Shown one piece after another: positions 1-47,139 of a stretch of 47,139 nt of DNA. The notes beneath the pieces were generated by a model. The model was given only the letters and a program-made list of their open reading frames with translations, was not told the origin of the DNA and made no database searches. Every line of letters begins with the position of its first letter. Positions within the stretch are counted from its first letter, which is position 1. Source of the stretch: a virus (taxonomy: Duplodnaviria; Caudoviricetes); IMG/VR virus record IMGVR_UViG_3300022407_003814, positions 1 through 47,139 of that record. One strand, written 5' to 3'. The position numbers were made by a program, and so were the translations under genes.

Positions 1-127
1 CGAGCAGCATCGACTGAATGGCCTCCATGCCTCCCATCCGTTCCCTGGGGATTACTGGCAAGAGCGCCTCGTAGGGTACTTCGTTGTGCTAGAACCGGTA
101 GATGGTGGGGCAATCATCTGCGACAAG
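1..127. repeat. Terminal direct repeat (127 bp), identical to 47013-47139; most likely a k=127 assembly overlap indicating a circular/complete contig
   Basis: cgagcagcat...tgcgacaag occurs at both ends; an ORF reads through the junction. Confidence 0.95.
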
Positions 128-319
128 AAAATTGATTACCCGGATGGCTGGTCTTGGGATCTAAAGGCCTCGCGATTTATGTCTTCTGACGACATTTATT
201 TGGAGGTCCGCTATTCCAGCTTTGACGGCTGGGTGGCTGATGTTTGTCCCGCCTTACACATGGGTACAGTCAGGGACTGGGTAGAAGCTGGTCGCCCGAT
301 GGCGGATCTAACGCCATGA
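1..319 (+). CDS. Hypothetical protein, 3' part; starts at ATG 46987 across the circular junction (MKINGSRFAEQHRLNG...)
   Basis: Frame is open from 46987 through the overlap to TGA 319; start overlaps the end of the upstream gene. Confidence 0.75.
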   Translation, partial: EQHRLNGLHASHPFPGDYWQERLVGYFVVLEPVDGGAIICDKKIDYPDGWSWDLKASRFMSSDDIYLEVRYSSFDGWVADVCPALHMGTVRDWVEAGRPMADLTP

Positions 320-378
320 AAGCCCAACTCCCCGCCTACTGCTGGTGCCTGCTGGCACTGGCACAACTGATTTGCTGA
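316..378 (+). CDS. 20-aa hydrophobic micropeptide MKAQLPAYCWCLLALAQLIC
   Basis: ATGA overlap with the upstream stop; its stop runs into the GAGGT SD of the next gene. Confidence 0.45.
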   Translation: MKAQLPAYCWCLLALAQLIC

Positions 379-386
379 GGTGATTT

Positions 387-641
387 ATGATCAGATTCTT
401 GATTTGGCTTGGTTTCATTCGCCGCCGTGAAAACGGCACCATCCGCTGGCCTTTCCACGCGGCCCCATGGCACTGCTGGAAGTCCTTCGCACGACACCCG
501 ATTGGCGTGACCAAGTGTTGGGGTGCGTTCTATCTGTTCCGCAATGTCCCAGGCGTAATCAAGTGGGAGGAAGGGCGTGTTCTTCCTCGGCGCTGGGGTT
601 TTGGATTTTTTGGATTGATCGAATTCGGCGACAGGGGCTAA
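387..641 (+). CDS. Hypothetical protein (84 aa)
   Basis: GAGGTG SD before ATG; in operon. Confidence 0.7.
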   Translation: MIRFLIWLGFIRRRENGTIRWPFHAAPWHCWKSFARHPIGVTKCWGAFYLFRNVPGVIKWEEGRVLPRRWGFGFFGLIEFGDRG

Positions 642-646
642 CGACC

Positions 647-1135
647 ATGACCACCAACCAAACGATTGACGGCGTGTCGCGTGAGCTGATCGAACGAGTT
701 CGGCGCCATATGCTGAATGGTACAGCCAATATCAAAGACCTGGCCGAGCTGCGCGCCCTGCTGGATGCGCCTGCCATCAAGCCGCGCCCGTTCGGGTATT
801 GGCTGACCCCGAAGACATGCGCAGGCTTGGCTATGTTTCAGCGGGAACTGATAGAAGACCCAGTATTAACCGCAAGCGTTGTTGAGTATTTTCACGTTAC
901 GCCGCTATACGATGCGCCAGCCAAGCCCCAGGGCGAGCCGGTTTATCAAACACGCTGGAACCGTCTAGGCGAATGGGAGGAATGGAAGACGGTCAGCCTG
1001 GAGCAGTATCAACGCAGCGAAGGCAGACTGTTTGAGCGCCGGATCGTCTACGCCGAGCAGCCCGCGCCAAAAACGGTGCGTATGTGCGACTGCAATCAAG
1101 GGCGCTTGCCCTGTAACGGAGAGTGCAAGCCATGA
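647..1135 (+). CDS. Hypothetical mosaic early protein (MTTNQTIDGVSREL...PQGEPV...YAEQPAP)
   Basis: AGGGG SD before ATG 647; these short modules resemble Pseudomonas phage accessory genes as I recall them. Confidence 0.75.
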   Translation: MTTNQTIDGVSRELIERVRRHMLNGTANIKDLAELRALLDAPAIKPRPFGYWLTPKTCAGLAMFQRELIEDPVLTASVVEYFHVTPLYDAPAKPQGEPVYQTRWNRLGEWEEWKTVSLEQYQRSEGRLFERRIVYAEQPAPKTVRMCDCNQGRLPCNGECKP

Positions 1136-1437
1136 CTGATTTGTCCGAGTTCGTGAAGCTTTACGAGTCCGGTATGCGCGACGTGCACATCGCAGCGCAA
1201 CTCGGGGTAAGCCGCGCTACAGTGCACCGTCGACTCAAAGCTCATTATGGGGAAGCGCGGTCTAGAGGAAGCGCGCCGAGGCAAATTAAAGGCGCATACC
1301 TAGACGAGATTGTTAAACGCCGGAAAGAGGGTAAAACCTGGATAACCATCGAGGCGGAGGTCGGCTTTAACTGCCGTGCTATGCAACGCGCAATTCGTCA
1401 CTTTGGTTTGCAGGAGGCATGCCGTGCGAAATCATAA
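1132..1437 (+). CDS. Tandem helix-turn-helix DNA-binding protein
   Basis: IAAQLGVSRATVHRRL HTH plus a second HTH-like segment GKTWITIEAEVGFNCRAMQRAI; ATGA coupling. Confidence 0.75.
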   Translation: MTDLSEFVKLYESGMRDVHIAAQLGVSRATVHRRLKAHYGEARSRGSAPRQIKGAYLDEIVKRRKEGKTWITIEAEVGFNCRAMQRAIRHFGLQEACRAKS

Positions 1438-1597
1438 AGCAATCCCTTTGCCGGACCTGGCCTTCGCCTATGAGCTTTACTGTCAGGGCATCCCCTGGAA
1501 GTCGATAACGCGGCACGTCTCATGGGAGCGCACCGCGTTAATCAAGGCTATTGGGCGACGACTAAAACCTGAGCAGGCGCCGCCGCAACGTTCGTAA
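1424..1597 (+). CDS. Small HTH-like protein
   Basis: GGAGG SD, GTG start; AYELYCQGIPWKSITRHV. Confidence 0.6.
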   Translation: MRNHKAIPLPDLAFAYELYCQGIPWKSITRHVSWERTALIKAIGRRLKPEQAPPQRS

Positions 1598-2459
1598 CCA
1601 ACCCTGCCAATACCTGCACTGACAGGACCGTAAGCACCTCGCGCTGCACCAGGCGTACGCTGAAACCGGTTGTCGTGCTGCTCACCAATACCCAACTCTG
1701 TGTTGACGCACTCGGCGGTCCCGGCTGAACACTGGGCACCGCCGGGAACGCAGTCGGGTACGTCACCGTGAGCAATCCGTTCGAGTCCGTAACACCGATA
1801 TAACTCTCGATTCGCTTAGCCGTCGGCAACGTAGCCAATGACCCATCACCCCGAACGTATTGCGCCGTGGTGCCCGTGGGTATCGTCAGCTTGGTCGCCA
1901 GTTGGGCCGATGTCGCTGCATCCGTAATCCCGTAGCCGCTAAGTGTCGTAGGCGTTGAGGTAATCGTGCTCCACGCTTGCGTGTGCGCTGTGGGGGCGAA
2001 CGTCGTCGGGATGCCTGTCAGAGACGCATACGCGCCATTGAACAGGGCAGGGAATGCGGCCAGGGTGCCGTCACCGCGCAGATATTGGGCCGTCGTGCCG
2101 CCCGGGGCTGCGAGTTTCCCATCGAGCGCGGTCTGCAGCCCGGTAACCTGGCTGATCGGGTGCACATGAGCTGCAGGCGCGAACACGGATGGCGTGCCTG
2201 TCAAATCGCCGTACGCCCCGCTGAAACCTGTGAGCAAACCGGACGACATCGACAGACCTGAACCGATGCCGAAGAACGCCGGCAGGTTCGACGCGCCGAA
2301 GTAACCCAAGATCGCATTCGTTCCGCCACCGCCTGGTGGACTGACGCCGCGGGTAAGCGTGGCCGCATCGTCGGCCCGGCGCTGGTTAATCAGCAGGTCG
2401 TTGCCGGCAGCCTGGGCCAGTATCGGGATCAGCATCAATGCAGCAAGTAATTTTCTCAT
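1548..2459 (-). CDS. Fibre-like protein with phage-tail repeats and an N-terminal Sec signal peptide
   Basis: MRKLLAALMLIPILAQA|AG; HVHPISQVTGLQTALDGK; two GTTAQY(L/V)RGDG(T/S)LA repeats; C-terminal VTYPTAFPAVPSV...TTTGFSVR domain; GAGGA SD and ATGA overlap. Confidence 0.8.
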   Translation of the reverse strand: MRKLLAALMLIPILAQAAGNDLLINQRRADDAATLTRGVSPPGGGGTNAILGYFGASNLPAFFGIGSGLSMSSGLLTGFSGAYGDLTGTPSVFAPAAHVHPISQVTGLQTALDGKLAAPGGTTAQYLRGDGTLAAFPALFNGAYASLTGIPTTFAPTAHTQAWSTITSTPTTLSGYGITDAATSAQLATKLTIPTGTTAQYVRGDGSLATLPTAKRIESYIGVTDSNGLLTVTYPTAFPAVPSVQPGPPSASTQSWVLVSSTTTGFSVRLVQREVLTVLSVQVLAGLVTNVAAAPAQVLVVAQ

Positions 2460-2827
2460 ACGGTCCTCGACCAGGTGTTGGGGGCGAATTTGAAGAACAC
2501 GGTCACGCCGTTGGCGCTCAGCATCACTTCGGCGTTGTCGATCGTTGTTGCGCCGGTGATCATCAGCGAGACGATGTTGCGCGTGCTGCGGATGCGCAAG
2601 GCCTGATTCTCACGGCCAGCCGATTCAGGGGGCAGCACCAGAGTGAGGGCGGCCAGGTCGGTCGCCGGTGTGAGCGTAACAAACAGATCGTTCGGCACCG
2701 CTGGTAGCGTCACGGTCGCGCCATTGACTGGGGAGTAACTGACGCTCACCGGCGCGAGGGCCGGGCCCATGGCGGCCTCGATCATCGCTTCCGTTGCCGC
2801 CTGCGTCATACCTGGGTCCCGGATCAT
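2456..2827 (-). CDS. Beta-rich hypothetical protein (123 aa), possibly a virion or fibre accessory
   Basis: ATGA coupling to the upstream gene; TLVLP...LRIRS...VFFKF..NTW pattern resembles fibre domains. Confidence 0.7.
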   Translation of the reverse strand: MIRDPGMTQAATEAMIEAAMGPALAPVSVSYSPVNGATVTLPAVPNDLFVTLTPATDLAALTLVLPPESAGRENQALRIRSTRNIVSLMITGATTIDNAEVMLSANGVTVFFKFAPNTWSRTV

Positions 2828-3090
2828 GCGGCACCGCCTTGCACGTATGCAGTGATCCCGTTGGGGCTGCACCGGATCCACAGACCTGCAGCACCTGCGT
2901 CGACAACGGCTTCGAGGCCGGACTGTAGCCAGCGGCCGGTGTTATCAGTTGCTGCTGGTGCGACGGCACCTTGTTGCAGGATGGCCACGTTGCCGGATTG
3001 GTTCTGGATCAACAGGGCGGTACCTGGTGCGATGCCGGACAGGGCATAGACGTCGGCCCAAGCGGATGTGGTAGTTTTAATTTGCGGCAT
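2824..3090 (-). CDS. Hypothetical beta-sandwich-like protein (88 aa)
   Basis: AAGGAG SD; first gene of a three-gene minus-strand operon. Confidence 0.75.
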   Translation of the reverse strand: MPQIKTTTSAWADVYALSGIAPGTALLIQNQSGNVAILQQGAVAPAATDNTGRWLQSGLEAVVDAGAAGLWIRCSPNGITAYVQGGAA

Positions 3091-3167
3091 GGGTGCAGCT
3101 CCTTGAATTGACGGTTCGGTCGGTGCGGAGTACCCTTGCGCTTTGACAAGCCTGGAGTAACCCTGAG

Positions 3168-3395
3168 ATGCACCAACCTATGCAAGGCGCAAAAGCGCCT
3201 GAAACCGTGACCCCGTCACGTATGCTAAGTTCCGACGAGCTGGCCGATTACCTGCAACTGACACCGGAGACTGTGCGACGACTGGCGCGCCGGGGCGACA
3301 TCCCCTCCGTGACCGTCGCGCGGCGCACTCGGTTCGATTTGGCGGCGGTGCTGCATGTTCTGGAACACGGACAAGAAAAAGCCCGCACTGTGTAG
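3168..3395 (+). CDS. Excisionase-like (HTH_17 / MerR-type winged HTH) DNA-binding protein
   Basis: LSSDELADYLQLTPETVRRLARRGDIPSVTVARRTRF; GGAG SD; TTGACG-17-TACCCT upstream. Confidence 0.85.
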   Translation: MHQPMQGAKAPETVTPSRMLSSDELADYLQLTPETVRRLARRGDIPSVTVARRTRFDLAAVLHVLEHGQEKARTV

Positions 3396-3453
3396 GCAGG
3401 CGGGCTAAATATTTCATATCGCAGGGTCGCGCGATTATCGCAAGGTGTAATAA

Positions 3454-5766
3454 ATGAGTCAAGACCTCTATAAAGGGTGGGCGTTGTATTACGCATCACT
3501 CGGGTGGCACGTTTTCCCCCTCAAACCTGGCACCAAATACCCCGGCTGCGAACACGGCAGCAGCGAAGCAACCACTGACATCAATCAGATAACCCGCTGG
3601 TGGGACGCGTCTCCTAACTCCGGCATTGGCATGCGGCCGGCAACCTCCGGGCTGTACGTGCTCGACATGGACCCCCGCAACGGCGGCGAGGCCAGTTTCG
3701 CGGCGCTGCAGGCGGAACACGGGCTGCTCCTGTCGCCGGTGATGGCGCAGTCTGGCCGCGGTACCGGGTTTCACATGTACTTCGCAGCACCGGTGCCTGG
3801 CACCCGCTACAAAGGGCAGCCCGGCCCGGGCCTGGACGGTAAGCACAACGGTTTCGTGGTGCTGCCGCCATCAATCCATCCCGATACACAGCAGCCCTAC
3901 ACCTGGATGACAGGAACACCTGGTGCGGGTGAGCAGCTGCCCGTGGCGCCGGTATTCCTTGAGAAACACATAATCGAACGGCCCGACCGTGTACCGCGCG
4001 CCGTCGATCCTGCGGAACTGCCGTCGATCAAAGCCGCGCTCGCCTATCTGGACGCCGAAGACAACGAGACCTGGCAGAACACCATGGCCTCCATGAAGCA
4101 CTGGGGTGACCACGCCGAGGCTGAGGCCGAAGCAATGGAGGCGTTCTGTGAGTGGTCGGCCACCAGCGGCAAGCCGGAGCACAGCGGCAACGAGCATGAA
4201 ATCGAGAAACGTTGGGACAGCTGGTCCAGCGATGCACCCGGAGCCCGCACCATCGCTTCGGTGTTTCACGATGCCAAAGCGAAAGGGTTCCGCATGGGCC
4301 CGGACGCCAAAGCTGCGTTCGACAAGATGCAAGAGCTGCTCGGAATGCAGGTTGCGGCGCCGGTGGCCGAAGCACTCAACACGCCGGAACCTGTCACAGT
4401 AATCGCCGGTGAGTTCGAACCATTGGCTGCGCTGAAAGTCACCCAGGTGCACACGTTCAACGATCACCTGATGGACGCCGCGGTGCTGCGTGACTCCGAG
4501 GGCGTCTTCCGTGCACGCCTAGGCTCGTTCGAAGGCGCGTCCCACTGGTGGAACGGCCGTTGCTGGGAATACGCGCCTGACGACGAGCTGCGCCGGCTGA
4601 TCGGAATCTCAATGATCAGCGCCACGATCAAAACCTCGTCCGGCCGCATCAAAGGTACGCTCGAAGTGCTGCGCGACCAGTTGCCGCGCTACGGGCAGTC
4701 GGACCCGCCGTCGTCGTTTACCTTCTTTGCCAACGGCGTGCTGGACACCGGCAGCGGGCAGCTACGGGCGCACGGGCCTGAGTACCGCAACAGCCGCACC
4801 CTGGCCGTCGACTACGATCCTACCGCGCAGTGCGTGCAGTGGCTGGCGTGGCTGGCTGATATTTTCCGCAGTGACCTCGAACGTATCTCGTTGCTGCAGG
4901 AGATGCTCGGGTGGTGTCTTTGCCGCGATCACCTGGGTATCGAGAAGTCGATGATATTTATCGGGCCACCGCGCTCAGGCAAGGGCACCATCATCAAAGT
5001 GCTCCGCGCGCTACTGGGTGACGGCGCTGGGGCATTTGCGCTGCCGACGCTGGACGACAACAAAATCCTATCCGGTATGCGCGGCCAAAACGTCAGCATC
5101 GACAGTGACACGGCGAGCCCTGGGCGCAACAACGCGCGCCAGGTGGGCGGCCTGTTCAAAACGATCAGCTCCAATGAACCGGTGTCGCTGGCGCTGCTGT
5201 ACACGCAGGCTCCCTGGCAAGGCGCGCTCAACTGCAAACTGCTCCTGGCTTCCAACAGCATCCCGACGCTGTTCGATGACTCGGGTGCCAGTGCCAACCG
5301 GTGGATACCGTTGGCGTTCGACCGGTCGTTCCTCGATCACGAACAGGTTGACCTGGCCGACCGGTTGCTGGTGGAGCTGCCCGGGATCGCCGCATGGGCT
5401 GTACAAGGCCTTCAGCGCCTCATGCGCAACGGCCGGTTCACCTTGCCGCAGTCGAGCCGCGATGAGTTGGGCAATATGCTGTCCAGTAGCTCCCCCACCG
5501 AGAGCTACATAAAAGACCGTCTGGTTGTGGCGGCGGGCCAGCGTGTGAGTGAGGCGGAGCTGTGGGACGATTACCTCAAGTGGTACGTGGTCGAGGGCCT
5601 AGAGCAGATGAAACGGCGGGACTTTATGCGGGCAATCGCTGACGCCTTACGCGGGCGAGGCGCTACTCACAAGCAGGCCATACGTTTCGGATTGAACGTT
5701 TTGAGGGGGTTCGAGGGGGTTTCACTGGCGCAAGGCAACGTGGTGCCCATACGTTCAGGAAATTGA
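3454..5766 (+). CDS. Bifunctional primase/polymerase - PriCT-2 - D5/SF3 helicase (P4 alpha-like)
   Basis: GWHVFPL, VLDMDPRNGG, GFHMYF and FVVLPPSIHP (Prim-Pol); Walker A GPPRSGKGT; LLLASNSIP. Confidence 0.92.
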   Translation: MSQDLYKGWALYYASLGWHVFPLKPGTKYPGCEHGSSEATTDINQITRWWDASPNSGIGMRPATSGLYVLDMDPRNGGEASFAALQAEHGLLLSPVMAQSGRGTGFHMYFAAPVPGTRYKGQPGPGLDGKHNGFVVLPPSIHPDTQQPYTWMTGTPGAGEQLPVAPVFLEKHIIERPDRVPRAVDPAELPSIKAALAYLDAEDNETWQNTMASMKHWGDHAEAEAEAMEAFCEWSATSGKPEHSGNEHEIEKRWDSWSSDAPGARTIASVFHDAKAKGFRMGPDAKAAFDKMQELLGMQVAAPVAEALNTPEPVTVIAGEFEPLAALKVTQVHTFNDHLMDAAVLRDSEGVFRARLGSFEGASHWWNGRCWEYAPDDELRRLIGISMISATIKTSSGRIKGTLEVLRDQLPRYGQSDPPSSFTFFANGVLDTGSGQLRAHGPEYRNSRTLAVDYDPTAQCVQWLAWLADIFRSDLERISLLQEMLGWCLCRDHLGIEKSMIFIGPPRSGKGTIIKVLRALLGDGAGAFALPTLDDNKILSGMRGQNVSIDSDTASPGRNNARQVGGLFKTISSNEPVSLALLYTQAPWQGALNCKLLLASNSIPTLFDDSGASANRWIPLAFDRSFLDHEQVDLADRLLVELPGIAAWAVQGLQRLMRNGRFTLPQSSRDELGNMLSSSSPTESYIKDRLVVAAGQRVSEAELWDDYLKWYVVEGLEQMKRRDFMRAIADALRGRGATHKQAIRFGLNVLRGFEGVSLAQGNVVPIRSGN

Positions 5767-5773
5767 GAATTTG

Positions 5774-5799
5774 GCCCAGCTTTTACGCTGGGCTTTTTT
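5774..5799 (+). terminator. Rho-independent terminator after primase
   Basis: gcccagc-ttttac-gctgggc followed by tttttt. Confidence 0.8.
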
Positions 5800-5807
5800 A
5801 TGCGCTG

Positions 5808-6085
5808 CGTGTATGCAGTTTTTGGCAAAGGTAGGCGGTTTGTATGCGGTTTGCGAATACACTCAAAGCCCCGAGTTACGCGGCCTCTAGCTCTTTGTAG
5901 TCAATGTAGTCAGTTTTTTATAAAAGTAATATTTGAATAGAAAGAAGTAGTAAATGTAACAAAGAAATAGTGTAAATAAGCAACAAATAGGGAGAAACTG
6001 CATACACTGCATACAAATTCGCTATTTCTTCAATGATTACAGGGACTTAGGTGTATGCAGTTCTCGTATACGGTTTTGCATACAC
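5808..6085. other. Putative replication origin (iterons plus AT-rich core) and/or pac region
   Basis: TGTATGCAGT-like 10-mers at 5810, 5841, 5896, 5905, 6052, 6065 and inverted at 5997, 6006, 6076, around a very AT-rich core at 5915-5990. Confidence 0.65.
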
Positions 6086-6126
6086 GGAATTGTGGTAGCA
6101 TTGGCGTCAACTCGTGGAGGTGGGAC

Positions 6127-6495
6127 ATGGTGGTACTCGATTACTTTGGGGTGGAATGGCTGTGTGACCAGATCCAGGACGGCAACACGTTGACTGCTGC
6201 TGCTGCTGAGGCAGGTGTGCCACGTTCTACGTTGCTGCGGTGGGTGGCCGCCGACCCGGTTCGCTCCGCGCGCGTGCGCGAGGCCCGGCAGCAGGCCGGC
6301 GCAGCATGGGACGACCTGGCAGAGCAGGGCCTCAAGGACGCCAAGACGCCCCACCAGCTGGCAATCGCCCGCGAACTGGCACACCACTACCGATGGCGCG
6401 CCCGGGCCATCGATCCGCAGTACAAGGAAAAAGTGCAGCAGGAACACACCGGCGACCTACAGGTGACTCAAATCGTTCGCAAGGTGATCGACTGA
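6127..6495 (+). CDS. terS: Terminase small subunit
   Basis: GGAGGT SD; N-terminal HTH (GVPRSTLLRWV); YRWRA...PQYKEKVQQEHTG; TGATG coupling to terL. Confidence 0.88.
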   Translation: MVVLDYFGVEWLCDQIQDGNTLTAAAAEAGVPRSTLLRWVAADPVRSARVREARQQAGAAWDDLAEQGLKDAKTPHQLAIARELAHHYRWRARAIDPQYKEKVQQEHTGDLQVTQIVRKVID

Positions 6496-7736
6496 TGCAG
6501 CTCCAGATCGACACACCGCGCTGGGCGCTACCCCTGTTGCCCCCCAGGCGCTACAAAGGCGTGAAGGGGGGTCGTGGGTCCGGCAAGAGCCACTTTCTTG
6601 CCGAGTTACTGGTCGAGGAGCACGTGGCGAACCCGAATCAGCAGTCCGTGTGCATCCGGGAGATTCAAAAGTCGCTCAAGTTCTCAGCCAAAAAGCTGAT
6701 CGAAAGCAAGATTCGCTCCCTGGGCGTGGCGCACCTGTTCGACATCACGCTCACGGAGATTCGCCGCGTAGGCCACGAGGGGTTGATCATTTTCCAGGGG
6801 ATGCAGGATCACACCGCGGACTCGATCAAATCCCTGGAAGGCTTCGACCGAGCGTGGGTGGAGGAAGCGCAGAGCCTGTCGCATCGGTCGCTTGAGCTGC
6901 TCCGACCGACCATCCGCAACCACGGGTCGCAAATCTGGTTCAGCTGGAACCCTGACCAACGTACGGACGCGGTGGATCAGTTCATGTGCAGCGACGATGC
7001 GGCCAACGATCCTGAGTTCATCACGATTCACGTCAACATCACGCAGAACCCGTTCCGGCCCCAGGTCCTGGTCGATGAGATGGAACGCGACCGCGCATCG
7101 GCGCTCGATACGTTCGGCCACGTTTGGCTCGGTGAGTACCGTGACCGAACCGACGCGCAGATATTCGCGGGCAAGTACCGTATCGGCGCCCTGGACTGGG
7201 CGGCAGACTGGGACGGCCCGTATCACGGCCTCGACTGGGGATTCAGCCAGGACCCAACCGCCGCCACACGCTGCTGGATCGCACCAGGCAACGTGCTGTA
7301 CATCGATGCCGAATGCGGCAAGGTGGGCCTCGAACTTGACGACACGCCGGCATATCTGCAGAACGCGCTGCCTGGGATCGCCGATTACGAGGTCATCGCG
7401 GACAGCGCGCGCCCCGAATCCATCAGCTACGTGAAGCGCAAAGGCATACCGCGATGCGTCGGGGCCGTGAAGGGCAAAGGCAGCGTTGAGGACGGCATCG
7501 ACCACCTGAAATCGTTTAGCCAGATCGTCATTCACCCGGACTGTGTTGAGACGGCCGAGGAATTCCGGCTCTATTCGTACAAGATCGACCGCAAGTCGGG
7601 TCAGGTGCTGCGCGACATCGCGGACAAGTTCAACCACTACATCGACAGCCTGCGCTACGCACTGGAGAAGGTGATGATCGCCAAGCAACCAGGCGTCGGC
7701 CTGATGATGCCAGCGAGATTACGTCGCAGGGGTTGA
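6495..7736 (+). CDS. terL: Terminase large subunit, PBSX family (headful packaging)
   Basis: GGRGSGKS Walker A, WVEEA Walker B, GLDWGFSQDP, ADSARPESI, NHYIDSLRYA. Confidence 0.96.
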   Translation: MQLQIDTPRWALPLLPPRRYKGVKGGRGSGKSHFLAELLVEEHVANPNQQSVCIREIQKSLKFSAKKLIESKIRSLGVAHLFDITLTEIRRVGHEGLIIFQGMQDHTADSIKSLEGFDRAWVEEAQSLSHRSLELLRPTIRNHGSQIWFSWNPDQRTDAVDQFMCSDDAANDPEFITIHVNITQNPFRPQVLVDEMERDRASALDTFGHVWLGEYRDRTDAQIFAGKYRIGALDWAADWDGPYHGLDWGFSQDPTAATRCWIAPGNVLYIDAECGKVGLELDDTPAYLQNALPGIADYEVIADSARPESISYVKRKGIPRCVGAVKGKGSVEDGIDHLKSFSQIVIHPDCVETAEEFRLYSYKIDRKSGQVLRDIADKFNHYIDSLRYALEKVMIAKQPGVGLMMPARLRRRG

Positions 7737-7761
7737 CAGGTGCGGCGACTGGGGCGAGTAT
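7732..7761 (+). promoter_or_regulatory. Sigma70-like promoter with palindromic box
   Basis: TTGACA-17-GAGTAT; box gttgac aggtgc ggcgac overlaps the terL stop codon. Confidence 0.7.
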
Positions 7762-7800
7762 GGCCTCCCAAGGTTAAAAATTAAGCAAGAGGATAGGGAG

Positions 7801-7998
7801 ATGACTTCTGTTGTAAAATGCGCAGCGCACCCGGCGGACGGTAAGGAACTCGTCGTTCGAGTTTTTGAAGTAATCGAGGGCGAAGGTTTTGATGACGTGA
7901 AAATTATCGAAGAACGCGTTCTGCAGAACGGCGAAACTTTCGACGCAGTTATTTTCGATCAACGACGCGTTGTCAGTTTTGAGCGTGATAAAACCTAA
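7801..7998 (+). CDS. Hypothetical acidic protein (65 aa), co-transcribed with a structured RNA
   Basis: GAGGA/GGGAG SD; lies between the promoter at 7733 and the terminator at 8312. Confidence 0.8.
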   Translation: MTSVVKCAAHPADGKELVVRVFEVIEGEGFDDVKIIEERVLQNGETFDAVIFDQRRVVSFERDKT

Positions 7999-7999
7999 C

Positions 8000-8311
8000 A
8001 ACCAGCGCCAAGGACCAGGGGCCGCGCATGCGGCGAGTTGCACCAGATGTACCGCCGAGTCCCGAAAGGGTCTAAGGGCGTCGAGATGTAAGGTAATGCC
8101 CCTCGGGCCGAAAGGCTGACGCTATGCGGAGGGGCGCTGAACCGGCACGTATAGACCCGTACCGGCAGCGAGGCGGACCTGGCCACATCACTTGGCGGTA
8201 CATCTGGTGCAATTGGATTTCTTCGGTAGGTGGGACTCCTAGAAAATCGCGGACCTTCGCGGCAAGGCATGAGCCATTTGCACCAACCCACACCCTGCTG
8301 CTCCAGACCTT
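8000..8311 (+). ncRNA. Putative highly structured non-coding RNA, not assigned to a family
   Basis: Helix 8036-8060/8190-8214 with G-U pairs, two GAAA tetraloop hairpins, several crossing helices, no credible ORF. Confidence 0.7.
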
Positions 8312-8335
8312 GACCCGCTTCGGCGGGTTCTTTTT
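8312..8335 (+). terminator. Rho-independent terminator
   Basis: acccgc-ttcg-gcgggt followed by tcttttt (cUUCGg loop). Confidence 0.88.
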
Positions 8336-8343
8336 GAAGCACA

Positions 8344-8373
8344 GTTGACACACGCGACATCTTGCACCAAACT
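8344..8373 (+). promoter_or_regulatory. Sigma70-like promoter with palindromic box
   Basis: TTGACA-17-CAAACT; gttgac acacgc gacatc. Confidence 0.7.
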
Positions 8374-8405
8374 GCGACCACTACCACGAACTGGAGCAAC
8401 AGCAG

Positions 8406-8843
8406 ATGTATCAGACCGAGAAAGACATCCAAATGCAGCAAGCCGTCACCGGCGGGCAGATGAAAACTAACTATTGGGCCGAGAAAACAGCGCGTCAGGC
8501 CGCCCAGCTACGTCAGCGTGACGACGCCCTGGCCACCGCGCACCGCCACTTCAGCATCTACCGCTGGGTCGCCATCGTCGGCTGGCTCATCGCGATTGCG
8601 CTGCTCACCCTGCAGCCAACGTACGCCACTGCCGCAACGCTCCCGGTTGGCAGCTTGGCCTGTGACAACGCCCTGGCCTACGAGGCGCAGATGCTCACGT
8701 TCAGCGATGCCACGATCGTAGCTGACCCAGGCTGCGTGTTCACCGACCGCGATCTGGTGGTGTACGTCGTCAGCGGCAACGAGGTGTTCGTTGAGGAAAT
8801 TGGGTTCAGCGTTTGGGCTGATGCGGAGGTGCTGGAGCCATGA
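8406..8843 (+). CDS. Single-pass membrane protein with an acidic C-terminal domain
   Basis: GGAG SD; TM WVAIVGWLIAIALLTL; two Cys in the C-terminal domain. Confidence 0.75.
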   Translation: MYQTEKDIQMQQAVTGGQMKTNYWAEKTARQAAQLRQRDDALATAHRHFSIYRWVAIVGWLIAIALLTLQPTYATAATLPVGSLACDNALAYEAQMLTFSDATIVADPGCVFTDRDLVVYVVSGNEVFVEEIGFSVWADAEVLEP

Positions 8844-9058
8844 GCACCAAACAGATCTACCTGCTCGAACAGATGTACGAAGGCTGCGGCACAGGCGCCC
8901 TCGTCGTCCGCGCAGCCTGCGAGACCTGCGCCCGATCCGTGGCAGCCGGTGAAGCTGGATCAGAAGGCCCCGCAGTGTGGCGTGACCCCGAGCGGTCCAC
9001 CTGCAAGCGGGTAAACGAAGACGGCAAAAGCGGCGTTGTGCTGCGTAGTGAGGGTTGA
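8840..9058 (+). CDS. Hypothetical protein (72 aa)
   Basis: ATGA coupling; GGAG SD. Confidence 0.75.
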   Translation: MSTKQIYLLEQMYEGCGTGALVVRAACETCARSVAAGEAGSEGPAVWRDPERSTCKRVNEDGKSGVVLRSEG

Positions 9059-9062
9059 GGCC

Positions 9063-9581
9063 ATGAGCAGTGTTGAAATCGCAATGACCTTCTGCATCGC
9101 CGCACACGCTGCCGTCGGCCAAGTGCGTAAGTACACCGGTGAGCCGTACTCAATGCACCCAATGGAAGTCGCTCGGATCATCATCGAGCACGTGCCGGAC
9201 TACACCGACGAGATGATTTGCGCCGCCCTGCTGCACGACGTCGTCGAGGATACCCAGGTGCCGTTGGCGGTCGTGCGCGCGATGTTCGGCCCAACCGTAG
9301 GCGACATGGTGGAGCAGCTGACCGATGTGTCGAAGGCAGAAGATGGCAACCGCGCCGTGCGCAAGGCTATCGATCTGCAGCACACTGCTCAGGCGTGCCC
9401 GGCGGCCAAGACTGTCAAACTGGCTGACCTGATCAGCAATTCCAGCAGCATCACGGCTCACGATCCCGAGTTCGCCAAGGTGTACCTTGCGGAGAAACGG
9501 GCGCTGCTGGAAGTGTTGCGAGAAGGTGACCCAACCCTGTACCAAATGGCGTACGACATCGCTTACGGAGCTGTGCAATGA
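9063..9581 (+). CDS. HD-domain small alarmone hydrolase-like protein (RelA/SpoT HD, Mesh1-like)
   Basis: AH..QVRKYTGEPYSMHP, AALLHDVVEDT, VEQLTD, VKLADLISN. Confidence 0.88.
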   Translation: MSSVEIAMTFCIAAHAAVGQVRKYTGEPYSMHPMEVARIIIEHVPDYTDEMICAALLHDVVEDTQVPLAVVRAMFGPTVGDMVEQLTDVSKAEDGNRAVRKAIDLQHTAQACPAAKTVKLADLISNSSSITAHDPEFAKVYLAEKRALLEVLREGDPTLYQMAYDIAYGAVQ

Positions 9582-9832
9582 CCAGCAAACGCGACTCAAA
9601 AAAGATTTACCTCAGCTTCGTGCGCGAGGGCGACGCCTTCAGCATTCAGGACCAGGACGGCCGCAAGGTTGCCGGGTTGAAAGGCGCGGAGCTGAAGTTT
9701 CAGCACGACGAACTCGCCGAGATTCAAATGCGCGTGCTCGATTGCACCGTGGCACATGACGAAGAAACCTGGCACATCGGGCGACCGCGCCCCGGCGCCG
9801 ATAAACCAAAAATAGAGATGCGCGAGGGTTGA
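9578..9832 (+). CDS. Hypothetical protein (84 aa)
   Basis: ATGA coupling; GGAG SD. Confidence 0.7.
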   Translation: MTSKRDSKKIYLSFVREGDAFSIQDQDGRKVAGLKGAELKFQHDELAEIQMRVLDCTVAHDEETWHIGRPRPGADKPKIEMREG

Positions 9833-9834
9833 GC

Positions 9835-10311
9835 ATGAAAACCAACGACGAATATACCGGCAGCACCACCTACTACCAGGTCGACATCACGAACCCGATC
9901 AACGAGCAGGCGCAGCCGTACACTGCCGAGTGCCAGGACATCATCGACGCCCTGGGCATGACGTTCAACGAAGGCAATGCGTTTAAAGCACTGTGGCGCC
10001 GTTGCGCGGCCCGCACCTTGGGTAAGTCGAAGCGAGGCTACACCGACGGGCTTTACGACGCTGAGAAAGTGGTGTTCTACGGGGAGCGCCTGGTGCAGCT
10101 AGAGCAATTGCAGCGCAAGGCGGACGGAGTTGAGCAGGGTGAGCTGACTTTGTCGGGAGAAACGACGGCTATCGGGGCTACTCATGTCGACCGAGAAGGC
10201 TACCTTTGTAAGCAGCGAGACGGAGCCTGGCACCAATACGTCGCAGGTGTATGGTGCCAGTTCAGCAGCTTTCCGGAGGGGCTCGTGGAGCTACCTCCTC
10301 GCAATCCGTGA
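9835..10311 (+). CDS. DUF3310-like protein (T7 gp1.7 nucleotide-kinase-like) with C-terminal extension
   Basis: ECQDIIDALGMTFNEGNAFKALWR...DAEKVVFY. Confidence 0.7.
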   Translation: MKTNDEYTGSTTYYQVDITNPINEQAQPYTAECQDIIDALGMTFNEGNAFKALWRRCAARTLGKSKRGYTDGLYDAEKVVFYGERLVQLEQLQRKADGVEQGELTLSGETTAIGATHVDREGYLCKQRDGAWHQYVAGVWCQFSSFPEGLVELPPRNP

Positions 10312-10346
10312 CCGTCACACCAACACAATGCCGCAACGAAACCCGG

Positions 10347-11258
10347 TCACGCTTTCTCCGGTGCCGGGTTTCGTTCCAGTAGCGCCTGTGCCCGCGCGAT
10401 AACGCCAGGGTTCAGTGGCTTGCCATCCTTGTCAACGAGAACGGTTATCGTTCCGCACTTGCAATTAAATTTATTGCCGTCCTGATCCCACCACAACCGC
10501 TGCTCCTGAGTCGTGTATAGCTTCGCGTGGCGCGCCCGGTGCGTTGGGCGCGTGGTTGGACTCAGAGCCGAAAAATGCATCTCCTTGGTCAGGATACCCA
10601 GGTCCGTCGTAGCCTGGTCCGCCTCCTGCAGCCGGGCAGCTCGCAGCGCCCCGGGCACCTCGGTACGCGCGATGCGCATTGCTGCCCTTGACTCGATACC
10701 GATCTGTGACGTTAGCTGCGCGGCGATATCCCGTACCCCCTTGCCGATCGCCAGCCCGTCCGATAGCACTTGGCCCATATGAGTACGCACCTCGGCGGTG
10801 TAGCCCTTGAGCGATTCCTGAATGCGGCCCTTGAGGAAACCCAGGCGCGTACGGTAAGGCTGCGATGTCAGCAGCGAGTCGAGCGTGGGGCGCGAGGCGG
10901 CGTACGCTGCAGACTGAATCGCCAGGTTCGATAGCTGCATAGCCGTGCCTTGCTGGTACGCCGGCTCAACGTACGCCTCGTTGAACCACAGGTCGCGGCC
11001 ATTGGACTCCAGCAGCAGCCGTTCCACCTGGGCGCCCACGTCGTCGAGCTGCATCTGCAGCATCTCGGGCGTTAGGTCGTATTGGTATACGCTAGCGTTG
11101 ACCGTGACCACGCGGTACGGAATGCGGCCCAGCAGACCGATATACAGCGCCCGAACCTTGGCGAGCCGGCGGTCAAAGTCGTTGATGGCGCCACGCTCGC
11201 GTCGGTCCTGCGCCGTTGGGTCGTGCGGGTTGCTAGGGAGGATCGCTTGGGCGGCCAT
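10347..11258 (-). CDS. Head morphogenesis protein (Mu F / SPP1 gp7-like)
   Basis: RIARTE, TRPTHRARH, FNCKC; AGAGGT SD. Confidence 0.9.
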   Translation of the reverse strand: MAAQAILPSNPHDPTAQDRRERGAINDFDRRLAKVRALYIGLLGRIPYRVVTVNASVYQYDLTPEMLQMQLDDVGAQVERLLLESNGRDLWFNEAYVEPAYQQGTAMQLSNLAIQSAAYAASRPTLDSLLTSQPYRTRLGFLKGRIQESLKGYTAEVRTHMGQVLSDGLAIGKGVRDIAAQLTSQIGIESRAAMRIARTEVPGALRAARLQEADQATTDLGILTKEMHFSALSPTTRPTHRARHAKLYTTQEQRLWWDQDGNKFNCKCGTITVLVDKDGKPLNPGVIARAQALLERNPAPEKA

Positions 11259-11271
11259 GGGGTAACCTCTA

Positions 11272-11301
11272 GTTGACATTTGCGTCACCTTAGCACATTC
11301 T
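11272..11301 (+). promoter_or_regulatory. Sigma70-like promoter with palindromic box
   Basis: TTGACA-17-CATTCT; gttgac atttgc gtcacc. Confidence 0.7.
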
Positions 11302-11329
11302 GCGCGCTCACAGATACGGAGCAGTTCAG

Positions 11330-11743
11330 GTGATTAAAGACAAGATGAAACGCAGAATACGGGACTATTGCGACAAGCAATACCCCGTGAAACTCGACAT
11401 CGTGCAGAACGACGACCACCGGCCCTTGTTTAACAACCGTTGCCAATGGAACGCCGACGCCCTGGTGCGTCAGGGTAAAGCTGTGGCAATCGTAGAATGC
11501 GTGGTGCTGTGGGGTGAATATGCAACCTTGCACTACGTCTGCCTCGGGCCGGACATGAAAGTATTTGATGCGACGTTGGGCCCTATCTACACGGGTTCCG
11601 ACTACCGGCTGATTAGCGTAATCCGGGACTTCCCGAACAACGACCCTGACGAGAAGTTGTGCAACATGAAAGACCAGATAGCAAAAGCGGCCGGCGTGCC
11701 TGCACCGCTTCGCAAGTGGTACGGGTCAGACAACCTGCTCTGA
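11330..11743 (+). CDS. Moron-like protein with a possible Cys-His-Asp (transglutaminase/papain-like) triad
   Basis: Own promoter and GGAG SD; NNRCQWNA...LHYVC...FDATLG. Confidence 0.7.
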   Translation: MIKDKMKRRIRDYCDKQYPVKLDIVQNDDHRPLFNNRCQWNADALVRQGKAVAIVECVVLWGEYATLHYVCLGPDMKVFDATLGPIYTGSDYRLISVIRDFPNNDPDEKLCNMKDQIAKAAGVPAPLRKWYGSDNLL

Positions 11744-13120
11744 CGGCGGCTGTTGTGCAAGCAGCTCATCGTCAGTCGGTCCGACGTCCGGCAGCGGTGC
11801 GGGCATGTCTTCCACCTCGAAGCCCGCCGTCGTGACGATCTGCTCAGGTGTGAAGTACTTGTCGCCAGTGGAGTTGCCCAGGTTGTTCGTCTCGGCCATC
11901 AGTTTCGCATTGGCCAGGCGTTCGCTGAGGGTAGCCTCGCCCAGGTCGTCCCACACGCACGTGATTTCAGGATCGGTGCCACTGAGCGGGGTATCGAGCA
12001 GGCGGTACTTCGACAGGTGGGCAACGAAGCCCTCGATATCGTCGCTCAGCTCGTTGACGCGGCGACCCTGGCCCCGTTTGTTGAAGTCCTTGATGTCTTC
12101 CGTGGAGGCACGTTCGCCAGTTTGCATGCCAACTACGATTTTGACGGGGATCTGCACGCTGGCACACGCGGACTGGAGCGCCACGTTAAACGGTTTCTCA
12201 GGATCCGGGACAGTGGCGACCAGGGGCGTAACCGTCGCCCCCTGCATGCCGAGAACGGTGTCCTGCCCGCGGTTCATGCCCTTGGCGATGTCATCGAATG
12301 CAGTGTGCAACTCGCTCAGCGGCACCCCGTACATCCGTGCCACCTGGTCCATTTGCGTATCTTTTTCGAAGTTGATCGCTAGTTGACGCGATGCGTTCTT
12401 GAGGAACGATTCACCCGCACCGCCGACCACTTTCTCAATCGTCACGAAGTCGTTGTAGCCGGCCTTGAGCAACGGTACGCCGGTACGATAGTCGCCCACG
12501 ATGAACACACGCGACGGGTGCACCTGCATGGCACGCCCCGGCTCGCGGCTGTCGTTTTCTTTGACCTGCGCCTCGTTGAATGACCACATGGACGGCTCAC
12601 CGTACGTTGGGCTGCGGTCGTTGCCGTCCCACGCGGAGGGCTCGAGCTGGCCTTCCCATGCCGGGATCAGCTTGACCAATACGCCCACTTTGGATTTCAG
12701 CGGCTGGTCCCACGTGAGCCCGTCTGCCACCTGCAGCAGGATGCCGGAGTAGTGACCGACTAGGCGCATGCGGTCCGCTTCTTTGAAGTGCTTCCACACC
12801 TTCAGCTTCTTGAACTGCTTCGCAATCGACTTTTCCCACGGCGTCTGCGTGGTGCTCTCGTCAGCCTTGTCGCCCTGGATTACTTCCGGCATTGTCTCCC
12901 AGCACTTGTCGAGCAGGCGGTGCACAACGCCGTGGGCCACGCCGTGACGCTCGTACATGCGGTACAGGTCGGCGAACACCAGGTCGTTCGGGAAGCCATA
13001 CTCGCACCAGGCACCTGGGCGTTTGGCGTCGTTGCCGCCCAGGGACAGGGCGTTACGTGAAGCGATGATTTGCCGCTGCGTCAGTTCGTTGACGGCCAGC
13101 TCAAGGGGCGTAGGCTGCAT
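11726..13120 (-). CDS. Portal protein (DUF1073-type), inverted
   Basis: YGFP..L.F.DLYRMYERHGVAHGVV, VHPSRV, IPVKIVVGMQTGERASTED; GGAG SD at ATG 13120. Confidence 0.88.
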   Translation of the reverse strand: MQPTPLELAVNELTQRQIIASRNALSLGGNDAKRPGAWCEYGFPNDLVFADLYRMYERHGVAHGVVHRLLDKCWETMPEVIQGDKADESTTQTPWEKSIAKQFKKLKVWKHFKEADRMRLVGHYSGILLQVADGLTWDQPLKSKVGVLVKLIPAWEGQLEPSAWDGNDRSPTYGEPSMWSFNEAQVKENDSREPGRAMQVHPSRVFIVGDYRTGVPLLKAGYNDFVTIEKVVGGAGESFLKNASRQLAINFEKDTQMDQVARMYGVPLSELHTAFDDIAKGMNRGQDTVLGMQGATVTPLVATVPDPEKPFNVALQSACASVQIPVKIVVGMQTGERASTEDIKDFNKRGQGRRVNELSDDIEGFVAHLSKYRLLDTPLSGTDPEITCVWDDLGEATLSERLANAKLMAETNNLGNSTGDKYFTPEQIVTTAGFEVEDMPAPLPDVGPTDDELLAQQPPSEQVV

Positions 13121-13194
13121 GTGAGTCGCTCCGGGGCGATTGGGTAATGCTGGACAGGATACACGCACGGTTGACACAGTGGGTAGTTACGGGA

Positions 13195-13224
13195 GTTGAC
13201 ACGGCTGTCAGCTAGGGCTAGAGT
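13195..13224 (+). promoter_or_regulatory. Sigma70-like promoter with palindromic box
   Basis: TTGACA-17-TAGAGT; gttgac acggct gtcagc. Confidence 0.75.
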
Positions 13225-13254
13225 CACGGCACAAACAACCTGGAGTAGCAGCAG

Positions 13255-13776
13255 ATGACATTCATCGTTACGTTTTCAGGGAAGCAGTTCGAACTGCTCA
13301 ACCCTACGCCTGAAAGAGTTGACATACGCGACATTGCGCATGCCCTCTCGCGAGTTTGTCGCTTTAACGGACATACCCGTGAACATTATTCGGTCGCCCA
13401 GCATTGCGTGCTCGTTTCCCGCAACGTTCCGGCGCATCTTCGGCTTGAGGCGCTACTGCACGACGCAGCCGAGGCTTACATCGGGGACGTTACTAGTCCG
13501 CTGAAAAGGGCCCTCGGAGAAGGATATAAGATGATCGAAAGGCGAGTTGAACGCGCGGTTGCGGACCACTTCGGCATTGACTGGAAAATGGCGCCTGAGG
13601 TGAAACTCGCAGACTTACGCGCGCTGGCAACGGAACGGCGAGACTTACTGGCGTACCACCCATCCGAGTGGCCGATGCTTGAAGGGATTGAGGCATTCGA
13701 AGAAACAATCGAGCCGATGACGTGCGACAGGGCAGAGTCTGCTTTCTTGAAAGAATTCCACGTCGTAACCCGCTGA
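13255..13776 (+). CDS. HD-domain 5'-deoxynucleotidase-like phosphohydrolase (YfbR/YfdR-like)
   Basis: DIAHALSRVCRFNGH..HYSVAQH, LLHDAAEAYIGD..SPLK, VKLADLRALATERRDL. Confidence 0.9.
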   Translation: MTFIVTFSGKQFELLNPTPERVDIRDIAHALSRVCRFNGHTREHYSVAQHCVLVSRNVPAHLRLEALLHDAAEAYIGDVTSPLKRALGEGYKMIERRVERAVADHFGIDWKMAPEVKLADLRALATERRDLLAYHPSEWPMLEGIEAFEETIEPMTCDRAESAFLKEFHVVTR

Positions 13777-13834
13777 CTTGCAACACCCGCACCATCTGGC
13801 GCATCCTATGCCCTATTTCCACGAGGGCTTAGGC

Positions 13835-15115
13835 ATGCGCCGCACATCTCGCGTCTTTCAGGTCAACCACGCACCCGGCGCAGAGCCGATCCGCGTCAAC
13901 CTGCGCACCATCGTCAACAATGCCGACATCCGCACCGTCAACGAAGACGGCCGCGAGTACCTGGTGATCCCGTCGTACACGCTGCCAGACAACGTGGTGA
14001 TGAACGGCGGTCTGTACCCGAAGGCCGAGATTGATGCCAGTTACCTCAGCCTCGAAGACACCCCTGCGCCTGTGGGCCACCCGATGGCCGGCGGCAAGTA
14101 CATCTCCGCATTCCACCCCAAGGCCACGAACGCATACTACGCCGGCGCGTACAATCGCAACGTTCGGCGCGAGGGTAACCGCGTGTACCTGGAGAAGTGG
14201 GTAGACACCGAATACGCCAAGAACAGCATTAAGGGCCGCGAGCTGCTCGAGGCCGTGGCAGCCAAGCAACCGATCCACACGAGTACCGGCATCATGCTGG
14301 AGCGTGAGTCCGTGACCAACGGCGACGGCTACGACTGGATCGCGCGCAACATGAAATTCGACCACGACGCTATCCTGATCAACGAGACCGGCGCGGCCAC
14401 TCCGGAGCAGGGCGTGGGCCTGATGGTCAACGTTGCTGATGCAAAGCCGATCACTGTAAACGACGATGTGCTCAGCGACGACAGCTACGAGGCCAAGCGT
14501 GACGCCTTGAGCCAGGCGCTGCAGGCGAAGTACGGCGCCGGTGACAACTGGGTCTACGCCGAGGACTTCGACGGGGTCAACGTGGTGTATTGCGTCGAAG
14601 GCGACTATTTCAGCACCGGCTACAGCTACATCGACGGCAAGGTGACCCTGTCGGAGCAGTCGGCACCGGTGGAACGTAAGGTTGAATTCAGTTTGAAAGC
14701 CACTGTCAATAAGATTTTGACGATGTTCCGCAGTGGTGTAACATCCAAACCCGTTAACACACTAAATACTGAGGCGCTCGATATGACACCCGAAGAACTG
14801 AAGGCGGCACTCGACGCCCAGTTGGCAGCACTGAACGCGGCTAACACCGCTGCCCTGGCTCCGTTGACCGAACAAATCACCGCGTTGCAGGCGGCCAACG
14901 CCGAACTGAAAACTGCGCTGACTGCGAACACCAACGCTCAAGAGACCGAGATGCGCGGTGTTGTTACCGAGCACTTGGGCGAAGTGGTTGCCAACGCACT
15001 GAGCGGCGATGCGCTGAAAGCTGCGTTCGTCAAGTTCGTGCCAGCTGCACCAGTGATCGGCGGTCTGCCGGTTGTAAACGCCAAAGACGGCTTTGCCGAC
15101 ACCCTGCCGGAGTAA
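13835..15115 (+). CDS. Prohead protease/scaffold (DUF2213-like); probable internal scaffold start at ATG 14783
   Basis: PVGHP, IHTSTG, FDHDAIL; C-terminal coiled coil preceded by a GAGG SD and ATG (MTPEELKAAL). Confidence 0.85.
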   Translation: MRRTSRVFQVNHAPGAEPIRVNLRTIVNNADIRTVNEDGREYLVIPSYTLPDNVVMNGGLYPKAEIDASYLSLEDTPAPVGHPMAGGKYISAFHPKATNAYYAGAYNRNVRREGNRVYLEKWVDTEYAKNSIKGRELLEAVAAKQPIHTSTGIMLERESVTNGDGYDWIARNMKFDHDAILINETGAATPEQGVGLMVNVADAKPITVNDDVLSDDSYEAKRDALSQALQAKYGAGDNWVYAEDFDGVNVVYCVEGDYFSTGYSYIDGKVTLSEQSAPVERKVEFSLKATVNKILTMFRSGVTSKPVNTLNTEALDMTPEELKAALDAQLAALNAANTAALAPLTEQITALQAANAELKTALTANTNAQETEMRGVVTEHLGEVVANALSGDALKAAFVKFVPAAPVIGGLPVVNAKDGFADTLPE

Positions 15116-15121
15116 GCGGAC

Positions 15122-15556
15122 ATGTCCAATGCAAACAAAATTTTCCTCGGGAGTGTCCACCGCGTCAATCCTGAGCAGATCGAGCGTAAATCCTCGGTAG
15201 CCGTCAAGTCCGGCATGCTGGCCGTTATCGCCGGTGCTGCACCTGGTCTGTTCAAGCCCCACGACGTGGCAGGTGCCTCGCCAGGTATGCACTACGTGGT
15301 CAAAGAGCCGATCCTCGGCCCAGTCGACTACACCTGGGCGCTGACCGATTCCGCTGCTGCGTACATCGCGCACAGCGGCGAAATCTACCAGATGCGCCTG
15401 GTGCCGGGCACCTACACTTTCGACGCCGCCCTCACCTCCAACGGTGACGGCCAGCTGAAGGTGTCCAACGGCACTACCGACATCACCGTCGCGTACTGCG
15501 ACGAATACATCACCACCACCGCGCCGCTGCCGTTTGCGCGCGTTAAATTCCGCTAA
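15122..15556 (+). CDS. Head decoration protein
   Basis: Lies between protease and capsid; LTSNGDGQLK motif. Confidence 0.75.
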   Translation: MSNANKIFLGSVHRVNPEQIERKSSVAVKSGMLAVIAGAAPGLFKPHDVAGASPGMHYVVKEPILGPVDYTWALTDSAAAYIAHSGEIYQMRLVPGTYTFDAALTSNGDGQLKVSNGTTDITVAYCDEYITTTAPLPFARVKFR

Positions 15557-15568
15557 GGGGCTGACGTC

Positions 15569-16615
15569 ATGACCTGGATTTTTGATAAAGCGTCGGTTGC
15601 CAAGGGCGGCCACACTGCGAAGCAACACGCTCACGTGGTTAACACCCGTCGCGCTGCTCGTAACGTCGACGTGCGCCTAGCACACGACGAAGGCATCCAG
15701 CTGGATGTTAACGTGGGCCGCGTGCCGCAAGATGTGTACCGCGACTTCGACAACACCACCAAACAGCTGATGACCGGTGACGAAGGCGGGGTGCTGCTGA
15801 ACGACCTGTTGCCGCTGGCACGCTCGGTCGATATCGGCAAAATCACCAGTGAGTACCGCAAGGTATCCGACTCCGGCCTGGCCCGCAGCTCGATCAGCGG
15901 CCAGCACAGCAAACCAATGGACCACGTGGCCTACGACTACGAGGGTACCCTGGTGCTGATTCACGATTCGGCGTTCGGTCGCGAGTGGCGTGAAGTGGAA
16001 GCCATGCGCTCCGAAGGTTTCGACGCTATCGCCGATGACCAAGCTGCCTCGGTACGTGCGGTTCGCCGTCAGATGTTCGACAACTTCACCAACGGTTCGC
16101 CCCTGGTGTTCAAAGGAGTCAGCTCCTACGGCATCAAGAACAACCCAGCTACCCAAGCACTGAACCTGGGCGCCGGTGGCCTCAACATCGACCTGACCTC
16201 TGCGGCTACCACTTTCGCGCAGATGCAGACCGTGCTGATCGCCGCGTTGACCGTGCTGCAAGGCCGCGCCAACAACGTCGAGCAGGACATCGACTTCTAC
16301 GTGAGCCCGGAAATCTGGTTCAACATGCTTCGCGTAGGCACGAACGACACCCGCTTCTCGACGTTCCTGGCTGGCCTCCTGGCTACCGCTGGCGTGCGCT
16401 CGATCAAGAAGACCAACGGGCTGACGGGTAACCAGTTCTACGCCCTGGCCCTGAACTCCCAGTTCATCCAGCCGGTTGTGGGGATGGCGGTTACCACCAC
16501 CCCGATCTTCCGCACCATGCCGATGAGCGATTACAATTGGCTCACTTGGTCGGCTGCGGGCCTGTTGATCAAACGTGACGGCCTGGGTCGCTCCGGCGCC
16601 CTGTTCGCATCGTAA
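15569..16615 (+). CDS. Major capsid protein (HK97 fold)
   Basis: 348 aa; synteny; biased codon usage; GREWRE, SYGIKNNP. Confidence 0.88.
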   Translation: MTWIFDKASVAKGGHTAKQHAHVVNTRRAARNVDVRLAHDEGIQLDVNVGRVPQDVYRDFDNTTKQLMTGDEGGVLLNDLLPLARSVDIGKITSEYRKVSDSGLARSSISGQHSKPMDHVAYDYEGTLVLIHDSAFGREWREVEAMRSEGFDAIADDQAASVRAVRRQMFDNFTNGSPLVFKGVSSYGIKNNPATQALNLGAGGLNIDLTSAATTFAQMQTVLIAALTVLQGRANNVEQDIDFYVSPEIWFNMLRVGTNDTRFSTFLAGLLATAGVRSIKKTNGLTGNQFYALALNSQFIQPVVGMAVTTTPIFRTMPMSDYNWLTWSAAGLLIKRDGLGRSGALFAS

Positions 16616-16627
16616 GGAACCTGAACC

Positions 16628-16906
16628 ATGGCCAAGCAATCGAAAAAGTTTGAACTGACCCACGCGGTATGGATGAACTCCGTGGAACAACTGGCGGTTG
16701 GTACCGCCGTAACGTTCCCGAACGACGAGCCAACCGGTATTTTCATCGGCCGTGTTCGCGAACTGACCAGCGGCGGGGAAGCAATCGAAGTCGCCACTCC
16801 GAAAACTCCGGGTACTGACGGCAGCGAGTTGATGCCGGCCGAAACCAGTTCGGAAGCTGAAGTCGCATCCGCACCGGTGCCCGCACCGCCTGCTGCTAAA
16901 AAGTAA
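16628..16906 (+). CDS. Hypothetical capsid-associated protein
   Basis: AAGGA SD immediately after the capsid gene; low-complexity C-terminus. Confidence 0.75.
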   Translation: MAKQSKKFELTHAVWMNSVEQLAVGTAVTFPNDEPTGIFIGRVRELTSGGEAIEVATPKTPGTDGSELMPAETSSEAEVASAPVPAPPAAKK

Positions 16907-16921
16907 CACCTGCTGCACACT

Positions 16922-16950
16922 GAGCCCGCCCGTCACACGGCGGGCTTTTT
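16922..16950 (+). terminator. Terminator after the capsid operon, convergent with an early cassette
   Basis: agcccgcc...ggcgggct followed by tttt. Confidence 0.8.
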
Positions 16951-17160
16951 GTTGCCGCCCAGCCACGAGAGTGACTTGTGAATTCCAGCACTACAGAGTT
17001 CGTCGTTATCGGAAAGGTCTAAGCACTCCAAGATGCTGCAACCTACTTCGAGGTTTAGGTAACTACGCCCCGGTACAGCCAGTACAACCTGGGCCATTTT
17101 GCAGGCGTCAAGTGCCGTTGCCAATAAAAGGAGTGCCGCTTCTTGTTCTTGAGTAATCAT
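16933..17160 (-). CDS. Small protein of the MIT-x-x-Q paralog family
   Basis: ATGA coupling; similar N-terminus to 33459-33677 and 43455-43655. Confidence 0.7.
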   Translation of the reverse strand: MITQEQEAALLLLATALDACKMAQVVLAVPGRSYLNLEVGCSILECLDLSDNDELCSAGIHKSLSWLGGNKKPAV

Positions 17161-17426
17161 GGTTTTATCTCTTCTAAAAATACGCGTCCCGAACGGTAGA
17201 TTTTCGTAAAACGACTGAGCAACCAGTTTGCCTCCATGTGCGGAAGCGGACCTAAGTTGACCTGCTCCCTGATCCCGTTGCTACGTACCCAAATCACATT
17301 GTACAAACGTACCGTCGGCGGCACCGGTCCGAGGTCCTCAATGGTCGAGAGGTCCAGGGTGCCTAATGTCGACCAGCTTTCGCCGCCGTCCATTGAAAAT
17401 TCTACTTTTACGTCTTTGCCGACCAT
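17157..17426 (-). CDS. Hypothetical moron protein (89 aa)
   Basis: GGAG SD, ATG 17426; own promoter. Confidence 0.7.
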   Translation of the reverse strand: MVGKDVKVEFSMDGGESWSTLGTLDLSTIEDLGPVPPTVRLYNVIWVRSNGIREQVNLGPLPHMEANWLLSRFTKIYRSGRVFLEEIKP

Positions 17427-17460
17427 ATCGCCTTGCTCCGTTCTTCGTTTCGATGGGTTA

Positions 17461-17489
17461 ATCCTAACAGAGTCGCCACGTGTGTCAAC
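17461..17489 (-). promoter_or_regulatory. Sigma70-like promoter with palindromic box
   Basis: TTGACA-16-TAGGAT; gttgac acacgt ggcgac; leader shared with 34059-34085. Confidence 0.7.
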
Positions 17490-17549
17490 TACTACCTTCC
17501 CGCAACCGACGCGTGGTATGCTGCCTGCATTATCGACCCAGGTGCTGAC

Positions 17550-17936
17550 ATGATCACCCTCGACCAAGCCAAGCAATATCTCGCCAGTATCGGCGTGTCG
17601 ATCCCGGATTTTGTTCTACAGCTGATCCTAGATCGGTTCGCTCTTGCGATGCCGTGCCTGGAAGAACATTACGACCCGGCCACCATCTCGCTGATCCTGC
17701 TCTACCTGATTGGTACGTTCGGCGTGGTGCAAGGTGACCGCCTGGTGACCAGTCAAACAGCCCCGTCCGGTGCCTCACAGTCCTACCGGTTCGGGACAGT
17801 CACAGAACGTTACCGCGGGCAGACCGGGCCGCTTGCCGGGCTCGACACCTTTGGCTGCGTCGACGGGCTGATTCCTCCGCTACCTGGTCCGAACGCCGGC
17901 ATGTGGCTCGGCCGCGGGGGGTGCGAATGTCCCTAA
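17550..17936 (+). CDS. Head-tail adaptor protein
   Basis: AGGTG SD; SQTAPSGASQSY motif; synteny. Confidence 0.78.
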   Translation: MITLDQAKQYLASIGVSIPDFVLQLILDRFALAMPCLEEHYDPATISLILLYLIGTFGVVQGDRLVTSQTAPSGASQSYRFGTVTERYRGQTGPLAGLDTFGCVDGLIPPLPGPNAGMWLGRGGCECP

Positions 17937-18253
17937 TTGCGCGCTGGTCCTACAAGAACACCGCGACGATCCGGCCATACGTCGAGGAGGACCTTGAGAG
18001 CGGCGGCACGACTTACGGCCCCGAGTACACGATCCTGTGTACCTGGGCGGCTGAGTCGAAACAGATGCGCGATGCCAACGGCGCCGAGTTCGTCAGCAAT
18101 TACATTATCTGGTCTGAAGACGCCCGGCCCAAGTACCGCGACCTGATCCTGTTGAACACTGATGCCCTCACCGACTGGCAGGAGATTCGCAGCCATATGG
18201 AATGGGATATGTTGATGTTCGACGACGTGCCCGATTACCGGACGGTGACTTGA
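17927..18253 (+). CDS. Head closure / head-tail joining protein
   Basis: WSY..TATI...GAEFVS; synteny. Confidence 0.75.
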   Translation: MSLIARWSYKNTATIRPYVEEDLESGGTTYGPEYTILCTWAAESKQMRDANGAEFVSNYIIWSEDARPKYRDLILLNTDALTDWQEIRSHMEWDMLMFDDVPDYRTVT

Positions 18254-18254
18254 A

Positions 18255-18650
18255 ATGCCATTGAAAGGTGTGAAGCAGGCGAAAGCCGCGACCAAAGCAC
18301 TCGTGGGGCGCATCTCCGGGGAGCTGACCGAGCGCACTGTGACGGAAATTCTGATCATTGGCGGAGGCTACGCTGCAACGTTGACCCCGGTGGATACGTC
18401 CTTGCTGATCAACAGCCAATACCGCCAGGTAACTCACGTGTTCGGCGCCACGTTCGGCCGCCTGGGCTACACCGCAGCGTACGCGGCTGCGGTTAACGCC
18501 GCCTCCGGCAAGCTCAAGGGTAAGCCGAGACCCGATAACCGCGGTACGTACTGGGCGCCTGGCGGGGAGCCTGACTTCCTGCGTAAGGGTTTCGAGGTGG
18601 ACGGCAAAGACGATATTGCAGCCGCAATCAAGCGAGGCATGGCCCTGTGA
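18255..18650 (+). CDS. HK97 gp10-like neck/tail completion protein
   Basis: TPVDTSLLINS, GYTAAYAAAV, PDFLRKGFE. Confidence 0.82.
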   Translation: MPLKGVKQAKAATKALVGRISGELTERTVTEILIIGGGYAATLTPVDTSLLINSQYRQVTHVFGATFGRLGYTAAYAAAVNAASGKLKGKPRPDNRGTYWAPGGEPDFLRKGFEVDGKDDIAAAIKRGMAL

Positions 18651-19042
18651 GCAACCCCTACGACGATTTCGTCACCTGGTTCAACGAGACGCCCGGCGCG
18701 TCGGCGTACACGCGCGCCCGTGGCTCCTGGGTCGACAGCCCGACCAATGACGCCAAGCGTTTTGCGGTATTCGAGTTCAAGGGCGGCCCAAAGCCGGACG
18801 TGGATCGGTTCAGCGCTGCGATTGATGTGCTGCTGCTGGGCAAGAAGGGCGAGCGTAACGTGGCCGGGGCGCTACCTGACCTTGAGGAATTCGCGTATAG
18901 TTTAGTTCGCCGCAGCTTGACAAATTCATGCAGTGGCGGCATCACGTCGATTCGGGCGCAGGCAATGCCGACCGGACCTGGGTACACCACCGAGGACCGA
19001 CCCTGGTACATACTGTCGTTCCTGTTGATGGGTTGCGAATAG
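18647..19042 (+). CDS. Tail terminator protein
   Basis: Precedes the tail tube gene; GPGYTTEDRPWY. Confidence 0.75.
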   Translation: MSNPYDDFVTWFNETPGASAYTRARGSWVDSPTNDAKRFAVFEFKGGPKPDVDRFSAAIDVLLLGKKGERNVAGALPDLEEFAYSLVRRSLTNSCSGGITSIRAQAMPTGPGYTTEDRPWYILSFLLMGCE

Positions 19043-19078
19043 CCCTCTTGGGCAAACTTTTAACTTGAGGGTATTAAC

Positions 19079-19564
19079 ATGGCAGGTTGCGAATCTTCGG
19101 CCTTTGTGGGCCGCGAAACATCGCTCGAATTCTCCATTGGTTGCGGTGACGCGCTGCCGCAGGAAGCGGATTGGAAGTTCATCGGCGCATTGCGCAGTAA
19201 CTCCCTGAGCACCGAGTACGACACCGTCGACGCGACCGCTGACGACTCGATCAATAGCATCCGCGAGATGCTGGCGACGTACAAAACCGTCACCATCAGC
19301 ACCGACGGCGTAGCGCGACGCGCCGACACGGCCACTGTGCACCAGACCGAGCTGTTGCTGCACTACCTGAATCCGACGGCCACCAACGGCCAGCCGGTTG
19401 TATGGCTGCGTCGTACCGATCCGCGCATCACCGTGGTCGGCTACTTCCTGCTGTCGACCTACGACCTGGAAGCCCCTTACGACGAAATCAGCACATTCAG
19501 CATCGAAGCGTCGTCCACCGCATCGGACTTCGGTCTGATCGTCACTCCGACCCCAGTGGTGTAA
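19079..19564 (+). CDS. Major tail tube protein
   Basis: GAGG SD; FVGRE, DTVDATADDS, EAPYDEISTFSIE. Confidence 0.85.
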   Translation: MAGCESSAFVGRETSLEFSIGCGDALPQEADWKFIGALRSNSLSTEYDTVDATADDSINSIREMLATYKTVTISTDGVARRADTATVHQTELLLHYLNPTATNGQPVVWLRRTDPRITVVGYFLLSTYDLEAPYDEISTFSIEASSTASDFGLIVTPTPVV

Positions 19565-19567
19565 ATC

Positions 19568-19921
19568 ATGGCCGTTATCAAAACCATCGCTCCGTTTGCA
19601 ACCAATGGTAAGTTCGCTGTGGCGCCTACCGCTCTCACCGGTGCCGACACCCTGGTGTACAGCTCCGGCAAACTGCAGACCCTGTACCTATACAACACCA
19701 CCGGCGCCAGCGTTACCGTGGTGATTGACGGCGACGCCGGCACCACGGTTGCCCCACCAGGTCAAGGTGGCACTATTGACGTGAGCGGCGGTTACTCGAT
19801 CGCCATTCCGGCCGGTACCGTGCAAGCCGTGGCGCTGTCGAGTATCCGCAACTTCCTGCAAGGCACCGTCAACGTTACCGGCGGTGTTGCGGGCGTGACT
19901 GCGTGGATTCAAGAGGGCTAG
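19568..19921 (+). CDS. Tail-associated beta-sandwich protein
   Basis: Thr/Gly/Val-rich; directly follows the tail tube gene. Confidence 0.72.
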   Translation: MAVIKTIAPFATNGKFAVAPTALTGADTLVYSSGKLQTLYLYNTTGASVTVVIDGDAGTTVAPPGQGGTIDVSGGYSIAIPAGTVQAVALSSIRNFLQGTVNVTGGVAGVTAWIQEG

Positions 19922-19946
19922 TAGGCCCGTGAGGCACTGAGTCACT

Positions 19947-19981
19947 GGCCCGCTCTGTCGTCAGACACGGCGGGCTTTTTT
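19947..19981 (+). terminator. Terminator after the tail tube operon, convergent with an early gene
   Basis: gcccgc...gcgggc followed by tttttt. Confidence 0.75.
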
Positions 19982-20199
19982 CATGCCAGCCAGTGGCGTT
20001 CCATAGCATTAAGCATACGCTCCAGCGCTACTGCTTTGCCGCATTGCGCGTACACCGCCTGCACGCCATCCAATTGGAAACCCGGGGCGTATAACACGCG
20101 ATAAGCACCGCCTAAGTCTTCGAAGCGGGCGCACATGCAGTGCTGCTGGACTTTGAGCAATAGCTCTGCGACTTTTTCTGCATTCTCGCGTACGCCCAT
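19981..20199 (-). CDS. Hypothetical moron protein (72 aa)
   Basis: Own promoter; GGGGTG SD before ATG 20199. Confidence 0.65.
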   Translation of the reverse strand: MGVRENAEKVAELLLKVQQHCMCARFEDLGGAYRVLYAPGFQLDGVQAVYAQCGKAVALERMLNAMERHWLA

Positions 20200-20232
20200 G
20201 TCACACCCCGCCAATTCGTTTAAGATGTCGTC

Positions 20233-20262
20233 AGTGTCTACCTAGTTGTCAGGAGTGTCAAC
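20233..20262 (-). promoter_or_regulatory. Sigma70-like promoter with palindromic box
   Basis: TTGACA-17-GACACT; gttgac actcct gacaac; overlaps the AGGAG SD of the tail chaperone on the other strand. Confidence 0.72.
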
Positions 20263-20265
20263 CCC

Positions 20266-20904
20266 ATGCAAGTTTTAACCGACATCGGCGAGATGGGCGT
20301 ACAGGTGGGCGAGCGCTACGTGAAGTTCCGCCCGTCGCTGGCGGCCATGGCGCGCCTGGGGACGCCAAAGGAGATTGTCGAGACCTTCGTCACGGTGTGC
20401 GGCGCGCCGCCCCTGAGCGGCAACCAGGTGCTGGACGAGCCCCGCGTGAAGTCCTGGCGCCGCGACCAGTTCGGCTGCGCAGTCAACGTCCTGTACGCGT
20501 GCACCGACGAGGCGATAGACTGGCTGGTAGGCTATGTCAACGAGCGTTACCGGTACGTGCGCGGCGCCCTGCCGTTGGCCGACATCGTGGGCCTGGCCGC
20601 CGGCCTGCTGAAACACGGCGTACTGGGCGACATCCCGCCCGAGGCAACACGCGGCGCCAAGAAAGAGGACTACCTCAGCGAGTTCAAGGCGCGGGACTTT
20701 GCAGCCGCTGCTATGGCACACTTGGGGGCAACTGAGGCCCAGGCGTGGGACATGACCATGACGTCGTACATTATTGCCATGCGCGCTAAATTCCCGCCCG
20801 CTAAAGATGCCAAAAAAGTCCCCACTGACGACGAATATTCCCACGTGAAAGGCTGGCTCGCACGGGTCAACAAAGCACGTTTAGAGGCTGCAAACCATGG
20901 CTGA
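20266..20904 (+). CDS. Tail assembly chaperone (DUF6246-like)
   Basis: FRPSLAAMARLGTPKEIV, AHLG..EAQAWDMTMT; precedes the tape measure gene. Confidence 0.8.
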   Translation: MQVLTDIGEMGVQVGERYVKFRPSLAAMARLGTPKEIVETFVTVCGAPPLSGNQVLDEPRVKSWRRDQFGCAVNVLYACTDEAIDWLVGYVNERYRYVRGALPLADIVGLAAGLLKHGVLGDIPPEATRGAKKEDYLSEFKARDFAAAAMAHLGATEAQAWDMTMTSYIIAMRAKFPPAKDAKKVPTDDEYSHVKGWLARVNKARLEAANHG

Positions 20905-23650
20905 AGAAGTCGGCGCGATCTACTACGATGTGGACTTCGACACGTCCAAGTTGACCACTGGCGCGAACAAGGTCAACGCCGCGTTGGACTCTGCGCAGAA
21001 AGGCGCGGATCGTACTGATGCGGCGTTTAATCGCATCGGTAAGTCCATGTCGAGCGCTGCAAAGGCCACGGACGACGAGACGGCCTCCCTGCGCAAGCTA
21101 CTGGGGCAAATCGACCCGACTATCGCCAGTACACAACGACTTGACTCTCTCACGAAACAACTGGGCCAAGCGTTTGACAGGGGTCACCTGAGCGCGGCGG
21201 ACTACGAGGCCAATCTCAAGAAACTGGATGCGCAGTACGCGAAGCTCGACGGTAGCACGAAGCAGGCTACGGTAAATGCCGGAGGCTTCGGGGCAAAATT
21301 GGCACCTTTAGCCGCGGCCGTCGCCGGCGTTATCACTGTGCAGACTTTGGCACAGTGGGGCAAGATGGCGGAACAGTTCTCGTTGTTCCAGGCGCGCATT
21401 ACTCGCTTGAGTCCCGATGTAGATACGGCAGCGGCCAGTTACAACTCATTGCTGCGCATCGCGTCGACTACGGGCTCAACGATGCAGAACACCGTGAAAC
21501 TGTGGGAATCCCTGACAGGCACCCTCAAGTCCTTAGGCGCCACGAACAGTCAGGTTCTGACGCTCACTTCAACTCTGCAAAAGATCGGCACCATAGGTGG
21601 CTCCAGCGCCGAAGAAACAGCCAACGCGATGCGACAACTTAGTCAGGGACTGGCTGGCGGGACCCTCCGTGCGGAAGAATTCAACAGCGTCGTCGAAAAT
21701 ACGCCCGAGCTGGCGCGGCAGATGGCCAAGGGTTTCAATATGTCCATGGGTCAGCTCCGACAGGCGATGCTTGACGGGAAAATCACGGCACAGGCCCTGT
21801 TTGATGTTTTGATGGGCCGGACGCAAGACGTCAACGCTGAATTCGAAAAACTTCCGCGCACCGTTTCCCAGGCAGCCAATGCGATCACCACGCAATTCGG
21901 TGCGGCGCTCAGCGTGATTGACAAGGCTACCGGAGCTTCCCGCACACTGGCAGCCGCCCTTGACGCTGTGGCAAAAGGCGTACAGCAGTCATTTAACCCG
22001 ACCGAGCAAGAGCAGCTTAACCAGTTGATCAGGGACCGTACAACCGCCGAGCAGCAGTACGCAGTGCAAGTAAAGGCCGGCCTGACAAATACTGCAGATG
22101 CGACCAGTCAACGCATCGATATGATCAACAACGAAATCCGAGCCATTCAAGACCGTCGGGTTGCGCAGCAGAAAGAGGAATCTAAAGCCTCCGGGCCTAA
22201 GGCCGCACCCGAGACCACTACCGATGGCCAGAAGGCATTGGCCCAATTGGCCGAACAAAACGTGCTGCTGCGCGCACAAGGTGTTGAGCGGGCCAAACTT
22301 GCGGCCATTCAGAAGCTGGGCGCATCCGCCACGGACGCTGAGCGTAAAGCAGCAGTGGCCCTGGCTGTAGAAAACTACAACTTGGCCGAAGCGGAAAAAG
22401 CCACGAAAAAAGCCAAGGCCTCCGGGGAATCGGAAGCGACCAAGGCCGCCAATGCGGCCGCAGCTGCCGCGCGCAAGGCCGCGAACGAAGAAAAAACCGG
22501 AATCGAGCAAAACCAGAAAGCGTTTACGCAGCTCGGTGCGCAGATTTCCAAGGTAGGCCAGACCGCGCGAGAGGCCGCGCAGGACGCGGCGCAGCTCAGC
22601 TTGAACAAGTACGCCACCCCGGAGCAGATTCAAACTGTGCGGGACATGGCGGGGGCTCTGTACGACCTGAAAACCGGCAAAGACCTGCTGGCCAAGGTCG
22701 ACCCGATCGCAGGTGAGCAACAGAACTACGAGCTGCAGCTTCAGCAGCTCCAAGCGCTCAATGACCAGAAGCTGCTTAGCGACCAGCGGTATCTGGGGCT
22801 GAAGGGCCAGGCCGAAACGGCCCACCTGGAACAAATGCGCGTACTTCAGGAGGAAAACTTCAAGGCTGCGGCACTGGGTAACCAGATCCTCATGAGCAGC
22901 ATTGACGCCCTGGGCCAGGCGGCCACGCAGTCGCTGAGCGGGCTTCTCAGCGGCACTACGTCGCTCAAGGACGCCATGGGCGGCATCGCGAATACCGTGT
23001 TCAACAGCGTAATTGGCGCGTTCGTGCAGATGGGCGTGAACTGGGTCAAGCAGCAAGTTATGATGGCCGCCGCCGCGCAGACGACTACCGCGACCCAGGT
23101 CGCAGGTACGGCAGCCGTAACGACAGCCCAAGTCGGCGCTACCGCCACCATTGCAGCAACGACCACTACGGCGGCGGCTACTACGGGTACGGCGGTTGCG
23201 GCGTCCATGGCCCCGGCCGCCGGCCTATCGTCGATCGCTTCGTTCGGCGGTGCTGCAGTAATCGGCGGCGCGGCGTTGTTGGCTACGATGCTGCTGGCGA
23301 AGTCGTTCGGTGGTGGTCGGCAGTACGGCGGTGGTGTCGCGGCGAACAAAATGTACCGAGTGAACGAAGGCGGTGCACCTGAGATTTTCAACGCTGCCGG
23401 CGGCAAACAATACATGATGCCCAACACCCGTGGCGAAGTGGTCAGCAACGGCGATGCCACAACTGGTAGCGGGGGCGGCGGTACCGAAGTGAATATCCAC
23501 AACTACACGGGTGCCAACGCCAGCGTGAGCCGGTCGCAGGGCGCCAACGGTCGAGAGATTGTTGACGTGATCCTGCAGGACCTGAACTCGAATGGACCTA
23601 TTAGCAAGATGACCAACCAAATTACAGGGACGAAGAGGCAAGGCACATGA
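20897..23650 (+). CDS. Tape measure protein
   Basis: 917 aa, Ala-rich; QLSQGLAGGTLRAEEFNSVVEN; C-terminal RQYGGGV..YRVNEGGAPE. Confidence 0.95.
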   Translation: MAEEVGAIYYDVDFDTSKLTTGANKVNAALDSAQKGADRTDAAFNRIGKSMSSAAKATDDETASLRKLLGQIDPTIASTQRLDSLTKQLGQAFDRGHLSAADYEANLKKLDAQYAKLDGSTKQATVNAGGFGAKLAPLAAAVAGVITVQTLAQWGKMAEQFSLFQARITRLSPDVDTAAASYNSLLRIASTTGSTMQNTVKLWESLTGTLKSLGATNSQVLTLTSTLQKIGTIGGSSAEETANAMRQLSQGLAGGTLRAEEFNSVVENTPELARQMAKGFNMSMGQLRQAMLDGKITAQALFDVLMGRTQDVNAEFEKLPRTVSQAANAITTQFGAALSVIDKATGASRTLAAALDAVAKGVQQSFNPTEQEQLNQLIRDRTTAEQQYAVQVKAGLTNTADATSQRIDMINNEIRAIQDRRVAQQKEESKASGPKAAPETTTDGQKALAQLAEQNVLLRAQGVERAKLAAIQKLGASATDAERKAAVALAVENYNLAEAEKATKKAKASGESEATKAANAAAAAARKAANEEKTGIEQNQKAFTQLGAQISKVGQTAREAAQDAAQLSLNKYATPEQIQTVRDMAGALYDLKTGKDLLAKVDPIAGEQQNYELQLQQLQALNDQKLLSDQRYLGLKGQAETAHLEQMRVLQEENFKAAALGNQILMSSIDALGQAATQSLSGLLSGTTSLKDAMGGIANTVFNSVIGAFVQMGVNWVKQQVMMAAAAQTTTATQVAGTAAVTTAQVGATATIAATTTTAAATTGTAVAASMAPAAGLSSIASFGGAAVIGGAALLATMLLAKSFGGGRQYGGGVAANKMYRVNEGGAPEIFNAAGGKQYMMPNTRGEVVSNGDATTGSGGGGTEVNIHNYTGANASVSRSQGANGREIVDVILQDLNSNGPISKMTNQITGTKRQGT

Positions 23651-24135
23651 GTACGATTATCGAACAGGTTTACGCGTCTGCCGGAGAGCGAGTGATCATC
23701 GATACGCTTGAGCTGACTTGCGGCGCCTGGGACGAACCCGTCTTTATCGTCATGGGCTACGAGGACGTCACGGCTGGCACGGAAGATGGCCGCACTGTGA
23801 CGTTCACTGCCGCGCCAATGTCCATCGAACTGCCCAAGAAAACGAACGCGCCGAACCAGACCCTGCGGTTCGCTATCGACAACGTTACCGGGCAGGCACA
23901 ACGTCTGATCGACCAAGCTATCGAATCGGAGCAGCGTATTACGCTCTGCTTTCGGCGCTACCTGGATTCGGACCTTACGCTGCCTGCGGAACCCCCTTTC
24001 TTCGCAACTGTGCTGTCCGGAGGGTGCACCGGTACGACAGTGCAACTGGACGCAGGTTTCTATGATTTGTTGAACTACGCATGGCCCCGTGATACCTATA
24101 CGGCTACCTTTGCGCCGGGATTGAAATACCTATGA
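23647..24135 (+). CDS. Minor tail protein (DUF1833, gpL-like)
   Basis: LRFAIDNVTG, RRYLDSDL..P, FAPGLKYL. Confidence 0.85.
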   Translation: MSTIIEQVYASAGERVIIDTLELTCGAWDEPVFIVMGYEDVTAGTEDGRTVTFTAAPMSIELPKKTNAPNQTLRFAIDNVTGQAQRLIDQAIESEQRITLCFRRYLDSDLTLPAEPPFFATVLSGGCTGTTVQLDAGFYDLLNYAWPRDTYTATFAPGLKYL

Positions 24136-24524
24136 TTTGGATGAACCTTTATTTATCGGCGCGGTATAAAGACGGGGCACGCGGCCCGTCGGAGTACGAT
24201 TGCTGGGGCCTGGTGCGGGAGGCCCGCCACGTTCACATGGGGAAGAACCTGCTTCCCTCCTGGGGCGATGTACGCAATACCCAACCGAAAGAGTTCACGC
24301 GTGCGTACCGCTATGAAGCGGACAGCCTGGAACTCTGCGCGCCCGAGCCCGGTGCTATTGCGGCAGTAATGCGGGGACCGCTTTGCATCCACGTCGCCCT
24401 TGTGGTGGCCGCGGAGGATGGTTTAAACGTCCTGGACATCAACCCGGCCAAGGGCGCACGCTTGCAACGCCTGGCGGACTTCGAAAGTCAATATTTCCAG
24501 GTGGTGTACTACCGTGACCGTTAA
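24132..24524 (+). CDS. NlpC/P60 tail assembly protein (gpK-like)
   Basis: GARGPSEYDCWGLV...HVALV. Confidence 0.87.
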   Translation: MIWMNLYLSARYKDGARGPSEYDCWGLVREARHVHMGKNLLPSWGDVRNTQPKEFTRAYRYEADSLELCAPEPGAIAAVMRGPLCIHVALVVAAEDGLNVLDINPAKGARLQRLADFESQYFQVVYYRDR

Positions 24525-27201
24525 AGTATTCGGTTCGAAGCTCAATAAAGAGCCGCACGAGACATATGAAGTCGGCGGCCTGACGGTCGAACAATGGCTG
24601 ATTGATAACGTCCCTAGCTACTCGCCAAGAGAGCTGCCGCCGGTTTCAGTGAACCTGAACGGCATCCTGATTGCGCCTGCGGACTGGGTTAACACCTGGT
24701 TCGAGCGAGATGACTGCTTAAAAATCACGCTTGAGCCGAAGGGTACAGAGCTGTTTTTCGGGGCGCTGTTCTTGGTTGCAATCAAGACCATGACGCCAAA
24801 AATACCCAAGGTTACTAGCCAAGGGGCTACCGGCGGAGAAGCGATTAACCAAGCCTCGATCAAAGGCAACAAAGTGAAACTTAACTCGCCTATCCGTGAA
24901 GTCGCGGGCAAGCGCAAAGTTTACCCCGATTATCTCACGCCGCCACGCCGGTGGTTCGCCAGTCCGCGCGAACAACGCGTGCAACTCCTGCTCTGCATCG
25001 GCAAAGGCGAGCACGACGTGCCGTTCAATAAAATACTGATCGGGGATACGCCGGCCATCTCCCTCGGCTCGGACGTGGTGGTACGCGTCTACGGCCCGGG
25101 AGAGGACCTATCTGGAGACCCTGCCGCACTGTGGTGGAACGATATTACGGAGGTCGGATCCAGTTCAAACGGCGCCGCTGGCCTTGAGCTGACAGTCAGC
25201 AATCCGATCACCCCTGGTTTTAACGCAGGGTCGTTGCAGTTCAACGGCTACACCATTGCGGTGCCTAGCGGGCAAGGGAGCTTCCCCGGTGACTGGTCGG
25301 CGGGCCTGATCACACGAATTATCGCCAACTACCAATACGATTTTATCGACGGCGGCGCGGGACCTGACATTATCCGGGGTTCTGCCCTGGCCATGCTCCC
25401 CCTTGTGCCCGGCGATCTAGTGGAAATCTCAGGAGTCAATGGGGGCAACTATGTGGTAAATACGTACACCCCAGCGAGCGGCGGTAACCCGCCAGAAATG
25501 ACTCTGCTTTTCGATAACGGAACACCAGTTACCGCGCTTAACCTCGGAACTTTTGCCACGACCATCGGGCCACGTGGGCTGCGTTTCCGGATTACCGTTT
25601 TCAGTACCTCGCAGATCACAGTACAGCGCCTGACGTCTTCTGGTGCGGTTGACTCTAGCTTCCCGGGGTTCGACTTTCTCCAAAGTTCCACCAGTAGCGT
25701 AGTGCTCGACCCGTCGAGCCAACAGGGCGGCTACCGGGGGCCGTTTGCAGCGTGCCCGGACGGCGAAGTTACCCAGGTCATTGAGATTGATGTGATGTGC
25801 CCGAGCGGCCTTTGCGGCCTGGGGCGCGAGGGCCAGGTCTACGCGGTATCCACATTTTACACCGTGGAGTACCGTGACCTTGCTACGGCTGGCGCCTGGA
25901 CTATTATCGACGCGTCCCACTCGGCCGCCACTTTGGATTCCGTGGGCTTCACGATCCGCATAAATTTACCTTACCCAATGCGGCCCGAGGTTCGGGTTAA
26001 GAAAAGGTTCATCCAGCAATCGGAACGGGAGACCGAAATTAATAATGACACTGTTTGGTACGGTGGCCGCTCCCTACTGGCAGGCCCTACGTCGTACGCC
26101 GGGGTAACCGTAATGACCGTTGACGCCCGGGGCGGTGACCGCCTTTCGGCGCAATCCGAGTCTCAGGTATCTGCTGAGGTTACCCGAAAGCTTCCCGTGC
26201 GCTTGGGCGGCGCCTGGCTGCCACCGACACCTACCCGTGACATCGCGCCGTTCGCAGCCTACCTGCTGAAGTCGGTAGGGTACACCGACGACGACATTGA
26301 CCTGGCGGAACTGGATCGGCTAGACGTGATCTGGAAAGCCCGCGGCGACAAGTACGACCAGGCTACGAATACGACGTCAACAGTTGCGACCGTGCTTTCC
26401 GATGCGCTCGTGGCCGGCTTTTCAGAGGTGTCTGCTGAGCGGGGGAGATTACGGCCGGTTCGGGATGAGCTGAAAACGCAAGTGAAAGCGATGTACAGCC
26501 CGCAGAACTTCACAGAGTCGCTTGAGCGCCAGTTTACTGCGGTGAAGCCTGGAGATTACGACGGCGTGGACGTGGAGTACATTGACGGTGTGTCCTGGCA
26601 GGTTGCTACCGTCAAGTGCCGCCTCCAGCTCCCCGACGGATCCTACGAACCCGGTGTTCGCGTTCAGAAAATAACGCTTGAGGGCGTTACCAGTCGCACT
26701 CGTGCTTGGCGGATCGGGATGCGCCAGCGTCGCGCGTTGAAATACCGGCGCTGGAGCTACTCGTGGTCGACTGAGCTGGACGCATTGAACAGCCGGTACC
26801 TCGATTACGTCCTGGTGGCGGACGACGTGCCAGGTTACGCCCAGTCTGCCGAGATGGTTGAATATGACCCGATAGGCCAAATTGTGATGGCGAGCGAAGC
26901 CTTTGACTGGTCGGACGCGCCGCCCCATTTTCTGCACGTTCGGCGTGCCGACGGTTCGGCGTCCGGGCCATATGAAGTGACCCAGGTCGGCGACTTCGGG
27001 TTACAGCTTCGCGATCCGCTGGACTTCGATCCTGTGACTGATTTAACTATCGAACCGCCCCACCTCCTGTTCGGCGTAGGGTACGATGTCCTCATAACCG
27101 ACATCTCCCCAAACGGGTCAGATGCCGCCTCAGTGGAAGCCATGGCATACGACTCTCGGGTTTACGCCGATGACGATAACCAACCTCCTGCGGACGCTTA
27201 A
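24514..27201 (+). CDS. Tail tip / host specificity protein (gpJ-like)
   Basis: 895 aa; PIREVAG..KVYPDY, YDGVDVEY, RAWRIGMR, YDSRVYADD. Confidence 0.9.
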   Translation: MTVKVFGSKLNKEPHETYEVGGLTVEQWLIDNVPSYSPRELPPVSVNLNGILIAPADWVNTWFERDDCLKITLEPKGTELFFGALFLVAIKTMTPKIPKVTSQGATGGEAINQASIKGNKVKLNSPIREVAGKRKVYPDYLTPPRRWFASPREQRVQLLLCIGKGEHDVPFNKILIGDTPAISLGSDVVVRVYGPGEDLSGDPAALWWNDITEVGSSSNGAAGLELTVSNPITPGFNAGSLQFNGYTIAVPSGQGSFPGDWSAGLITRIIANYQYDFIDGGAGPDIIRGSALAMLPLVPGDLVEISGVNGGNYVVNTYTPASGGNPPEMTLLFDNGTPVTALNLGTFATTIGPRGLRFRITVFSTSQITVQRLTSSGAVDSSFPGFDFLQSSTSSVVLDPSSQQGGYRGPFAACPDGEVTQVIEIDVMCPSGLCGLGREGQVYAVSTFYTVEYRDLATAGAWTIIDASHSAATLDSVGFTIRINLPYPMRPEVRVKKRFIQQSERETEINNDTVWYGGRSLLAGPTSYAGVTVMTVDARGGDRLSAQSESQVSAEVTRKLPVRLGGAWLPPTPTRDIAPFAAYLLKSVGYTDDDIDLAELDRLDVIWKARGDKYDQATNTTSTVATVLSDALVAGFSEVSAERGRLRPVRDELKTQVKAMYSPQNFTESLERQFTAVKPGDYDGVDVEYIDGVSWQVATVKCRLQLPDGSYEPGVRVQKITLEGVTSRTRAWRIGMRQRRALKYRRWSYSWSTELDALNSRYLDYVLVADDVPGYAQSAEMVEYDPIGQIVMASEAFDWSDAPPHFLHVRRADGSASGPYEVTQVGDFGLQLRDPLDFDPVTDLTIEPPHLLFGVGYDVLITDISPNGSDAASVEAMAYDSRVYADDDNQPPADA

Positions 27202-27204
27202 CAA

Positions 27205-27738
27205 ATGCCAATTTACTACCCGCCGGGGTTACCTCGGGGCCTGCATTCCGGCAGGTCTTACCAGTTAGTTTCACCCCTAATCCGTTCGGAACTTTCGAAC
27301 GGTCGTGCTCGCCAGCGTCGGAAATTCACTAGCGTTCCCGAGGGCGCACAGATTAAATGGCTTTTCGACGATGTCCAGGGACAAGCGTTTGAGGCCTGGT
27401 GGCGCGATCAATTGGTCGACGGCTCGCAATGGTTTGAATGCCCGCTCGACCACCCTACAGGGTACGCGGACTATACTTGCCGCTTTACTGGGGTTTACTC
27501 AGGGCCAAATCGGGTAGGGCCGGAACTGTGGTCGTACAGTGCTGAGCTTGAACTTCGGGAACGAGCAGCGCCGCTACCGGGCTGGGGGGAGTTCCCTGAA
27601 TTTATTCTTGAATCGGGTATAATCGATCGAGCAATTAACTTCTACTGGCCCTTGAGCCCGTATGACTCGATGGCGGACGCTCTCGTTTTTGACATCGCTA
27701 TCAACTACCAATGGCCCCCGGAGGTCGTAACCCCATGA
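27205..27738 (+). CDS. Distal tail protein (gpM-like)
   Basis: GRARQRRKFTSVP, FEAWWRDQLVDGSQWF. Confidence 0.8.
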   Translation: MPIYYPPGLPRGLHSGRSYQLVSPLIRSELSNGRARQRRKFTSVPEGAQIKWLFDDVQGQAFEAWWRDQLVDGSQWFECPLDHPTGYADYTCRFTGVYSGPNRVGPELWSYSAELELRERAAPLPGWGEFPEFILESGIIDRAINFYWPLSPYDSMADALVFDIAINYQWPPEVVTP

Positions 27739-30563
27739 CAATGTTCAATACTGGAAACCCTATTGGGTCGACCGCCCCAAAAGACCTTAGCGACAACGCC
27801 CAGGTGTTCGATAAGCTGGTAAACGGAACTGATCCGCGCGTAACCGACCGTACAGGTCACGAGCGTTTGAGCTGGGAGGGTATTGAATACGAGTTCGAGA
27901 ACGCCCAGGACGGACGCGCAGCCGAGTTCACCGCGGATCAAACCGCGCGCGACGTAGCGTTCCAGAATTTTCTGACGTCTTCGGGCTACTACAGCATCGG
28001 CGACTACGGCCCGGGCTTGGTCCTGAGCGCACGCAACCAGTATTTTATCCGTGACGGCTACGCCTACCGTGCAGCACCCGCTACTACGTTGCCCTACACC
28101 ACCACAGGAAACTGGGCGCTGGAACAGTCGAATTTTGTGCTGTTCAGCCAGGACGACATCCTGCGCCAAGACCTCGCTGACCCTACCGAAGCGGGCCGAC
28201 TTGTTGCCGCTCAGCAGGACGGAGCAGGCGCGGTTCTGCGCGATGTCGACGCCAAGTTGAAAGAAGTCGTCAGCCTCGCGGACTTCAGCACCCTGCGCCA
28301 AGCATTGGCTACTGGCGCCATGGTCCGAGTTCCCGCTTCGGTCACTTCGATTGCAGTATCCGCTGCCGATTCCCCGTTTGTGCTGCCGTTCTTGTACCGC
28401 ATCAGCGCGGAAGGCGACCTGACCCTGAACCTCGGCGCCGGCGTGCACGCGACCACGACGGGCGACGTTGCTCGGGTAGGAGTGCGCAACTCCACGATTA
28501 AAGTCGTCGGGGTTACCCCGGTCGAGACGAAAGCTACCGCCGTAACGTCTATCACCGGGTCCGCCGGAAACTGGTCGGTAACCTACTCCTTGACCTCGGC
28601 TGCAAGTTTCCAAGTAGGCGACTTCGCCAAGCTTTTTGATGTAGGCCCGCTGCCTATCCTCAACGGCGATAACGCCGACCCTTTGATCTTGCGCGAATAT
28701 CCCGTCCTCGGTGAACTGTCAAACCCACCGAGCTATAACTTGGGCGCGATCAGCACCACAGCTGGGGGGAACGTCGCGACTTTCGCCAGTCTGCGTGCCG
28801 GCAAGGCTGTTTCCAACTACATGAAGGCCGGGGACTTGCTGACTGCCTACGGCCAAACCTCGGAAGTATTGTCCAGCGCCGGCCTAACCGCCACGGTATC
28901 GGGCACATTCAACAAAACCGTCACCGGGCTGCCCTCGTATTACGTGACCCGGGCGAACGCGGGTACGATTGGCACAGGCGGTGCGCTATCCAACACCATC
29001 GCTGGCGTGAGTTCTACTTTCCTGTCGCAGGCTAACCCAGGCGACGTTCTCTTAGTCAATGGTACCCTGACTAAGATCCTGACCGTCCCTTCCGACACCA
29101 GCATGACTGTTGACTGCCCGGTTACCGTTACCGCCGGTACTAAGTACTCGATCCTCCAGTCGGCGGCCGTCCTGCACGAAGGCGTGCATGAGGTAACTGC
29201 GGTATCGGGCAACTCGGTTACCCTGCTCAACCGTGGCCTGGTCAAGCCGCCGCTTAACGGTGTCACTGTTGACGAGTTCAAGAGCATCAAGACGGTGCTT
29301 AAGCAAAACGGTACTGGCGACGGTTTCGTATTCGACCAGAATGGTTCTCTGCGGGAAGTCAATAACCTGGTTATCGCAGGTCCGGGCACCGGCGGGGGTA
29401 TTGGTTTCCTCTTGCAAAGCCGGATCCCGAGTGAAACATCGGGCGGGGGCACTTCTTTCGGTGATGTAACGCAGCACGGTTTGCGTGGCACAGTGCTTTT
29501 CGGGGAAAACGTCGGCGCTACCCGTTTCCTGCGAGGAGCAATGGTTGGTCACGGCTGCCTGCTGAACGCTCGTAAGTTCGCGGCCACTAGCAACACTGAG
29601 CATAGTGTATGGGTACTGGAGAGCGGTTTTGCGGATCTACGTCGCGCCCATCTGCAGGGTGGCGGTATTGGCCTGGTGCTGAACGCCGGATCGTCGGCCG
29701 TCGTCACCGAAGCGCGGTTTTGCGGTAACGGCAATGACGGCATGCGCACCGATGCAAACGCTACTCCGTACGGCGAGGCTCCGATGTCCGTGGCTAACGT
29801 GGGTATGAACTTCCGTTTCCAAGACTCGACTAAATGCCACATCACCGACGGGGTTAGCTTGCTCTCCACCCTGTCCGGCTTCTACGCTGACTTTGGCAGC
29901 GCTCGCATCGACCGTTGCGTCGTAGGGGCCAACGCCCGTGAAGGCGTCGAAGCTACGGAAGGTGTCGAGCTGCACGGTTCGGTGAACTGGATCACCGGAA
30001 CCAGCGGTACTACCGGTTCGGGGTACGGCTTGAAAATGGGCTCCGGCTCTTTCTTCTTCGGTGACCGTTCCGCGTTCGTGGGTAACAAAACCGCTGACGT
30101 GGCGATCCCGACCAATGCTGCGAACACCAATGTCATTCTGTCGAGTTGCGTCTACACCACTTTGATCGGTGTCACGCGCGTGAATAACCCTACCGCGAAC
30201 GGTTCCGCAGTGTGGGACACCGTCGGTGTCGACCAGGGGAGTTCAGTTCCCACCGTTTCGGCTGCCGGGGGTAGCGGAGGTACTTCAAGTCTCGTAAGCC
30301 TCAATTGGACACGCGACAAAAATCGCTATTCTTTTGACGCCCAGGCCACCATTAACACGCTCGGCACCTGGTCCGGGTACCTGACCCTATCGCTACCGTT
30401 CACGGTTTCAGCGATCACCGCCCTTATGGGTACCAACCTCACTACCGGCGCAGCGATTACAGGTTACGTTACCGGCACAGAAGCTCGCCTCTACTCTGCA
30501 ACAGGGACGTTCCCTCTGGCCGCGGGTAACGCTATTACGTTCTCTTGCGTGGCTAGAGGTTGA
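27735..30563 (+). CDS. Tailspike / receptor-binding protein with a parallel beta-helix (possible depolymerase)
   Basis: N-terminal NTGNPIGSTAPKDLSDNA anchor; VDAKLKEVVSLADF neck; Gly/Asn-rich beta-helix repeats. Confidence 0.85.
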   Translation: MTMFNTGNPIGSTAPKDLSDNAQVFDKLVNGTDPRVTDRTGHERLSWEGIEYEFENAQDGRAAEFTADQTARDVAFQNFLTSSGYYSIGDYGPGLVLSARNQYFIRDGYAYRAAPATTLPYTTTGNWALEQSNFVLFSQDDILRQDLADPTEAGRLVAAQQDGAGAVLRDVDAKLKEVVSLADFSTLRQALATGAMVRVPASVTSIAVSAADSPFVLPFLYRISAEGDLTLNLGAGVHATTTGDVARVGVRNSTIKVVGVTPVETKATAVTSITGSAGNWSVTYSLTSAASFQVGDFAKLFDVGPLPILNGDNADPLILREYPVLGELSNPPSYNLGAISTTAGGNVATFASLRAGKAVSNYMKAGDLLTAYGQTSEVLSSAGLTATVSGTFNKTVTGLPSYYVTRANAGTIGTGGALSNTIAGVSSTFLSQANPGDVLLVNGTLTKILTVPSDTSMTVDCPVTVTAGTKYSILQSAAVLHEGVHEVTAVSGNSVTLLNRGLVKPPLNGVTVDEFKSIKTVLKQNGTGDGFVFDQNGSLREVNNLVIAGPGTGGGIGFLLQSRIPSETSGGGTSFGDVTQHGLRGTVLFGENVGATRFLRGAMVGHGCLLNARKFAATSNTEHSVWVLESGFADLRRAHLQGGGIGLVLNAGSSAVVTEARFCGNGNDGMRTDANATPYGEAPMSVANVGMNFRFQDSTKCHITDGVSLLSTLSGFYADFGSARIDRCVVGANAREGVEATEGVELHGSVNWITGTSGTTGSGYGLKMGSGSFFFGDRSAFVGNKTADVAIPTNAANTNVILSSCVYTTLIGVTRVNNPTANGSAVWDTVGVDQGSSVPTVSAAGGSGGTSSLVSLNWTRDKNRYSFDAQATINTLGTWSGYLTLSLPFTVSAITALMGTNLTTGAAITGYVTGTEARLYSATGTFPLAAGNAITFSCVARG

Positions 30564-30614
30564 CAAAACGGGTACACTGACCGACATCCGTTATTGACCT
30601 CCAGGGGCGCCGTG

Positions 30615-31004
30615 ATGTTCGACCAGTGTACCCGAGATGCCACAGCCCTATTTTGCATGGTTGCCATGGCGGTCCATCCCTGGGCCGCTACTGGTGCCGC
30701 AGTGGGATGCTGTTTTCTCCTGTTCGCGCCGATGGCCACTGGTGGCTGGCAGCGGCTCAAACTGATCCCTTTCTCTTTCGGTACGGGTTACGCCGGCGCT
30801 GTGTTTTTCTATGGGCGCGTCGCTGGCCAGCCCTGGAACGAGAAGGCTATGCTTGTGGCGGTGGCACTTTCGGCTCTTTCCGCTGTCCTATTTACTGCCT
30901 TCTACTACGTGATCGACAAGAGTGGCCCCTTGCCAGCTTGGCTCGAATCTATTCTTGATCGCATCCCACTTTTTAAGCGGCGGAGCGACAGCGATGGAGT
31001 TTGA
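30615..31004 (+). CDS. Putative holin
   Basis: Several TM segments, charged C-terminus, first gene of the lysis cassette. Confidence 0.7.
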   Translation: MFDQCTRDATALFCMVAMAVHPWAATGAAVGCCFLLFAPMATGGWQRLKLIPFSFGTGYAGAVFFYGRVAGQPWNEKAMLVAVALSALSAVLFTAFYYVIDKSGPLPAWLESILDRIPLFKRRSDSDGV

Positions 31005-31290
31005 CAGCCTACTCACCGGCATCCGCATTTTCTTTCACCTGGGCATCGCTATTCTGCTGCTCTCCTACCACCCGCGCGGCGCTCGCTACCGATTCGGCGT
31101 TTCGTCGCTTGCGGCGATCTTGGCCATGAGCAACGCAGGCTTGGGGGTAGCCCTGTTAAGTGGTGCAATTGAACCGAAGACGATGGGCGGCCAGTGGCTC
31201 AACGCCGGGGGTTGGGGTGCAGTATTTGGCGTAGTGGTCATGTGCCGTGGTAATCTCGCTAAAATCGTCCCCAAAAGAGCCCACGCATGA
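30994..31290 (+). CDS. Putative 3-TM holin
   Basis: GGAG SD; YHPRGARYRFGVS.LA...RGNLAKI. Confidence 0.75.
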   Translation: MEFDSLLTGIRIFFHLGIAILLLSYHPRGARYRFGVSSLAAILAMSNAGLGVALLSGAIEPKTMGGQWLNAGGWGAVFGVVVMCRGNLAKIVPKRAHA

Positions 31291-31775
31291 ACCAGCTGCA
31301 ACTCGATATCGAAGCGGGTCTCGCGCTACTCCCGGTCACTATGCGCACCGCGCATGCCAAGGTGCTGCTCTACGCTACCTCGCGCCAAGAGAACCCCAAG
31401 CGATTGCCCAAGCAAGTCGGCGGCCCTGCCGTTGGCGACTACCAGTTCGAGTCAGGCGGAGGCGTAAAAGGCGTCCTCGAGCACCCATCGACCGCAGCAT
31501 TGGCGGCATCTGTGTGCAAGGCTCGCGGCATCGCGGCATCGCGGCTCACTGTTTACGAGGCCCTGCAGCACGACCCGGTGCTCGCCGCTGCGTTCGCTCG
31601 CCTGCTTTATTACACCGACCCTGGCCGCATGCCGGCCGTAGGCGACGAACCGGGGGCCTGGGACGTGTACCTGCGAACTTGGCGCCCAGGTGCGTTTAAG
31701 CGACAGCCGGAGGAACTGCGGGCCAAGTGGTCGAAGTCCTACAACGATGCGATGGTGGCCTATGGTCTGGCTTGA
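31287..31775 (+). CDS. Endolysin (lysozyme-like)
   Basis: Between holins and spanins; QE...GPAVGDYQFE.GGGV, YLRTWRPG. Confidence 0.78.
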   Translation: MNQLQLDIEAGLALLPVTMRTAHAKVLLYATSRQENPKRLPKQVGGPAVGDYQFESGGGVKGVLEHPSTAALAASVCKARGIAASRLTVYEALQHDPVLAAAFARLLYYTDPGRMPAVGDEPGAWDVYLRTWRPGAFKRQPEELRAKWSKSYNDAMVAYGLA

Positions 31776-32286
31776 GCTGGCGAAACGTTGGTGGCCGGCT
31801 GCTGCCCTGGCCGCGTTGCTCGGCTTGTCACACTGGTGGGCATATAGCCACGGTGTGACGGTCACCGATAGCGCATGGTCTGCCAGGTGGGAGAAGCGCA
31901 ACACCGACGACGCGATGGCCCAAACCGCAGCAGAATCAGCCGCCCGGGCCAAAGAACAAGCCGACCAACAGCAAGCGGAAAAGGTACAACGTGATGCAAC
32001 TCAAGCCCTTGAGCAAGAGCGCCTTGTGTCTGCTGGTGAGCGTGTTGCTACTGACCGGGTGCGCAGTGAACTCGCCAAGCTGCAAGCCCGCCTCAGTGGA
32101 ACCGCCTCGAGTGCCCCAGCTGGCACCGGCAGCGCGTCAGCAACCCGCGCCGCCATGGTGCTCTCCGACATGTACGGCAGCTGTCAAAGCCGACTCGGAG
32201 AAGTCAGCAGCGCGTTTGACCGAGCTAGAATAGCCGGCCTGGCGTGTGAAGCGAGTTACGACGGGTTGAGCGACGGTAACAATTGA
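31762..32286 (+). CDS. Rz: Inner-membrane spanin (Rz-like, DUF2514-type)
   Basis: N-terminal TM, coiled coil, ARIAGLACEASYD. Confidence 0.85.
   Translation: MVWLELAKRWWPAAALAALLGLSHWWAYSHGVTVTDSAWSARWEKRNTDDAMAQTAAESAARAKEQADQQQAEKVQRDATQALEQERLVSAGERVATDRVRSELAKLQARLSGTASSAPAGTGSASATRAAMVLSDMYGSCQSRLGEVSSAFDRARIAGLACEASYDGLSDGNN
31991..32233 (+). CDS. Rz1: Outer-membrane spanin lipoprotein nested in Rz (+1 frame)
   Basis: Lipobox LLTG|C; Pro-rich mature part; AAGG SD. Confidence 0.85.
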   Translation: MMQLKPLSKSALCLLVSVLLLTGCAVNSPSCKPASVEPPRVPQLAPAARQQPAPPWCSPTCTAAVKADSEKSAARLTELE

Positions 32287-32415
32287 AGGATGACGCCAAC
32301 CATGAATCCGATGACGAGCAGGCGGATGCTGGCCCGCTCAATCCTGGATCTACCGCGGGGAAAGCTAATACCCATAGCGCCAAAGCAGTGGCGAACCTCA
32401 GGAACGGCCCGAGCA

Positions 32416-32658
32416 TCACAGCACCTTCCCCGGCTCCGGCACTTGCGCCTTTGCCTTTTCGCCCATGAGCACCAGGAAGCGCTCCGGCGACACGCAGTTG
32501 TAGCGCGGCGTTTGGCCCGTGTCGACGTTGTGCTGGTTGGCGGTGAGCGCCACATGGTAGCAGGCGGCATCGGACGTCACTTCCATGTGCTTCGTGACGT
32601 CCAGGTAGGTGCAGATGTCGTCTGAGCACAGCCCTACGACGAGCAGTAGTGATAGCAT
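32416..32658 (-). CDS. Small Cys-containing protein with a hydrophobic N-terminus (DUF1482-like)
   Basis: AAGGA SD; MLSLLLVVGLC....C...S.AAC...CV. Confidence 0.65.
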   Translation of the reverse strand: MLSLLLVVGLCSDDICTYLDVTKHMEVTSDAACYHVALTANQHNVDTGQTPRYNCVSPERFLVLMGEKAKAQVPEPGKVL

Positions 32659-32875
32659 TGCGGTGATCCTTTTCGATGAGGGCCGTTACTGATGCTCCAG
32701 TGGTAACCTGAGCAGTAGCAAGCGGTCCGTTTATGTTCTTTGCCGCGCCGGTACCAGTCGACCCGGTATGGGCCGCCGCAGGCACAGCGTGGCTCGCGCT
32801 GGTAGTGGGTCGCCTGTCGTGCCAGGGTTCGCCGGGCGCCGCACTGGCGCAACAGCGACAGGGGTACCTAAGCAC
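32634..32875 (-). CDS. Zn-finger protein, apparently frameshifted near 32850
   Basis: GTG-LRYPCRC in one frame continues as RQCGARR...CAC...CYC..YH..H...C in another. Confidence 0.5.
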
Positions 32876-33077
32876 GACGCCACTCACCGGCCACGAAGTC
32901 CAATTTTCCAGCGTAGACTTCGTCTTGCTCAGCCTCAGACATTGGCCGTCCCGGGCATTGTGTCGGTAGAGAGCCTTCGCCGCCTTTGCAAACCGTGCAA
33001 AGCGCCAGCCCTCCGCTGCAAAACATACAACCGTCACAGCTCGGAGGACATATGTAATAGTCATGCCTACTGCTCAT
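32868..33077 (-). CDS. Cys-rich small protein
   Basis: CDGCMFCSGGLALCTVCKGGEGSLPTQCPG; ATGA coupling. Confidence 0.78.
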   Translation of the reverse strand: MSSRHDYYICPPSCDGCMFCSGGLALCTVCKGGEGSLPTQCPGRPMSEAEQDEVYAGKLDFVAGEWRRA

Positions 33078-33358
33078 CGCCCAGCCCTCAGATCCGCCAG
33101 CTTGCGGGTCAAGTCCATCGAGGCGCGCGTGGCGGCTGCGTGTTGCGGGGACAGCCGACGATAGGGTGACCGGAACGGTGCCGACATTACAGCCTGAATA
33201 TCGGCCTCACTGAAAGTCCCGTCACCCGGGGCTGCTTTGTACGTCTCGGCCATTTGTTCCCGTGTGACCTTTTTACGAGCCTTGCGCAACGCTTCCAATG
33301 CCCGTTTCGTGCGCAGCAGTTCGACCAGTGCTTCGTCGAGCGTTCTATCGGTGATCAT
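33074..33358 (-). CDS. Hypothetical protein (94 aa)
   Basis: GGAG SD; ATGA coupling. Confidence 0.72.
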   Translation of the reverse strand: MITDRTLDEALVELLRTKRALEALRKARKKVTREQMAETYKAAPGDGTFSEADIQAVMSAPFRSPYRRLSPQHAAATRASMDLTRKLADLRAGR

Positions 33359-33462
33359 TCCACAACTCCCTGCGGCCAGATGCCGCGTACGTGTTCAATT
33401 GCTTCGGCCCGCGACATCGGTGCGCCCACCATCGAGAACGGTAGGCGCCCTGGCAGCGTCAC
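33355..33462 (-). CDS. Small hypothetical protein (VTLPGRLPFSMVGAPMSRAEAIEHVRGIWP)
   Basis: Fills the gap with GTGA and ATGA overlaps on both sides. Confidence 0.45.
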   Translation of the reverse strand: MTLPGRLPFSMVGAPMSRAEAIEHVRGIWPQGVVE

Positions 33463-33677
33463 GAGCCAGTGTGCTTTGGCAGACGATCGGCTACGAAGTG
33501 GCGAACCATCTCACCGGTGATCGTTGTATCAAGACCGTCGTCGGATCCGTCGAGATTAATGTCGATCAAACCGAGTCCTTGAGCCATCCAGGCGCCGGCC
33601 TTCACACCAACCCGCTCGCACGCCTCTAACGACTCGGCCAGGGTCAACAACGCTTCAGCCTGTGCGCGAGTGATCAT
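33459..33677 (-). CDS. Small protein of the MIT-x-x-Q paralog family
   Basis: MITRAQAEALLTLAESLEAC; ATGA coupling. Confidence 0.72.
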   Translation of the reverse strand: MITRAQAEALLTLAESLEACERVGVKAGAWMAQGLGLIDINLDGSDDGLDTTITGEMVRHFVADRLPKHTGS

Positions 33678-33838
33678 GGCCGCATCATCCGTTTGATGGC
33701 AGCTGTGGTGGCGGCTACAGCGTCGTTTTGCGCAACGGTACAGACCATCGCCACGTGCTGCGGGCAGAGAACAATGCCGCTGATGGTGATCCAGGTTCCC
33801 GGCTGCCAGGCGCGGCTGTTGAGCGATGCTGTTTTCAT
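33674..33838 (-). CDS. Hypothetical protein (54 aa, MKTASLNSRAWQPG...)
   Basis: ACGGAG SD; stop overlaps the next ATG. Confidence 0.6.
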   Translation of the reverse strand: MKTASLNSRAWQPGTWITISGIVLCPQHVAMVCTVAQNDAVAATTAAIKRMMRP

Positions 33839-33867
33839 GGTTCGATGCTCCGTGTGTTGGTACTGGC

Positions 33868-33888
33868 AAAGCCCCAGTTAAGGGGCTT
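33868..33888 (-). terminator. Terminator/attenuator hairpin
   Basis: aagcccc-N-ggggctt with a short U tract on the minus strand. Confidence 0.6.
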
Positions 33889-33905
33889 GAGGTGGGCGGG
33901 GTTGA

Positions 33906-34052
33906 TTAGGCTTCGTTAAGTTCTTTAGCGTAGGCGCACGCCTCTTCAGCTGTTGCGAACTCTGCCACCAACATCATGCGATCACGAATAACAGACCATC
34001 CTTTAATTTCGCCAGCGCCGTTAGTGACTTTGTGAACTGTGTATTTGGTCAT
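33906..34052 (-). CDS. Small early protein (48 aa)
   Basis: GGAG SD; first gene after a promoter; followed by a terminator. Confidence 0.72.
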   Translation of the reverse strand: MTKYTVHKVTNGAGEIKGWSVIRDRMMLVAEFATAEEACAYAKELNEA

Positions 34053-34086
34053 TTCGTCTTGCTCCGTTGTTCGTTTCGATGGGTTC

Positions 34087-34116
34087 AGTATCCCGAAAGT
34101 TGACACGGCTGTCACC
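34087..34116 (-). promoter_or_regulatory. Sigma70-like promoter with palindromic box
   Basis: GTGACA-17-GATACT; box gttgac acggct gtcacc, 17/18 identical to 13195. Confidence 0.72.
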
Positions 34117-34130
34117 TACCGTCCGTCGGA

Positions 34131-36647
34131 TCATTTCTTGTACCGTTTCGCTCTATAAGTTCCGCCGCAGCGCACCGGCCAGCCTGCCGCCCACTCGGGC
34201 AAGTGGGCCATGAGCGCCTCGAATTCCGCCTCGCTGCCATAGCCCTCTGGCACCTCTGACACGATTTCGTCGTGGACGCGCATAACCACTGGGTATCCTG
34301 CGCGCTCCAGGCGCACTACGGCGGCAGACATCAGGTCGCGGGCCGTGGCCTGAACGATGTTTTCCACCAGGCGGCCGGCGTAGGTGTCCATGCGGTTCCA
34401 GCCCATCGGCCCCATGCCCGGGTTACTGTTCCAGGTCATGTATGACAGGGACCAAGTTTGAATACCGCTGAATCGCTCCGTACGGTCCGCACGTGGCGAG
34501 TGGTAGGTCAGGCGTCGGCCGCTGAGCAGCGTGACGAACATCGTGTTGTCGAGCACCTGAAACTTGATGCCCCGGTATTCGAACGTTTCGCCCGGGTACT
34601 GGACTGCGTTGAGAAACATTCCCTCGTACCCGAAGTTTTCAAAGCGGTCCGGCTTCCACGGTTTGCCCCGTGTCTGGCCGCCGGCGCACTCCTTGAGCAT
34701 GGGTGACGCTTCCTGCCATTTGATAATCAGGGCTTTTACTTCATCGTCGGTGAAGTTGTCCGTTTTGTCGAAGTTACGCCATGCGCCAACCCAGCCCATG
34801 AACCCCAGGGCCAGCTCGGCAACCTTGCCGATTTTGTTCCGGTCGGGGTGGTGGGTGCCGTGTTCCTTGCGATAGGCTTCATACCACTCGTAAGTTTTGC
34901 CTGTTACGCCAGCAGCACCGTGGTAGTAGATCGACTCGCCGCGGTGGAAGGCGTCGATGCGCCATTGTTCGCCAGCGAGTACGGCCAGGACCACCGCCTC
35001 GATAGCGCTGTAGTCGGAGCAAAGCAGTTGCTGGCCTGGGCCAGCAACCAGTAACGACCGCACGCAGCCGGATATGGTCAGTACTGCGTCGCCAAAGAAG
35101 TATTCGACCAATTCCAGATTGCCGAGACGCATTATCGTCAGTGCATCCTCGACGGCTTCCCAGGTCCATCCTTTCTCACCTTCCGGGCTACGCTCGGTGC
35201 TGAATGCAGAGTCGGCCCCACACCATGGGCAGCCGTGCGACTTGAACGCGTACGGCTTGCCGCAGCCGTCGTTCTCGCACCACCGGACATTTGGCCCGGA
35301 CTTCGGCAGGTTTCCGGGCTGCACGTCGGCGTGCGTGTCGCGGCCGGTGCGTGCACCGTGGTAGATGAATAGGTCGCAGAGCCGGGCGTCACGGGTTGCC
35401 ATGCGTGCCATGGCGTAGACTTTCTTCACGGCAGCGGAGCCGATCAGGTTACGGATTTCAAGCGCTCGACGAACATCACGGTCAATATCAGGTCGCTTGT
35501 CCAACCACTCAATAGCTTCCTCAATCGCCTCACTGTCGCCTGATTTCATCCGGTAGCCGGTGCGGTGGGATACCCACTCCTGCAACTTGGAAATTTCTGA
35601 CGCACGTGCCACAGTGCCGCCGGTGATCTGGTACAGCTCGGCGTTGTACTTGCGGTGCGCCTGGTCGAGCACGCTGATACAAGCGTTCACCGACTCCAGG
35701 TCGACGCCCACGCCGCGCCAGTTGCACGCCTGATCCGCCAGCCAGTAATCCAGTTCCTGCGGGATCAGGTCGGGCATGCGTGCGCTGGCGCCGGCCTCGG
35801 CCACGATATCTTGGTCGCAGTAGCTGTAGAGCTTGGCGGCGTTCTCCGGGTCTTCAGCGCAGGTGATACGGGTGCGGCGGTCGGCTTTCGTTGGATTGCG
35901 TGGCCAGCTGAAGCGTTCGAGCTGCTTCTTGCCGTCCTTGTCCTTGCCGATCGGCACGCGCAGCACCTCGGCCAGGTTGCCCAGGGCGCCGGGCAGCGAG
36001 TAGGCACGTGCTTTCGCCATGCTGCACCGCATCTGCCGAAGATCAATAGCCGGCCATCCCCAGCGCTCGTGCAGCACACGCGTTGAGACACGGAATTCGA
36101 ACATGCTGTTGTGGGTTTCAATCAGCCCTCGCTGCTCATAGCTCGGCGGCACGCTGGCGTCGAACTGGGCCAGGTGTTGGATCAGGTCCAACGGCAGCGG
36201 CATGCCGGGGAGCCACATATGCCGCCCAGTGCCGTCCTTGAGGTCGTAAGCCAGGCACAGCACCTCAGTAGATGAATCGTCGGCGTACTTGGCCGCGCCG
36301 ATGGCAGGAAGTCCTTTCTTCGTGGCCCCGGCCGGCGGCTTGAACTTCTGCGACAACTCGTCCCACTCGAATCCGGCGGCGCTGAACGTCTCAAAGTCCA
36401 TGTCGGGTAACACGGTGGAATAGCCCCACGCAACCGGCAGGCGCTGCCCGGCGCGCAGCAGGTTCAGGGGTGGCAGCGGGGCCGATGCGCAAGGTGGCGG
36501 GGGTGCGGCGACTGGGCCAGGAGATATCATCGGCGGGGGTGGGGCTTTACGCATCTGCCGGTACCCTTCATTTTCGAGTTCCTGCTGGTGCAGCGCGATC
36601 CGCTCGGCGTGATAGGTTCCGTCAATCCAGCCGTCGGCCATACTCAT
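34131..36647 (-). CDS. DNA polymerase, family A, with 3'-5' exonuclease domain
   Basis: Exo I DFETFS; motif A DYSAIEA; motif B RNKIGKVAELALGF; motif C VHDEI. Confidence 0.95.
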   Translation of the reverse strand: MSMADGWIDGTYHAERIALHQQELENEGYRQMRKAPPPPMISPGPVAAPPPPCASAPLPPLNLLRAGQRLPVAWGYSTVLPDMDFETFSAAGFEWDELSQKFKPPAGATKKGLPAIGAAKYADDSSTEVLCLAYDLKDGTGRHMWLPGMPLPLDLIQHLAQFDASVPPSYEQRGLIETHNSMFEFRVSTRVLHERWGWPAIDLRQMRCSMAKARAYSLPGALGNLAEVLRVPIGKDKDGKKQLERFSWPRNPTKADRRTRITCAEDPENAAKLYSYCDQDIVAEAGASARMPDLIPQELDYWLADQACNWRGVGVDLESVNACISVLDQAHRKYNAELYQITGGTVARASEISKLQEWVSHRTGYRMKSGDSEAIEEAIEWLDKRPDIDRDVRRALEIRNLIGSAAVKKVYAMARMATRDARLCDLFIYHGARTGRDTHADVQPGNLPKSGPNVRWCENDGCGKPYAFKSHGCPWCGADSAFSTERSPEGEKGWTWEAVEDALTIMRLGNLELVEYFFGDAVLTISGCVRSLLVAGPGQQLLCSDYSAIEAVVLAVLAGEQWRIDAFHRGESIYYHGAAGVTGKTYEWYEAYRKEHGTHHPDRNKIGKVAELALGFMGWVGAWRNFDKTDNFTDDEVKALIIKWQEASPMLKECAGGQTRGKPWKPDRFENFGYEGMFLNAVQYPGETFEYRGIKFQVLDNTMFVTLLSGRRLTYHSPRADRTERFSGIQTWSLSYMTWNSNPGMGPMGWNRMDTYAGRLVENIVQATARDLMSAAVVRLERAGYPVVMRVHDEIVSEVPEGYGSEAEFEALMAHLPEWAAGWPVRCGGTYRAKRYKK

Positions 36648-36838
36648 ACTGACTCCAAGCAGCTCAAGGCCCGATCCAAGTAATCCGCGGCGTCTTCAAT
36701 TGCTTTTTTCTCGCGATAACCGGAGATGCCGCCATCGTCGTCGTAAGTGTTACCAAAATGGCTTTCACGCTGGCGCAAGGCGTCTCGCAGGATACCCAGC
36801 TGCATTGTAATGTCCGTCTGAAACGGGGGCTTCAGCAT
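36644..36838 (-). CDS. Hypothetical protein (64 aa)
   Basis: GAGGTG SD; ATGA coupling to the polymerase. Confidence 0.65.
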   Translation of the reverse strand: MLKPPFQTDITMQLGILRDALRQRESHFGNTYDDDGGISGYREKKAIEDAADYLDRALSCLESV

Positions 36839-36907
36839 AGCGCACCTCAAATAAAAACGGCCCCGGCCGACGTGTACCGGGCGGAGCCGCTGTGACAGTG
36901 GGTTGGG

Positions 36908-37855
36908 TTACGCGATGTAGCCGGATTCGCGCAGGTTCTGTTCGGTCCAGCCAGCGGCCAGGAACGCAGCGTAAGTCACGCCGGGTTGCTCAGCAGCAGC
37001 TTTCGGCGTCAGCGTCGGGCCAGCGGCAACCAGGTCGCGCGCCGGGGCTACGGGTGCTGGCGCTGGTGCTGGTGCTGGTGCTGGTGCTGGTGCTGGTGCT
37101 GGTGCTGGTGCTGGTGCTGGTGCTGGTGCTGCCTGGGGCGCGGGGGCCGGAGCAGGCGGAGTAGCGCCAGTTGCAGCGGGCGGCACCGTGGTGGCGCCTT
37201 CCGGCAGCGCAATCCCGACGCCAAAGCCGGCTTTCGACACGTCCACGTCACCGCCGCTTTTCATCACAGGCCCGTATGCGATCAGTGCCACTGCTTGGTG
37301 GTTGGCGAACAGGCCCGGGCTTGCCGAAGGCGCGTTGCTCTTGAAGTCGCACATTACTTGGACGAAGTAGCCACGTTTGATCGCGTCGGTTTCAGTCAGC
37401 AGGTTTCCCTGCGAGTGGAGGTAATCGAGCAGCTTCGGGGCATTACGGTTGCTGAAGTGGATGATCCAGTGACCCGGCCAGCCTTCCTTATCGCAGTTCT
37501 TGTTGCCCTTTTTGTTCGGCACGGTGCTGTCGCCGTCGTCGATTTTCCAGCTGAAGTCAGCACGTTGCGCCTGTGCTGGAAACTCAGCGTGGCCCAATGC
37601 CCAAATGGCAGGGAACATGTCGCCGGCAACGCCATTGACGATACCTTTGATTGCCTCGCTGGCCCAGTGTGCAACACCAGGCGTCTTCTTGACCGCGATG
37701 CTGAAGTCGTAGGTTGGGTTGGGTTGACCGGCGTTAGGGCCGGACTTGATTACCTTCGGGTTCCCTTCGTAATCAGTAGTGCGCTGCACGTAAAGCGACC
37801 CGGAAACGAGTCGGCCTACGGCGGTGGTGATTTCGAGTACGGCTGATTCTGCCAT
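36908..37855 (-). CDS. Single-stranded DNA-binding protein (DUF2815 / gp2.5-like) with a Pro-Ala linker
   Basis: VGRLVSGSL, FSWKIDDGDS, GWPGHWII; sits between DUF2800 and polymerase. Confidence 0.8.
   Translation of the reverse strand: MAESAVLEITTAVGRLVSGSLYVQRTTDYEGNPKVIKSGPNAGQPNPTYDFSIAVKKTPGVAHWASEAIKGIVNGVAGDMFPAIWALGHAEFPAQAQRADFSWKIDDGDSTVPNKKGNKNCDKEGWPGHWIIHFSNRNAPKLLDYLHSQGNLLTETDAIKRGYFVQVMCDFKSNAPSASPGLFANHQAVALIAYGPVMKSGGDVDVSKAGFGVGIALPEGATTVPPAATGATPPAPAPAPQAAPAPAPAPAPAPAPAPAPAPAPAPAPVAPARDLVAAGPTLTPKAAAEQPGVTYAAFLAAGWTEQNLRESGYIA
37053..37130. repeat. (GCTGGT)n hexamer microsatellite encoding (Ala-Pro)n
   Basis: 11 perfect units at 37062-37127 plus flanking degenerate or partial units. 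Confidence 0.95.
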
Positions 37856-37859
37856 GGTG

Positions 37860-39026
37860 TCATTGCTCCAGATTTACGCCGAACCCAGCACGGGCACGGT
37901 TGAGTAGGTTGGTGTCACGGGCCAGTTTTACACCGGTCCTTGGGGTGTGACTGTATTCGTAGATGACACTCGCGTCAACTCCTTTTTTCGCTGCAAGTGC
38001 TGCAGCTTGTTTAGGAGTTACCGCAGCTTCAGGTTTTCGGATATCGACGCCGCACAGATCGCCGGCGGCAATTGCCAGGGCTTCGTCACCCTCTTTCCAT
38101 CCTTCACGGCCGTACGTCGGTTCCAGGCACCAATCTGCGACAATCTCACCGCGCTTGAGCCTGGCCGTCACGTCCGCCTCACGGCCCTGCAGCCTAGCTT
38201 TGACGAGCATCTGCACGTGTTCCAGCAGGCCCAACTCGTACGCCGCGCTGTCCGCGTCGAGCGACTCCGGCGCCGATCCGCCCACGAAGTCTACCGCCGC
38301 CCAGGTCGCACGCTTGAGCGTCGGGCAGTGCGCCGCCGCCTTGCAATGGAGGCAGTGCGGCCCGCTGAGGGTGTGGGGGTGTGGGCCCATGGCCTCGTGC
38401 GCAGCATCGCGCAGCTTGTTGAAATAGCCGCGCAAGTCACTGGCCCGCACGCGCCACGAGCGAACCCGGCCGTCGCGGTGGTAGGCCCGGGGCTGCACGA
38501 CGCGCATGTCGACCCACAGTTCCTGGTCGTTGCGCCCGTCGATGCCGAGCAGGTCCAGAATGCCGCAGGTGTAGGCGATCAGTTGCCAGTTCTCGACGTG
38601 CTCAACGATGCCGTGCCCGAACTTGTAGTCCCACACGTACAGCGTGCCTGCCGAGGGAACATAGAGCCAGGTGTCGGGCGTGCCGAATGCTTCCTCATGG
38701 ATACGCGGCATCGCGACACGCTGTTCGACCTGCAGTTCCTCAAGCGGGGTGCCGGTGGCGATACAGACCGTCAGCACGTCTGTGGTCCACATCGACGCAC
38801 CTTCGAGCATCTCGTCGGTCAACACTACCCCGTTGGGCGCTTTGTCGCCGACGGCAACCGGGCGGCCCAGGAGTTCCTCGGACCCGGCATGGTGCGATGC
38901 GGTGCCCTCAGCTGCGGCTTCCGTTTCTTCCGTCTCGGGGTATCGTGCCTCAAGCGAGACCGAACCCGGGCATGGTTGCCACCGGTAGGCGCTCGACGGT
39001 GCGAGGGGGGAGTGGGCGCTGATCAT
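37860..39026 (-). CDS. Cas4-like PD-(D/E)xK exonuclease (DUF2800)
   Basis: HSPLAPSSA.RW..CPGS; FGTPD; VWDYKFG; NWQL; GPHCLHCKAAAHC. Confidence 0.9.
   Translation of the reverse strand: MISAHSPLAPSSAYRWQPCPGSVSLEARYPETEETEAAAEGTASHHAGSEELLGRPVAVGDKAPNGVVLTDEMLEGASMWTTDVLTVCIATGTPLEELQVEQRVAMPRIHEEAFGTPDTWLYVPSAGTLYVWDYKFGHGIVEHVENWQLIAYTCGILDLLGIDGRNDQELWVDMRVVQPRAYHRDGRVRSWRVRASDLRGYFNKLRDAAHEAMGPHPHTLSGPHCLHCKAAAHCPTLKRATWAAVDFVGGSAPESLDADSAAYELGLLEHVQMLVKARLQGREADVTARLKRGEIVADWCLEPTYGREGWKEGDEALAIAAGDLCGVDIRKPEAAVTPKQAAALAAKKGVDASVIYEYSHTPRTGVKLARDTNLLNRARAGFGVNLEQ
37950..37979 (-). promoter_or_regulatory. Intragenic promoter with palindromic box upstream of the SSB gene
   Basis: TTGACG-17-TACAGT; gttgac gcgagt gtcatc. 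Confidence 0.6.
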
Positions 39027-39559
39027 ACGACGAGACCAACGTCTCGCGACGCTTTAAAAATGTCGCCCAGCTGCACGGCCTGCCGCTCGGCGTCGTCAAG
39101 CGCGTTGTGCGCTACACCCCGAGGCTCACCCGGCAAAATATAATCGCTGAACAGGTTCCGCATCGTGCGCTGGTCGCAGAACTGCCAGTAGTGCCACGGA
39201 TTAGGCACATCGCAACGACGAAACGCACTTTCCAGCCATTCGGCGTCCTTGGCCCCGCAGGACCACAAGTACGTTGCACCGTCACTGAAGTCTGCAAAGC
39301 TGCGCAACAACGTGGCCAGTGGTACGCGGGACACTTCTTTACCGAAAATACCCTGGCGCGCTTCTTGGCTTTGGGCCATCCACCACTCGACGGTACTGGC
39401 GTCAATTACGGCACCTGGCTGCCCTGTGATTTCTGCGACCCCGTAGAAACGTTGTCCGAGTTCTCCGGTATTGCGGTCGAAACGCACAGCGCCGAGCGAC
39501 AGGATACAAGCGTCGCGGTCCAGGCTGAGGGTTTCAAAGTCGAAACTGATATCGTCCAT
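39023..39559 (-). CDS. DEDDh 3'-5' exonuclease (Rv2179c-like)
   Basis: DFETL, LSLGAVRFD, TVEWW, DQRT, HNALDDA. Confidence 0.9.
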   Translation of the reverse strand: MDDISFDFETLSLDRDACILSLGAVRFDRNTGELGQRFYGVAEITGQPGAVIDASTVEWWMAQSQEARQGIFGKEVSRVPLATLLRSFADFSDGATYLWSCGAKDAEWLESAFRRCDVPNPWHYWQFCDQRTMRNLFSDYILPGEPRGVAHNALDDAERQAVQLGDIFKASRDVGLVV

Positions 39560-39624
39560 CTATTGCACCTCTGCTGCTTATGTGCTCAGGGTGTCCCCAG
39601 TCCGAGGACCGAGGACACGCGCTA

Positions 39625-40560
39625 TCACTGGGCTTTAAGTCCGTCAACAACTGCCTGGATCAGGTCCGGACGTTTCGCCAAGTCCGGGATAGTCGTAAGG
39701 CCCACTTTCTGCACCTGCAAAACTACTTTGGCCGGTTCCAGCTTCTGCGACACGATAAAGCGGGTGAAGTCAGCGAACGTCATGGCGCCAGGAGCCGCAG
39801 GAGCGGCAGCGGGAGCCGGGGCGGGTGGTGCTGCAACTGGTGCAGGCGGCGCGGCTGGGCTCGGCGCCGGGGCGGACGCGCTCGCCGTAGTAACCGTAGG
39901 TGCACCCATCACTGCCCGGAGTTCGGCTTCGATTTGTTCTTTGTAGCCCGGGGCCAGGTTCTTGCGAGTCTTCCACTGACCCTTGGCCGACAGCTTTACC
40001 GCAGCGTCCGAGTGGATACGGCTATCCCAAGGCAGGCCGTCCGCGTCCAGCTCTACGGTCGAGCCACTCGCGGCGGGTGGAACAGGCGCAGGCGCAGGGG
40101 CTGGCGCCGGACTGGAGGCACCAGGAGCAACGGGCAAAGGGCGTTGTTCGGTCACCGGGATCAGGTAGCCGTCTTGCACGAGCAGATCAATGGTCCAGCC
40201 GGCGGCTTCCAGGGCAGCCTGCTCGAACGCAGCGTTGGCGCCGGCGTAGTCCGGGTTACGCTCGTGGCCGGTGACCACGGTTTCGTACTGGATCGGGTTG
40301 ATGTCGGCTTGCGTGATAACCGGTGCAGGTTCGTCGTCTTGCAGATCAGTTTCAATTTCTTTTTTCAGGTCCTCAATACGTGAGTGGTCGCGACGTTCAA
40401 AGTCAGCCTCGGTGCTGGAAAACACGATGGTCGGCCCTTTGGACTCGGACAGGATTACATCGGACTGCGCGGCCAGGTCGGACAGGAAAGCCGAACCCAG
40501 GCGCAGGGCGGTGGCGGACAACGGGAGGGACAGGGATACATGGTTCATGGTTGAGCTCAC
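39625..40560 (-). CDS. Pro/Ala-rich replication-block protein
   Basis: ELDADGLPWDSRIHS...GQWK.RK domain; AAGWTIDLLVQDGYL motif; GTGA coupling. Confidence 0.8.
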   Translation of the reverse strand: MSSTMNHVSLSLPLSATALRLGSAFLSDLAAQSDVILSESKGPTIVFSSTEADFERRDHSRIEDLKKEIETDLQDDEPAPVITQADINPIQYETVVTGHERNPDYAGANAAFEQAALEAAGWTIDLLVQDGYLIPVTEQRPLPVAPGASSPAPAPAPAPVPPAASGSTVELDADGLPWDSRIHSDAAVKLSAKGQWKTRKNLAPGYKEQIEAELRAVMGAPTVTTASASAPAPSPAAPPAPVAAPPAPAPAAAPAAPGAMTFADFTRFIVSQKLEPAKVVLQVQKVGLTTIPDLAKRPDLIQAVVDGLKAQ

Positions 40561-40934
40561 TTGGCGATGTAGAAGGGGTTGAGGCGAGAAACGACGGAGA
40601 ATCGAATATCGCCGTCTTCATCAGGTAAAAAAGCGCCGTGGGCTCGATTGGGTAGTACCGAATCGACCACGTGATTATACAGCTTAAGGGCACGGCGGCC
40701 ACGTTTGGCCGCAGCGGCTTCAATACGTGCCGCCTGGATCGGGTCCACCGGGTTGCGCAGTGCGGTGCCGGTTGGGCGGTAAGCTGCGGTGCCGGTTGGG
40801 CGGTAAGCTGCGGTGCCGTGTTGGATAAAAGCTGAGGGTTGCTTACCCTGTAACCACTTGCCGCCTGCCGCTAAGGCTGCAAGCAGGGCCGAACCGATGC
40901 CGCGTCGGCCGTCGCCAATAATACCTACTTTCAT
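40557..40934 (-). CDS. Hypothetical basic protein with a 24-bp tandem repeat
   Basis: ACGGAG SD; first gene after the promoter at 41001. Confidence 0.75.
   Translation of the reverse strand: MKVGIIGDGRRGIGSALLAALAAGGKWLQGKQPSAFIQHGTAAYRPTGTAAYRPTGTALRNPVDPIQAARIEAAAAKRGRRALKLYNHVVDSVLPNRAHGAFLPDEDGDIRFSVVSRLNPFYIAK
40762..40818. repeat. 24-bp tandem repeat x2.4 (GTAAYRPT)
   Basis: gcggtgccggttgggcggtaagct at 40762 and 40786, partial at 40810. Confidence 0.9.
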
Positions 40935-40972
40935 GTTTGTTTCTCCGTGGGTTTGTGTTGCGGTGTGCTGGG

Positions 40973-41002
40973 ATTGTCGTTACAGTTGACGCCTATGTCA
41001 AC
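40973..41002 (-). promoter_or_regulatory. Promoter with a perfect palindromic box at the major strand divergence
   Basis: TTGACA-17-GACAAT; GTTGAC gcctat GTCAAC. Confidence 0.8.
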
Positions 41003-41022
41003 CACTACCGGAATAAAAAGAC

Positions 41023-41334
41023 ATGAACGATCGTGAATTACTGGAGCTGGCAGCAAAGGCGGCGGGTTTTGAGTGGCGCTACGAAGACGATGGTCAGATG
41101 TCGGTATTTATGTATGACCGTCGCTGGATATTCTGGAACCCTTTGACCGACGACGGTGATGCGTTCCGTTTGGCCGTGATCCTACGTCTTGACCTGACAT
41201 TCTATAATGGGTTTCAAGAAGTACATGCCGAGTCATCCCGATCAGACGGCCTTAGCCATAGCGTCGTGAATTACAAAGACGACATCCCTGCAGCAGCGCG
41301 CAGGGCAATCGTCGAACAGGCGGCATCCCTGTGA
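41023..41334 (+). CDS. Hypothetical protein (MNDRELLELAAKAAG...WNPLTDDGDAFRLAV)
   Basis: Pattern I recognise from phage accessory genes; GTGA coupling to the helicase. Confidence 0.78.
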   Translation: MNDRELLELAAKAAGFEWRYEDDGQMSVFMYDRRWIFWNPLTDDGDAFRLAVILRLDLTFYNGFQEVHAESSRSDGLSHSVVNYKDDIPAAARRAIVEQAASL

Positions 41335-43157
41335 CAGCGTTCCCCTCAGCCGCCACCAGTACCGCCGCCGCCGTCCGGCGCGCAGCCGCGCCCGTGCTCC
41401 GTTGGTACCAGACGGACCTGTCCCACGCAGCCAACGATGCCTGGGGCGCAAACGACAACGTACTGGCCGTCATGCCCACCGGTGCCGGTAAAACGGTGTT
41501 CTTTGCGCATGTGGTAGCGGATCACGTGGGCTCATCTATCTGCATCGCGCACCGGTCAGAGCTGATTGAACAAATCAGCATGGCGCTCGCGCGGTTCGGT
41601 GTACGGCACCGGATCATTGGCCCCGACAAACTGATCCGCGCCATCTGCAAACAGCACCTGGACGACCTGGGTGTGTGCTTCTACGACCCGACCGCCCGTG
41701 CCGGGGTTGCCAGTGTGCAGAGCTTGACGCCGGCCAAGGTGTCGCTACATGCACGCTGGATCGCCCAGGTTTCGCTATGGGTGCAGGATGAGGCGCACCA
41801 CGTGCTCGCCGACAACCAGTGGGGCAAGGCCGCGCTGTTGTTCCCGAAGGCAAAGGGCCTGGGTGTGACCGCTACGCCGGTGCGCGCCGACGGCAAGGGC
41901 CTGGGGCGCCACGCGTCCGGTGTGTTCGATGTGCTGATCAAAGGCCCGTCGATGCGCGACCTGATCGACTGGGGGTACCTGACGGATTACCGAGTGATCG
42001 TCAGCGAGACCCACATCGACCTGGCGGGGGTGGGCATCGGCACCGACGGCGACTACGTGCTCGACCGCGGCAAAGGCAAGGCTGCGGTACGTGGCTCTAC
42101 CCTGGTGGGCGACGTGGTGCAGACGTACCAAACCTACGCCTCCGGCAAACAGGCGGTGGTGTTCGCCTCCGACACTGACACCTCGAAGGACATGGCCGAG
42201 CAGTTCCGCGCCGCGGGCATTGCCGCCGAACACGTGGACGGTACCACCGACCCGGACGAACGCCGCGCCATCATGAAACGGTTTCGCAACCGGATCACGC
42301 AGGTGTTATGCAACGTGGGCCTGGTGTCGGAAGGCTTCGACGTGCCGGGCATTGAAGTGGTGATCCTGGCCGCCAAGACAATCAGCTTCAGCAAACACGC
42401 CCAGCAAGTGGGCCGCGCGCTGCGCCTGCTGATCGAACGCGGCCTGATGATGAAGTGGGATGACCTGCCTGTTATGGAGCGTCTGGCGCAGATCGCCGCG
42501 AGCGACAAACCGAAAGCGCTGGTGATCGATCACGTTGGCTCGTTCCTCGACCCGCGCCTGGGCCTACCTGACGCCAAGAACGACTGGACCCTCGACGACC
42601 AGGAACGAAAGTCCAGCAGCGGCCCGACCGACGTCATTCCGAACCGTGCCTGCCTCAACCCCGTCTGCCTGTCGCCGTATTCCCGCGCGCTGCCAGCGTG
42701 CCCGTACTGCGGAACGAAACCGGTGCCGACACCTGGCCGCACGGGCGCCGAAGCGGTTGACGGGGACATGAGCGAGTTACCTGCCGCGCTGCTGGCCGCG
42801 ATGCGTAATGCTGTGGCCGCCGTGGCGATGCCGAACGATGTGTACCGGGAACAGCAGCACATTCGCAGCCTGCCCGCCGCCTGGGCCGGCAGCAACGTCA
42901 AGAAACATGACGCGCACCGTACCGCGCAGGTTGAGCTGCAGTCGGCAATGGCGTGGTGGGCTGGCGAGCACCGGGCGCTCGGGCGCAGTGACTCGGAGAT
43001 TTTCCGTCGGTTCTACCTGACGTTCGGCGTCGACTGGCTCACGTGCCAGGCGCAGGACCGCGAGGCCATGAACAAGCTGTACGGATGGATCGTTGAGCGC
43101 CTGTCAGAAACTTCGGTGGCAATGATGTGGCAAGAGTTGACACAAGCGTCAGCGTGA
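41331..43157 (+). CDS. SF2 DEAH-box helicase with a C-terminal Zn finger
   Basis: PTGAGKT, DEAHH, TATP, SEGFDVP, QQVGRALR, CLNPVC...CPYCG. Confidence 0.93.
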   Translation: MTAFPSAATSTAAAVRRAAAPVLRWYQTDLSHAANDAWGANDNVLAVMPTGAGKTVFFAHVVADHVGSSICIAHRSELIEQISMALARFGVRHRIIGPDKLIRAICKQHLDDLGVCFYDPTARAGVASVQSLTPAKVSLHARWIAQVSLWVQDEAHHVLADNQWGKAALLFPKAKGLGVTATPVRADGKGLGRHASGVFDVLIKGPSMRDLIDWGYLTDYRVIVSETHIDLAGVGIGTDGDYVLDRGKGKAAVRGSTLVGDVVQTYQTYASGKQAVVFASDTDTSKDMAEQFRAAGIAAEHVDGTTDPDERRAIMKRFRNRITQVLCNVGLVSEGFDVPGIEVVILAAKTISFSKHAQQVGRALRLLIERGLMMKWDDLPVMERLAQIAASDKPKALVIDHVGSFLDPRLGLPDAKNDWTLDDQERKSSSGPTDVIPNRACLNPVCLSPYSRALPACPYCGTKPVPTPGRTGAEAVDGDMSELPAALLAAMRNAVAAVAMPNDVYREQQHIRSLPAAWAGSNVKKHDAHRTAQVELQSAMAWWAGEHRALGRSDSEIFRRFYLTFGVDWLTCQAQDREAMNKLYGWIVERLSETSVAMMWQELTQASA

Positions 43158-43165
43158 CTAATACT
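43136..43165 (+). promoter_or_regulatory. Sigma70-like promoter with palindromic box
   Basis: TTGACA-17-AATACT; gttgac acaagc gtcagc. Confidence 0.75.
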
Positions 43166-43203
43166 GACCACATTGCCGGATGAACCGGCTGGGAGAGCAG
43201 GAT

Positions 43204-43458
43204 ATGCGCGAGAAATATGTAGAGGAACGCTGGCCCCGGTTGATGCAAATCGGGACTACCCGAGATGGGCGCGTGGGCGTTTGCACCGTAGATGACCGCG
43301 TAGATATTGCGTTGTCATCTGAACAAGCCGCGCAACTGATTGAGCACTGGAACAAGTTGCAGGACGCATTGACCCGTTGTGCTTTGGCTTTCGCAGAAGC
43401 TGACAACACCGCGTTTACCGCATTCTGGTACGGGACTGAACTGGAGCACCGCCAATGA
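43204..43458 (+). CDS. Hypothetical protein
   Basis: GGAG/AGGA SD before ATG 43204. Confidence 0.7.
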   Translation: MREKYVEERWPRLMQIGTTRDGRVGVCTVDDRVDIALSSEQAAQLIEHWNKLQDALTRCALAFAEADNTAFTAFWYGTELEHRQ

Positions 43459-43655
43459 TCACCGAAGCCCAACGACGCGCCCTGTTCGCTTTGCGCGAGG
43501 CGCTGCGCCTGTGTGACGAAACGCGGATTTTTATATCCCCGGAAGACGACTACGACGGATACCGCTGCGTTTTAGAAGTCGACGGCCATGAAGGCTACGG
43601 GCAGCTCCAAGTTTCTGACGTCGAAGCCTGCCTTCGGGAGCACCCCGATGTCTAA
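43455..43655 (+). CDS. Small acidic protein of the MIT-x-x-Q paralog family
   Basis: MITEAQRRALFALREALRLC; ATGA coupling; GGAG SD. Confidence 0.72.
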   Translation: MITEAQRRALFALREALRLCDETRIFISPEDDYDGYRCVLEVDGHEGYGQLQVSDVEACLREHPDV

Positions 43656-44058
43656 CCCGGTCAAGTACTCCGACGAAATAGTCGAAGCCGCCTACAAATT
43701 GCGTCGCACCGGCGCCAAGTGGTCAGTGGTTCACGCCACGTTCGGCCCGGGCATCGAAACGGCAGTGCGGCGCCTGATGGCCCGTGACCGCAAGCGCGCC
43801 AGTCGTGCCGCCATCGGCTCACGTATCGAGCTGCCGTTGCCCGAGGGCACCGCTGCGGCACTGGAGCGCATCTGTGCAGCCGCCGGGGATGAAGCCGTGG
43901 CGCTGCTGTCGCAACAGATCCACAAACTCGACCAGTTACTGGCCGGCGACCGTGCGGCATTCGATACCTGGGTACGCTACGGGACGCAGGTGGGCGATTT
44001 GAGTAAGTACATTGAACGCATTGGTACGCCGGTGCCGGGAGACGATGATGGCGAGTAG
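43648..44058 (+). CDS. Putative DNA-binding protein
   Basis: GGAG SD; N-terminal AYKLRRTGAKWSVV HTH-like segment. Confidence 0.7.
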   Translation: MSNPVKYSDEIVEAAYKLRRTGAKWSVVHATFGPGIETAVRRLMARDRKRASRAAIGSRIELPLPEGTAAALERICAAAGDEAVALLSQQIHKLDQLLAGDRAAFDTWVRYGTQVGDLSKYIERIGTPVPGDDDGE

Positions 44059-44284
44059 GGCGAAAAAGTTAGGTAAAGCTCTAGGCGGAAAATGGACGTA
44101 CGACGGGCGTTGCTCCTGGTGGTGCGACGACGAAAAACGTCACGTGGTGCGCACCAGTTTAGGTGTCGACCAATTCGACGATCCGCTACCTGGTTGCGCG
44201 TACTACCTTTACGGCGACGGATCCCCGCGTCGAGCTGAACCCTATATGCAAAGCGCTGGTACGTCGCTGGGACTATTCCAATGA
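44045..44284 (+). CDS. Hypothetical protein
   Basis: GGAG SD; ATGA overlap with the next gene. Confidence 0.65.
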   Translation: MMASRAKKLGKALGGKWTYDGRCSWWCDDEKRHVVRTSLGVDQFDDPLPGCAYYLYGDGSPRRAEPYMQSAGTSLGLFQ

Positions 44285-44442
44285 CTGACGCCGCCGGCAA
44301 ACCGTGCCCACTGTGCCGCGAGCCCATGACGAACCTGACGTCGCAGTACCGGCGCGTGTGCACCAATGGCAAATGCGGCCACGTTGAGCACTGGCCACTG
44401 AACCCGGGGCAAAAGCCCCTCTACGGGAATAATCGAGTATGA
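44281..44442 (+). CDS. Small Zn-ribbon protein (53 aa)
   Basis: CPLC...CTNGKC; ATGA overlaps at both ends. Confidence 0.7.
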   Translation: MTDAAGKPCPLCREPMTNLTSQYRRVCTNGKCGHVEHWPLNPGQKPLYGNNRV

Positions 44443-44774
44443 ACAGCCGCGACCAATTCGAGCAATTTATAATCGACCGGGACGGTGCTATTTGGATCAC
44501 GGTTAACGGCGACCTGCGCTCTTACAATGAGCCAATTGAGCGGGACTACTCGGCGTGGCAAGCCTCCCGAGCCTGCGCAACCCCTGAGTGGGAACACGCG
44601 CCGGACTGGGCTAACTGGCTCGCGATGGATCCGGACGGCCGTTGGTACTGGCACGAGAAAGAGCCTGAAGCGGGGGTAGTGCGCTGGAGGAACCCATGGG
44701 GTAGCCGCGTCACGGAAGCTGGTTGGACCCTCGGCCGCAGCGGCTGGACTGAAACACTGGAGCAACGGCCATGA
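44439..44774 (+). CDS. Hypothetical protein
   Basis: WEHAPDWANWLAMDPDGRWYW..EP...WTETLEQRP, a common phage module. Confidence 0.78.
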   Translation: MNSRDQFEQFIIDRDGAIWITVNGDLRSYNEPIERDYSAWQASRACATPEWEHAPDWANWLAMDPDGRWYWHEKEPEAGVVRWRNPWGSRVTEAGWTLGRSGWTETLEQRP

Positions 44775-45259
44775 TCGAACTGATGCAGTGGGCCGCCCAG
44801 TGGGGTGTGCCGATCGATGCAGTGCGCGACCTGGAACGTCGGTTCGGTGTGGCGCCGGAGTTGCACCAGCTGCCCGAGCGGCAACAGGGGCGCAGCGAGG
44901 CCGCCGTCTCTGCTGACGCCGTGCGCCAAGCGCGCGAGTTGCACGGGGCGTACTGCTGGCGGAACAACTCCGGGGCGTACACCGACGACAAGGGCAACCA
45001 CGTTCGCTACGGCCTGGGCAACATCAGCAAGCAGGTCAACGACGTAATGAAGACGTCGGACTACATTGGCATCTGGCCGTTCTACATCCTCCCGGAGCAC
45101 GTCGGGCAGACCGTGGGTCAGTTCTACGCTCGTGAGGACAAGCCCGAGGGCTGGGTGTTTACCGGGCAGGGCCGCGAACGGGGCCAGATGACGTTCGGTG
45201 AACTGGTTGTGCGCTTGGGCGGCCGGTTCCACTTTCACGCGGGAGGGCCGCTGCTATGA
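44771..45259 (+). CDS. VRR-NUC-like PD-(D/E)xK nuclease
   Basis: WRNNSGA, RYGL, SDYIG, REDK, GQ..F...GG. Confidence 0.78.
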   Translation: MIELMQWAAQWGVPIDAVRDLERRFGVAPELHQLPERQQGRSEAAVSADAVRQARELHGAYCWRNNSGAYTDDKGNHVRYGLGNISKQVNDVMKTSDYIGIWPFYILPEHVGQTVGQFYAREDKPEGWVFTGQGRERGQMTFGELVVRLGGRFHFHAGGPLL

Positions 45260-45492
45260 CCATATTTCTGACCGACTACAACCCCGACACCCTGGCCTGC
45301 ACCGGCGCCTCGGCCGACTCAGGCTTCAGCACGTTCGACGAGGTGCGCCGGTTGATGGGGGATCCGCAGATGTCACATACGCGCATGCTGACCTACCCGG
45401 GCGGCGTGTGCTTTACGGACTTTGCCCTGTCCTTGACGCCCGTGTCACCTCTGTGCAACACTGCGCCAAATACCGTACAGAGTAACGAATGA
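45256..45492 (+). CDS. Hypothetical protein (78 aa)
   Basis: GGAGG SD; ATGA coupling on both sides. Confidence 0.6.
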   Translation: MTIFLTDYNPDTLACTGASADSGFSTFDEVRRLMGDPQMSHTRMLTYPGGVCFTDFALSLTPVSPLCNTAPNTVQSNE

Positions 45493-45725
45493 TGGCATAT
45501 AACCCGAACAGCGACACCCTGCGCCAGCACCGCGAGCGCCTCCTGGGCATTGCGATGCAGCACGCTATCGCCTCCGGCCTGCGCAGCCTCAACCGTGCCA
45601 AGATCGCCGCTGAAGCCGGTGTGAGCCTGGGCGTAGTGAGCTGCGCACTGGGCAAACGCGACGAGATGACCCAGCTGGTAATGGACACCGCAGCGCAGAA
45701 AGGCATCACACTGAAATACGCGTAA
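45489..45725 (+). CDS. Stand-alone TetR-like HTH domain
   Basis: RERLLGIAMQHAIASGLRSLNRAKIAAEAGVSLGVV..ALG.RDEM. Confidence 0.8.
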   Translation: MMAYNPNSDTLRQHRERLLGIAMQHAIASGLRSLNRAKIAAEAGVSLGVVSCALGKRDEMTQLVMDTAAQKGITLKYA

Positions 45726-45727
45726 CG

Positions 45728-45758
45728 ACCTGGCCGACGTACGGCCGGGTTTCGTTTT
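45728..45758 (+). terminator. Rho-independent terminator
   Basis: acctggccg-acgta-cggccgggt followed by ttcgtttt. Confidence 0.7.
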
Positions 45759-45766
45759 AAGTATAA

Positions 45767-45796
45767 GTTGACACAAGCGGCAACCGAGTAGAAACT
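45767..45796 (+). promoter_or_regulatory. Sigma70-like promoter with palindromic box
   Basis: TTGACA-17-GAAACT; gttgac acaagc ggcaac; AT-rich upstream. Confidence 0.75.
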
Positions 45797-45826
45797 GGGG
45801 CTACCGAAACGAACTGGGGTATCAGC

Positions 45827-46036
45827 ATGTATATTTTGGCCATTTGCATCGGACTAAGTTCATGGACTGGGTGCGCTGCAACGATTCAAAACCGTTACCC
45901 GTCGAGTGTCGAATGTTTTGAAGCTCTTAAAAATATGCGCTCCAGCGAAGAAGGGAAAATTGCAACAGGGGAGACCCCTACCTCTTTTTTAGCCTATTGC
46001 GTACCTGCGACCGTCACAATTACTTCGGAGAAATAA
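45827..46036 (+). CDS. Small Cys-containing protein with a hydrophobic N-terminus (DUF1482-like)
   Basis: MYILAICIG.....C......YPSSVEC...YCVP. Confidence 0.68.
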   Translation: MYILAICIGLSSWTGCAATIQNRYPSSVECFEALKNMRSSEEGKIATGETPTSFLAYCVPATVTITSEK

Positions 46037-46040
46037 CTCT

Positions 46041-46208
46041 ATGTCACACGCTGATATGGCCCGACTGGCCGACGATATTTACGGGTACTGCTATTGTCAC
46101 TTCTCGCTGCGTACGTACGACCGCGACATGCGCCAGGTGACATTCAAGTTCGACGACGAGTCGAGCATCACGCTTAATATTCGGTACGAGGTGGCGGGTC
46201 ATGAGTGA
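46041..46208 (+). CDS. Hypothetical protein (55 aa, MSHADMARLADD...)
   Basis: GGAG SD; overlaps the start of the next gene. Confidence 0.6.
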   Translation: MSHADMARLADDIYGYCYCHFSLRTYDRDMRQVTFKFDDESSITLNIRYEVAGHE

Positions 46209-46530
46209 GATCAAAAAGTACAGGCTGATCGGCGAGATGGTGGAGCGATCCAGGGTTGGCGGGGCGAATTATGTATTGCTTGCCGACTTCGACCGTGTAA
46301 CCGCCGAGCGTGACGCGGCGCTCAAGACGATTACCGAGCTACTGGAAGACCTAACCCCGCCCCAACCCATCTACGACGAGGTGAAGGAGCGGGCGCTGTT
46401 TGAGCAGGGCTACCACCACTCGGCGCTGGCACGAGACGGTGATGAGTACATACGCATGTCGGTACAACTGGCTTGGGAAGGCTGGGAGAAGTGCGCCCAG
46501 TCCCGCGCCAAAGCTGGGGAGGCTGTGTGA
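46201..46530 (+). CDS. Hypothetical protein
   Basis: GAGGT SD; FDRVTAERDAAL module. Confidence 0.72.
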   Translation: MSEIKKYRLIGEMVERSRVGGANYVLLADFDRVTAERDAALKTITELLEDLTPPQPIYDEVKERALFEQGYHHSALARDGDEYIRMSVQLAWEGWEKCAQSRAKAGEAV

Positions 46531-46997
46531 TGAACAATAAATATGCCCAAGACATGGAAGCGGTAATCGACCGCGTAACCGCCGAGCGTGACGCGGCGCT
46601 GGTGGATGTCGAGCGGCTTGATAGCGCGCTGAATGTCACCGACGCCGCAGCAACAAAATGGCTCTCAGATCTGACCAAGGCGCGCGAGTTGTTCGAATTA
46701 ATTTTAGATGATCCGAGACTGGTAATTGCCATGTCCTCCGATATTTTGGCTCCGATCAAATCTCTACTTTCCGGCAAACCAGAAACTTTTGAATCCAAGG
46801 TTGCATTGTCCCTGCAACAGCGCCTGACCGCAGCGGATGAGCGGGCGGATGCGCTTTACGGCACCTGCGTAGAACAGGACGGCCTTTTGCGGGAGTGGTT
46901 GAACGACTTTGGCCGAACTCAAAGCGGATTGCTGCGATTGAGGAAGCGCACGCGGGCCGCACTCAAGCCAGCAGAGGGTGGTGGTGATGAAAATTAA
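46530..46997 (+). CDS. Hypothetical coiled-coil protein
   Basis: GGAGG SD; TGATG coupling; IDRVTAERDAAL and LQQRLTAADERAD modules. Confidence 0.72.
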   Translation: MNNKYAQDMEAVIDRVTAERDAALVDVERLDSALNVTDAAATKWLSDLTKARELFELILDDPRLVIAMSSDILAPIKSLLSGKPETFESKVALSLQQRLTAADERADALYGTCVEQDGLLREWLNDFGRTQSGLLRLRKRTRAALKPAEGGGDEN

Positions 46998-47012
46998 TGG
47001 TTCGCGATTTGC

Positions 47013-47139
47013 CGAGCAGCATCGACTGAATGGCCTCCATGCCTCCCATCCGTTCCCTGGGGATTACTGGCAAGAGCGCCTCGTAGGGTACTTCGTTGTG
47101 CTAGAACCGGTAGATGGTGGGGCAATCATCTGCGACAAG
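47013..47139. repeat. Terminal direct repeat, copy of 1-127
   Basis: Exact identity with the window start. Confidence 0.95.

Follow-up and report, generated by a model that had tools for sequence, protein, structure and literature searches.

A structured RNA family in an exchangeable helical frame of phages and prophages

The small RNAs RNAC and RNAD of phage T4 are linked to its tRNA cluster. They are phage-encoded, and their function is given as unknown in the passages of PMC9697503 that deal with them. The RNA family described here, referred to as class A, resembles them in being a phage small RNA, one copy of which (locus L213) lies behind phage tRNAs. Likened by description, it differs from RNAC and RNAD in being held in an exchangeable frame and in its sites, which include early regions of prophages as well as the position after terL and mostly lack tRNA genes. 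The fold of class A, with 130 nt and an invariant core, is new and may bear on the long-standing question of what "stable RNAs of unknown function" do in phages.

Phage counter-defence has been read almost wholly from proteins, and in the few cases known for RNA, a single known host RNA is copied. Non-coding RNAs by which phages neutralise defence through mimicry are described in the relevant parts of three sources: pseudo-ToxI (PMC3475682), RNA anti-CRISPRs (PMC10651486), and viral sgRNAs (10.64898/2026.06.01.729453). By analogy, they provide a mode of action that may be proposed for class A. Those mimics copy a known host RNA and have 30–100 nt, whereas class A has ca. 130 nt, is single-copy and multi-junction, and a host original was not found among 151 Pseudomonas genomes, at 23 reverse transcriptase (RT) loci, or in 23S rRNA.

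Two further systems resemble the locus in architecture. In Y RNAs (YrlA), a terminal helix bears a separate and often tRNA-like module, and the Ro60 gene is placed within 4 kb in the portion of PMC4201824 on this topic. The class A cassette likewise consists of a terminal helix with a separate module. Unlike YrlA, it has no T or D arms, no exact 5' GNCGAAN0-1G motif in its invariant columns, and no Rfam match to this family, and PHROG and Pfam scans gave no TROVE-type annotation in the window. Phage arrays of structured units of ca. 150 nt, which are gained and lost, are reported for the ncRNAs of UG27 RTs; in the sections of that report that cover the units, these share one fold and need the RT (10.64898/2026.09.22.753630). 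In the class A frame, payload folds differ, and no RT was found in six records (see below).

The abiF RNA motif (RF03085) is cargo in arrays that share a leader with class A. Class A does not match abiF, which is a fellow passenger rather than a relative.

RNase III substrates are double-stranded helices of about two turns. Processing stems for this enzyme, as in T7 early RNA and rRNA leaders, are helices of 20–30 bp that close a domain within a longer transcript. The class A closing helix, with 25 bp, has the length of such a substrate and resembles the processing stems in length and position, cleavage being a prediction here. Unlike plain processing stems, the arms of the frame found in the window (frame 1) keep a sequence like that of a tRNA 3' end and can switch partner (arm b with arm c).

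We describe class A as a new family of structured RNAs that occupies a modular slot for RNA cargo in phages, and we infer a function for it. One expression frame bears at least 15 unrelated folded RNAs. As this frame is present, without annotation, in the cultured phage MR14 and in two sequenced Pseudomonas genomes, it is testable now. A natural plug-in scaffold for structured RNAs may also be of use in biotechnology.

Genomic setting and predicted transcription unit

The window, i.e., the whole stretch of 47,139 nt that was analysed, is a complete 47-kb genome of a tailed phage with direct terminal repeats. A PHROG search revealed terS, terL, an inverted portal-head block, and genes for tail, lysis, and replication. 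Among cultured phages, Pseudomonas phage MR14 is the closest (65% identity for the capsid, 62% for the portal protein) and has the same gene order. Because of this relationship, and because class A copies are present in two Pseudomonas genomes as well, the host of the window phage is probably a Pseudomonas. The portal and head-morphogenesis genes (10347–13177) are on the strand opposite to the other virion genes, as they are in MR14. The genes that closely follow the RNA unit include those for two HD-type phosphohydrolases and for a protein weakly matching the polynucleotide kinase/phosphatase family (9036–10311 and 13255–13776), for which a role in nucleotide or RNA-end metabolism is possible. 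The amino acid identity of terL is 93–95% in L001 and L086/L089 (L001: 93%). The terL gene of L001, the closest relative, is frameshifted near its 3' end (4118–4119), possibly due to an assembly error. Near-identical dispersed repeats are found in the window at 17424–17459/34050–34085 and at 46289–46322/46567–46600. Further repeats are located at 40761–40837 and 37041–37160, the types listed being a 24-nt tandem repeat and a Pro-Ala-coding hexamer run in the gene for a ssDNA-binding protein.

The element is larger than first described, its leader starting at 7999 and its terminator ending at 8337. Its parts and immediate surroundings are as follows.

6495..7736, + strand: terL, terminase large subunit (PHROG terL matches); context only, class A also being found far from terL
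7733..7761, + strand: promoter-like site with a TTGACA that overlaps the terL stop, a spacing of 17 nt, and a hexamer with A2 and T6
7801..7998, + strand: ORF for 65 aa in the same predicted unit; other sequence is in its place in relatives
7999..8034, + strand: array leader, conserved, with the motif CAACCARCGCCA at 7999–8010 and a 5-bp hairpin at 8021–8034
8036..8060, + strand: arm a, 5' strand of the closing helix, starting like a tRNA acceptor 3' strand plus ACCA
8061..8189, + strand: class A payload, defined by alignments A3 and A4, pair counts, and covariance model R1
8190..8214, + strand: arm b, 3' strand of the closing helix, the outer 12 nt of which can pair with arm c instead
8217..8273, + strand: second slot with a small multi-hairpin payload, common to L086, different or empty in other relatives
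8274..8285, + strand: arm c, third copy of the arm motif, ending in ACCA and complementary to 8205–8216
8312..8337, + strand: intrinsic terminator-like hairpin and U run, also in L001, L086, L091, and MR14
8345..8373, + strand: next promoter-like site, conserved in L001 and L086

The spacing of the promoter-like site at 7733..7761 is identical in all five genomes compared (the window, L001, L086, L091, and MR14). The same arrangement occurs at 9 of the 26 TTGACA sites of the genome, and a strict consensus scan missed the site at 7733..7761. Judged by its sequence, this site would have promoter activity, and we consider it very likely that the class A unit is transcribed from the end of terL. 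The predicted transcription unit would have ca. 570 nt and would include the 65-aa ORF. The gene downstream has its own promoter-like site at 8345 and thus needs no read-through from the cassette. Class A was present in contigs of none of four RNA-labelled runs (found via the relative L298), which is evidence neither for nor against transcription. Among four further runs, there was one contig with class A, from a run with no library type stated.

The 65-aa ORF has no match in PHROG or Pfam and none by tblastn in L001, L086, and L088–L092; in the ESM Atlas, it falls in small clusters of hypothetical viral proteins. In L086, its place (1060–1460) is taken by ca. 400 nt that are poor in genes and contain a T-loop-like hairpin as well as GNRA hairpins. 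This stretch has no Rfam match, and two pieces of it are no more stable than shuffles (z −0.2 and −1.4).

Fold and distribution of class A

The 129-nt interior of the cassette in the window is a member of an uncatalogued RNA family, class A, with 16 distinct phage or prophage sequences (window included). A 16-base core pattern matched 22 viral stretches; four of these (L217, L225, L231, and L237), in which the remainder of the motif is missing and scores do not exceed 16.3 bits, were dropped as chance matches, and the remaining 18 represent 14 distinct sequences. A metagenome scan with this pattern returned six stretches, which are the record of the window itself or repeat copies already known, and a genome scan returned two Pseudomonas copies, one of them new. 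With covariance model R1, members score 148.8–169.9 bits (17 hits in 77 sources) and the next match 16.3 bits. When applied to 151 Pseudomonas genomes, R1 had a single match, to the known prophage copy. The unpublished genomes G100 and G162 are counted only in genome tallies, and no claim is based on them alone. A blastn search with class A found nothing in 50,697 phage records and one chance match among plasmids.

Every class A copy found is from a phage or prophage. Its placement downstream of terL, as given in the initial annotation, is correct for the window but represents only one of several settings: class A also follows a capsid gene in L226, lies between nin genes and a holin, behind tRNAs, in L213, and has a CI-like repressor gene nearby in L218. 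This lack of constant neighbours fits a trans-acting cargo. Class A resides in three frames: frame 1 with three sequences, a second with L213 and L220, and a third with 12 sequences. The closing helices of the three frames differ in sequence but all pair, 22 helix columns (9–30) being largely paired.

In the window, 8036–8060 and 8190–8214 pair over 25 bp, including two G-U pairs (G8037-U8213 and G8057-U8193). This helix and its G-U pairs had been recognized initially, and all other segments listed at that time are also found where they had been placed. Within a distance of 400 nt, it is the longest + strand helix in the genome, except for G-U artefacts of the hexamer repeat at 37053–37131. 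The region 8000–8230 has a folding z of −4.73 (+ strand) and −4.19 (− strand), with 0 of 200 shuffles as stable. The interior alone is of ordinary stability (z −0.66, with 49 of 200 shuffles as stable), so that the inner helices rest on the comparison of homologs. Alignment A3 has 17 rows for the 16 distinct cores because one truncated duplicate core is included.

Class A has a nested fold with + strand polarity. Over the nested structure, 93.4% of the cells are paired, and compensatory (two-sided) changes occur in 27 of 57 tested pairs. None of 500 shuffles was as high, and slid controls reached 33–40%; kinship among the rows can inflate these controls, yet several pairs show three or four pair types. 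Five helices are paired in all 17 rows and show compensatory changes: 8085–8089/8185–8189, 8091–8094/8177–8180, 8098–8104/8129–8135, 8106–8109/8114–8117, and 8136–8138/8167–8169. The third of these, which had been proposed from the window sequence, bears the hairpin 8106–8117. Both of the GAAA hairpins that had been suggested (8061–8070 and 8106–8117) are paired throughout, but compensatory change is seen only in the second and is absent from the stem 8061–8063/8068–8070 of the first. The first two helices flank an invariant GGCC bulge at 8181–8184. The arm 8136–8169 is variable and exists in three unrelated versions among the aligned class A sequences. Among pair-type columns, G-U occurs in 14 and A-C in 3 (p 0.013), an excess that favours a + strand RNA over a DNA cruciform. 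The original reading of the G-U pairs as a sign of selection on RNA is thus borne out by the covariation and by this bias.

The pseudoknots that had been considered the defining feature of this RNA fared less well, as none of them covaries. For 8077–8083/8117–8123, only three central pairs are kept, which are invariant; C8079-G8121 is broken in 16 of 17 rows, and U8117 is already taken by the GAAA hairpin. The presumed kissing interaction 8068–8074/8152–8158 has 7 bp only in the window copy (3–6 bp in the other 15 sequences) and reuses G8068–8070 of the first hairpin. In all three versions of the variable arm, the loop keeps some complementarity to 8068–8076, which makes a weak contact possible. 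The helix 8085–8094/8177–8189 is real but is nested, as it crosses only the two unsupported helices. Three 4-bp crossings (8078–8081/8124–8127, 8070–8073/8171–8174, and 8069–8072/8181–8184) fit at least 15 of 16 sequences; all of them are invariant and show no covariation. The specific pseudoknots of class A are unproven.

The strand 8068–8085 (18 nt) does not vary in any of the 17 rows, and the nested model leaves most of it unpaired. Further invariant segments are 8118–8120, 8124–8129, 8172–8174, and 8181–8184. Judged from the alignment, such long invariant unpaired strands would imply tertiary contacts or a binding surface. The 18-nt strand, being largely unpaired, could also belong to a base-pairing sRNA that targets host or phage RNA. 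We consider this quite improbable: the other invariant segments provide several possible internal partners, which points to tertiary structure, and neither strand of the rRNA locus was matched significantly by class A. No ORF is conserved across class A, the core lengths of 109–135 nt covering all three reading-frame classes; lengths that differ by non-multiples of three leave no conserved reading frame.

In the initial annotation, the RNA could not be matched by eye to the hammerhead, twister, pistol, HDV, tRNA, tmRNA, SRP, or RNase P consensus. A search of the window against Rfam 15, the families of which include ribozymes, riboswitches, tmRNA, SRP, RNase P, and GOLLD, gave no hit at cut-off, and there was no match on class A at the homolog loci, including 14 loci that were tested. 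A match to rsmX (22.1 bits at E up to 10; cut-off 56) is driven by the terminator and not by class A. The data support class A as a conserved, Rfam-negative, structured + strand RNA with a long closing helix. ARAGORN found no tRNA genes, and there is no D arm, T arm, or cloverleaf and no Rfam tRNA match on class A, while sister payloads do score. Two further readings were dropped: a group I intron (P7 motif), the 3' partner of which is not conserved, and a D arm at 8061–8078, where loop position 2 varies as in a GNRA loop. In the full-text literature, no description of class A or of its frame was found; the catalogue of viral structured RNAs in PMC10690425, the supplements of which were covered in part, could hold class A. 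A literature motif search returned only unrelated papers that match the leader 12-mer.

Retron-like a1/a2 arms had been suggested as a parallel to the closing helix. The 25-bp helix is a terminal inverted repeat as in retrons, a feature that is common to many RNAs, but an adjacent RT (RVT_1) is absent from the window genome and from all five related records (two of them at least 90% complete). With filters off, the best score of R1 at 23 retron/DRT2 RT loci, a sample that by design covers only St85-type retrons and DRT2, was 20.9 bits (members reach at least 148), for a two-strand palindrome ca. 1.1 kb from the RT match. No model match was convincing at 14 loci with a retron RT profile, and blastn at the RT loci found terminators and chance matches only. 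Type III antitoxins (ToxI and abiF) are tandem repeats of 33–50 nt next to the toxin gene. This type does not apply either, as class A is a single 129-nt unit, no direct-repeat family lies over class A among the 20 largest, and the window has no abiF match. A search for ToxN, which found nothing in 301 genomes nor in the controls, is uninformative.

Class A might serve as a ligand-binding sponge for a small molecule, e.g., a metabolite or a nucleotide that signals in immunity. The invariant junction strands around the bulged helix would suit this function, and because the window has no gene between class A and the terminator, any aptamer would act in trans. However, no riboswitch family matches class A in Rfam (E up to 10), and the neighbouring genes provide no clue to a ligand. 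We consider this explanation quite improbable.

Exchange of payloads within the frame

The closing arms form a constant frame, overlooked in the initial annotation, within which payloads are exchanged. Nineteen frame-1 cassettes are listed; in each of them, the duplex of arms a and b has −32 to −56 kcal/mol. Under stricter criteria, the census comprised 20 rows, from which two reverse readings were removed. Among the 18 payloads left, the only links by blastn are those of L115 to L129 and of the three class A copies to each other, resulting in 15 unrelated payload types. The frame-1 arm sequence is conserved, and the arm b:arm c pairing amounts to −16.7 kcal/mol.

The slots move independently of each other. 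Slot 1 of the window is shared with L091 (82%) and slot 2 with L086. Window positions 8197–8408 are 97.6% identical to L086, which nevertheless has a different slot 1; the second slot is empty in L091. In L001, the leader, arms, terminator, and next promoter are kept, while the interior is unrelated and has ca. 40 nt. The flanks of the third frame (L298) were found in contigs of all four public runs analysed, with a single joint per run, in which 104–107 other bases replace class A.

The leader pattern matched 53 viral stretches. A helix of at least 16 pairs follows at 26 of the 53 distinct leader loci compared to 3 of 53 shuffled ones; other loci are empty. At genome scale, the leader is not enriched (1 of 301 genomes versus 3 for the reversed control). 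Among loose leader-arm matches, 107 of 120 were dropped for lack of a closing helix of at least 13 pairs, and two of four arm-motif matches (L085 and L087) were dropped because the second arm is missing.

The RNA might act in cis as a transcription or processing signal (antitermination or leader), with the payloads as interchangeable stabilising domains. Lysis or early genes lie downstream of many leader loci, and a gene or a terminator comes directly after some leaders. In the window, however, a terminator closes the unit, and a separate promoter-like site precedes the next gene. Moreover, a mere spacer would not need a strand of 18 nt to be invariant in three frames and four genomic contexts. 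We regard a cis-acting role as unlikely.

Another possibility is that the arms are hairpin recombination sites at the DNA level (attC-like), which shuffle the cassettes with the payload being passive. The swap borders are sharp at the arms, the three arm copies alternate in orientation, and empty versions exist. However, the G-U bias is strand-specific, and covariation is found inside the payload. The swap borders lie inside the helix at varying depth, as with ordinary recombination in conserved flanks, and no integrase or recombinase was annotated in the window (62 ORFs against PHROGs, 35 against Pfam). Recombination sites of this type are highly improbable. An attC-like TAAC at the stop of the 65-aa ORF is not kept in L001.

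Several payloads are tRNA-shaped. Arm a, which follows the 5-bp hairpin, can itself be interpreted as resembling a tRNA acceptor 3' strand plus ACCA. The proposal that arm c is a universal acceptor stem with CCA was dropped, as only part of the 19 cassettes have the ACCA end. Slot 1 of L086 has a tRNA-shaped interior with an expanded anticodon arm (Rfam tRNA, 26.9 bits). The slot-2 payloads of L155 (1315–1412) and L164 (1634–1730) are tRNA-like, with arms b and c as acceptor stem and an expanded anticodon arm. In MR14 (L092, MT104474.1; 46435–46593 and 1–470), the array consists of a tandem of framed cassettes, two in number, and of three more hairpin modules, which are not annotated as RNA. 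The payload of the first cassette has the shape of a tRNA, with an anticodon loop of 4 nt and no free CCA end. The annotated gene gp01 of MR14 overlaps the array, and the first 84 bases of this record repeat its end.

Other payloads scored against other RNA families. The abiF RNA (RF03085) was found in a same-leader array at L285 (902–938, − strand; 47.4 bits, cut-off 37), where the motif lies at the 3' end of the phage array, and weakly in L251, L288, and L289. An Abi_2 gene was not found in any of five records (three complete; the L285 record is 27% complete). The abiF-type RNA in phage arrays is a candidate RNA anti-defence element in its own right. A hammerhead-like sequence lies directly behind the leader in L296 (1456–1498, − strand), with 25.8 bits and E 0.037, which is below cut-off. 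The slot-1 payload of L141/L164, which is a second recurrent payload, resembles by eye a permuted 23S L1 stalk, but this reading was rejected (99 and 150 of 300 shuffles as high), and the payload of L129 is marginal with respect to 23S rRNA (14 of 300 shuffles as high).

Compact folds with invariant unpaired segments and a variable arm are typical of catalytic RNAs. Class A combines several junctions in a compact fold of this kind, in which long unpaired segments are invariant and a single peripheral arm varies freely, and the weak hammerhead match is in a slot of a sister array. Class A might thus be a new ribozyme, which could process, e.g., the cassette precursor or neighbouring tRNA-like RNAs. 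However, there is no Rfam ribozyme match (E up to 10; 14 homolog loci) and no covarying pseudoknot, and unrelated payloads take the place of class A in the same frame, so that the cassette does not need a class A activity. We consider a ribozyme unlikely.

Possible processing and decoy function

Two suggestions of the initial annotation, that the closing helix is an RNase III site and that the RNA mimics a defence RNA, are both plausible. The explanation that we tentatively prefer, although we would not call it probable, is the following: a transcribed precursor is cut, likely by RNase III, and the released RNA serves as a protein-binding decoy. The promoter-like site at the end of terL and the terminator would yield a precursor RNA. 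Host RNase III would then likely cut the closing helix and release a stable RNA of 130–160 nt. Taken alone, this processing step is slightly more probable than not. The conserved sequence of the frame-1 arms could mean a specific binding protein rather than RNase III.

Once released, the RNA would likely work in trans, as a decoy to which an RNA-binding protein of the host binds, with a defence factor as the most likely candidate. Its recognition surface would be the invariant unpaired strand 8071–8084 together with the GGCC bulge. The decoy reading is based on class A travelling through four genomic settings without a partner gene, and on the other occupants of the slot, among them tRNA shapes and, in same-leader arrays, abiF RNA. 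The theme of mimicry among the payloads, with altered anticodon arms in the tRNA-shaped ones (L086, L155, L164, and MR14), is in its favour. In the part of 10.1101/2025.04.15.648962 that concerns it, abiF-motif RNA neutralises the AbiF toxin in trans, and a precedent for an antitoxin-mimic RNA of a phage is described in the corresponding part of PMC3475682 (pseudo-ToxI of PhiTE). Against it, a host original did not emerge from the searches given above, and the abiF evidence comes from other arrays with another frame, the L285 record being a fragment. Mimicry of 23S rRNA by class A was not detected (38 of 100 shuffles as high; 188 of 300 under circular permutation), the rRNA locus having been compared on both strands, with 16S covered only in part. 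On balance, a decoy function of class A is a possible but tentative assignment.

More broadly, Pseudomonas phages might run a general RNA cargo system, in which a constant frame of leader and helix would serve to express, release, and stabilise any folded RNA and would carry a changing arsenal of decoys, such as tRNA shapes and antitoxin RNA. Class A would then be a decoy or a catalytic RNA directed at an undiscovered RNA-dependent defence of the host. We regard this wider reading as rather doubtful. If it is true, the binding partner of class A would reveal that defence system.

At five class A loci (L222, L223, L227, L235, and L299), a conserved module of ca. 170 nt, which has no Rfam match, is located downstream of class A in a helix frame of its own.
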